Assembly (NCBI RefSeq): GCF_016432865.1
Contig: NC_067399.1
Location: 436,604,001 to 436,668,000 of the forward strand
Reading direction: 5' to 3'
DNA from: Antechinus flavipes
Taxonomy: Eukaryota
DNA: 64,000 nucleotides
Notes under the pieces: generated by a model
Told to the model about the DNA's origin: nothing
What the model saw: only the letters and a program-made list of their open reading frames with translations
Database searches by the model: none
Program-made: the position numbers and the translations under genes
Part shown: in pieces, positions 1 to 64,000 of the stretch
Numbering within the stretch: position 1 is the first letter of the stretch
How the letters are laid out: the number at the start of each line of letters is the position of its first letter

Positions 1-455
1 AATTCCTAGTCGCATCTACTTATATGGTTGTGGTAAACATATAGGATAGAAATGTAAGTAGTCAACTTTAAATCATTATATATAGGAATCTCTGATAAAT
101 ATACATAAGTATGTATATTATATATATGTACATATGAATGAATATTGCTTAGAGTTTAGAATTGTTTTCCTTTCTTTTGATCCACTCCAGATATTATTAT
201 CAGCAAATATCTATTAAATACCTATATTTAATAAAACAGTGGGATAGGTACTGTTAATATGTTTTTTATTAAATGGTTCAGAATTACTCATTGATAATTA
301 TGGTATTTTTTATTATAGTATTTTGTCAAATTTTATCCATCTGTACCAATAATGATCGCTTGAGTATTAATGCATACGTATAAGGGAAAAAGGGGCTGGT
401 AATTGTTTTTAGTCCTATATGCATTTTCCTCCATTTCTGTTATGTATGATTCCAG

Positions 456-517
456 GAAGGAGCATTTGCATTGGTTTTCAAGAGCATCCATTACCCAGGA
501 GAAGCTGTTACTACCAG
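456..517 (+). CDS. GFPT2: GFPT2 coding exon 7 ([21 protein letters not shown])
   Basis: TCCAG acceptor, AG|GTTAGT donor, 62 nt; translation matches the GFPT2 glutaminase domain and the frame joins the next exon. Confidence 0.95.
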
Positions 518-670
518 GTTAGTTTTTAAATGCATTTGTATTTTATATTGTAAAAAACAATAAAATTTTGGGAACTTAATTGGAACACTTTAAAATTGTA
601 CATTGTTTTAAATAGCAAATCCAGTATAATCATTGTATTCTTTGTGAGGAAAAATGGTTTGAGAACTAAT

Positions 671-850
671 GAATTCAGATAACTTACTAGCTGTGTGCCC
701 TTGAGCAAAACACTTAACTCTGTTTGCCTCAGTTTCCATCATCCATCCATCCATCATACAGAAGAAAATGGCAAATAACTACAGTATCTTTGCCCAAAAA
801 ACCGGTCACAAAGAGTTGCACACTGCCAAAAGGACTGAAAACAATGACAA
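671..850 (+). mobile_element. Degenerate marsupial CORE-SINE (Mar1/MIR-like) with RTE-type tail
   Basis: Core CTAGCTGTGTG...GCCTCAGTTTCC followed by GAAAATGGCAAATAACTACAGTATCTTTGCC tail; internal (ATCC)n. Confidence 0.7.
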
Positions 851-1939
851 AATCGTAAACAAGTTTAAGTAAAAGTGTTTTTATTAATAACTTTAACATG
901 TATGTTTAAATTTGAAAATGAAATTGGAACTTTGGTTTTCTTCTCTCTCTCTGAAAATTGGGTTTGGGAAGGGAAAATCAAATGGTAGTAGTAGTGCCAT
1001 TTGAGATTTGTTTAGGTTTCTTTGTTTTAAAGTTTAAAAAGTACTTAGCTCCTACATTTGACACAATCACATTTCTTTGTCTTTAGGCAGAACAGAGGAA
1101 TAGAAGGAATCACTCTTCTGCTTATCTTTATTGTGGCTAGAACCCTGTGGTTAAGGAAAATTGATGTGAAAATCCTTTCTCTTTTCCTCTGTGACTTTTG
1201 AAGGTTAAGCTTATATTAATGAAAGAAGAAAAGGTTCTTATCTATGTCTGTGTGCTAATCACCCAGATAAAGCAGAATAGGTACTACTCTTCCTCTCTCA
1301 CTCATAAAATTTATTTTTAGTCTGGACCTGTGATTCCATTGGTTTAAAGAACTCTCAGAAAAATCCCACTAGGGATGCAGATATAAAAATCTTGTCAACT
1401 CTCTGTATTAGTGAATTGGTGGGGAAGATGGGAAGGAGGAGAGGAAAAACAGGCCTTGGGACTAAGTGATTTTCCCTATGTCATACATCCAACATGTGTC
1501 TGAGAGTGGGTCTATCCACTGAACTTCAGTGCCTCTTTAATAATACCATTGTCTCATGTTTTATGACATGATGAAGTTTTCAAAGCATGATTACAAATAT
1601 GATCTTTCTATCTCTATGTATGGATGATCAAATAAGCAGAAAGAAGGTTGTTTCTGTTGCCTAATGTCAAACAGCTAGAGGTAATGGAGCCATAAGATCA
1701 GAATCTTGATTTTCTGGAAAATGATGGAGAAAATGTTAATAATGCAGATTCAACTTAAAAGTGTGTCTTGTAAACTTTTTTTTTCTTAGATCTTATTGTT
1801 TGTACTCTACTGAGTCATAGCCTATCTTTTAAATTATAAATTCCTTCAGGAACTTGTTGTATTGTGTTTCATTTTTATGTAACCACTATGTTTCATGGAC
1901 TTCCCCTATATAATTTCTTTATGGGGTACATGACCTGCA

Positions 1940-2680
1940 TAGTGTAGCCAGGTCCTGTGCTAAACTGTACAAATACAAAAGAGGCAAAAGATAATTCTTG
2001 CCCTCATGGAGTTTACAACTTAATGGGGGAGACAACGTGCAAAGAAATGTATACAAAGCAAACTATATATCACATAAATAGGAAATAATTAGCAGCGAAG
2101 GTACTAGAAATATGAAGAATTAGGGAAGGCTTCCTATAAAAGATAAGATACTTAAAGAAAGCTGGGGAAGTCACTAAGCAGAGTGGAAAAGGAAGAAGCA
2201 TTTTCAGGCATGGAGGAAAGCCAGAGACAATGCCAGGAATCAAGAGAATGAAGTGTCTGAAGAATTGGGGGTAGGGTATAGGGATAAGAAGAATGGAAAG
2301 ATAGGAGGGGATGGGTCATGAAGTATTTTGAAAGCCAAATGGAGGATTTTATATTTGATCCTATAGGCATAAAGAGTCAGTGGAGTTGATTGAAAAGGGG
2401 GCATATAAAATATGTTGTAAATTGAAAGGCCTTGTTGAAATTGAGAGGTCCTGGCAATAGACTGGCTGGAGGGAGGAGCAGGAAGGAGCTGGGTAAGAGA
2501 TAGTAAGGAATCAAAAATAACTTAGGGGTTATAAGGATGGTGTTGCCCTCTACAGTAATAAAGAAGAAGAGAGGGAGGATTTAGGGGGAAAGAGAATGAA
2601 TTCTATTCTGGACATGTTTATTTTAATATGTCTACTAGACATCCAGCTTGAGATATCTGAAAGACAGTTGGATTTATTAT
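1940..2680 (-). mobile_element. Old L2 fragment (3' part, antisense)
   Basis: GCCAGGTCCTGTGCTAA...GCCCTCATGGAGTTTACAACTTAATGGGGGAGAC and the following purine-rich L2-type text; boundaries approximate. Confidence 0.65.
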
Positions 2681-3691
2681 CACCAAAGTCTTATTAGAGC
2701 TTTGTTGGTTCATTTAAACAGATCAAAAGGAATGTATGTGGGCTAGATTCATGTGGCATCAAAGGAATGAATAGTTTATTCATCCAAGTTGCTTAGAAGC
2801 CTTCTAAACAAATATCTTACACAAATGTTGCCTTGGAGTTCAAATTACTAGTGACAGAATTCTTTGTAGATTTAAAAATTCTTCCTCTCTTCTTTAAAGG
2901 CAATTAAAAAAAAACTTAATATATTTGTTAGTGATGACTGAAATTTTACTCTAATAGAAAGATTCTGGCTAAGCATTATCTGGCTGTTTTGACTCTTGAA
3001 TTCACTATAAATTGCAAAATGAAGTGTTCTTTGCTAATGTATATTTTGAAACATGGAATTGGTTGTTTAAAAGATAAAATTTAAAAATATAAGTTAGATT
3101 TTTGTAGAAGAACAGCAATAAATTAAAACAAAACAAACACTTCTCTAATTGAATGTTGCCTCTAAACCGGAAAAATTACATTGTCAACAAGGAGATATTT
3201 CTTGTATATTGGCATAAATGTAGAGTACTCAAGGTCTAGGTTGGGGGAAATAGATAAATTTGTTAATCAAACTATTTTCATTTCTTGTAGAGAAATCTAA
3301 AAGTGAATCTGACTACTTTTCTTGTGAAATGTATGCTTCAGAAAAATTATGTAATATTACTAAAGTTATGTAGTATTACTAAAATCACAGATTTTTAAAG
3401 CTCTTTGAGTTACTTCATTGGGTATAAAAACATCTATATAAGGTCAAGGAAAAAATTCCATTGGCTTTAGTACATTATACTGCATTTCCAAAATATGAAA
3501 CTTGGAATTTTCATAGACTATGATTGGGTAATGAATAGAGAGGATGCTGTTTAAAACAGGGCATCCTGCTCTTAAAACTCTAATATTTTCCCCAAAATTC
3601 AAAATTTGTTTTTAATGAAAGGTAGTTGTCTCAATATATACCTATATGCAAAATATTTTATGTGTAATGTTATTCATTGTTACATTAACAG

Positions 3692-3771
3692 GAGAGGGAG
3701 CCCACTGCTCATTGGAGTTCGTAGTAAATATAAACTTTCTACTGAACAGATCCCCATATTATATAGGACAT
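3692..3771 (+). CDS. GFPT2: GFPT2 coding exon 8 ([26 protein letters not shown]; includes the RRGS PKA motif)
   Basis: ACAG acceptor, T|GTAAGT donor, 80 nt; GFPT2-specific peptide. Confidence 0.97.
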
Positions 3772-4234
3772 GTAAGTTATTTATAAAGCATGTGAAAGTT
3801 ACAATTGTTGGCCAGTTCCTCAAGACTTAGCAGATATATTTAATGCATGCCAGTTCTTTGGGAAATGTGGAAGCATTAATATATGGTGAGAATATAAAGG
3901 GAAGGGAGGGAAAGAGATGAAATGCATGTAAGTGCCTAAAACTTCCTTATAATCATTAGGTGACTTGCAGGCATGATCCAGTTTTTCTAAATCTAATTCT
4001 TTAGCAGTTTAAATATTTTTGTAGAAAAATTTGAGGTTTGTAATTAATTCCAGAATTTGACTGCTGCAGCTAATAACCTAAAAAATTAATATTTCTCTCC
4101 CAGTGTCAATCTCTTAAAATAATTGAATTCAAGATTAAGTTGACCCCTTATCTAGTGCATGTTATTTATGTTTTATATTTTAATACACTGAATGGTTTAG
4201 GGTTATGAAATCAATGAAATTATTTTATTTATAG

Positions 4235-4352
4235 GCAACATTGAGAATGTGAAGAATATATGTAAAACAAGAATGAAGAGACTTGATAGTTCAACTTGTC
4301 TTCATGCTGTTGGGGATAAAGCAGTAGAGTTTTTCTTCGCCTCTGATGCAAG
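4235..4352 (+). CDS. GFPT2: GFPT2 coding exon 9 ([40 protein letters not shown])
   Basis: ATAG acceptor, AG|GTAGTA donor, 118 nt; this linker distinguishes GFPT2 from GFPT1. Confidence 0.97.
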
Positions 4353-6055
4353 GTAGTAGGAAACTTTATTTCTTTACTTCTTAGTACTGACAAAGTTCTC
4401 AAGTTTTCCTGACAGGTACAACATTGTGGTTATTTCATGAAGAACTAAAACCTGCCATGTCTTATGTTTTGTGTCTTAATCCTCTACACTAAGTTCTATG
4501 AGATCAAGGATTGTTTCTTGTCCAAACATTACATCTCCCAAAATGCCTAATAAAGGTTGTATTGTCTTGTTTATCTTATCATTCTAGCTGTGCTCTCAGA
4601 TGCCTACTAAATAAAGATTTCGCCATTTAATCACATGTACTCATTGAAGGCTTTGTTTGTATTAATATGGTCCCTTCTCCAGAACTGTATTATAAAGCTT
4701 AAATGTTGACTTCTGGACTTGCCCTTATTTCTCTAATCTGTGGATGAAAAGTCATTTTCTTGGTGATCAGTATGTAGAATGTCCAGCAGAAATTTTATAG
4801 ATGTAATTGAATAGCCAACATAACATCTATACAATAGTAAGTGTACAGCTATTGTCTCCTTTAAAGATTATAATACTTCATTTGGAATTTAAATAAATCT
4901 CATTTCCTTCCATTTTAAGACAAAAAGACTCAAAATGAAAATTACTGTAGAAACCTCTTTCTCCCCCAGCCAAAAAAAAAAAAAAAAAAAGGAAGACTCA
5001 CCCTCCTGAATTCAAATCTGTCCTCTAGCCATATGACCTTGGGCAAGTCATTTGACCCAGTTTCCTCATTTGTAAAATGAATTGGAGAAGGTCACAAAGA
5101 GTGACTCCATCTTCAATGGATAGGATGATAGAGCTCAATGGAAGACAACAAATAGAAAAGTCTTCATTGTCTAATGAAATTAATTTCCCTATATGAATGA
5201 TAAAAAAGGTATGGGGCAGAATCTCTCTTGACTCCATAGAGCTGTATAATACATATAAGTAGAATACGAACCTAAGAAGTTGTATTATTTTTTAAAAGGT
5301 GAATATTTAATGAATACTCAATCATAAAAGACATTCTTTTTATTGACCAAACTTAAGAAACCAAAACCTAACCAAATTTGATCTTTTATTTAAAGACAAA
5401 ATGGCCAGAGAAGTTTTAAATCTCCATTGATTTTTTTTTTCTGTCTCTGGTTTGCCTTATAGAGTATAAGAGCAAGAGAGAGAGTTCCAGAGGTAGGAAG
5501 AAGGGAAAAAATAGCTCATTTAATCTTAATAGAAATTGGGCCCTCCCATATAGGAGTACTATCAGAGCAGATTATGAGAATCTAGAAGATTATGAAGGGG
5601 CCCTCAACTGTGAAGTAAAAAAGTCATTAGACTCACTTCCATTTTCCTCCTCCTTCAGAACCTCACAGAGGTGGGAGAATAGAAGCAAGTAGGAAATGGA
5701 GCAAGGAAGCAAGAGAAATAGTGACTATGACAACCAGAACAATCACCCAGTCTCTGATGAACTCCAGATCCCAAGCAGCCACACTGAATAAAAGAGTTTC
5801 TGGCACACTAATCTATGTCTGGATGTACCCAGATATTCCACATAAAAGCCTATCATTTATTTCATAGGCAAGCTTATACTCTCTGTATTAGAAAGAGATT
5901 TCTCTTGTAGATTTTAATCTGAATTCTCGATATTCCTCAAAAACAGTACCAATGGAGCACTGTTTTTTCCCCCAATTAATTATTGAATTAAACAGCACTT
6001 ATTCTGAAATATTAGAGATAGGTCTAAATTCTGAAACCTATTTTTGTTCCTTTAG

Positions 6056-6219
6056 TGCTATTATTGAACATACCAACAGAGTAATTTTCCTTGAAGATGA
6101 TGACATTGCAGCCGTTGCTGATGGGAAGCTCTCTATTCATCGAGTGAAACGTTCAGCTAGTGATGATCCATCTCGAGCTATCCAGACTCTACAGATGGAA
6201 TTACAGCAAATTATGAAAG
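6056..6219 (+). CDS. GFPT2: GFPT2 coding exon 10 ([54 protein letters not shown]), ending at a GC donor
   Basis: TTTAG acceptor, 164 nt; the conserved MKGNFS junction with exon 11 requires the cut AAG|GCATGT. Confidence 0.93.
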
Positions 6220-7226
6220 GCATGTATATTATCTAAAGTTCCATAAGTATAGCCTGATTCATGATTTGATATATTTTTAACTTAGCCATTCCTAAATAAG
6301 GGCTATATCAGGATTATCAGAAGATAGAACACAGAAGGAAAGATATTATGTCTTTTTTTTCCTGTGGGTGACTCCTAAGTGCTCCAGTTAAAAATAAGCA
6401 CCAGAACAGTATCTCTCAGAGGATTATTTGTATTGTATTAATTACATTCATATATCGTTCTTTGTTCACCCATTCCTTGATTTATGTTAATTCACTTCTT
6501 TGCCATCACAAAAAGAGTTGCTATAAATATGTTTGTACATATGGGTCATTTTCTTTGCTCTCTTTAGGCATAATAGTGATGTTGCTGGGTGATAACTTTG
6601 GGGGCACAGTTAGAAAGCAAATTATTTTCCAAAATAGCTAAATAAATTCACAGCTTTCTCCACCACAACCACCAATTGATAAATTGTCAAAAGATATGAA
6701 CAGACAATTTCTTATTGATCTTAGAATTCTGTTCTAAACTGTTAGAAATGGAATTTGGTCTTAGTATTTTCTCAGGCAAACTTCCTCCATGTAAGCAGCA
6801 AGGTATAGTGGGGGGAGGGAGGGAAGGGGGGAATCACTAAATCTAAAGTCAAAGACCAAGTCTCAAATTCCAGCAGTTACTTACTATCTAAATGGCCTTA
6901 ACCTCTTGGTGAGGTTTGGTTTCCCCCTCAAAAATGGATGATTTTATCTGTAAGGTACTTTGTAGCTCTGAATCATAGCCCTTGTCTTGCTTTTATATTA
7001 TCTTTGCAAGCCTAAGTATAGTTGAGATCTCCATCCCTCTTTTTGAAATATTAATTATAACCTACTTTCTCTGCCTCAAGACTTCGAGATACATATTTTA
7101 TCATCTTATTCTTGTGATATTTTCATGAAGTTGAGGTGCTGGTAGAATAATCAACTAGCAGAGAAGAATTTAAGGGATAATATATCCTAAGAGGAGAACC
7201 AGGTTTCCATTAAAATAAGGAATTGA

Positions 7227-7370
7227 GGGACAGCTACATGGTGCAGTGGAAAGAACATCAGCCCTGGAATTCAAATCTGACCTCAGACACTTAACACTTA
7301 CTAGCTATGTGATCCTGGCATGTCACTTAACCTCAATTGGCTCACTAAAAAGAAAAAAATCCCCAAACAA
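7227..7370 (+). mobile_element. WSINE1-type SINE with internal deletion
   Basis: GGGACAGCTAC head, GACACTTAACACTTACTAGC motif, A-rich tail; decayed TSD TAAAATAAGGAATTGA / TAAAATAAAGATTGA. Confidence 0.8.
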
Positions 7371-7549
7371 TAAAATAAAGATTGAAAAGAATTCTGGTAG
7401 GAGAATTTGAGGATATAGGGAATGTAATGAATAGAGTGAGGGTTCTAAAGGGCTCAGTAGTATAATCTAGACAGTGGATAAACTACTTTAGAATAACACT
7501 GGGAAGGAAAAGCAAGAGTTATAAGAGAGAAGAAAGCAATCATATCAAA

Positions 7550-7806
7550 GTAATAATAGTATTTATGAAGCACCTACTGTGTGCCAGCTAAGTATTTGTA
7601 AACAAATATTATTTTCTCTTGATCTTTATAACAGTTATGAGAGGTAGATTATGTTATCAACCCCATTTTACAATCTAGGAAACTGAGGCCAGCAGAAATT
7701 AAGTGATTTGCTCAAGTTCACACACCTAGCAAGTGTCTGAAGCCAGATCTGAATGTATGTCTTCTTAACTCTAGGCCCCGCTCTTTCTCCATTGTACCTC
7801 TTAGCT
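7550..7806 (-). mobile_element. MIR/Mar-type SINE, antisense
   Basis: GGAAACTGAGGC...AAGTGATTTGCTCAAGTTCACAC core on the reverse strand. Confidence 0.75.
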
Positions 7807-8283
7807 TACAACTTGGACCTAAAGTGGTGAAACTGTTTGACTAGATAAAGACCTAGAATAATGGGAGACAGACTGATGTGTGGCAGATGATTAAACTATA
7901 GTTGATACATGTAGAGTCCAGGGCAGAATCTGGCATGCTGGTATTTTTGTTTTTACAAACTGGAGCTCTCTTCTTCAGATGTGATTCAATGAACAGAACA
8001 ATGGAGCTCTGGGCTCCCAAAGGTTTTCAGGTCCCAAATAATAGAGAAGCAAAGGCCTAGACCTTTCTAAGATTATAAATCAGGAGAACTGCTTTAGGTC
8101 TAGCACTTATTAATAGGGAAATTGTTTCATTTTCTAGAGCATGATCACTTTGTACTTAAATATGTGTAGATTAATTAGATTTTTTTTTTTACTCTTTTTG
8201 TCCCAATTAGGGTATTAAGTTGTCAATCCCCTTTGTCATTGACACCAAAGTAAAGATGTTTTTTCTGATAGCATTAAAACTAG

Positions 8284-8436
<153 letters not shown>

Positions 8437-8510
8437 TAATTTATAATAAACATTATACCCTCAATCTTCAATACTGAACATGCTCATTTAAGTAAGAGAA
8501 CTGACACTGA

Positions 8511-8762
<252 letters not shown>

Positions 8763-8868
8763 TAGCAACAAAATCATTTTTTTAAATCAGATTTTGCATT
8801 AAAAGTAGAACTGCTCTTCTATCGGTTGGTTATGATTCTTGAGGTTAACGCTTTATTTTTACTTTTAG

Positions 8869-9036
<168 letters not shown>

Positions 9037-9780
9037 TAAATAAAAGTAGCTCCTAAATGTTGGCTTTGGCCGCTTTAGTTTTCTATTTTCGGCTCTGAAT
9101 CATATGAAAACACATGTGTACATGTGTGCATATGTGCACGTATACATAAACCATGTAGAACTTTAAAATGGAGAATTTTTTAAAATTTTCCTCTTTCAAA
9201 CTTCTCTTGGGTGAGTCTACATTGCATAATACAGAACATCTGCTTTGAATGGGCATGTGTAGCTTAGTAAAGGATTTGGTCTGTGGGATCACTACTTTAT
9301 GACCAAGTAAATACTCATTCATGGTCAGGCCAGATATTTGCAGAGTCTCCAAGCTTAGGGGTCAGGTAAGTGGGTACTAAACATTCTTCTTGCAGTCACC
9401 TCTTGTCAGGAGGAGTGGGAGATAGTGTAGTATTATAGAAAGAATAATGGACTGGGAAGTCACCTCTGATTAACTTCCAGGATCCGCCTCTATATAACTT
9501 TGTACCCAGAAGTTAGTAACTCTTTCCTAGTTCCTAGTATGTGCCTCTTTTTCCTTGTCTTTGAAAGGAAGAAACTGCATAAATAAGGTCTATATCAAGA
9601 AAAGGACACTCTTTTACATATGTGACTGACTGTAGTTTGTCCTTGAACTTTATTCTAGGAATTCTTGTGGATAAATTGGAAATAATCTGAGGGAATGAAT
9701 GTTTTCATTTCCATATATACAGAAACATTGCATTGGATCAAAGTAAATTTCATGCAAGAGGCACATAGAGTAAAAAATAG

Positions 9781-10035
<255 letters not shown>

Positions 10036-10409
10036 TGAGACAGAAAGGCAGCCTAAATGAAGTGACTAATTTGTATTAACAATTGCCATCATTAACCACA
10101 CTTAAATTTTACACGTTGAGAATGGATTATTACTTGAATATCCCTTTTTTGGAGACCATTCTATAGTAGTTAAAAGAAAACTGAACTAGGAGATTGGAAA
10201 GTCTAGATTTCAATTCTAGCTCTGTCATATAACCTCAGGCAAGTGAATTCTCCCGTCTGGGAAAATTTTTCCTCATCTGTAAGGTGGATATGATATCTAA
10301 TTCTGTTTGTTTCAGAAAATAGTTTTGAAGACAAAAGTTAGGATAATATGTGTGAAAGCAATTATAAAATCACTATACAATTGTAAGTTGGTATCACTAT
10401 TATCTACAG

Positions 10410-10524
10410 GCTTATACCAGTCAGTTCATCTCCTTAGTAATGTTTGGCCTGATGATGTCTGAAGATCGGATTTCATTGCAAAGCAGGAGACAAGAAATCA
10501 TCAATGGATTGAGATGTTTACCTG
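10410..10524 (+). CDS. GFPT2: GFPT2 coding exon 15 ([38 protein letters not shown])
   Basis: ACAG acceptor, CTG|GTAGGT donor, 115 nt. Confidence 0.96.
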
Positions 10525-11116
10525 GTAGGTTAGTTATTTTTAAAACCCCAAAATATTTCCAGACAGAGTTGGAAACAACTTTGAAAAGCAGATTTTTAAA
10601 AGTAGACAACTAGTGGGAATATGGGAAGTTTGCTGGTATGTCCCTATTATCTGACAAATGAATGTGCTTTCTGTTTTACCTCCCAGCCCCATCTCTGGCC
10701 ATGTACAACTAGAACTAGGCTCATATTAAGACTACTAGTAGAGGTGTGTCCTAGTCCAGAATAGGGGTAAAGCAAGATTTGGACAGAGGATGAGGGTTTT
10801 CTTTCCTTTCCATTCTAAGGCAGAAGAAAATGGGTTTATTTTAAAATTTAATTCTCTTTAGGTGAAAACCACATCTGAAATTTCATTTGAAGTAATATTT
10901 TTGTATTATAGACTCCAAAATTGCTAAATATAATAAAGAAATCACTTTGTTAATATAAATCCCAGCCCTGTCATGACAAATTTTAGTTTAACAGGCAGAA
11001 TTTTTCTAATGTGAACCTAAATTATATTTGAAATTAAATTTTTTTAAAAGACTAAAGTCATCATTGATTTCTTTGCAATTTCAAATATATCACAATTTTT
11101 CATTAGCCACATCTAA

Positions 11117-11329
<213 letters not shown>

Positions 11330-12436
11330 TAGATGTTTTAGTATGATACATTGTGTTATTTTATATTTATTGAATAGCTGTTCCAATGACTCCTTTGGGG
11401 TTGTTTTCTGGTATCTAAAGTGCTGAGGCACCTGCTGTTATTAAAAATGCAAATCCCCCTATGCCTTCTTACCCTAGAATTATTATTTTGGGTCAACCCC
11501 CTCATTTGATGTTATCTTTAACAATTCTCCAAATACTTAACTGGGTTGGTAAATGATAAATGTAAGTTCAATAAATACTTGGAACTACTGTGTGCCATAC
11601 TTTTCCATATAAGCTATGGGATTGTGTGCAGAAATTCTGGGAATTTATTGTATACATTTATTATGCATCTATTGTATATCAGGCACTATACAGACTATAT
11701 ACAAATTATATATATGGATTAATACTTTGTATTCTTTATATTAATATTCCAAAGCTGAACACAAACTCTTCCAAGCCCTAGGATCACTGATTTGGAACTG
11801 GATGAGACCCCAGAGGTCCTTTAGTCCAAACTGCTACTTTTGATAGATGAGAAAATGGAGGCAAAAAGGTTAAATGATTTATTCAAGATCACAGAGGTAG
11901 TGAGTAGCATGGTTGTTAATCTTGTATTTCCGAAAGTCATCCATAAAGGATTTATCCAACCTAGAAGCAACCTTCAGTGGGTTATTTATCATCTCAAGGG
12001 TATTGATGCGGCACTTGGAAGTTCAGCTTGTCATTTCTCATTCCTACTACATGACTGACCTATTTTCTTTCCCTCAGTTTTATGCCACTTTTTAGGTAAA
12101 ATGCCAAAATGTAGGTATACCTACTAGCTATATATCCATCATCCTTTAAGTTACTTGTAATTTTAATCTAATTGAGATTGTTTATTACATGATGTTTTGC
12201 TATTTAGCATCACTAAAACAAAATTAGTGTTAAAGAGAGCAGTTTTTGCATCCTTGAAAAGTCTGGGATCATTGAAAGCCTGACACAGTTTCTCAAATGC
12301 CCTAATTCAAATGATGTAGCCTGATTTTTCACCTCCTGCTCAATTCTGAAAACAGCTTATTGTCTATCTACAAATGTCTGTCCTAAATTGGTAACATCCA
12401 CCTGCATTTCCCTGTTTATGCAATATGTATTATTCT

Positions 12437-12682
12437 TTTTTTTAAATTTTAATAGCTTTTTATTTACAAGTTATATGCATGGGTAATTTTACAGCATTGA
12501 CAATTGCCAAACTTTTTCTTCCAATTTTTCCCCTCCTTTCCCCCACCCTTTCCCCTAGATGGCAGGATGACCAATACATGTTAAATATATATATATTTTT
12601 TTTAATTTAATTTTATTTAATAATAACTTTGTATTGACAGAATCCATGCCAGGATAATTTTTACACAACATTATCCCTTGCA
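12437..12682 (-). mobile_element. Two adjacent 5'-truncated L1 3' ends
   Basis: Two T-tails, each followed by marsupial L1 3' UTR text; the second is the reverse complement of the L1 tail at 35840-35905. Confidence 0.75.
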
Positions 12683-12903
12683 ATCACTTATGATAAATAT
12701 ATTAGAGTATAAATTAAATTATGTATTATTCTTACACTTAATTTTTTCAGTGTTAATAGTTCAATTAATTTCTTGTACATTATGCTGCATTTTACTTAGG
12801 GGGGAGAGTACTATTACAGAGTTAAGTGTGATTAACACAATACTATCTGTACATTTAGAGACACCTATCGTGAATAGAATCTTTTTTTTTGTTTGGACCC
12901 TTT

Positions 12904-13160
12904 GGACAGCTAGGTAGTACAGTGGATAAAGTACCAGACCTAGAGTCAGGAAGACTCAACTTCATGAATTGAAATCTGGCCTCAGACACTTAGTACCTGT
13001 GTGACTCTAGGCAAATCATTTAACCTTATTTGTCTCAATTTCCTTATCTATAAAATGAGCTGGAGAAGGAAAGGGCAATCGCTCCAATATCTTTACCAAG
13101 AAAACCCCAAGTGAGGTCATGAAGACTCAGACAGATCTGAAAGGACTGAAAAATAACAAC
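12904..13160 (+). mobile_element. Near full-length Mar1-type CORE-SINE
   Basis: tRNA-like head GGACAGCTAGGTAGTACAGTGG, CORE, RTE-like tail GGAGAAGGAAAGGGCAATCGCTCCAATATCTTTACCAAGAAAACCCC, ends AACAAC. Confidence 0.8.
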
Positions 13161-13958
13161 TGAACCCTAAATAAAGCATCTTTCATTATGGAAACAACCT
13201 CTTAGCCTAGCATTTATTTCTTTGTACTTCACTAGATTATGTTCAACGGATCCCTGAAAAAAGTTACATAGTTATATCTGTCAATCTCATGTAATTTTCA
13301 CATTCATGGTCATCCTGTTTGAGGAGAATTTTCAAGACCAAATTTTATTCATATATTTTTTATGAACAGTGGACATGGTAGGATCCTATGACTCTCAGAC
13401 AAGTGTACATCATTCTGCTGAGTTTCAGTGTAATCTCCTAAAGTTTTGAGGCTACATTCAATTTTACCTATACATAACTACAAGGAATATGGTTATATAC
13501 AGCAAATTCAATTCATAAAAATCTCTATTCCCCTCATATTTAGATCAAAACTACCCTCAATGAATGCACAAACCAAACACATCAAGATTTTTTTTTTAAA
13601 TAAGAAAACATATTTAAGTTGATGGTTGAAGTTTTATGGCCAATTTTTTTGTTAAAATCACTACTATTTAATGTAAAGATAGTAAGGAAAGAAGTATCTC
13701 CTATTTTTAAAATATCTTAAAAATTTGTCTTTGAACATCTTATGAACTTTTGCCTGTGTTTGGTCAGGTCCAGCTTATGTTCCCAAGTTCATCTTTCTAA
13801 GTGTCGTTTCCATTTCTTTATGAGTTTGTATCCTAAGTCAGATTCTCTTTGGCTATTATCCTTCCTGCTTGGCAAGGAGATTGTGTTTGCTGGCTAACAT
13901 GGATTAATTCTTGTTTTGCTTCCTAGATTGCTGATTATTTTCTATCGGTTAAACTTTT

Positions 13959-14192
13959 ATTTATTTATTATTATTTTTTTTTAGTATAGCTTTTTATTTA
14001 CAAGATATATACATGGATAATTTTTCAGCATTGACCCTTGCAAAACCTTCTGTTCCAACTTTGCCCCTTCTTCCCCCCATCCCCTCCCTAGATAGCAGGT
14101 AGAGCAATACATGTTAAATACAATATATGTATACATATCCATACAGTTATTTTGCTGCACAAGAAAAATCAGACTTGGAAATAAGGTAAAAT
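13959..14192 (-). mobile_element. 5'-truncated L1 3' end with 16-bp TSD
   Basis: TSD TATCGGTTAAACTTTT (13943-13958) / TATCAGTTAAACTTTT (14193-14208); T-rich tail on the left. Confidence 0.85.
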
Positions 14193-17129
14193 TATCAGTT
14201 AAACTTTTCTTAGAAATAGAATGGAGGAAAATAGGGAGAATAAGCAGTTATATAATACCAACTATGTGCCAGGCACTGTACCGAGCACTTTTTACAAATA
14301 TTATCTCATTTGATTCTCAGAACAAACTTATGAGATAGGTGCTATCATGATGCCCATTTAATAGTTGAAAGATGCAAAGATTATGTAACTCACCCATGGT
14401 CACATAGATTTTATATATTTGAGACCAGAGTTGAATTCAGGATACCTAACTACTGGCCTAACACTGAATCCATTGATGGAATCAATCTTTTTTAACTTCC
14501 ATCCATTTCCCGGTTTTCAAAGTCAACTATATGTTTTTTGTTGAAGCTATTATGTTGGGAGCATCCAATTTGCCTTATTATATCCTTCTAATTTATTTAC
14601 TTATCAGCAAATAACTAGTTATTTATTAATAAATCAATTATTTTATAGCTGATACTGAAATAATTGTCAACAACTACTCATTTTCTATCCTTATATATTA
14701 ATTTTTATGTAACATGATGTGCAAAAATATAAATATATATTAAGATATGGAATTCTATATAATATGGTATATACAATTTTCATTACATTCTGATTTTTAA
14801 AAAATATTCATGACATACATATATGAGATTTCTAGGCCTTTGATATTCTCCATTTCTTGATCTCAAACCATATTTTTCAACCTAATTTTTGCTACCATTC
14901 CCCAGAGCTCACTTTCACTGAACTTGGAGAAGTAGAATATCTGTTGGCTGAGTTTGGAGGATCTCATTAAATTTTTTATTTCTCTCTTTTGCAACAAATT
15001 CTGTCACAATTATCTTCCTTGTTATCTGCACACAAGGCAACATGATCAAGTATCCTATAAATTGTATTTCTTTTTGCTTGGGAGTACATTATAAAATCAA
15101 CTCGATGTTTCTTCAAATTCACCCTAAGATGAACTTGGCCTCAGATCATCTTTAGGTCATAGGCATTTCTACTTTTCCCTAAAGCAAATCTTTAGCCCAT
15201 TGTTTTTCCTATCTTTCCCATCTCATCCAACTTTCTTAGACTCACCCAGTTATCTTTCTGAATATATTCTGAAACCAGAAAGCCCCTTTGTTTTTAACAA
15301 AAAACTTCAATTACTTGACATTTCTTACTCTGATAGCTACAGTTTGTAAAAATGTACCTTTTTTTCTTTAAAAAGTCCTCCTACTATCCAATTGTTTGAT
15401 TCATTTTGTATAACTAAGTTTCCTGATGTATAGCTTGGTTTCCCTGGGACTACCATAAAAACCCTTCTCTATATACTTTATAATTGTAATTTGGGATAGT
15501 TCCCTATGCCTAGAGAGTCCTCTCTCCCCATCTCTCTTTCAGAATCCTTATTTTGATCCAAAATACATCTCAGTTGCTGTCCCTAATCACCCTGACCAAA
15601 AGTATCTTTAGATTTTCTAAAGCAATCTGTCTACATATCTCCTTTGTTTTCATTATCTTATATACTATACTCTAGTAGAATATAATCTCCATGAGGACAT
15701 GGACTATGTTAATTTTCTTAATATCTTTCCCCAGAACATAATACCATGACTTCTTATAGTTATTTTTGTTTATTTGTTTATTTTTTATTTGTTAATTAAA
15801 AGAATTAAACAAATTTGAATATAATTTTCATTTTTTTATTCAATATAGTTAACTGCTTGAGCAATATTAATAACTTTAGCGAGTTTATTAATTTGGGTCT
15901 TGTTGCTCTTTAATGAAGAATGATCATTTATAATATGCCATACATTCATAAGAAGTATGTTTCCATAGGAATATTAAGTGAGAAGACTTCTGGGAGACCT
16001 CATAATCTCTCTGAAAAGTAACAAAAGAATTTTCAATTAGACAAACTAGGAGATTCTCTGAATAAAGAAATGATTATTAGGAAGTGTCTTTATATCTGCA
16101 AGGCAAAAAAGGAAGGAAGACACCAAGTACAGAAGTGGCCTTTTTAAGATTAGATGAAAAGGGGTGGAGAGATTATAACATAAGCAGGGAATGGGGGGCT
16201 AATAGAGAGTTTTTAAAGAATTATATAGAATAGGAATATTTTTAGACAGTAGGGAAAAGGCTGTTTATTGGGAAGAGATTAAATCATGGAGCGTGATATT
16301 GACAGTGAGAGCAATTTATTTAAGATGAATAGGCACATTTCAAAGCATGAGAATACCTCATCATCAGAGAGAGGGTAAGGAAATATAAAGAAATATATTA
16401 AGGAAATAAAAAGGGATATATAAGAATGAGAAGGATTATAATTAGATAAAGGGATTTGGGAGTTACTGAACATAAATAAAGTGCCAAACCTAGAGTTGGA
16501 ATATCCAAATTCAAATCCAGTCTTAGAGTTACTAGTTATTGTCTCAGCTTATTCAATAATAAAGGAGAAAATTACTACTTCACAGAGTGGTTGTGAGGAT
16601 CAAATAAGATAATATTCATGAAAAGCACTTACCACAGAGCCCGACACTTATAATATAGATACTTATTTAATTCCCTCTTTCTTTCCCCCCGGAAGTGGAA
16701 TATTTATGTCTAATGGCAATATCAAGAGTAAGTATGATCTCTATGTGTAACTAAGATAGAGTGGAGGAAGAGGTTATGAGAACTGAGCAGACTGACCAAC
16801 TGGGAAATTGTATGTAGGAGTGAGGCTTCAGTAGAATTCTCAAGTTTTGGCTCTTTCATTCTTTGTTCCTGAACCAATATATTTTCCAATATATTTTTAA
16901 CTGTCTTCAACTACTCTCATCTTTATATTGAAGTCACTCAGTATCATGGTATATATTGATTTTATTTTGGAGGATCTTAAGCTCTTAATAGAATTTCACT
17001 ACCATGACTTGCCTAATAAACATTGATAGAGAAGCTACAATTATTTTCAAGGTGATCTTTTTGCAAATACTTATCATAAATATTGCATTATTTCATAAGA
17101 TCTTTATTGTCTTTATTTATTTAATAAAA

Positions 17130-18110
17130 CCACTGCTTTTATCTGTGGTTGGGTCATTGTGTTGATCAGAGTTCTTTATTCTTTCAAAGTTGTTTGTCTT
17201 TACAATGTTGTTATTGTATGAATTGTATATTTGTTCTGCTTATTTCCCCCTGCACCAACCCATAGGAACCTTTCCAGGTTTCTCCAAAAAAATTCTATAC
17301 CTCATTTCTTACAGCATAATATTATTCTATTATATTCCCATACCATAATTTATTCAGTCATTCCTTAATTGATGAGCACTTCCCCTTCATTTCTAGTTCT
17401 TTGCTATCAAAAAGACTGTAAAATATAAGGCATTATAAAATATTTTTGTGCATATGAATATTCTTCCTCTTTTATTGCCTTTGGCTTTTAGAACACTAGT
17501 GGTAGAATCACTAAGTCAAAAGGTTTTGCACAGTTTAGCAACTCTGGAGGCATAGTTCCAAATTGCTTTCCATAATAATTATGCCAATTCAGTCCCAGGA
17601 CAATATATCAGTGTGTTGTTTTTGTTTGTTTTTTGCCATTGCCCCAACATTTGGAATTTTCCTTTTTTTGTCAATTTTGCCAATCTGTTAGAGTATGAGA
17701 TAGGATAGCTTTGATTTGCATTTCTTTAGTTGTTAGTGATATGGAACATTTCTTGATATGGCTATTGATAGTTTGAGTTTCTTTCTTAGAAAACTGCTTT
17801 TTGAAATCTTTTGACCATTTATCAAATAAGGAATTCTTATGTTTATACATTTGAATCAATTATCTTATCAATTATCAATATATCTTGAAAATGTGAACCT
17901 TATCTGAGGAATTTATTACAAATATTTTCCCCATTGATCTGTTTTCCTTTAAATTTTTGCTCAATTGGTTTCATTTCTGCAAAATTTTCAAATGTTATAT
18001 AATCAAAATTGTCCATTTAATCTTCTTTTATTATCTCTATCTCTTCTTTGACTCTAAACTCTAAGGCTATAGCCATTGGTCTGAAAAACAGTTTCTTCAT
18101 GCTTCTCTAA
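17130..18110 (-). mobile_element. Older L1 3' region, antisense
   Basis: Typical L1 3' text (TTTGATTTGCATTTCTTTAG, GAAATCTTTTGACCATTTATCAA); boundaries approximate. Confidence 0.7.
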
Positions 18111-18639
18111 TTTGCCACATTTACATTTCCGAAAGATAAAGAAGACCTTATATATTATCAATGGACTTTCTGAAGTGCTTTTTATGTTCCTTATGATGCT
18201 TCAGTTGTCTGCATGTTTAAGAAAATTATTCTGTTAATTACATGAGTTTGCTGTTTAATGATTTAATCCATTTAATCTAACCAATAATCTGTAAACAATT
18301 CATTAAATATTTCTAAAAGGAGAATTTGAGGAATATTTTCTAATACTCCCTAATTAAATGACCCAACTTTATTGGAAATTAAAAATAAGATTATATATAC
18401 TTGGAAGTGATTTTAAAAAAAAAGTAATATGAGGTTAGAAGTGGAATAAAAATAATCACATCCTACAACAAGAAATTTGCTTTATGGAAAGAATTGGAGT
18501 TGTTGAAAGTAGCAATATATTAAACTAATCTGAGATAATAGTTCATGATTTTAAATTGTTGGTGTCTGGAACAAAGAAAATATTTGACAAATAGCTAATT
18601 GAAATATTTTCATTTTTTTCTTTTATATTCACTTACTAG

Positions 18640-18975
<336 letters not shown>

Positions 18976-19619
18976 TAGGGGTAGGACACAATCTGTCAGG
19001 GTCATAGAAAAGAATTAGTCTGATGACAATGTGGCCCTATGATGTGGCTTTGTTAATAAATAATTATATAGTTTGCTAATAATGCATGAACACAGTTTTA
19101 CCAATTCTGGACATGCAGGATAAAGCATGGGTAGGTAAAGGAATTTCTTCCAGTTAAGTCTCAGTTTTGGAAATTTGGGTGAACAGAGGAAAGAGGCCAA
19201 ACTACAAAATTTCCATAGACATAAAAGCAATAGAAAGGTTAGATTTTGGCAAGTAAATATGGCTCTTGTGGAAAGATGCATGAGTTCTGAGTGAGAGAAC
19301 TGAAATTGGTGTCAGGATCTGGTTCAGATCTCAGTGACTCTGAACTAGTCTTTTCTCTGAACCACAGAATCTTTCTTTGTAAAATGAGGAACTTGGACTA
19401 GAGGAAAGAAGATGGGTATAAGGGAAGGTGAGAAGCCTAATGAGGAGCTAAATATGGTAGTAAAGGACATTTTGAAGACATTTCAGGAAAGACAGGAAAT
19501 TGAAATCCAAGAAATTCCAACTCACTAGAAGATATCTCACCTTAGTCATAAATAGAAGCACTGGGAAAAAACTTAGTGTCAGCCATGTCAGCTTAAGTTA
19601 AGCCCAGACTTAACTTAAA

Positions 19620-19730
19620 AGAAATAGGAGGGGAGGAAAAGAGGGAAGGAGAAAGGAAAGAAGGCAAGAAAAGAGGGAAGAAGAAAGGAAGGAAAAGAAG
19701 GAGGAAAGGGGAGGGAGGAAGGAAGAATAT
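19620..19730 (+). repeat. Purine-rich (GGAA/GAAA)n low-complexity tract
   Basis: Direct reading. Confidence 0.85.
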
Positions 19731-19920
19731 TAAATGCTTACTATGTGCCAATTATTATCTTAAGCTCTGGGAATAAAAATATGAAAGCAAAACAGTCCTG
19801 ACCTCAAGAAGCTTATATTGTAATGGGAGAAACAACACAAAAGAGAACTACATTCTATGTTTAGGGTATCTGCTGCTAATAGAAAAAAGGTATTCATGTT
19901 TTGATTTGTATTTGTTTTAG

Positions 19921-20082
19921 GGTCGACCAATTATATTATGTTCAAAAGATGATACGGAGAGCCCAAAGTATGCATATAAAACTATTGAACTGCCACATAC
20001 AGTTGACTGTCTCCAAGGAGTCTTAAGTGTTATTCCTTTACAACTCCTTTCATTCCACCTGGCTGTTCTCAGAGGATATGAT
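19921..20082 (+). CDS. GFPT2: GFPT2 coding exon 18 ([54 protein letters not shown])
   Basis: TTTAG acceptor, GAT|GTAAGT donor, 162 nt. Confidence 0.97.
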
Positions 20083-20519
20083 GTAAGTCTAATCTATTCT
20101 TAGATTTCCCAATTAGGGCAGTAAGGATGAGGGCACTTGTTAATGCCTTTCTCTTCAGACAGAGAGGAAATGGGCTACTTATAAAAGTGATACATTAAAG
20201 TTACAGTATTCAGCTTGAATGAAAAAGCTCTTCTCTGGTTTTTCAAAGACACACTTGGCATAGAAATCTATATAGTAATGGATTTTAAGTACCTGTACTT
20301 TAGGATATGAACCTTGCTCTGTGAAGACAAAAAGTACTCAATCGACAATCTTTTACATTAAGTAGTATTTGTGGTGTTAGACAGACAGAATTTTCTTTAT
20401 ATTTATATGTCATAAGAGAAGATTATTAATGTACTTTCTATCACTTTCTGGCATGCTAATATGTAGAGTAGATTGCTATAATATATTATATACTGAGATC
20501 CTGTAATTTTTCATTCTAG

Positions 20520-20564
20520 GTGGACTTTCCTAGAAATCTGGCTAAATCTGTAACTGTGGAATAA
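20520..20564 (+). CDS. GFPT2: GFPT2 last coding exon 19 (VDFPRNLAKSVTVE*)
   Basis: CTAG acceptor; invariant C-terminal PRNLAKSVTVE followed by TAA at 20562-20564. Confidence 0.98.
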   Translation: MDFPRNLAKSVTVE

Positions 20565-21430
20565 GAACATGAGATTTTGGGGGATTTGCATTTTCCATCC
20601 AAGTATTGCAAAGCTCTACAAACTCAAAGGTTTGTAGGTTACATGCCTGTCAATAGAATGAGAAGATAAACTGGAAAGAGAATACATTCTAGAGTACAAT
20701 GTTTAATTGCAGCTTTAAAAGCTCTCAATGTGCCTTGTACCCAAGTGCTTTTGCTTATAGCAAATACTGTTTCTAGATGTCCTGGAATTGCCAAAGGAGA
20801 AGGAAAATCATTGTTTACATATGGTATACAGGATGAAATTTTCTACTACTGTGCAATATATATATATGTATGTATGTATGTATACAGCTCTCTTCAGAGT
20901 AACTGTGAACATTTTTTTAAGCCAACACTTTAGTTTTAAAAGATAAAATATTTATAACTACAGTTGTATAGCTTCTAAGTTATTTTTTTAGTATTTTGCT
21001 TGTCTATAGCAGTGGTAATGCCCAGCCTGTAAATCCTGAATGTGCACCAGGGCTTTGTCTGTTTGTGATCCCAATCCATTACAGGTGTAATTCACAACAT
21101 AGCTTTGAATGGAAAAGTGTCACTTTGCTTCCTTTTCTACTTTCTTCACCTAGATCTCTAATGCTTCTCACAACGTTGCAAAGCCCTCATATCTTTGGCA
21201 ATTTCCTCTCTCACCTGTGGCTGAATTTCCCTAAGCTCTCAAACTTCAGTTTTATCTAACAATAGCTCTCCTAAAACCAAAGCAATGTTTTGGTTCATTT
21301 TTAAAGCTGCTTGAAATTAATTCCTTCAGGAGGATAATTTCAAGCAGGATACTTTGATCTCTATTTATAAGACTGTATAATTAAATCACTATGCAATCAA
21401 AATAAAAATATTGAAATTTTTTTCTTGTGT
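20565..21430 (+). other. GFPT2: GFPT2 3' UTR (end approximate)
   Basis: Repeat-free AU-rich stretch from the stop codon to the first AATAAA that has a U/GU-rich downstream element. Confidence 0.7.
21401..21406 (+). terminator. Candidate GFPT2 polyadenylation signal (proximal)
   Basis: AATAAA followed by TTTTTTTCTTGTGTAGTCTTTT. Confidence 0.65.
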
Positions 21431-21524
21431 AGTCTTTTACCTGGTTCCTTTTGTACTCTTAGAATAATGAATGTATCCAACATCTTTGGGATCTGAATAG
21501 GCCCCCTTCCCTAGAAACCTCTCT

Positions 21525-21530
21525 AATAAA
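21525..21530 (+). terminator. Second candidate GFPT2 polyadenylation signal
   Basis: AATAAA followed by ATGTTGCTCTTGAATTGTGG. Confidence 0.45.
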
Positions 21531-22379
21531 ATGTTGCTCTTGAATTGTGGATAGTCCTAATATAAAAATGAGAAATTTCTTTTATAATTTACACAAAACT
21601 GATTGCAAAGTTGTAAGACATAACCTGAGCATTACAGTATAGTGAGTATATATCCATATCACTTGGATCCCACATAAGTTATTGGTCAGCTCTCTTATTA
21701 CCAGGGGAAATTCCAACCATTTCTCTATATCTCTATATGTTAGCTATCCAAATTCCTGGATTATTACCAGATCTGCATGATTTTTAAAGTAACAAAAATT
21801 TAAATCAAGTTGTTTTGCTAGTAGGAATGAGACTTGAGGTTTGTCTCCAATTTGATACATTGGGCATCATTCTAGCTAAACAGAAGCATAAAAACTGCAG
21901 CAATGTTAGCAAAAGCTAGTATAATCATTTGTATATAGGTTTCTTCTTATATAAGATCCATTTCTTTTCCTTGTGCAAATCATGTAGCATAGGTCTAATT
22001 AATGGGCAAGAGAGTGTTACTATTATCAAAAATGAAAAATAGGTGGGTTAAATGAAATCCTAAAAATAATTTTTCTCTAAAACATCATATAAAGAATGAT
22101 TATATACAACAAAGAGAGATATTCCCTGTAGATACCCCAAGTAAACCTGTTTGTGAATGTTATACTGACTGCATTAAGTTCCATAACATTATAGGGCCAC
22201 CTTGAGAAGATGCATGAGTACTTAAGAGAGATCATACTATAAGAAAAAAACTAAAGGTATGAAAAATACCTATTATCCAATTCTTGGCATAAAGTTGAAC
22301 AACCAATTCATTTAATCAGTATATCAGTGGTATTCCTATCTGGAACAAACACCTAACATGGACAGTAAATTGAACTCTC

Positions 22380-24370
22380 AATTGAATAATTGAATAAACA
22401 TTAAGTATCTACTATGTGGCAGGCACTATGCTAGGTACTGGGGATACAAATAAGAAGGAAAAAAATTAGCTCCTGTCCTAGGAGTTTACAATGTAATAGA
22501 GGAAGACAACACACAAATGGAAGTTGGAAAAAAGTGGGGGAGACACCAGGAGATTGTGGTTTCTGTAACATTAATTTTACTTCATTTTAAATGAAACCTA
22601 ATCATTCCCTGAGGTGTAGCCCTCTCCAATGGAAGCTACTCCTTATATGATTCCTGACTTTCAGGACTAAGTAGAAGGTAGATGAACTCATCTCTTCCTC
22701 TTATTTCTCTTCTATTCCCTCTTTTGAGGGATAAAGACCTCTTTTTTCAATACCCATGTAATTAATTTATAGCATTCTCTACCAAAACTAATTGTTTTCA
22801 TTTATGAATTTCCACTTCATTCTCCCAACTTCCTTAATAACTTCAATACCCAAAGCTTTCATTCTTCCATTCCATTTTATCTCTGTTACCATTCTCAGGG
22901 GTCAGTAAATATTTTTTGATATCACTACTTTCTTAACTTCCTCATTCTCAGTGTTCTCCATTCTGTTTCAACTACATGCCTACATGTGACATTTTGGATT
23001 TCATATCACAAAATTGTACTGTCTCCTCAGAAGCAACTTCAGAGTTATTTCTAGTGTTTCACACTCACACTCACACTCACACATCTAATCAATTGCCAAG
23101 TTTTACCAATTCCACTGCCTTAATACTAGTATCTGTTCCCTTCTCTCTTTGACACTATTACCATCTTAGTCCAGGCCCTAATCATTTCTCATCCAGACAA
23201 TTACAACACACTTCTGATCGGTCTCCCCACATTCAGTCTCTCCCTTCTACAGCTCACTCGTACACAACTGCCAAAATGATATTCTTGAAGCAGATGTGTC
23301 GAGCTCACAATAGAGAGTAGCAAAACAAGTACAGGCTGTAAATTTTCTGTATTATTATCCCTGGACCATATATGCAAAAGTGTCCACACACAGTAGGTGT
23401 TTAATCAGTACGTGATGACTGATCCAGAACTTGAAATATCACTCTGGTCACAACTACCTAATCTTTTAATCTGTCTAAAAATGGAGTATAGATTTTTGAA
23501 TCACAGATTACAATACCTGGAATATATATAAGAAAGGCTAGTAAAATATGTGCCAGATATCTTAGAAACAAAATCAAAAGATGATAGAAAACCTGAGGGA
23601 AAGTAACCATTTTATCCTACATTTTGTGAGAGTAAAAAAAGGAAATTTGGTCAATCTGATGTACTATACAATCTAGGAAAGCATATTATCAAAGAGTTAG
23701 AGGGGAAATAGGTAGGTTCTTTCATGGAGTAAAATATTTTAAAGAAATCAGCCTAGGAGACATGGTAGGTGGCCAAGAATAAAATTCTAAAAACACATAT
23801 GGGAACAATTCCAGTAAGAAGGATAAAAGATACTCTTGATGAATATGGAAAATATGTTTAGAAGAACTGCACATGTTTAACCTATATTGGATTGCTTACT
23901 ATCTTGGAGGGGGGTAGAGGTTAAAAAAATTTGGAAAACAAAGTTTTGCAAAGGTTAATGTTGAAAACTATCTTTGTATGTATTTGGAAAAATAAAATAT
24001 TATTTAAAAAGAAGTAGCCTCTCTATTCTTTCTAGTACACTATACTCTATTTCCCAGCTTTAAACATTTTCATTGAGTATCCTTGCCTGGAATACTCTTT
24101 TTCCTATCTCTACCTAGTTTTGTGGCTTACTTTATCTATCAGCCAAAATCCTGCTTTCTGCAAGAAGCCTTTCCCAATCCCCAATTTATCCTGAATATAT
24201 TTTAGTTGTATTTAGATGTTTTCACGTTCTCTCCATTATTAGACTTGAGCTCTTTGAAAGCCAGGGATGGATTTTTGTTTATTTTTTGTTGTTATTGTTC
24301 GTTCTTTATATTCCCATCACTTATCAAAGTATTAAATACATAGTAGGAGCTTAGTAGATGCTAGTTGTTT
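22380..24370. mobile_element. Patchwork of L2 fragments, with an L1 3' end (+) at ~23830-24010
   Basis: L2-type GGCAGGCACTATGCTAGGTACTGGGGATAC (minus) and CTAATCAATTGCCAAG...CCATCTTAGTCCAGGCC (plus); L1 tail AACCTATATTGGATTGCTT...AATAAAATATTATTTAAAAAG. Confidence 0.6.
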
Positions 24371-24399
24371 GACAGACCTGTTAGATTATGAGGGATGCT

Positions 24400-24900
24400 G
24401 GGGAAATTGTTTATCTAGACTTCAATGAGTTTTACAAATTATCTCATACTAATGTTGTGGAAATGGCGTAAAGTTATGGATTATATTATAATGCAATCAA
24501 ATGTATTCAGCACTAATTAAAAGGTTAGACTGAAAGAGTAGATATTAATGATTCATTGGTAATATGGAAGTATGTCTCCAATGGAATACCATGGAGTCCT
24601 GTACTTGACTATTCAACTTGAACTGATCTAAGTACTAATTAACATAGTGATATTCTGACTTTGTAGATGGCAAATTTATATCCAAAAGCTTGAAAATTTA
24701 GACAAAGGTAGAACGTTATGCTATGGCCAAAATAAGCTGGAGTATCATATAGAGCAAAAGTATTTGTAAAGGAAAACAGCTTCAAAGGATAATGGCTCAG
24801 CGTTTAGTCCAAGAAAATGTTTTACATATCTAAAAATAGTAGTGACAAAGTAAACACTCCTATCATTGTTATTTACTTCTTTAGGGTTAAATGGTAATGC
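24400..24900 (+). mobile_element. Ancient CR1/L3-like fragment
   Basis: Degenerate RT-region text (CTAGACTTCAATGAGTTTT, GGAATACCATGGAGTCCTGTACTTGACTATTCAAC). Confidence 0.45.
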
Positions 24901-26956
24901 CTAGAATTGATACATAGATTGATGAGCACCTACATATATGAAATAATGAAGATAATAGACATCAAAGTGTTAAGTCACTTCTGAATTTTGTTCTTCCTGG
25001 ACAACATCTGTAATCTCCAAAACAATTCCTTTTTCTGTGAATGATCATAGTTATTATCAGTTTGTCTCCACAATGAAATGACAGGTCTAATGAAGTCTTT
25101 AACTAGGAAGAACTCAATACCTCCCTTCTGAAGTATTTCATTTTTGATTTTGTCTGTCTGATTAGATTTATATGTGTTCAATGAAAATATTTTTCCTAGT
25201 CCTCAATAGATATCTCTGAGTTATTTTGTGAGAGATGGCCAATGGTGTAGTTTCCTCAGCCCAAGTATCGCTTCTACCAGAAGAGTTCTGTGTTAAGGCC
25301 TCCATTTTCCAGATAAGTCTCTATAGGAAGACACATACCATTTGCTCCTCATTGGATATTTTTAAACATGGTATAGGGGTGTGCATTATGAGGGATTGGG
25401 AATTCTCCACTTCATTGGACTACAGGAATTATAACTAATTATGATAACGAAGGATCAGGATTCTATTAGTACTGATTAGTTAGCTTTTCCTGGGAGATTG
25501 TGAGCCAATCTGGTCAGGCAATGACAAGATGGACAGGGACAGGGGGCGGGATTAGGAGAAAGGATAAAAAGAAGCAATTGAGCCTTTTTCATGAGAAAAA
25601 ATAAAGGAGCAGTTAACTAAAGAAGCTTTTTTCAAACTCAGGATATTCTGTTCGAGTGGTCCACATCTTGCACAATTTCTACATCTTAATTAAAGCTCAT
25701 TCTCAGACATAACTTTGTTTACAAATTATTCAATTCCGAAATCTGTATTTATTTGCTGAAACTTCTAGTTTTTTGCTCATAATTTCATAACCTTTTCATC
25801 TTCTCCAACAATTGTTTTCCCTTTCAATTACCTCTACTTTATCTCTAATTCACTTTTCAGCTTTTTGTTATCTGTTTTCCAGTTCCACTAAGACGCTGCA
25901 ACTATTCTCATCAAGATTATCCATGAATCACTGAGTAACATTATCCACTGCCAAACTTGAGGGCCTTTTATTAATCCTCATCTCCTTTGACATCTCTTCA
26001 GCTTCTGACATTAGTTGGTTTCACCAAATCCTCTTGATAACCATCTCCTTTCGTTTCCATTCTTTTAAAAAACACTTTATTATTCCTAATAACCTGGAAA
26101 GCAATTAATCTTAAACTGGGAAACTACTATATATTTTGTGCAAAATTTTCTATAGTTTACCATAAAACTATCCATGCTTGCCATACCTCCCATATCTGAG
26201 ATTTTGAGAGGGAAGCTTTAGATTCAAGATAGTCCTGTTTGAATCTTGATGCTAGATCATGGACAACTTGCAAACTCTCTGAGTCTCAGTTTCCTTGTCT
26301 ATAAAATGGGGATAATAACTAATATCTATCTTACAATGTTGCTAAAAAGCTGAAATAAGGTAATATGTATTAAGCCCCAGTTTTCTCAAATATTTTTGGA
26401 GTTTTGGAGTCCTATTTGTTTTTTGGTTTTTTTTTTTTGAGGAACTTAACTGCCAGTAGTTCCTAGGAGATACTTTTATCTGTATTGGACTTTTCTGTTA
26501 CTCCAGGAGGCCACTTGATGCTTTGATCCATAATTAGCAGGTTCCTGCCAAAGTTGAAATGCAAACAGAAACTAAGCACAGCTGTAGTCTCAAAGGACTT
26601 AAGTAGAAATCCAGTTTCCTGCCACTCCTTCTTTTTCTCTCTTTGCCCAAGTGATCAGACTTCAAACACCTTAGCTTCCTTCTCTTTGCTGTCTCAGCAT
26701 CTTTCAGTCCAATATATGCACATAAAGATGTTTTTGTTTGAATTTCTGTGGCCTCCTAAATTTAAAACTTTTGAAAAGTTCCAATGTTCCTCTTCTTTGT
26801 GCCCTTGGCTCTCATCTTTCAAAGACCTTGACTTTCTTTTGGGGGAACTGGAAGGAAATAAACATTTATTAAATGTATGGCATCAACTGAGAATTAAAAA
26901 AAAAATCAATATAATAAAATGGAGGTCTTTAATAGGAGCAAAGGAGTTGCAGCCCA

Positions 26957-27497
26957 TGATGTTGAGGTCTAGATTTGGGGTACCTAAATGAAATTAGGGT
27001 TTAGTTGAGGTCTAGTGGTAGGTTTGGGTTACAAGGAGTCAAGCAAAGCTCCCCTGGAACCCCCTTGGATTCGGCGCAAGAATACGGCAGTAAATGGGGC
27101 CTAGTAGTGGCGCGAGTCCCCAATAAAAGCATTTATTAGCCTGAGAGCTAGATTGGTAAAAGAGGTTTATTATTGGGTAAGCAAAGTTAAAGTATAGGCG
27201 AAGGTAGAAATAAGAAGGACACTGGACAGAGGATCCAGTGGACAGAGGATCCTCACATGGCTAGCATGTTTGGAATCTCTGCAAAGAGGGGGTCCCAGTG
27301 TCTCCCTTTTATAATGGGAGATTTAGCTCGAGGGGCTTTTGGGTATAGCCCCAAAGTTGCCTCAGATCCGGGTGGGGCTGGGACAGGTCTGGATCTTCTC
27401 TTGGAATTCAAAGGGACCAGGATTTGTGAATTAAAGAGTAATTTACATTATTAACTAGGAAAGGGTGGGAATCTAGAAAGGAATCTTTCCCACATCA
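26957..27497 (-). mobile_element. Solo LTR A (541 bp)
   Basis: TGAT...ATCA termini; minus-strand TATAAAAG (27306-27313) and AATAAA (27166-27171); colinear similarity to LTR B; no clean TSD found. Confidence 0.8.
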
Positions 27498-27893
27498 ATG
27501 GCACCACACAGCAAGTGCTGGAGTACCCACATAGGGTGCTGGGAACAGAACTTATATAGAGTACAAAAGACAGAAGAATGACTAGGCTACAGAAGGGAGG
27601 GTTAGGTATCTTACAGTTTCACCAAATAATTTGTTTTGTGTATTATGCAAAAGTTCATAAAGAAAGCTTGGATATCTGTGGAGGAGAGATTTTGGGAGGC
27701 TTATAAAATAATCTGAAACCAGAGTGAACTGGTCAGCTCCAGGCAATTCATTGGCCTGGTAATTGGAAACCAAGTTGGGATCAGTCAATTATAAGTCAAA
27801 TCTCTTTGTTTATGGTGGGGGTTCTTAAACTTTTTTCCACTTGAGACTCCTTTTCACCCAAGAAATTTTTACTCAACACCAGATGGATAGTTA

Positions 27894-28733
27894 TGATAAG
27901 GTTTAGATTTAGGGAACCAAAATGAGATTAGGGTTTCTGGTAGTCAAGGAGTTAAATGATAAGGTCTAGTGGCAGGTTCAGGGTTCAGGAAACCAAAGGG
28001 AGAGATTTGACTCCCCTGTATCCCTTGGGATTCAGCATAAAGGTAGGGAGTTTGAGGGACTCCCTTCTGGTGGTGCAGAGATTCTCTGGAAAGGAATTTA
28101 CAGACCCAAAAACCTAGATTGATAAAAGAAGTTTATTATGGGGACTGGGAAATTAGGTTAGAAATCCTGACAGAGCCTGACAGAGAGGCATAAAGTCTGG
28201 TTAGGGAAATAGGTGAGGGTAAAGAGAGGGTGGCACTGGAAAAGAATATTATTGCAGTGAACAGAGACTCCTTGGCATGGCATGGCATAGCTGACATGTT
28301 TGGAACCTCTGCAAAGAGAGGATTTTAGTTTGGCTCTTTTATATTGAGTGTCCTAAGGGGCAGCTAGATAGTACAGTGGATAGAGCACCAGCCTTGAAGT
28401 CAGGAGGACCTGAGTTCAAATCTAGTCTCAGACACTTAACACTTCCTAGCTGTGTGACCCTGGGCAGGTCACTTAACCCCAATTGCCTCAGCAAATTAAA
28501 AAAAAAAAAAAAAGAGTATATTGAGTGTCCTAGTGGGGGCTGAGACAGCCCAAGTTGTCTCAGACCTAGTCGGGGCTGGGAGAGCCAGGATCTCCTATTG
28601 GAATTCAAAGGGATGCTTTCTGACCAGGATTTGTAATTGAATGAAAGGCTCTGGTATCTTGGAAAGACAACTTGTCTGGGGAGGATATGCCTCAGCCAGG
28701 AGGAGCTGGGAATCTGAAAGGAATCACAGATCA
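27894..28733 (-). mobile_element. Solo LTR B (same family as LTR A, older), interrupted by a WSINE1
   Basis: TGAT...ATCA termini; minus-strand TATAAAAG (28336-28343) and AATAAA (28132-28137); shared blocks with LTR A such as CATGTTTGGAA.CTCTGCAAAGAG and TTGGAATTCAAAGGGA. Confidence 0.8.
28356..28516 (+). mobile_element. Full-length WSINE1 with 16-bp TSD
   Basis: GGGGCAGCTAG head to poly(A); identical TSD TATATTGAGTGTCCTA at 28340-28355 and 28517-28532. Confidence 0.92.
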
Positions 28734-29501
28734 ATAGGAAATATAGTTTCTTAAAGGGACCCCAACCTGCTAAAGGTATATGGAATAGGTCAACAAATCA
28801 AACATTTACTGATAAAAAATTATTATAGTTTCATGACCCCCACATTAATTTATATGACCCCACAGTTTAAATAGCTTTACTCCAAGGCACTCTTCTATCT
28901 CCCTTGATGACTTAGTCTTCCTCCCTAATTCAATACCAGTCTTTACAGTTAGTGACTAATGTTCTTATTGATAGCTCATTTATCAACCTCAATTTCCTTT
29001 TTTTCTCAATAGTATTTTATTTTTCCAAAACATGCAAATATAATTTTCAACATTATTTCCATATTTGTCATGCTGCACAAGAAAAATCAGAACAAAAGAT
29101 GAAAGAAGAAAACAAGAAAAAAAAGCAAACAACAAGAAAGGTGAAAATACTATGTTATGATCCATATCCAGTCCCCATACTCCTTTTTCTGTATGCAGAT
29201 GACTCCCCTCCATCACAAGTCTATCGGAATTTGTCTGAATTACCTCATTGTGGGGAAAAAAAAAAAAAACAAGGCCATTGCAGTTGTTTATCACATAATC
29301 TTGGTTGTTGCTGTGTACAATGTTCTCTTGGTTCTGCTCACTTCACTCAGCATCAGTTCATGTAAGTCTTTTCATAGAACAATAATATTCCATTACATTC
29401 ATATGTTATGACTTATTCAGCCATTTCCCAACTGAGGGGTATTCATTCAATTTCCAGTTCCTTGCCACTACAAAAAGGGCTGCCACAAACATTTTTGCAC
29501 A

Positions 29502-30140
29502 TGTGAAAGGATTAGAGAAATCCTGTGATAGGATTATTCAAATCTAGATCCAATAAGTCTATATTCAAACCTAGGCCCCCATACTTCTATAAAGTACAAC
29601 CTGAACTATAACTAACCCCTAAAATATAATTGTCTCTCAGTATAATCAGAGAGCAGATGGTCTTGAGAACGTGAAGGAAACATACTTGTGAGATGCTGCC
29701 AGACTCTCAAGGATGACCATGATTAACTACCTAAGGACTTCCTGGGGGCATACTGTTCTCTGAGGTCATGGGCAAGTTGTCTCCCATCTCCAGAGCCTTA
29801 TGACTAGTATTTGCCAACACCTTCTGGAAGAATGCCTTCTTTATTCTCAGACTATTTAATAGAGAAAGTGGTTACCTAGTTGCAATGTCACACATGGAGA
29901 GGATGCTCTGCCTGGGAACTTTCTCAATTGGAACTCAACTGGCTGCCCCTGGTTCCCCAGCTGCTGATTCTAGAGTTGTCAGTGCTCTGGATTAGTGATG
30001 TTTACTATAACCATACTTATCTCTCTCTTTGCTTTGCTGTAGTGATTATCATTTTAAGTTACTTAAGATATTGCCTCTGTAAAACTGATATGCTTTTGCC
30101 TACTCTTTAAGCATTTTAAAAATTAAATCTATTTGTAGAA

Positions 30141-30185
<45 letters not shown>

Positions 30186-30222
30186 ATTTTGTAGGAGTGA
30201 ATCAAAAAACCTTGACTTTACA
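29502..30222 (+). mobile_element. LTR-like insertion inside the L1
   Basis: TG(TGAAAGG)...(CTTTA)CA ends, unrelated to the flanking L1; ATTAAA at ~30122 followed by (GT)n; TSD ambiguous. Confidence 0.55.
30143..30182 (+). repeat. (GT)20 microsatellite
   Basis: Direct reading. Confidence 0.95.
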
Positions 30223-31499
30223 ACGTTTGACTTTTTTCCCTCTTTTATGATCTCTTTGGGATACAAACAGCAGAGACACTGCTGGATCAAAGGGTATAGA
30301 CAATTTTATCGCCCTTTGGATATAGTTACAATTGCTCTTCAGACTGTTTGGATCAGTTCACAACTCCACCAACAATGTATTCCTGTTACAGTTTTCCCAC
30401 ATCCCCTCCAACATTTATGATTATATTTCCCTGTCATCTTAGTCATTCTGAGACATATGAAGTGGTACTTCAGAGTTGTCTTAATTTGCATTTCTCTTCA
30501 ATAGTGATGCAGAGCATATTTTTTTCATATAATTAGAAATGACTTTAATTTCTTGGCCTGAAAATTGTTTTCAACCTCAACTTTCAAGCCTATTTTTCAA
30601 AGGTCAAGAGGCACTTCTCTTTGAAAGACTTAACTAACTAAACCCTCTCCATTCTTGTTCCAACAGTCTCCTTCACAAGAGTTCTACCTCTTGTCCAAAT
30701 GGATTACTTACTGACTGTTCTGATTTAATTAGTGGAGCAGTGTTGGGGTAATAGATAAAGTCTGGTCTTAGAGGCAAAAAGACTTATGATTGATTCTTAT
30801 CCCAATCATTAACCGTAAGACCATATAACCATAAGCAAAGCAATAAGCCTCAATTTCCTTGCATGCAAAATGGGGGAGGTCATACCAATCTCACAGAATA
30901 ATTGTGAAGATAAAAAAATAACACATGTAAAGAACTTTATATGCCTTAAAGTGTCAGCTATTTTATTATTATGCATCTCAAGCCTATTGCCACAAGTAAA
31001 ATGCTCTTCAGTTGTTTGTTCATTCGCTCATTCAGCAATATTAAGCACCTACTTTGTGCCAAGCACTGTGCCAGAGCTGGAGATTCACAAACATAAAAGA
31101 AGCAATCTCAGCCTTCAAAGAGCTTCTATTCTATTGGTTAAGGAAGAATATGCACATCAAAAGGCAAATATGACATTAGTTACAAAATAGTCACAGGGAT
31201 TCATGGCCTCTAGTAATTAGGAGATAATATTTGAGCAGGATTCTGAAGGATGCCAGAGATTCTTTGGGGCAGAGGTGAGGAAAGAATGCATTTTAGGCAT
31301 GAAGAATAATCTAAGAAGAAGGATAATAATATGAGGAAAATGAAATATCATGCATGGGAACAAGAAATAGGCCATTCTGACTGAAACATAGAGATAGGGA
31401 AATAATGAATAGTAAGTCTGGACAGTTAGGTTGAAGCCAGACTGCAAAGGATTTTAAAAAGCCAAACAGAGGAATCTAAATTTCATTCAGAAGCAACAG

Positions 31500-31721
31500 G
31501 AAGCCAGGAGTAGTATAGAGTCAAGTCAGTGAGGCCTGAATTTGAATCCAGCCTCAGACACTTACCAGCTATGTAGCTTGGGGTAAAATCACTTCACCTC
31601 TGTTTGCTCAATGTCTTCATCTATAAAATGCAGGATAATAATTGCACATAACTCCCTGTTTTTAGGATAAAATGAGATAATACTTGTATTTAGCATACAG
31701 GAACTCTGGCACATAGGAAGT
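31500..31721 (+). mobile_element. MIR-type SINE that was the provirus integration target (resumes at ~35401-35430)
   Basis: CORE and MIR tail up to GGCACATAGGAAGT; tail continues CCTATATAAAAACTAGCTATT after the provirus. Confidence 0.7.
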
Positions 31722-32247
31722 TGCAGTGTTCTCTTCTTTTTTATAATATAATGGTTCTCTCTGGGAGCAGGTTTCTTGGAGAGGTTTTCTGGAGGCAGCC
31801 TTAGTTTCAGTTCCAAGTAATAATCACTTCAAACACAGCCAGGAGTTAAAATCCAGTCCTTTATTGTGTCCTTCAAAGTCTTGAGCTTCAGCCCCTAGCT
31901 CTCTCCGAATGTCTCCAGCCAGCACAAAGGTGGAATATGGAACGAATCTGTTTCTGCCTCTGAGAATGGGCTTCTGTTCCTGGCCTTGAGAGCTTCTTGC
32001 TTATATGTTGTACACTGAGTATACACCAATCATTATATCACTGGGAAACCATTATTTGTTGTAGGATTAAATCAATTCTAAACTAGATTTAACCACTGTC
32101 TCCTCAATTCCACTTAGAACCTTGTTTCAAGTTCAGGCCCATAACATCTCCTTGTAGGATCAGATCAATCATACTGAACCAGACTAATTTAGATAATTTT
32201 TGTCTCTATCAATTCTAATGACTTAACACTTTGTAAGGATTCCAACA
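31722..32247 (-). mobile_element. Provirus 3' LTR (526 bp)
   Basis: Provirus-sense TGTTGG...TGCA; TATAA 32001-32005, AATAAA 31860-31865. Confidence 0.93.
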
Positions 32248-32263
32248 TCTCCCACTTACTTTT
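32248..32263 (-). other. Polypurine tract
   Basis: Minus-strand AAAAGTAAGTGGGAGA abutting the TG of the 3' LTR. Confidence 0.85.
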
Positions 32264-32904
32264 GATTTAGAACATAAGGTGGTCATGACCTCCCTGACTT
32301 CTCAAGGAGGTGAGAACCCCAAAAAGAAGGTGATCAGGTCTTCCCTGATTGCTCAAAAAAGAAGTGAAAGCACCATAAAAAGAAGGTGGTTATGTCCTCC
32401 CTGACATCTCAGAAAGGGAGATGAAAACATGAAAGGAAATGGGAAATCAAATCAGATTAGCGGGTTTCTGAAGGGGTTCATTTGAAACAGGTATACATAA
32501 ATCCATCAACATAGGAGGCATTACACATAATTACATAAGCACATAGCAATATAACACAAGCTAGTAGTGATGTAACAAATAACATGAATCAACATACAGA
32601 ATTATACATGTCCATAAGTCCTAGAAATAGTCCAAAAGGAATCCATTGTCCATTAGTTCATGTGGCAGGAATCCAATAATTCCTGTAAGCTTTGAAGTAC
32701 TGCAATAGTCTCATCAACAATTTTTCATCTCAAGGAATCCAATGATTCCAGATGGTTTTTGTTCATCTTATGTTAGGGAATCCAATGATTCCTGAAGATT
32801 TTAAAATTCTTTTAACAGTCTCATTGTCAGCCATGCTCTTTCAGTGTCAAATGTATCTTAAATCTTCTCCTTTGTTTTGAGGTTTTTCTCTCTTTCTGTC
32901 TCTC

Positions 32905-33050
32905 TCCAGGTGCTGGTTGCCACCCATTCTGTTTCCTTCTCCATCTGTTTCCTTCTCTGTCGGTAAAAATACAAGCAAACCCTCTCTCCCAGGTAGTTAA
33001 CCTATCTAATTCCCTTCTATTTACCACTTTTGGGATTTCTCCTCATCATC
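32905..33050 (-). pseudogene. Remnant of integrase C-terminus
   Basis: QMMRRNPKSGK*KG..(frameshift)..DRLTTWERGFACIF...GEGNRWVA, matching the betaretroviral IN C-terminal W.DP....W.GP..L.TWGRGFAC pattern. Confidence 0.8.
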
Positions 33051-33096
33051 TGGCAATTACATTGGAGTTGTTTGTACTGGACACTGACCTGTTGGG

Positions 33097-34676
33097 TTAA
33101 AAAAGCCTGTATTTTCCCCAACTGTAACCTCTTTCTGCCATGTAATTACTTTTAAGCTTATTGATCACATAAGAGTCCTGACCTTCTAAAGACTCTCTGG
33201 GTATAATCTCAGCTGCCATCATGCCCCACCTGTCTTTTGATTGATATCTTGGGGCTGGGTTCCGCTTCTCATTTCCCTGGGTCAATTTGTATTCAGAGGC
33301 CCAGTGAAAACCTCAGTTGCATTTTGGACACGGGATTTTGGGTTTTCTCTCACCCTGTCTTCTCATTCTATCTCCATATCTACAATGAGCTCTAAGATGT
33401 CCAACTTTTCCACACTGAAAACATCAACGAGTTTTTCTAGAAATCCCTTGCCAAGAGGGATCCTGTCTTCCCATGGTCATCATAGTTTGGGCATAATTTG
33501 TGCCCACTGTGGCACAGTGCCTTATGACCTCCTCTAAAGGAGTATCTTTGTCTAGTCCCCATATAATTCTTTTGCAAATCTCATTGGCATTTTCCTTAGC
33601 CAGATCTCTGGTCATTATTTCTGTAGCTGCATTATCTCCAATGGTTCTTATTACAGCTGTTTGCAAATGCCCCACAAAATCTGCAAAAGGTTCATTAGGA
33701 CCTTGCTCTATTTTTGTGAAGGCTTCCCCTTGATCTTTTTGTCCTGGGAAGGAACCCCAAGCTTTTATTGCAGCATTAGAAATTTGCTCATACACTGGTA
33801 TGGAATAATAAATCTGTTCTGAATTCTCTCCATACTGACCACCAGCTAGTTGGTCAAAAACTATTTGTACATTAGCTCCTGTTTGCCTATTGCATTGGGC
33901 TTGAATCCTATATAATTCATGAAACTGCAAAAGCCACAACAAATTTTGTCCAGGTTCTAAACATGTCCTAGCTATGGATTTCCAATCACTCAGGGTTAAG
34001 ATTTCATAAGACAAGTTATCTAGTAACATCTTAACATAAGATGATGTAGCCCCATAAAGAGTGCAATTCTTTTTCAAATCCTTATTTTTTTCCAATTTAA
34101 AAGGCATGTATCTTCTCCCTTTTTGACCTGAAGAGTCAAGCTCTTCAATCACAGGATATGCATTTATAAAATCAGATACATCTCGCCCTTAATTTTTTGC
34201 CTTAATGAATGCCTTTTCTAATCTTGTCATATTCTGCTTCACAGGAGATGCTGATTGTGTTTCTGCCTCTCCCCCTCCTCCTTCTCTAGGGTCATGAGAT
34301 GTGAAATGATCTAATTTCTCCTGCTGTGAAGTATCACACTCAAAATTGTACTTAACTCCATTATTATCTGATTCTTCCTCCTTTTCATCTAGTTCAGTTG
34401 ACAAAGTTGACAAAGATCTCCTACTGATTTCCACTCTGTTGAATTTGGATTAGAATTGTAGTATTCACCTAGTTACTCTCCTACTAATTTCCACTCATTT
34501 GGATCCAATTCTTTTTCTGTAGAGAACCAAGGAGATGTGAATTTTATAGTTTCTAAAAGTTCAGTGATCTGCTGCAAAATTATAACCAAACCTTGGCTTT
34601 CCATAACTTTGACAACGCTCTCTAAACATTTTTCTTGAACAGAAACAGAAGGCTGTTTTCTAAACATCTGTCCCAT
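33097..34676 (-). pseudogene. gag: Disrupted betaretrovirus-like gag (MA, spacer, CA, NC with two zinc knuckles)
   Basis: MGQ start with PWF..W..VG matrix motif; capsid MHR IEQGPNEPFADFVGHL; CFQCGKVGHLRAHC and CPKCN*GFHWASEY; stops at 34473, 34189, 33424, 33313 and a frameshift near 34400-34436. Confidence 0.92.
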
Positions 34677-34724
34677 CTTAGTTGAAATTCTACTTTAACT
34701 CTTTTAACAAAATTTCTTTGTTTT

Positions 34725-34732
34725 ACTCACCC
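34725..34732 (-). promoter_or_regulatory. Proviral leader major splice donor
   Basis: Minus-strand GG|GTGAGT between the PBS and the gag ATG. Confidence 0.6.
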
Positions 34733-34807
34733 TAATTTCTGGGTTGAGGAGACTTTTCCTCTGGAGTCAAGATCAGAGGTTTTCCCACTGAAATCAGTAT
34801 CCTGTCA

Positions 34808-34826
34808 GTCTCACGTTTGGATGCCA
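34808..34826 (-). other. Degenerate primer-binding site, tRNA-Lys(1,2)-like
   Basis: TGGCATCCAAACGTGAGAC, 3 nt after the LTR CA; aligns with TGGCGCCCAACGTGGGGC with 4 substitutions and one insertion. Confidence 0.75.
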
Positions 34827-34829
34827 AAA

Positions 34830-35400
34830 TGTGGTGTTCTCTTCTTTTGTAAAATATGATGGTTCTCTGGGAGCAGGTTTCTTGGGAGGTTTTCTGGAGG
34901 CAGCCTTAGTTTCAGTTCCAAATAATAATCACTTTACAGCCAGGAGTTAAAATCCAGTCTTTTATTGTGTCCTTCAGTCTTGAGCTTCAGCCCCTAACTC
35001 CTCCGAATGTCTCCAGCCAGGACAAAAGTGGAATATGGAATGAATCTGTCTCCGCCTCTGAGAGTGGGCTTCTGTCCCTGGCCCTGAGAGCTTCTTGCTT
35101 ATATGCTGTACACTGAGTACACACCAATCATTATATCACTTGGGAAACCATTATTTAACTAGATTTAAACATAGTTTCCTCAGCTCCACTTAGTACCTTG
35201 TTTCAAGTTCTGGCCCATAACATTTTCTTGTAGGATCAGATCAATCAGCTTAAATGTAATTACATGGCAGAAAGAGATTACAGTTGGGGAGAATACAGGC
35301 TTTTTAACCCAGCAGATCGATTTAGCCTGAACCTGGCTAAATTAGATAATTATTGTCTCTATCAATTCTAATGACTTAATACTTTGTAAGGATTCCAATA
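34830..35400 (-). mobile_element. Provirus 5' LTR (571 bp; 77-bp insertion and ~23-bp deletion relative to the 3' LTR)
   Basis: Colinear with 31722-32247; TATAA 35099-35103; terminal TG mutated to TA. Confidence 0.93.
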
Positions 35401-35677
35401 GGAAGTCCTATATAAAAACTAGCTATTATAATTTTAGTAATATTAGATTTGCAAGTATGTGGAGGATGCATTAGAGAGAGGAGAGACTAGAAGCATGAGT
35501 CCAATTAAAAGATAATTCCAATAGCAGATGCTAAAAATGACAAAGGTCTGAACCAGGGAAGTAGCTGTGAAAGTAGAAAAAGGAAATAGATTTTGAGAGA
35601 TTTGGGAGCTATATTAAATAAGATTTGGCAACTTATTAGATATAAGTAGTAAGGATGAGATTAAAGAGTAAAGGATG

Positions 35678-35905
35678 TTCCCGGGTTATTTATACCTTCT
35701 GAATCCAATTTTCCCTGTGCAACAAGAGAACTGTTCGGTTCTAGGATATACTATAACCTATTTAACATGTAAAGGACTGCTTGCCATCTGAGGGAGGGGG
35801 TGGAGCGAGGGAGGGGAAAAATAGGAACAGAAGTGAATGCAAGGGATAATGCTGTAAAAAATTACCCTGGCATGGGTTCTGTCAATAAAAAGTTATTAAA
35901 AAAAA
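35678..35905 (+). mobile_element. 5'-truncated young L1 3' end with 15-bp TSD
   Basis: TSD AAAGAGTAAAGGATG (35663-35677, 35906-35920) preceded by TT (L1 endonuclease-type site); AATAAA and poly(A); same subfamily as 46911-47710. Confidence 0.9.
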
Positions 35906-36611
35906 AAAGAGTAAAGGATGGAAAATTTGTATGAATTAATATAGAGTAAAGTGAGCAGAAAAAAGGAGACCAATTTATCCCATAACAGGATATTATACAG
36001 ACAAAAAGCTTTGAAAGATGTAGTAACTCTGTTCAACACAATGAAATTCCAAAGGATTCAAGATGAAACATGATACCAGTCTCCTGACAGAGAACTAATG
36101 GATTCAGAGTACAGACTGAAACTTGTTTTTAGCATGGTCAATGTGAGGAATTTATTTTGCTTGATTATGTCTGCTTGTAACAAAAGTTTTGTTTTTCTTA
36201 CTTTTTCAATCTGGGAAGGGAGATAGGAAGAAAATGAAGATCTGAAAATAAAATAAATTTATTTAAAGAAGGATTTTGAAATTGAAGACTCACGTTTTTT
36301 GGAGAATAGTGATACTTCAAAAGAGACAGGGGAAATGGGAGCACACAAAGGGGTGGGAAGAAGGAAAGTGGGAAGGAGGGAAGAATAATTTGAAAAGAAA
36401 ACAAAATTTAATTAGATTTTTTAAAAAAGAATTATAAAAGGCAATTTCAAGATGGAAGATCTAGATGTCTGGGAAAATAGAGAGGCTGTCAATAGAAATA
36501 AGGAAACTGAGGAAACAGGTGGGATGGGGGAGGAAGAAAAATAGTTCTGCTTTGGACATGTTATTTTAGGATGCTTAAAGGACATATAATTCATAGCTGA
36601 TTGGCAGCTGG

Positions 36612-36760
36612 TGGTGGTGCCAGGCTCATGGAGTTCAGGAAAGGCTCGGGCCGAAAACAAGTCTATACGAGCACCGCATATAGTACTTATGCGTAGTTGC
36701 ACATAATACATGTGGATTCAGCTCGAGTCTTTCCTGAACTCCATGAGTCCGGCACCACCA
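36612..36760. repeat. Long inverted repeat (40-bp arms 36612-36651 / 36721-36760) with a central 18-bp near-palindrome
   Basis: 36 of 40 Watson-Crick pairs, including a perfect 19-bp core CTCATGGAGTTCAGGAAAG / CTTTCCTGAACTCCATGAG. Confidence 0.92.
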
Positions 36761-37079
36761 GCACCTAATTGCATGTCATCTCTGCACAGAGGTAACTGGT
36801 GAGCTCGGAGAGCTGATGAGTTTACCAAGAGGCAGTGTAGAGAAATGCAGAACAGTATCGTGTCTATGACAGGTGAGTCATCAGTACTGGCCGAATGAAT
36901 GAACGGTCTCCCCTTTCGGGGGAGCAAACAAGACAGCTTGATTCTGGTGTCTATCTATTCCCACACTTGGCTGGATGACGTTGAGAGGATCGCTTAGCCT
37001 CTCTGTGCTTCGAACGCTATAGGATCGAAGCCCACTACCAAGGAGCGTCTAGAACACCTGAGAGCAGAGGTCTATAGCA

Positions 37080-37830
37080 GCCTCGCCAGTTCGGTGCAGC
37101 CACACCTCCGCTGCCCTCCCGGCAGCCCTGGCTCCGTAGCCCCACCCCCGCTCAGGATTGGCTGCGCCTGGCTTCGCTTCTCGCTCAGTGATTGGTCGTG
37201 GTGACCGTCGGTCTGGCGAGCTGGGCCCCGGCGGCGGCTGCTGAAGACGGAGCCATGAGCGGAAGGGCCTGAGCTCCGTTCCCAGCTTCAAGCTTGTACC
37301 CACTGCGGCGGTGGCGGCGGCGGCCCGGGAGCTGGGGCTGAGCCCTGAGCGCCGCCCGCCCGCCAGCCCGGACAGCCGCAGGGAGGACAGGTGAGGTGGC
37401 GGGGAGTAGCTTGGCCGGGGCACGAGAGCAGGCGGAGAGCCGGGGACCGCGGCTGGAGGGGTGGGGGATGAGGCGGAGGGTTCTTCTGTAAGAGGGGGAG
37501 GGGATGAAGCAGGGCATGAGCTAGCGGCTGGGCCCGGGGGGCTACGCCGGCCGGGGCAGCACCAGGGCGGCTGCGGGCCTCGGGAGGCCGGCTGCTCCTG
37601 GCACCGTGCCCCGCTCCTCCTCCCCGCCCGGAGAGTGCCGCATTCTGTCTGTCAGAGGCGCCGGAGGGACCCATGCTTGTGCCAGCGCCGCGGAGCCGGG
37701 CCAGGGCCGGGTCCGGGGCGCAGCATCGCGAGGCGGGTCCCCAGAACCGCCCCTCCCGTTCCGTCTGCCTGTGTGACCTTGGGCCAGCCCCTGCCGGCCC
37801 CTCGCTTAGCTTCTGTATGATGAGGGGGTT
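37080..37830 (+). promoter_or_regulatory. MAPK9: MAPK9 CpG-island promoter
   Basis: Only strongly GC/CpG-rich block in the window; inverted CCAAT boxes (ATTGG) at 37157-37161 and 37191-37195, 34 bp apart; CACCC/GC boxes; (GCG)n runs. Confidence 0.9.
37200..37390 (+). other. MAPK9: MAPK9 non-coding exon 1 (5' end approximate)
   Basis: Strong donor CAG|GTGAGG at 37390/37391 inside the CpG island; the next acceptor leads to the ATG exon. Confidence 0.75.
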
Positions 37831-39989
37831 TGCCCTCGAAGATCCCAGGGCCCCTGTAGCACCAGATCTTGGCAACCCAGCCCCCTCAGGACTCCCCTGC
37901 TGGGGCGGCTGGACATCCAGGTACTTTTATGTCCCACCCTGGTGCCTCCCTTCCCAGCTGTCACTCGTGGGCTCTCTCCTTCCCTCCCCCTCCCCATCTG
38001 GAGCCTCTTTGGGGACTGATGCCTCCCACTCCAGACTCTTGTACTTCATCTTGGAAAAAACAAGCCCTTGTGCTTTTCATCCCTTACTCATACTCGTTCT
38101 TTGAAAAGGTGAAATGAGAAAAACATTGTTATTACCTGAATTAAAATCACCTAGATTTAAGTCTCTTTTCCCAAATTCTTCAATTTTTGAAACATGGCAT
38201 AAAAATTTCAGATTCCGTTATTATTGGTGATAATTCTCATTATCGTATAGCTGTGTGAAGTGCTTTCCTCGCAACAACCTTGGGAAATACGTAGTGTAGA
38301 TATTATTATTCTCAATTTATAGAGTAGGGAACTTTGAGATTTTAAATGAAATGGCCTAAGTCACACACTTTAGTAGGAAGCAGAGTGGAGAATCAAATTT
38401 TGATCAAACCATATTGACATCTCCTAGCTTCAGTTTTCTCAGAAAAACTGCTGAACAGGACTTGGAGATATCTGAAATGAGAGAGTGACACTTTGTAGAG
38501 TGTCTTAAGAGAGGCCTTAGGCAAAGTTGTGCCTTCCTAGATTTTGAGCATCTTGAATTAGGTATGTTGCCAGTCTCTTCTTAGGGAACCTGGCAGACCA
38601 TTTTAGTGAATGAGGCAAAAAATGTCTTCCATGAAGAATCTTGTTTGTTAATTATAGGCAGAGACTTTTGGGATTGTTTAAGAAGAGAAATGGTTTAGCC
38701 CTTTTTAAAAATATCTTATTTGAGGCCATCTTTTTTATGGATTTGTTAGTAACTTGTAAGTTTTTCCCCCTTGTTCTGGCTCTTTGAGGCTCTTCAGCAC
38801 AGTGAAATTCATTTTAATTTGTTGCTATTTTTTAGATCTTGATACATTTCCTTTTGTTGGTAAATTTCCAGAACCAGCAGTAAGATGAATGTTAGCATTG
38901 ACAATCTTTTAGCTGTAATTTACTACAGTGCAAAAAGGGCATTTAATCCTGATTCAGTCAGAGTTCTTTCTTTTTTTTTCTATGCAGTCTCTCTCCACCC
39001 CCCTCCTTTTCAGAGGGCTCATTATAAGTTTAAAATCCCATTTTTAGCATTGTCTTCCCTAAGGAAATCATGATTCTCTTGTTCTCAAACTGTTGCTAAT
39101 TTAAAAAAAAAAAAGTTGTCAGACATGTAAATATGAGATACATTTAATCTTTGAAAAATTCATATATTTGTCTCAATAGTAACTCAAATCATATTTCTTC
39201 CATTTCATAGCATCAGAAATTCATTGTCCCAGATGTTAAATATGGAGCATTTATCAATTCTACAAAAGTTTCCAAAGCTAAGAACAATTCAGATTTAAAT
39301 TCCAACTTTTTTTCCCCTTTATAACAATTGCTGATCTAACAGTTGTGAAGCCTGTTTTTCTAAGCATATGGGGACTAAGATGATATATATATATATCATA
39401 AGTGAATGGTAATAGTACATAGATACAGGTTCTTCTGTGTTTTCACCTGTACTAAGAATATTTTTTAAAATGTCTAAATTCTTGTGAAATTTTCCCATGT
39501 TTTAAGGTGGGGATGGAGGAGGAAATCATGCAGATATTTTCCCCCAGAGTTTTCTATTACTAATTGAGTTTGAAAAGTCAAATCCCATGCGATTGAATTA
39601 TTTTTGAAAATATCAATTTTCTTAACACTTAAAAAAATTAAATATTGAACATTAAAGTAACATTTGATGTACATTTGACTTTATTTTAAATATTTCTTTA
39701 GCAATCCAGATTTTTTCACATATTTTTAAAAATTATTTATATCTGACATATTTTATTTTGATAGGATGAATTACTCAAAACTCTATCTACCTCCATAGTT
39801 CCCTATAAAAAGTTAAGCAACACTTCCTAAGATAGTCATCGCAATTGGCAGTATGTATCATTTTCCATTTTTGTGTTTTGTGTAACAAAAATTAAGGTTG
39901 TATGCTTTGACTTTAATAATATAAAATCAACATTATCTAGTGTATTTAACTTTAATTTTGCCACGACTTAAGATAAAAGTATTATCTTT

Positions 39990-40134
39990 TTTTTTTTTCT
40001 TTTAGGTGAGGCCATTGAGGTTAAGTGACTTGCCCAGAATCACACAGCTAGGAAGTATTAAGTGTCAGACCACATTTGAACTCGGGTCCTCCTAACTTAA
40101 GGGCTTATGCTCTATCCACTGTGCTAGGTACCCC
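39990..40134 (-). mobile_element. WSINE1 with 12-bp TSD
   Basis: TSD AGTATTATCTTT (39978-39989, 40135-40146); T-tail and reverse WSINE1 body. Confidence 0.88.
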
Positions 40135-40489
40135 AGTATTATCTTTAAGATACACAATGACTTAGGATCATACATTTAGAGTTGGAAGAGGCTTCAGAGG
40201 CCATCACATCCACTTCTTTCATTTTACAAATTTCTTAAATATTTGAGAGGAGTTTGGCTTTCTTGACTAAAGATCTTTCTATATTTCACTGAATTTTTCA
40301 TATTTTCTGTTCCCTCTGGTGTACTATCTCATACACTACACCACATTTCTTTCAGTCATTCCTTAGTCATTAGGCTCAAAGCATGTAAATGGCAATTGTT
40401 TCTGTTTTTCAGAAATCCAAGGGTCTTCCCCACCCAGTTTGACTTGTGTATATGTATCTATGCATGCTTGTATACTTTTTTAAAAAACA

Positions 40490-40820
40490 AAAACTAGGTA
40501 AGAAACCTTTCCCTGCCGTCTGGGCGTTTTTTCAAACTGACCTCTTAAAGACTTTAGCTTTAAAAGGCTAAGATCTCCCACTATATCCAGGCCTATCTTC
40601 AGTTATCTTGATCTATATTTTTCCACTGGACCCAGATGGTTCTGGAGGAGAAAGTGAGACTAGCGACTTTGTACAGCCCTCTCTTACTTAAATCAAATTC
40701 AGTTGTATATCATGGCATCATTTCCCTGATGTCATGGTCCTCAAATCCAATTCACTTGGACGTCATAGCATCATCTTCCTGATGTTATTAAGGTCCTCTT
40801 CAAGAATGAAAGACACAGAA
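40490..40820 (+). mobile_element. Marsupial RTE-related SINE/non-autonomous element (MAR2/WALLSI-like), partial
   Basis: GGACCCAGATGGTTCTGGAGGAGAAAGTGAG...GGTCCTCTTCAAGAATGAA tail; a homologous copy lies at ~49020-49500. Confidence 0.6.
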
Positions 40821-43229
40821 GTCATTGGGCACATAGTTTCTTTCCCTTTTTGACTTAAAAATATTATGACTATGGCTATTTTAATGCATTCACGTCCTTT
40901 CTTTTATTGATTTCCTTGGAAAATACATCCAGTATTAAAATTTCTGGGTAAAAAGCTATAAATGGTTTATCTTCATTTCTTGAATAATTCCATCCTGTTT
41001 ACCAAATGTGTTGGACTAATTCATACCTTAAGCAGTGAAGTAGGGTGCTTTGTCTCTCTTTATCTCTCCAGCATATTTTCATTATTTCATAAGGAAAGAT
41101 TTTTGAGAAAATGTAAAAAAGCAAGTATTAATTTTCCTGGAGCAATATAGGAGAAGAAGACCAGGACTTGGAATTGGGATTTTGATATTGTTGCCTAGCT
41201 TTGGATATTGCCCATGGACAAATTACTTAATGTTTCAACTTTACTGGGTATATCTGTAAAATGGAAATAATATCTATATTACTTTAGATATTATTTCCAT
41301 TTTGCAGATTAAAAAACTAAGGTAAAGTGAATTTATACAGCTGATTCTGAAATGCAACCAGTTGTGACTTCTACAGTATTTTACCCCATTGAAGGTTGGG
41401 TTGGGGAAAGGATATTAATCTATAGTTCTATAATTGAATTTTGATTCATGTCATCTGTTATAAAACAAAGGCAAATGAATCATGCTGAATGACCTTGGGT
41501 AGGTAATTTTAAATCTCTGGCCATAAGTCACTCAAATAAAGGAGTGAGTAAGACTAGCTGATGTTCCTTCTAATGTTAAAACTTGATATAGTAATCATTT
41601 TCTTTAGTCTTAACAAATCATCTAGAATTAAAATTTTAGAGTTGAAACGGATCTTAAAATTTTAGTTCTACTACAGCTATTAAATGACTTGTCTTGGATT
41701 GGACTAGTGGATGGGTAGAGAATAAAGCTCAAGATTACTGCCCTTGGCCATCTTCTTGTTTCTCCTGCCTTCTTATTTAAGAACATCCTAGATTACAAAA
41801 ATGTACTTTTAGATTTTTAAAAAAATCTTGTTTATTGTTTCGCAGAGTTGTTCATTCTATTAGTTCATATACTCCTTTTGTTAGATTTTGCATAGAATAG
41901 TATAAATATGTATGCTATTTAGTGCATTTTCACTAAAGTCCTTCTTGAATATCTCATCAATGTATGGAGATGACTGTATTCTGTAGAGATATTTCACCAA
42001 AATGAAAACTCCAGTAAGTCCTACTAAACTAGAATGGATTTATTAGTCCAGCAACACAATTTCTGCCTATTGACTGAGGAGTGTTCTACCAAATTTAGAA
42101 AAGTTCATCATTAGAAATTTGGCTACCATATGGTTGGGATGTGTTGTTTATTTTGTTTTTGTCACAGCAACTCATAAAACATCCATTGAGACATGAAAGA
42201 GTAGAGGATCCATTTTGGAGCCAATCCCCAAATTTTGCAGTCACAGTTCCTTGCAATATTGAACTAATTAATAATATATTTGTAAAAGAAACAGATGGTC
42301 ATTATAGTTTCAAAGTTATCCATTGCAGTTATCCAGTGGAACAGTAAACATATTTTAGGTCACAAAAATGTTATTGTGCTAAAGATATTTTTGGACCTAT
42401 TTGCCATTATTTAGTAAATGAATTTTAGCTGCTCTTTGGGGATAAGGTATTATTGATTCCTGGCCTCTTTCCCCTATACTGTTCCAGAAAAATTAATACT
42501 TGATTTTTTATATTTCCTCAGCCTTGTTTGCCTTTTTCTCAAATATCTTTATGAAGCAATGAAAATGTGCTGGAGGGATGAAGAGAGACAAAGTACCCTA
42601 CTTCATAGTATAAAAGAATCCAACATAATAAAAGCATAGAAATCAGAGAGCAGTAATGGAGAAGAAAGGAGAGGGTGTGTTTTCGTGTATGTATGTGTGC
42701 ACGCCCACATGCATGAGTGTATGTATGCACATGCATGTTCATGTCATCCTCACAAATGTTATAAAACCCAAATAAAACTAGATTCAACCAATGCTATAGT
42801 TTGTGTGGAGTGAAGCAAGTCACAGAATTAAGTTCATACCAAGGATTTACTCTTACCCCATCCTACCCTAGAATAGGGGATCAACTAGGATGAGTCTAGA
42901 TTTAACTCAAACATCTATAGTTTCTATGTCCAAATTAGTCCATATCAATATTTAGTTTAATAATTAGTCCAGATTAATAATCAAGATTTTAAAATTGTAA
43001 GTTCCTTGATCAAAGATTTAGGAAAGTAATTTCATGTCATCCTCACAAATGTGATAAAACACATCTGCAGCAGAATGAAGATAATATATGTAAAGCACTT
43101 ATTATAGCGTTCTCAGGCACTTTGTATTATCACATTTTACATTTTATTTTCTATAGTAAAGAAATTGAGACATGTACACAGGACATGATGATTTTGTAGT
43201 GTCTACTATGTGTTAGTAAATGCCAGAGA

Positions 43230-43930
43230 CTGCTTTTGAACTCAGGAAGAGGATTTCTTATTAGGATAAAACCACAAAAAATTGAATAGAGGTAAATATG
43301 AAACCCACACTTTTTGAATAATCAGTTGTATAAGTATAGAATGAGAAAGGTAAGGTTTCTCAGCAGTAGGTGTTTACATAAGAACAGAGACTAAGGAAGA
43401 AAATTAGGATTTTAGTTTGAGCCAAAGTTCTATATGAGTCAGTGTAATATGATTTCAAAAGAAACTTAAATCATCAACTGCCTTAGCAGGAAAATTTCTA
43501 TTTTGCTGACAATCCAACTATATTCTGATATGATAGAAGACATCATGTTTCTTTCAGAACCATATTTTAAGGGCGACATTGACAGATCAGCATGTACTCA
43601 GAGGAAGGATACAGAATGATGAAGAAACCATGCCCGTTGACTAAGAGTTAAAAGAATAAGCTATGTTAGGAATAAGCTTAGAGAAGAGAAGATAAAGAAC
43701 TGTTGTGGTAGTTAAATCCAAACATTTGAAGGATTGTTACATACATGAAGAATTAGGCTAATTCTTCATTTCTTGAAATTTCTAAGCATTTGATGTTACA
43801 GAATATAATTTTGGCTCTCGCCATATAAAGATCTTTAGAATCTATAAAGTTCTCTAACATACTGCAAAAGGGTTTCTTCTTGAGGCTGAAGGTTTTACTA
43901 CATTATATTTAAGGCTCCTTCTAATGCTAA
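43230..43930 (+). mobile_element. Ancient CR1/L3 3' fragment
   Basis: Degenerate L3-type text (TTTTAAGGGCGACATTGACAG...CAGAGGAAGG, AGAGAAGAGAAG...TTTGAAGGATTGTTAC). Confidence 0.55.
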
Positions 43931-45499
43931 CATTGTGTCATTCTGATGGGAATAAAGAAGAATGGTAAAGAAAGGTCTTAGTGTAGCTCTAGATAGATAA
44001 GAGCTATTGAATTTGAAGTCTGTCTTCTAAATATTTCCCCAAGTCCTTTTTGTCTAGCATAGGCCCGGCTGGGCATCAAGATATAGTAGGTAGAAAGTCA
44101 ATCTTAAAACCAGAGAAATTTGAATTTGGCCCTGCCTGACACACATTACTAGCTATTTGTTCCTGAGCATGTCACTTAACTTCTCAGTGTTGTAAGTAGT
44201 TCTGTAAGATTATAAATTGAAAAAGTGTTGATCTTCCTTGGTAGAGGAAGTTTACTTAAATTGAAGTTCTTTATACTATTGAAATTATAGGGTCAGCCCC
44301 TATTTCCTATTCTATAATTTTTGGCTGATTTTTAATTTGCTGCTTTGAAGTTTTACTTTGTTATGGTTCTTTCTGATATGGGTAGACTACCTACCTACCT
44401 TGAAGACACTTATTCCTTATGAAAATTACTATGTAGTTATAACTAATTGTTAGAGTTGAGCAATAAATCAGAGGCAAATTAATTTGAAAAACTGTGTCCC
44501 ACTCCTGACCTAAATAGTTGATAGTTGTTTCTGTATTTCTATTTGCTGTTAATAGCTGAAGCTGGTACATTCTGCTCCAAGTTCTGGCTCTCAATCTGGA
44601 AGAAAAAAAAAATTAGATCAAATCCCATAATTTTTTGTTAGATAAAGTAGAAAAATATCCAAGCTTCAGCCAGTGTTCTTCATTTTAGCTGAATAGAGCA
44701 ATGTTTGTGTTAGCTGATATGTCCATTTTTTAAGCACCATTTTGTAGGTATTTTCTGTGATGCTCATGAAGCAGCCAGAATTGAAAATATTGTCATATAA
44801 ACATGGACTAGAAGTTGGAAAATCTGGGTTCGAGTTCCACAATTGTATGACCTTAAACAAGTTATTTTACCTCTTTAGTCTTTTTCCTTTCCTGAGGTCA
44901 GTAGGTGTCATAGTAGATAAAAGACTGGACTTGGAATCAGGAAGACCTGGCTTTGTCCCTTTCCTCAGATACTTTTAACTGCATAATGCTGGGCAAGTCA
45001 GCCCCTATTTGCCTGCGTTTCCTCCTTTATAAAATAGGAATAATAATAGCACTTACCTTCCAAGTTTGTTATGAGGATCAAATGAAATGATGATATGTAA
45101 ATTGCCATGCAAACTTTAATGTGCTAGCTTAAAGACACTAGCTATTAAATATCAGACATTTTTAAAATGGATAGTGCATTATCTGCATAGTAATATTTTG
45201 CAGAAAGCACCTTTTAAACCACACAATGTAGTATTTTGTACATTTATTACTATTATTATTTGTTGATGGTGAGAATGGCTAGACCAGAGAACATCTGGAG
45301 TCTAGAAATTATAAAGCCACAGTACCTCTACATTGACATAGTTCAGAAAATCAAGGGAAATGCTGGACTCAGATGCAGCACAAGGTGCAGAGGCATTCAG
45401 CAATGTTCACCTTCTCTACACGATATTTCAATGAGACAATCCTTAAATTTAGGGGGAGCTGTACCACATCAAGTTTAGTCATATCAGTGTGCTGATGCA

Positions 45500-48330
45500 T
45501 TTCATAGATTTTCCTGTTAGCTATTTCTGCCTATATAGTTATCCCTTCTCCAATACTTTCTATACTCTTCTAATTTAAGTGCTAATTCCTATTCCTTTAT
45601 CATCTAGAAACATCTGCCTTCTGCTTTTTAGCATAACTTTTATCTGGTCAACTGAGGTAAGCGAGCTAACTTGTCGACAAGTATTACTTTCTTCATTTTT
45701 ATTTAGTCATTCAAGAACAGGAAGAGTAAGAGCCAAACCACTTCACAGTTTTTCCAGCAATTTTTGTCAGATAATGAGTTATTTTCTTAAAAGCTTGGAT
45801 CTTTGGGTTTATCAAACATTCTATTACTGTAGTTACTTAGTTCTGTTTATTGTATACCTAATCTAATCTACTGATCCACTACTCTGTTTCTTAGCCAGTA
45901 ACAGATTGTTTTCATGATTGCTGCTTTATAATAAATTTTGTAATAAATTTAGGCTACCTTCCTTCATTTTTTTTCATTTATTCCATTGATATTCATAACT
46001 TTTTTCTTTTTTAAAAATTTTCAATAGTATTTTATTTTCAAAATACATGTAAAGATAGTTTCCAACATTTGTTTTTATAAGATTTGGGGTTCCAAATTTT
46101 TTTCTTTCCCTCCCTTACTTCCTTCTCCCCAAGACAGCAAGTAATTAATGTGTGTATATATATATATATGTATGTATATATATATATATATATATATGTA
46201 TATAGTCTTTTTTAAAAAATACAATTTTTTTTTTTTACTAGCTCTATAAAATAAGTTCTTGGTTGTTTGCTTGATATGATACTGAATAAATTAGTTTAGG
46301 CAGAATTGTTATTTTTTAAATAGTGATTCAGTCTACCCTAAGCAATTAGTATTTTTCTAATTATTCAGATATGACTTTGTTAGTATGAAAAGTGTTCTGT
46401 AATTGCATTATAAAGTTCCTGGGTTGTTTTGGCAAATAGGTTTCTGAGTGTTTTCTATTTTCTACACATACTTCCCTATTTCAATATAAGTCACCACTAT
46501 TCTTCACAGGGTTATTTTTTGGTTGCATTTTGACTTCCAACCCTTTCAACTCCACATTATAGAAGGCCAGCATTTGACATACACATATATATGTGGAGCT
46601 ATGCAATCCATAATTTTATATAACAATTCTTTCTCTGGAGATCGGTAACATTTTCCTTTGTAAGTCCTTCATTTGATTTCAATATTCAAGTTACTCAGGA
46701 TAGTTTAATTTTTTTACAGTTATTCTTTGAACAATATTACTGCACAATTTATTCAGCCATACCCTAATTGATGGGCAGCCCCTTAATTTCCAGTTTTTTG
46801 CCACCACAAAGAGAACTGTAATAAATATTTTAGAACATATAGATTCTTTTCTGTTTTCCCTGATCACCTTGGAAAACAGACCTGACTGGTGTTGCTGGAT
46901 CAGAGGTACAGTTTTTTTTTCTTTTCTTTGTTTTTTTATTATAACTTTTTTATTGACAGAACATATGCCTGGGTAATTTTTTACATTATCCCTTGCACTC
47001 AGTTCTGTTCCCATTTTTCCCCTCCCCCAGATGGCAAGCAGTCTTATACGTGTTAAATATGTTATAGTATATCCTAGGCACAATATATGTGTGCAGAACC
47101 GAACAGTTCTCTTGTTGCACAGGGAGAAATGGATTCAGAAGGTAAAAATAACCTGGGAAGAAAAACAAAAATGCAAAAAAAAAAAAAACATTCATTTCCC
47201 AGTGTTCTTTTTCTGGGTGTAGCTGCTTCTGTCCATCACTGGTCAATTGGAACTGAGTTAGATGATCTCTTTGTCGAAGATATCCGCTTCTATCAGAATA
47301 CATCCTCATACAGTATCATTGTTGAAGTATATAATGATCTCCTGGTTCTGCTCATATCACTCAGCATCAGTTCATGAAAGCCACTCCAAGTCTCTCTGTT
47401 TTCATCCTGCTGGTCATTTCTTATAGAACAATAATATTCCATAACATTTATATACCACAATTTACCCAATCATTCTCCAATTGAGGGGCAGCCATTCAAT
47501 TTCCAGTTTCTAGCCACTACAAAGAGGGCTGCCACAAACATTTCGGCACATACAGGTCCCTTTCCCTTCTTTAGTATTTCTTTGGGATATGGCCCAGTAG
47601 AAACATTGCTGGATCAAAGGGTATTCACAGTTTGATAACTTTTGAGGCATAATTCCAGATTGCTCTCCAGAATGGTTGGATTCATTCATATCTCCACCAA
47701 CAATGCGTCAAGGTACATATAGTTTTAAAAATCTTTGGGCAAGATGATTGGATCAGTTCACAATTCCACCAGCAGTATGTTAGTATCCTAGTTTTTTCAT
47801 ATCCCCTCCAACATTTATCATTTTTCCCTTCTATCAATTTTAGTCAGTCTCATAGATATGAAGTGGTACCACAGAATTGTTTTAATTCACATTTCTTTAA
47901 TTGATGACGATTTAGAGCATTTTTTTCACATGATTGTAAATAACTTTGATTTCTTCCAAAAACTGCTGTTCATATCCTTTGACCATTTACCAATTGGGTA
48001 ATGGTTCATACTATAAATTTAATTCAGTTATCTATGTATTTGAGACATGCCTCAAATTCCTTTATCCTAGAAACTATCAGTACAATATTTTTTTTTTTTT
48101 TGCCAATTTCTTGCCTTCTGAACTTGGTTACATTGGTTTTATTTGTAAAAAGCCTTTTCATTTAATGCATATTTTGGTAAATGATGTAAGATATAAGATA
48201 TTAGCCCATACCTAGTTTCTGCCAGATTGCTTTCCAGTTTCCTAGCAGTTTTTCAAATAATGAGTTGTTATTCCAAAAGCTTAGATCTTTACATTTGTCA
48301 AATGATTGTATTATCTTTTAATTGCTACTA
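45500..48330 (-). mobile_element. Stack of nested antisense L1 fragments
   Basis: Old L1 text interrupted by younger 3' ends at ~46000-46230 and 46911-47710. Confidence 0.7.
46911..47710 (-). mobile_element. Younger 800-bp L1 3' fragment inserted into an older L1
   Basis: T-tail, well-preserved 3' UTR with CpGs; flanking AGGTACA at 46904-46910 and 47711-47717. Confidence 0.8.
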
Positions 48331-48404
48331 TGAGGCTTTATCAAAAGCTTGTATGTGTATACACACATACATAAACACATATGAAGTTAATAATTGCTTC
48401 TTGG

Positions 48405-48640
48405 AGGCAGCTGATGACACAGTAGATAGAGCACTGGGCTTGGAATCAGGAAGATCTGAGTTCATATCTGGACTCAAACAAGTCAGTTAACCTCTGTTTC
48501 AGTTTTCTCAGCTGTAGAATGGGAATAATAATGGTACCTACTTTGCAGTGTTATTTTTGAGGAGCAGATGAGAGGGAGAGATTTGTAAGAAGCATTTAGC
48601 ACAGTGTCTGACATATCAAGTGGGTGCTATATAAATGTTT
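48405..48640 (+). mobile_element. MIR-type SINE
   Basis: GGAGGCAGCTG head, GGAATCAGGAAGATCTGAGTTC box B region, MIR tail. Confidence 0.75.
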
Positions 48641-49019
48641 ATTCTCTTCCCTTCCCTTTCCTTTTCTTACTTAGCAGAAGACTCCTAAGTAAGAATTAGG
48701 TACACCTTGGGAAAGGATATATTCCTTCTCTTGTTAGGAAGTGTAAGAATGGGAGCTATTGAAAATTACATTATTCGTCTAGAAGATGTGGGTAGTGATG
48801 CTATTAAAAGACATGGAAGAGCAACATTTTCCTTGTCTTTTAGATAATTCTAAAAATAACAGTTATGGGTAATGAATTAGTAATAGAAAGGATAGAATTT
48901 TATTAACTTGAAGTAGGTTCACTGTTTGGATTTACTGTTTGACTCCTCTCCAAAAAATGAAAGTTTGAAAATTATTACAATTAAAGCAAATAAATCATTA
49001 TCCTTTGGGGGCTAGGATG

Positions 49020-49500
49020 GAACTATACTTTCTTATGTAAGGAATCATAATCCAGATCATTCTGGGTTCAGTGATTGGTAGGTAGATAATGAGTCCCAAC
49101 CCAAGCTTCAGTTGATCATTGTTGGGGTTTTGTTGGCTCAGAGAAAGTATAAATAGCAGTCATTTCCAGGCTGGAAATCCTGAGAGTTTCCCCTCCCAGA
49201 TTTTTTTTTTATTAAAGTAGGTAAAAGAGGCCATTCTTTGTCACATTTCTTACCTAGCCTTAATCATTGAATGGTGGTTGTCTCAGATAATCAGAGACCT
49301 GGGAAAGATCTTAGCTTAAAAAGGCCAAAGTCTCCCACTGCGTCATTCTGAATGTGTGTCTTGCCATTGGACTCAAATGGCTCTGGAGAAGAGACTGAGG
49401 CTGGTGTCTTATTAAATTCAATTCACTTGCAAGTTAAGACATCACTTTTCTGATGTCATTGGTTCTCTTCAAGAATGAAGAAAAAACAATAGCAACAGAA
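49020..49500 (+). mobile_element. Marsupial RTE-related SINE/non-autonomous element (same family as 40490-40820)
   Basis: Shared TTAAAA.GGC.AAG.TCTCCCACT and CTCTTCAAGAATGAA blocks. Confidence 0.6.
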
Positions 49501-50559
49501 TAAACAAGGATAATTCCTGCTATGGTCAACCTGGATAACATATGAGATTCTTGGACAATAGGTAAACATTCTTTCATTGGTCCTTTTTTATGTAAAGCTT
49601 AGTTGTCTTGATTGGAATATTAATCTATATACTTCTGTCTCTGAATGTTTGAGCACCCAGGGTCATTGCTGTTAGACTTAATGAAGTCAATCTCGTATCA
49701 CTTCCCCAAAACACTCAACACAAAGAAGCAGCATTAGGAGGCAATCTGGTTTCTGTTGAAAGAATTTGGAGTTTTAAAAAGTGGGTTTTAATCCCATCTT
49801 TCCCAAAATCCTATCCTCTTGATGCTAATACCTCCTTTTCAAGATTATCTTCAATTTATCCTGTGTATATTTGTGTTTGTGGATAGTTTGCATGTAGTCT
49901 TTCTCATTAGACTGTGAATTTGAGAGTGAGAACTGGAGGAAGTTGGAGGTACCTTATTTTTTTCCCCAGTTCTAAACTTATGATTTGTATAGTTCATTAA
50001 ATGGTGATTTAGAAAGTGTCTTCCACCTCCAATTGAAACAGAAGATCAGTTGATTATATAAGGAAACTAATAACAAGAAAATAATAATCCCATATAATCC
50101 CATTATGGTAGTACTAACAGTGCTAATAATAATGTGTCCCTTGTTTCTCCAAAGGTAGTTTCTTGAATTCCAGTTTATTAAAGTTCTACAGGAAAAGAAT
50201 TACTTTCATTTCATAATGAAGGGATTTATTCATGAACCGTCAAAATTTCTTAAAGCAGGTCTCAGTATTAGTATGTTTCTTAAGCTTTTCAGTAAAGCTT
50301 ATCACATTGTTTTATGTTGTCTAGTTACATACATATAGGTAAACCTCAATTCTGAAGTGGATTATATTCTAAAAGTTCCTTGTGTGGCTAGAAAGTAATT
50401 TCATATAAATAATATTTATGTAAATTAGGCTCAAGGCCTACTTTATAAAAATGATAGCATATGCACCTGCTTCTTTCAATTTTAAACCATTGTAGTATTG
50501 CCCACTTATATTCTGGAATAGTTATTGACAAGGTACAGATCTCATAATTTGGTATCAGA

Positions 50560-50940
50560 CAGTGGAGGTTAGAGCTGATTGAGGTGGCACACCAATGGAG
50601 AGGCAGCCAATTGAACCTCCTACTCCTCCTTCCTTCTTCCATAGATCTGGAGTTCATTCAATTCTAGACAATAGAAAAGTAACTGGGATAGGATTTTTCT
50701 TTAGATATGAGGAACGGAAATAGATGTTTCAAGGATTTAGAGAAAGAAAGTATAGAGTCTAAGATTATCTCCAAGACTCCTATCCTTTCTATATATTGCT
50801 TCTGACCAAGATCCCTCTCTTCTCTTTGGCTGTTAATGTCTGAAAGAAGGACTTCTTTTGTGATAACATTTGTGATTTTATGTTTTTGAGGGCCAGAAGA
50901 TACCCTAATTTCCATCTTCATTGAAAATTAATTCTCATAA
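50560..50940 (-). mobile_element. Possible old RTE (BovB-like) ORF C-terminal remnant
   Basis: Minus-strand peptides KITNVITKEVLL and MEEGRRSRRFNWL resemble RTE C-terminal motifs; heavily degenerate. Confidence 0.35.
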
Positions 50941-51004
50941 GTAGTTTTTAAAAATAGAAAAATACTAAAATAGATAAGAATAAATCATAAATTAATAAGA
51001 ATAA

Positions 51005-51220
<216 letters not shown>

Positions 51221-54200
51221 TAAGTAATAAACTTTGCTATCATGAAATGATTGGGGTTCAATAAAAGGTAAAGCTGACTTGCCAGAATTTAAAATGCTTA
51301 ATATTGTAACGCTCTATTTTCTTACTACAGGATTATGAGCTAAATTGAACCTACTTCTTGCTGTAATTAAACATAGTGAAATTATTTGCAGGATACAAAC
51401 TTCAGTTCTTAGACCTCTACATAAATTATAATAGGTGGTAATTTTTCATTTCTTATTTCCTTTTTGTTTTGTTATTTTCCCCTATTAGTTATAATAGTAA
51501 AATATATGATTTAACAGTGAGTTGGTGAGAGTTTCTGGGGTTTGCTCATTTCTTCATCATGGCCACCTTTTTTTCCCCCTTACCCCATTTTATTCCCAAT
51601 CACTCCTATCCATTTCTAGGAGCCATCAATGCAGTGCCTTGCCAGTAACTGGCAGGATGAGGCAAGTCAGTATCATTATCACTCCATGGAATAACCAGGA
51701 AGGGATGCTGTGTGAGGGGTTGGGCTGGCCGTCTCCTCTTTGGTGTGTTACCTCAACTATGTCCAGTCTCTACTGTCTGATCCTGAACCTTAGTCTCTTG
51801 CTTGGTAAGACAATGAGCTGCCACTACATCATTGGGCCAGCTAAAGGTAAAGTTTTTCAAATTTTTTCTAGTCTACAGCTACCAGCAATTCCAAAACACT
51901 CTTTTTGTCCCATATTTTACTGGGCAACAAGTTCTTTTTCCTCCTCCCTAAAGGCAAGAATGGTCTTCACCATTTTTAAACAAAAATAAAATTAAATACA
52001 AACTGGTAACATAAACCTAAGGTGAAGAAGAAAGCAAATTAGTTGAGTTCTAGTTTGAGTTTGTACCCTGAGGCAGTGGTTAAAGAAGAGCCCTTTGGAC
52101 ATTTTAACTGGGGGTGTTGAGTTTGATTCTTTTGACTGATTATTTAATAAGAAGTATATTTAGCTTTTTTTCATCTGTTGTAGTTCCTGGGTGATCAGGA
52201 AAAAAATATTTGGAAGAGATACAATTTACAATCCATAATTTAAACAGTTTATAAGAAAAAGGGACAGATCTTTGGGAGTCGTTCATTGGTGGTTTCTAAA
52301 ATGATAGTTTTAACTTTCAAATGGTATCATTTTGTATCAAACTTTTTGTATCCAATGTGTTATGGAAGAGTTACCAGGGAATTCATGAACTTAAGAAAAT
52401 TTTCTTATTCTTAGTGTGACTTTGTTTGAGATGAAGCAAACTTTTGGTTTATAGTCCATCTTATTTTTTAGAGCCAAGCCATTTATTTGACTCACAGATG
52501 TATTTTCCTGAGAATAATCTTGAGGTCATTTAAAAATATTTATGGCCTGACATCTATAAAAGGATTTTTAAGTGTTTAACTATGGTGTTAACTATAAACT
52601 AGTTAAAGGCAAAATCAGTATTTAATTGTCATAGTGAAAGCTTTATACTTTTATAAAAGAGAAAGTGAAAAAGAACTACCTTATTAGAACAGTGGTATTC
52701 ATCACTAATAAATCATACTAAACTAACAGAATGTTGGTTTTATTTGATGATTGGTTTTTTTTTTTTTTTTATTCCTGGCATGTGCCAATTATTTTAATTT
52801 TTTTTAAAAAAAGGAAATTTTGATGAAATTCTTCATTGTGAATTTTTATTTGAACAGAATAAAACAAATCAGAAATTAAAATATGTAAGGTTTATTACCT
52901 TACCTTCTTCTTCCTCAGAAAAAAACTCCTCTAATATTAGTAGTTTAAAAGGCATTTTTAATTTTTCAGAAGTAAATAGAAAGATTTTTTTAAATTAGAA
53001 GGTCTGGGTATAGTTCTAGGTTCTAATACTTTCTGACTTTGAGCCTCAGTTCCTTCTTCGATGAAATAGCAATAACAGTGCTTGTGCATAACCCATCTCA
53101 CTGACTTATAAGAAAAGTGCTTTTTAAATCTTAAAGTGCTATAGAAATATGAATACTTTTTATTCAGATATTTACAATCATGTAAACACTGAAACTAATG
53201 GGTAAAAATGCCATAAACTGACAGTATTAATCTTTAATAGAGGCTTCTGATGCTATATTCCAAGTAGAATTTTGAAAATTTTCATTTTTTAATAATTATT
53301 TTGCTTTAGAAACATACTAATCATTTTTATTAGAGTATTAAGATCAGAGTGAAAGAAGAATCTAAGGAAAGGAAAGATCGATACATTAGAATTAGAGGGT
53401 TTTTTCTGGATCACATCCCCCCAACTTACTGTTTCCCTTTTTTATTGTTATTCTTATGGTCCATTGAGTTTTCCCTATCACAAAATCTTTGTTCTTTACT
53501 TTTCTTTCATCCCTCACTTTAATTTTCCATATTTATTTCTACCTTTATACTTTTGATTCTTCTGCTTTATAAAAAAAAAAAAAAATGGGAGGAAGGGTGC
53601 TTCTTCATTTAATCTACCCTTATCCTACCCATTCTTTGCAATCAACTTTGTGAAAGATTTACACACCTTAGGGAAACAGTAAGGTTTCCCTTACTGTGAA
53701 GATCTTTGGCATGTACAGACAATCTGTAACATAGTATATTATATTTACTTATAAGCATACATGATGGAGAAACTGTACCACCAACTATGTATGTTATTTT
53801 AGATATCACTTCCTTTCCTCAGGGCTTCAGAGACCTTTTCTGTAAAATTGAGGAGATTCATAAAAAGATTATTTGTTCCAAGCTCTAATATTCTTTCATA
53901 TGAATGATAAGTGAGAGAGCCGGTAGCAGAACCCATCTTTCTGATACCCAACACCAAGATGTTTCTCAACTTAAGAGAAATAGAAAAAGATGTTAACACC
54001 ATTTTCAGTCATATATTGATAACATTTTTTTGGCTGTTGGTTCTAGGGAAGAGGGATATTATTTTTATCACTTTTGTCTTCTTGTTATACATAAATATTC
54101 ACAGAATTAATAGTTTTCTATCACCAATATTTATTTCAAATGTACAAATATTCAATTTCTTAATCCCTCTCCAAAAATCCAAGCTGTTGAATCAAAATAA

Positions 54201-55730
54201 TGATGATTTGGTTTCTAACTCAGTTTTATGAAGTATTTAATCTTTTAAAAAGTTATTGTTAGATTTTGCAAAATTGGAAGATGTTATCAGGTTCTTGTCA
54301 CAAAATGCCTAATATATCATTCTTCTTTTTCCTTTCTCCAATACTATATAAGTAGGAGAATCTTGTGCTAATCCTCTTGTTACTTTTGCATTAGATTAAC
54401 TATTCTTACATGAAAAGAAAAAAAAAGCCATGGGCCATGGTTTTCTTATATGTAAAATGACCTATATATAAAGCTCCTTCTAATCATACTATGATTTTTT
54501 TGGTGGAAGTTACTACCTGTTTTATGTGGTTCAAACTCCAGATTCTACTACAGAACATACTTTTGTGCAGGAGACTCATTGTTTCTTTTACATTTAACTT
54601 TATATGTAGTTTCTTGATGTTATAGAAAGAACACTGGACTGGGTATCAGAAGGTTTAGTTCATAGCTGCAGCTCTGCAACTGTAATAATATAGTCTTGGG
54701 TAAGATACATCATGTCCCAAGCCTCAACTTCGTTATGCATAAGATGAATATCACCTTTTTTGTACTAGGATTCTATGATATTCTATTCTAAAGAAAATAG
54801 TTTACTATTGCTTTTAAGCAGCTTGTCAAATTGAGCAAATGGTACTTTGGTTTATACTATTTTATAAGCCAAAAGAAAAAAATTTACAGAGGAAAAAAAC
54901 AGGAACTTTAATTCGAATAGATAATTCAAGTCTATGTCATTGTGAATATATCTTTGATAGTTTTGGTTCTTCTCTTTTAATCATCTTGGACTTTGGTTAA
55001 GGCAGGAAAAGAAGTACTAAAAGAAAAAGATCTTGGAATTGATATCTTATATTTCCCAATTCATGGAATATGAACATATATTCATTATATGTGGAGAACA
55101 TACTATTTCACTTCAAAAGCTTGGTAATTTCAAATATGGATACTTCCTCCAGTGCAGATCAGATCACAATTCCTTGATGACTTTCATGAATTTGTGTTTT
55201 TAAAAAAATGAACACTTTAGCAGTCTGTCTTCTCATTCTGTTACCTAGAATGACCTGTGGATAGCAGATGGCCCTATGGCCTCATTTTCAAAGCCTTTCT
55301 TGATTGATAGGACCTTTCCTGAATATTTGTATGTGTGTTTAGTTTGTATAGCTGTTACAGACACTACTCTAATTCTTCTTTGGCACATGGGGAAGTCTAG
55401 AATCTCAAAGGCCATGCCTCAGGAGTACAATTCTGATAAGTTTGGGCAAAAAGTAGAGGAGGTACAGTGTAACTATTGTCTGAGTACCAGCACAATATAA
55501 TTCTCAGAGACTTATTATCAGAAAATTGCCCACAGGATCATGAAAGTATCATTATCATTATTACTATTTTGTTACAGCAGTTTATGAAACTGCACTAAGT
55601 GTACAAAGGGGTTGTAGTCTGTCTTAATGAAAGGAATCCCTTAATTGATAAAATGATAGCTATTTTGAAATATTTTCAAGTACACATGCTTTTGTGTGTG
55701 TACATATACATAAGAACTACACACACATAG

Positions 55731-55769
<39 letters not shown>

Positions 55770-55790
55770 GTGTGTGTGTATATGTGTGAG
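55731..55790 (+). repeat. (GT)n microsatellite
   Basis: Direct reading. Confidence 0.9.
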
Positions 55791-57050
55791 AGAGCGACCA
55801 TGAGCGAATGTGAGTGGGGGGGAGAGAGGGGGAAAGGGAGGTGGGGAGAGAGAGAGGGAAATAGAGAAATCTTGGTTGGAGTTTTGGTTTTTTTTTTTTT
55901 TTTTCCAAACTATATCTGATACTCCCTGTGTAACCCTGGGCAAGTCACTAACCCTTCCTGAGCCTTATCTTCCTCTGTAAAATGAGGAATCTGGATTAAG
56001 TGATCTCGAAGGCTCTCTCCAGCTTGGACACATCCCTGAACAAGTCATTGAATCTTAGTGCCCTCAGGTAACTATCCAAGACTGGACTATATGGAACAGT
56101 TGATCTACATTGGCAGGGGAAGTGTCCTCAATGGCGTTCTCTACATGAATGATATGAAATCATAGATCCAGACCGAAAAGAATTTTTAAAAATAATCATG
56201 AAATAGGTAATCCTAGTATATGTCTACTTCCTGGACCTTTAACTTTATTTTAGAAAATGCTTGCATTATGATATTTCTCATTTCTATTTTTTCCTATTCC
56301 ATATTTCATCTTAGACGGACTATATTATGCTTCTCTTTCTCTTCTTTTATAGTTCCTAGGATGTATAAAAATATTTCTTTGCAATAATAGATGCTTTTCT
56401 CTGTTTGAAATTTATAAAACTAAGATCTTTTGTACAATATTATATGCTTTATTGGCATAAAGTATATAATAGGTAACTCTTGACTTGAATATAGTTTCAG
56501 TGGCCTAAATTCACAATTCCACATATAAAAAGTAACCAATTTAGGCACTATTTTTTGACATAGAATTGTTATACTTACAAACTAATTACTTTTATACTTG
56601 GGAGAAAGTAGGAATGGTGTAGTACTTGGGAAACTCACTGAGTTTGACTCTTGGCTCTGCCATTTGTTCATGGGGCCCTGGCAAGACCCATCCTCAGTAG
56701 AGTCAGTGTTGGAGTCAGAAGAGCAGGAGCCTCCTTTGGAGGGAAATTAAGTAACTTGCCTAAGATCACACAATCAGAAAATGGCAGAGCAGGACCTCTG
56801 AAGTGGGAATGATTGTATCTATATTTTCTATTTTATGCAGTTGTTGTGAGATCAAACTCACTGATATGCAAAGGGCATTTGAAAATGTAAAAAGCTAGCT
56901 GAATATAAAGTTATAATTACTATCTGCTAGAAGACAGTATACACAGAAGGTCTATAAGTGGTGTTTATTTTAAATAGAGGCAATTCTAATAGAACTCAAA
57001 TTCAAGTAGTCTCATTTAAAATGTTACCTATGTTTGATACTCTAAGTTAA

Positions 57051-57374
<324 letters not shown>

Positions 57375-57529
57375 TAATATTTTCATGAATATATAATATT
57401 AGATAGCTTACATTTTGTTATGCTTTTACAATCCCTTAAGTAAAGTTTATTACTTTCTCTTCTAAGTTTTCTTCCTTTAGTTCTTTTCTCTGTAGTTTAA
57501 AATTGTTGATATATTTCTTTCTTTCTTTT

Positions 57530-57681
57530 TCATTTTTCTTTTTTTTTTCCCTGAGGCAGCTGGGGTTAAGTGACTTGCCCAGAGTCACACAGGAAATGTT
57601 AAGTGTCTGAGGTCAGATTTGAACTCAGGTTCTCCTGACTTCAGGGCTGGTGCTCTATCCACTGTGTCACCTAGCTGCCCT
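57530..57681 (-). mobile_element. WSINE1, antisense
   Basis: Reverse WSINE1 body ending CTAGCTGCCC, with T-rich tail. Confidence 0.85.
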
Positions 57682-58380
57682 AGTATATTTCTTTTAGGTA
57701 TTCAAGTAGTCCTTGAGGAAAATCCATTTTTTATTTTGTATAACAGTTGTTATGAAGTTAGTCCATTAGGGGAATGTCTTAGTTTACAATGACTTTTTTA
57801 TACTAGCAAGTGTTTTCTTTTATCTTTTCAGCTTTAGTCCCTGAATACTAATTTAGTCCCTAATTTAGTCCCTAAATATTAATCCTTTGTGTCAGGCTCA
57901 TGTTCCACCCCATGCTGTTTTGCTGGGTATGATGGCTGGCCTTACTTTAGCTTGCCACAGGTCATCTAGGTTTATGTGCTCACCTACATCTCTGAGTTAG
58001 ACTCTCCTTTGTATCTTTGAGAGTCATATCACTGGATCCTGAGGACTTTGGGTAACATTGAAGGGCAAATTGTTAAGGATCTAGGAAACCTAGAAGCTTG
58101 GGCTATCCCAGTATGAATGCTGCTGCTCCTTTGAGTTTTCAAGGGTTTTCATCTCCCTAACTCTTTTTTGGTGGAAGGGTGGGAGAGAGCTTTATATGGT
58201 CTTACTGATTATTTAATTCTTGCTCTGCTTTAAAATATTAATTATCTATTATACACAAAAGATGTAGCAAAATAATTGATAGTAAGTTTCCATTTTTAAA
58301 TGAATTTTCTGTAAATGTTTAAAAGTAAGATTTTAAAAATATATCGTTATTCTAAATGAGAATGAATTTTCTCTTCCCAG

Positions 58381-58439
58381 ATAATTAGCTTATTGAATGT
58401 GTTCACACCACAGAAATCTCTAGAAGAATTTCAAGATGT
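58381..58439 (+). CDS. MAPK9: MAPK9 exon 4 (IISLLNVFTPQKSLEEFQDV)
   Basis: CCCAG acceptor, GT|GTAAGT donor, 59 nt. Confidence 0.96.
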
Positions 58440-59482
58440 GTAAGTATTCTTATTTCTACTCATATCTTTAGCTAATATATTTTTAAATAACTAGAGAAGT
58501 GTAACCAAAAGACTAAGAAAGGCAACTATTTTCCTACTTGTCACTTTTTAAAAATATCTAATAAAAATCTCCTAAGGATAGAGTCCTTGTTTTGACACGT
58601 CCTCTGTTGAAATGAAAATTTTGCAATTATATTGTTTATTCAATTTTCTTTAATCATTAAGATTAGTTATAAATGCATCTCTGTACACTATGGAGAAATG
58701 CCTGAAAAGACTTAATTTAAAAAAAAAGAACTAATTACCTTCTTTAGGAGGAAGCACATTATAACTACAATATATGAAGCTTTGTTCATAATCAATGTTA
58801 ATAACCAAATAATTATAGATCTTTTCTGGAACATTAAATTATGCTATTTCTGATCAGTTACTGTATTATATACAAAAGAAATTACTATTTGTAACTGATT
58901 AGTAAATAAAAATGCTTTCTTCCAAAAATCATGAAGAAGAATCTTAATTTTTTATATTACTATATGTTATGTTAATACTTATGACATATGGAAACCTTTG
59001 AAAGTAGCTTGTTGTCATAGATAGTGTTGAGTTTGGAATAGTATGCACAGGATTCAAATCCTGTTTCCAATATTTATTCATTTTTTGAATTTAAATCGAT
59101 CACTTTGTGCCTCAAGAAATTCCTAGGATTTAACTGCTAAGTTTAGTAGGCATTATAATCTGCCCTGATTGAGTTGGAAGGAGGTCCTGAAAGCTGCCAA
59201 AATTACATATCCTTTGCATTTTCCAATATTGGGGACCTGTATCACATGACATGTTATTTAATATAATAAGCTATAGATTCCATTTATGTTCTTTGAAATA
59301 CAATTTTTTATTAACCATGACACATTCTTCATTTCTCTGATACTTGATAGTTCATTATGTTTCTAGAAAACTCAAAAAATAATTTTATTGGCAATTTTTA
59401 AGCTAGCCAATGTAATAAATAGCCAGATAAGATTTACTGTGATTTTCTACAGGTTTCAGTTGAATATACATTCTTTAAATAG

Positions 59483-59890
<408 letters not shown>

Positions 59891-61291
59891 TAAAATGTTT
59901 CCATTTTCATTACTTTTATTGTTCTAGGTCCAAGATTTAAATATAGGATAAATTACTTCAACTAACAGAGAACAGGGATCCTGAAAATTGACAGTTAATA
60001 ACAGCTGAAATCAGAGAATTTCAGAATTAGGAGAGACCATAGATATTTTCTGATTCAACTTACACAGTATCCCTGACAAGTAGACATCCAACCACTTCTT
60101 AACCACCTCCAAGGACAGAGAGTTGACTATCTACCTAGGCAGTTCATTGTTTAAGGATGTTTTCCCTTTGTTTTGAATTAACAGCTTACTCTCTACAGAT
60201 CTACTTTGAATATTGATATGATATCCTGTAAATGTTATTCCTGTTAAACTTTTCCACTTTCTACAACAGATTCTTTCCAATATCTTTTCCCATCTTAGTT
60301 ACCTTCCTGGTTTTGTTTCAATTTAATATCCCTATTAAAAAGATATGCCTAGACCTGATCATATTGCTATAAATATAACATGACTATGGCAGAAAACACA
60401 TCAGACCCTCCACTACTTTAGTGGCTTTCAAGCTACTTACAAATAAGATAGGGTTTATGGCATTTCTTGAATTGTTGCATTATTGTTTTGAACCATAATT
60501 GAACATTTTAAAAAGTTTCTTTTTGAATTGCACATGCATGGATATATGTACATATATGTTAAACATACATCTACATTTAATTGCATATGCATACATATGA
60601 CATATACTTGAACAGATAATTCTCCCTTTATGATAATTCTCTCAAGACATTTTGTAATGAGATTTTGGAGTGGGAAATTAAATATTACATCAAATGTAGA
60701 ACCAGTGATCCTGAGCCACAGGAAACACTCCTGTGGTGGTCTGAAAAGCATCAAGAAAGGAGGAGAGTAATTATGTAAGACAAAGTCCTTAAGTTTGAAA
60801 AAGGCTGCAGGGTCCTTAAAAAATAGCATCTGATTCTATAGGCAACATACCCAGGTCTTCCCTCTCTAGTAATTATTTTCACCACAGTTCTCTGGAGGTT
60901 CTGTCCCCCTTCCCTCCTTTCCCCCCCTCCACCCCAAGAAATGTTTGATGCCAGTGAAGACAATGGATTTGCTTCGTATAAATTCTAGCCATTTTTCCTA
61001 TACTGTATTTATTTCATAAAACAAGGAATACTTGTTTTAATAAATAGAAGTTTTTTCTAACTTGTTTTTAATATTCTGTCATCTGATTACTGCGTACTTA
61101 AACTTTAAATTAATGAAAAAGTAATTGTTAGTGTTTGTCATATGTAAAGCAGTGTTAAACTATGAGGAAGCAAATGGAAAAGCAAGACAGATTATGAGTA
61201 TTTTTGTCAAAAAATATTGTGTAAGTCAAAATATATGTATTATTTTCCCATTTTTAATTCACTGTACTGATTTAATTCATTGGTTTATTAG

Positions 61292-61516
<225 letters not shown>

Positions 61517-62447
61517 TGATTTATTTATTAGTGATTTTAAATTTGAATATACAATTGTGATTGCTTATGTTACTTATTTTGGTTTAAAAAAATGACTTCA
61601 AAATTAATTTTAAATCTGAAAATGTGTGATTCCTAAAATAAGAAAGATGTTTTCTCAATTTTTAACTTTTGTTTTCTTAAGATTCTATATTATTTTAAAA
61701 GGAGTTAAGCCTATTTTAACTTGCCCATAAACAATAGAAGCCTAAATTCAGTGTAGTCACAAGTAACAAAATGAGTTTCTTCTTGTTTCCATAAACATTC
61801 TCCAACTTATTCCCTCCCTCATATTGACTTAAACTCGGTCATAACAGACCTGATACTTATTTTTTAAAATGCCCCACACAAATAAAATAATGGTTACCAG
61901 CTAACCCTTTCTTATTTATCCCTGTCTCCTTATAAATATTGTATTCTTGGACAAAACTTTTCATGCCTTTTGATGATGAGTTTATCCTGGGCTTAAAAGA
62001 AGTTACATTATTTTATCATCAGTAATTGCTAAAGAGAAATACTTGACTGAAGTTACTTCTTGGATTTTAGGTTTTTTATGTTTTAAAATGAGGAAATTGT
62101 ACTTACATGATTTCAAAGGGTTTTTTTGACTCTAACTCTTATCAAATTGGGATAAACTTCTGGAATTGCTCTGACATTGTAGTCCTATATGGATGCATAT
62201 AGCTAAAGAGAGCCCCCTGCTGGATGTTGCAGTTTGAAATATTTCCATTTGAATCTGAGATGAATACTTTAAGAAGTATAAGAATGCCAAATTACCAACT
62301 TAATCATTTTTCAGAACATTGTAAAAACTCTAAATTGAGTTATTTTAAGTTGTTTGAGATAGAGTGAGGATGATGGGGTTCTTTCTATGTTTTTGTTGTT
62401 TTGAAGATGTGTTGGGGACAAAGGAGGTATGGGGTATCTTTGGTTAA

Positions 62448-62579
<132 letters not shown>

Positions 62580-62836
62580 TAAATTTATGAAGTAAATTAC
62601 TCAGGATGGAAATTGGTCTTCAGATTAGTTTATCATGTACTTAATAGCATGTTTTAAGAGAAGTATTAAGTATTACAGTCAATACTACAATTCAATTTTT
62701 ATCAAATTGAAAACGATAAAAAAGCAGAGTTCATGCTGTGTCTTTAGCTAGTTGTTTATTTTTCCATATTTATGTGTCTAGTATAGAAGCTAGAATTCCT
62801 TTTTCCCGCCTTTATTTTGTTCATGGCACTTCATAA

Positions 62837-63064
<228 letters not shown>

Positions 63065-64000
63065 TGATCTTATTCTGATGTTTGTTAAATTAATATCACT
63101 AACCAAGCTGCACATATTTTAACTTTCATTCCTAAATTCTTTACTGTGCTAAGCTCTACTGCTTAAATATTAATGTCTTTACTCCAGGAGCTATTACAAT
63201 AAATAACACATTGGCATTTAAATGCATTTTAAAAGCATGTAGATATATAGGAATACAACCATGTTAAAGAATAAGATATAAATTGCCCATCAGATTAGTT
63301 AATTTGTCTAGGAAAGTGGCTATTTCAAACGCAGTCAGGATGTTGTGCTTAAAAGATTCTACTAATATGCTGTGTTTGTTAAAATTATCAAAATGCACTA
63401 ATAATCTTCTGTTTAGAAACTAGGACCAACAGCACATTAAGTGAGACCCAAACAGGAACTATTCCAATGAGATTAAAAAGTTGTGGCAAATTTTAATTTT
63501 AATTCTTACTTGGGAATTTTTTTTTTTTAAATCACCCCAGTGTATGTGCTTGTTTTTTTTTGTTTTGTTTTTCTTTTTAACAATGGTTATTTTGCTCTGG
63601 CATATTACAAATACAATAGGAACATAAACTTCAAATTTTAAAATTAATAGACAGTCAAGTTATTCATGTTAACATCATTAAGCAGGGGAAAAAATCAAAT
63701 TTAACATTTTCTGTATGCCATTTCTTGTATGTAGAGTCATGCTTTCATCATGTGAATGCTTTTCATCCTAACCATTTCTCATTATGATAATCATTGAATA
63801 TTTTCATTAGTTTTCATTTTAAAAAATTAAGATAGTTTGTCAGTTGACAGATATTCTTTGTTTTTCTAATTAATCAACCTGTCTTCAATATCATATATAT
63901 TATGTCAACATACTTTTTTTTTAGATCTTTTTATTGGGGTGATTTTTCCAGGTGAAATAGAGAGAAAATTCTTAAGCAACAGATACTGTTTTGAAAGGGC

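What the first reader, a model, noticed from the sequence alone, without database searches (positions are those of the whole stretch)
35239..35323. The 5' LTR carries an inverted copy of the provirus's own gag 3' end
Seen: 35239-35318 is the reverse complement of internal 33086-33166 (6 substitutions and 1 indel in 81 nt). It forms a 77-bp insertion (35247-35323) in U3 of the 5' LTR that is absent from the 3' LTR. Both junctions show microhomology to the LTR motif CAGATCAATC, and the source lies at the gag/IN deletion junction. Its divergence from the source is similar to the LTR-LTR divergence, so it arose near the time of integration. Known: the two LTRs are normally identical at integration, and 5' U3 is the last part of minus-strand DNA made. 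Inference: a double template switch of the nascent minus strand onto itself would give exactly this one-sided inverted insert; post-integration microhomology-mediated repair is the alternative.
Basis: partly seen in the sequence, partly recalled or inferred. Interest (0 to 1): 0.7.

Follow-up and report, generated by a model that had tools for sequence, protein, structure and literature searches.

The report
DNA-repair scar in an old provirus
One end of an old, broken virus copy in a mammal's genome holds a short backwards copy of its own gag gene plus a tiny backwards copy of the bases next door, likely a scar left when the host patched a DNA break, and so probably an ordinary one-off mutation.

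Summary
35239-35318 is the reverse complement of 33086-33166 (74/80 plus 1 indel), in U3 of the 5' LTR of a class II-like, gag-only ERV (31722-35400, 6-bp TSD). In detail, 79 nt (35248-35326) replace 2 LTR bases. None of 49 other LTRs has the insert, and both junctions are unique in the genome. Both sides of the lesion therefore show fold-back copying, which fits snap-back or microhomology-mediated template switching in host break repair (about 0.68). The gag/IN deletion next to the donor is a family trait (29 of 29 copies), so it is no clue. Dating cannot separate 'at integration' from 'early afterwards'. Independent read support was not obtained. Verdict: a real complex templated insertion of a known kind, with no sign of function.

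The parts
31716..31721 (.). left target-site duplication (6 bp)
   Evidence: identical to 35401-35406
31722..32247 (-). 3' LTR, without the insert
   Evidence: 92-94% to the nearest other LTRs
32930..33050 (-). broken integrase C-terminal remnant (approximate limits)
   Evidence: no Pfam hit for the window's own piece; IN_DBD_C in 4 of 8 equivalent pieces of other copies, 3 above the curated cut-off
33086..33166 (+). donor segment near the 3' end of gag; 33158-33166 is the primer-pairing site
   Evidence: only copy with both rare states that the insert carries
33316..34676 (-). broken gag (matrix, capsid, zinc knuckles)
   Evidence: Gag_p10 7e-06, Gag_p24 5e-28, Gag_p24_C 1e-17, zf-CCHC weak at 0.018; best named PDB hits HERV-K Gag, E 2e-22
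34830..35400 (-). 5' LTR carrying the insert in U3
   Evidence: U3 placed from the PPT-like, TATA-like and AATAAA-like positions (motifs recalled)
35239..35247 (+). left microhomology: LTR end that also matches the inverted donor
35248..35318 (+). inverted copy of 33086-33157; its last 6 nt also equal the LTR motif at 35237-35242
35320..35326 (+).
   Evidence: chance 1e-4 in register, 0.017 anywhere within 50 nt of the junction
35327..35342 (+). resumed LTR: native 3-bp stem with 3-nt loop (one stem base, 35334, now differs from the 3' LTR and from 28 of 29 other LTRs) and the fold-back template
   Evidence: the extended hairpin folds at -5.6 kcal/mol with DNA parameters
35401..35406 (.). right target-site duplication

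Best explanation
This is a complex templated insertion of 79 nt, made of two inverted copies of the element's own DNA, likely formed in the host germ line when a break in the 5' LTR of the already integrated provirus was repaired by fold-back synthesis at both ends. Shown: the two inverted pieces, their templates, the 9-nt left overlap, the 3-bp stem at the right end and the 2-nt loss. Inferred: the left 3' end (window + strand) paired through 9 nt with the same strand 2.07 kb back (or with the sister chromatid) and copied about 71 nt. The right 3' end (window - strand) folded on a 3-bp stem with a 3-nt loop and copied 7 nt. The two extended ends then joined through 1-3 nt, possibly after re-copying 6-9 nt of LTR. 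The enzyme (Pol theta-type end joining versus an MMBIR-like or fork template switch) cannot be told from sequence. The insert lies in 5' U3, which progeny RNA does not carry, so it would be a dead end.
For: The 7 nt left unexplained by donor and LTR equal the reverse complement of 35336-35342 in exact register with a native stem at the right-hand end: P about 1e-4 in register, 0.017 anywhere within 50 nt. Primer repeats of 3-4 nt spaced under 10 bp and close to the break gave the most-read junctions in a fly SD-MMEJ assay, and snap-back leaves inverted repeats (PMC5728401, passages). Fold-back inversions of 2-150 bp at breaks are described in yeast (10.1101/2024.03.07.583931, passages). Multi-template events with inverted pieces occur as human germline variants, 33 of 103 and 26 of 99 events (PMC8421209, section 10 part 1). 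Only 2 LTR bases are lost. The donor is likely local: both rare states shared by insert and donor occur together in 1 of 41 matching copies, the window's own, and no other place lies within 2 mismatches of the 64-nt core. Private changes in these LTRs nearly all post-date integration (13 + 13 one-sided against 1 shared in 485 sites), so a rare state shared by insert and donor leans slightly to a later event. This LTR has another private indel, a 23-nt loss (29 of 29 other LTRs keep it).
Against: The left template is 2.07 kb away, outside the 30-bp limit used to call SD-MMEJ (PMC9303309, passages), so long resection or a replication-type switch must be assumed. Dating does not exclude integration time: likelihood ratio 0.63 on the core and 1.75 with junction-near sites, under assumed parallel-change rates of 0.15 and 0.05. 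Three informative donor-private states are absent from the insert, so the event is early (upper 95% about 0.6 of the element's age). Of the two shared rare states, 33155 recurs in 4 of 40 other copies (counted by eye) and 33087 could come from the LTR motif. By raw distance the insert is no closer to its own donor (6/80) than to the best other copies (5/80 in 1 and 6 differences in 8 of 32). Both templates are minus-strand DNA in the order that reverse transcriptase would meet them.
Confidence: 0.68

Rival explanations
1. Reverse-transcription error. While finishing 5' U3, the nascent minus strand switched to its own still single-stranded gag region, then to the 3' U3 part of the same strand just ahead of the displacement point, then back to plus-strand strong-stop DNA. 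The one-strand loop was fixed after integration.
For: The window + strand is the minus-strand DNA, both templates lie on it, and the insert is in the part made last. RT switches templates often and gives deletions with insertions (PMC3187697, passages). Asymmetric LTRs blamed on reverse transcription were seen in 26 of 88 HIV-1 proviruses (PMC9278108, passages). Insert-donor divergence (7.5%) resembles LTR-LTR divergence (6.6%), and dating allows integration time.
Against: It needs three switches, the last two on 1-3 nt, with a template opened about 17 nt beyond the stall point, plus survival of a 79-nt heteroduplex loop (inference). The HIV asymmetries in the passages read were deletions, 24 of 26 in the 3' LTR. 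Non-homologous switches are at least 1000-fold rarer than homologous ones. The gag/IN junction gives no support because it is a family trait.
Confidence: 0.22
2. Host repair acting on the viral DNA just before or during integration (nuclear cDNA or the gapped integration intermediate): the same fold-back chemistry, dated to integration.
For: It joins the repair-type junctions with an early date.
Against: The site is 73 nt inside the LTR end, the TSD is intact, and the time window is very short compared with the element's age (inference).
Confidence: 0.05
3. Assembly or polishing artefact, or a recent copy from another family member.
For: Only one assembly shows the junctions.
Against: The insert lacks four states private to the present donor and has three of its own, two of them absent from 32 of 32 other copies. 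No place in the genome is within 2 mismatches of the core. An in-register 7-nt hairpin is not expected from a chimera (inference).
Confidence: 0.04
4. The insert is a normal part of an LTR subfamily and the 3' LTR lost it or was swapped.
For: None found.
Against: 0 of 49 distinct other LTRs have more than 5 extra bases at the site (50 loci, one fetched twice). The left-junction pattern matches exactly once; the other 99 listed matches (of 122, 22 not listed) have 2 mismatches and lack the insert start. The right-junction pattern hits 3 other places, none an LTR.
Confidence: 0.01

Closest known systems
Snap-back SD-MMEJ / polymerase theta-type templated insertions (PMC5728401, PMC9303309; passages read)
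   Same: Tiny deletion, a 3-nt inverted primer repeat with a short loop at the break end, insert becoming part of a longer inverted repeat.
   Different: The main piece is about 71 nt and comes from 2.07 kb away, outside the 30-bp calling limit; both ends appear extended; Pol theta dependence untestable.
Complex MMBIR-like templated insertions, MMB-TI (PMC8421209; passages and section 10 part 1 read)
   Same: Inverted template on the same chromosome, junction microhomology or microhomeology, several templates in one event, no larger rearrangement.
   Different: Old event in a non-human genome, inside an ERV; template distance in kilobases.
Local fold-back inversions at yeast breaks (10.1101/2024.03.07.583931; passages read)
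   Same: Left side: about 10 nt of inverted microhomology at the end primes copying, and the product is captured with 0-5 nt overlap.
   Different: Loop of 2 kb instead of 41 nt; second fold-back on the other end.
Reverse-transcriptase rearrangements: deletions with insertions, asymmetric LTRs (PMC3187697, PMC9278108; passages read; the primary papers of 1990 and 1995 were not held)
   Same: One-LTR asymmetry; donor within the same genome.
   Different: Those read about are deletions, mainly in the 3' LTR; here an inverted two-piece insert in 5' U3.
Class II (betaretrovirus-like) marsupial ERVs, e.g. MEBrv 1-5 (PMC11334065; passages read)
   Same: Betaretrovirus-like capsid, 6-bp TSD, high copy number.
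   Different: This copy belongs to an abundant 3.7-kb form without pro, RT or env; clade not assigned.

Membership tests
Snap-back SD-MMEJ insertion | Short inverted primer repeat at the break end, loop under 10 nt | tested here: met
   Right end: 3-bp stem, 3-nt loop, intact in the 3' LTR
Snap-back SD-MMEJ insertion | Insert extends the primer into a longer inverted repeat | tested here: met
   35320-35329 against 35333-35342, 9 of 10
Snap-back SD-MMEJ insertion | Primer repeats within 30 bp of the break | tested here: not met
   Met for the right end; the left template is 2.07 kb away, so the whole event is not filed as plain SD-MMEJ
Snap-back SD-MMEJ insertion | Microhomology at the final join | tested here: inconclusive
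   1-3 nt depending on how 35313-35321 is read, with one mismatch at 35319
Snap-back SD-MMEJ insertion | Dependence on polymerase theta | not testable with these tools
   Historical event
Complex MMBIR-like templated insertion | Insert inverted relative to a template on the same molecule | tested here: met
Complex MMBIR-like templated insertion | Microhomology at template-switch junctions | tested here: met
   9-nt left overlap (8 of 9 to the present donor; 29 of 32 other copies have the matching state at the ninth site); 3 nt at the return to the LTR
Complex MMBIR-like templated insertion | Two or more templates in one event | tested here: met
   gag piece plus LTR fold-back piece
Complex MMBIR-like templated insertion | Arose in chromosomal DNA (after integration) | tested here: inconclusive
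   Likelihood ratio 0.63-1.75
Reverse-transcription rearrangement | Present at integration | tested here: inconclusive
   junction state in relatives not obtained
Reverse-transcription rearrangement | Donor in the same or co-packaged genome, in the order of synthesis | tested here: met
   Both templates lie on the minus-strand DNA
Reverse-transcription rearrangement | Templates single-stranded at the time of the switch | not testable with these tools
   Plausible for gag, needs extra opening for 3' U3 (inference)
LTR subfamily variant | Insert present in other LTR copies | tested here: not met
   0 of 49 LTRs; junction patterns unique
Class II (betaretrovirus-like) ERV | Gag similar to betaretroviral matrix and capsid | tested here: met
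Class II (betaretrovirus-like) ERV | RT phylogeny places it in class II or in an MEBrv clade | not tested
   This copy has no RT; no full-length relative was sought

The most novel reading that the evidence does not exclude
A germ-line fossil of reverse transcriptase making three template switches on its own nascent minus strand while finishing 5' U3, leaving a two-piece inverted insert in one LTR at integration. It would show that LTR pairs can start out structurally unequal through inverted self-copying, and that RT can leave junctions that mimic polymerase theta scars.
Probability: 0.22. Interest if true: 0.45.

Novelty: new member of a known kind. Interest (0 to 1): 0.2.

Why it matters
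It matters little as a single event: it is unique, cannot be passed on through viral RNA, and shows no sign of function. It is a clean old example of a two-ended fold-back insertion with a kilobase-distant template. It also suggests a cheap test: because an ERV has a twin LTR as an internal control, a family-wide count of such inserts in 5' U3 against 3' U3 and internal sequence would separate reverse-transcription errors from host repair scars.

Tried and rejected
Read support. Only Logan contigs were offered. In 4 of 4 runs laid on 35275-35365 (X17, X18, X1, X2) depth at 35319-35322 was zero and no piece spanned the right junction; no listed piece spanned either junction. The tool states that a hole in contigs proves nothing. 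A short single-copy path joining two high-copy repeats may also be pruned by the assembler (my recollection). Contigs joining 35247 to 35327 exist but cannot be tied to this locus, since thousands of paralogous LTRs have that form. The test is inconclusive in both directions, and it does not confirm the insert. Dating by polarised changes was not decisive. Raw distance did not single out the donor. The idea that the donor marks this copy's own deletion breakpoint was rejected. A near-exact donor elsewhere was not found. Background survey: 96 other loci (some overlapping; 125 kb of family sequence) gave 2 inverted self-matches of 30 nt or more, both in L080 and both neighbouring LTR fragments, not inserts. 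The window's own integrase-remnant piece gave no Pfam hit. Earlier scan findings: nothing near, nothing by words. The primary RT papers of 1990 and 1995 were not held. No supplements were read.

Full report
Setting. The finding lies in a 3.7-kb endogenous retrovirus on the minus strand, 31722-35400, between two copies of a 6-bp target-site duplication. The host genome has 3.19 Gb with six very large contigs, which suggests a marsupial (inference from recalled karyotypes). The element keeps a broken gag: Gag_p10, Gag_p24, Gag_p24_C and a weak zinc knuckle, with HERV-K Gag among the best PDB hits. An integrase C-terminal remnant follows gag. The window's own piece gave no Pfam hit, but 4 of 8 equivalent pieces from other copies hit IN_DBD_C, 3 above the cut-off (8 of 16 candidates were scanned). 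The family is large: 4122 and 6949 first-look candidates for an internal and an LTR query, 40 scored each.

Observation. 35239-35318 aligns to the reverse complement of 33086-33166 with 74 matches, 6 mismatches and one gap; the LTRs differ at 32 of 487 sites. Compared with the 3' LTR and 29 of 29 nearest LTRs, 79 nt (35248-35326) stand in place of 2 LTR bases, a net gain of 77.

Uniqueness. None of 49 distinct other LTRs has more than 5 extra bases at the site (50 loci, one fetched twice). The left-junction pattern has one exact match, the window; the other 99 listed matches of 122 have 2 mismatches and lack the insert start, and 22 were not listed. The right-junction pattern has 3 other matches at 2 mismatches, none in an LTR. 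An LTR subfamily is excluded. Uniqueness does not tell the mechanism, because 5' U3 is not copied into progeny RNA (established retroviral biology; PMC3187697 passage).

Donor. By raw distance the insert is not closer to its own donor (6/80) than to the best of 32 other copies (5/80 in one, 6 differences in eight). The case for the local donor rests on shared rare states and on proximity. The states at 33155 and 33087 are each rare (2 and 1 of 32; 4 and 1 of 40, counted by eye) and occur together only in the window's donor. The 33087 state could instead come from the LTR motif. Leaving it out, none of the 40 other copies listed shares all three core markers with the insert (counted by eye). 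No other place lies within 2 mismatches of the 64-nt core; 7 lie at 3. The donor ends about 30 nt from the gag / integrase-remnant boundary, but 29 of 29 nearest internal copies run colinear across that boundary, so it belongs to the family and not to this event.

Junctions. On the left, the LTR's last 9 nt (35239-35247) match the inverted donor at 8 of 9 now, and 29 of 32 other copies have the matching state at the ninth site. 35313-35318 does equal the LTR motif at 35237-35242, and also matches the donor at 5 of 6, so a short re-copy of LTR is possible but unproven. The next 7 nt, 35320-35326, are an exact inverted copy of 35336-35342 and extend a native 3-bp stem with a 3-nt loop that starts exactly where the LTR resumes. 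The chance is about 1e-4 in register and 0.017 for any match in either orientation within 50 nt. One stem base (35334) now differs from the 3' LTR and from 28 of 29 other LTRs, which suggests that it changed later.

Mechanism. Both sides of a 2-nt loss carry inverted copies primed at their own ends. In a break-repair reading the left 3' end folds back 2.07 kb and copies about 71 nt, the right 3' end snaps back on the small stem and copies 7 nt, and the ends join on 1-3 nt. The right side matches snap-back SD-MMEJ as described in flies (PMC5728401, passages). The left side resembles fold-back inversions in yeast (10.1101/2024.03.07.583931, passages) and complex germline templated insertions in humans (PMC8421209, passages and section 10 part 1). 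It falls outside the 30-bp limit used for SD-MMEJ calls, though multi-step insertions are acknowledged there (PMC9303309, passages). A replication-fork switch would give the same product and is counted with host mechanisms (PMC5453318, search listing only). The RT model fits strand and order, since both templates lie on minus-strand DNA. It needs three switches, the last two on 1-3 nt, a template opened about 17 nt past the stall, and fixation of a one-strand loop (inference). RT does make deletions with insertions (PMC3187697, passages) and unequal LTRs (PMC9278108, passages: 26 of 88, deletions, 24 in the 3' LTR). I put host repair at 0.68, RT at 0.22, repair at integration at 0.05, artefact at 0.04 and subfamily at 0.01.

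Timing. Rare states are one-sided in the LTR pair: 13 in the 3' LTR, 13 in the 5' LTR, 1 shared and 6 ambiguous in 485 sites against 29 LTRs. In the donor, three informative private states are missing from the insert and one or two are shared (33159 was left out because it lies in the overlap). A simple likelihood with assumed parallel-change rates gives later:at-integration 0.63 on the core and 1.75 with junction-near sites, best estimate 0.17-0.24 of the element's age and upper 95% about 0.6. The event is old and early, and no finer statement is justified. Contigs of four organisms run from the last 24-30 nt of the 5' LTR through the TSD into the flank, with 0, 2, 3 and 17 other letters in 274-280 nt. 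That is just under the tool's 31-letter bar for a bridge, but it suggests that the provirus predates the split from organism A. Independent read support for the insert junctions was not obtained (see Tried and rejected), so the insert is known from this assembly alone.

Novelty. A search for endogenous retrovirus + LTR + templated insertion + inverted + double-strand break repair returned one unrelated paper, and a search on retroviral self-priming returned two, neither listing describing this structure. The library lacks most subscription papers and the classic RT papers, so this shows little. No earlier scan finding bears on it. The structure is a new member of a known kind, a complex templated insertion. 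Nothing points to function. Interest 0.2.

Noticed in passing
window 31722-35400 and L032-L060: The 3.7-kb gag-only form (gag followed directly by an integrase C-terminal remnant, no pro, RT or env) is an abundant family structure, shared by 29 of 29 nearest internal copies, so likely a non-autonomous lineage mobilised in trans.
   Followed up: partly
window 35156-35157: The 5' LTR also lacks 23 nt that the 3' LTR and 29 of 29 other LTRs keep, 90 nt left of the insert; no microhomology seen by eye. Relation to the insert unknown.
   Followed up: partly
window 37050-37950: GC- and CpG-rich island about 1.65 kb from the 5' LTR end, with a splice-donor-like site near 37391 on the + strand; probably a host gene's first exon. 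The provirus points away from it.
   Followed up: no
window 36606-36766: Inverted repeat with 61-nt arms, 80% complementary, 39-nt spacer, between the LTR and the CpG island; could be a small DNA-transposon remnant or a hairpin.
   Followed up: no
L035 and L037 (G000:C2:228769846 and 228771282): One family copy holds the gag-end region twice, about 1.44 kb apart on the same strand with equal differences in the donor region and its left flank: an internal tandem duplication.
   Followed up: no
L022 (G000:C1:252713141-252716217): A family copy with a further internal deletion (window equivalent about 33185-33658) just beside the donor region.
   Followed up: no
L080 (G000:C3:198818440-198821957): An LTR flanked on both sides by short LTR fragments in the opposite orientation.
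   Followed up: partly
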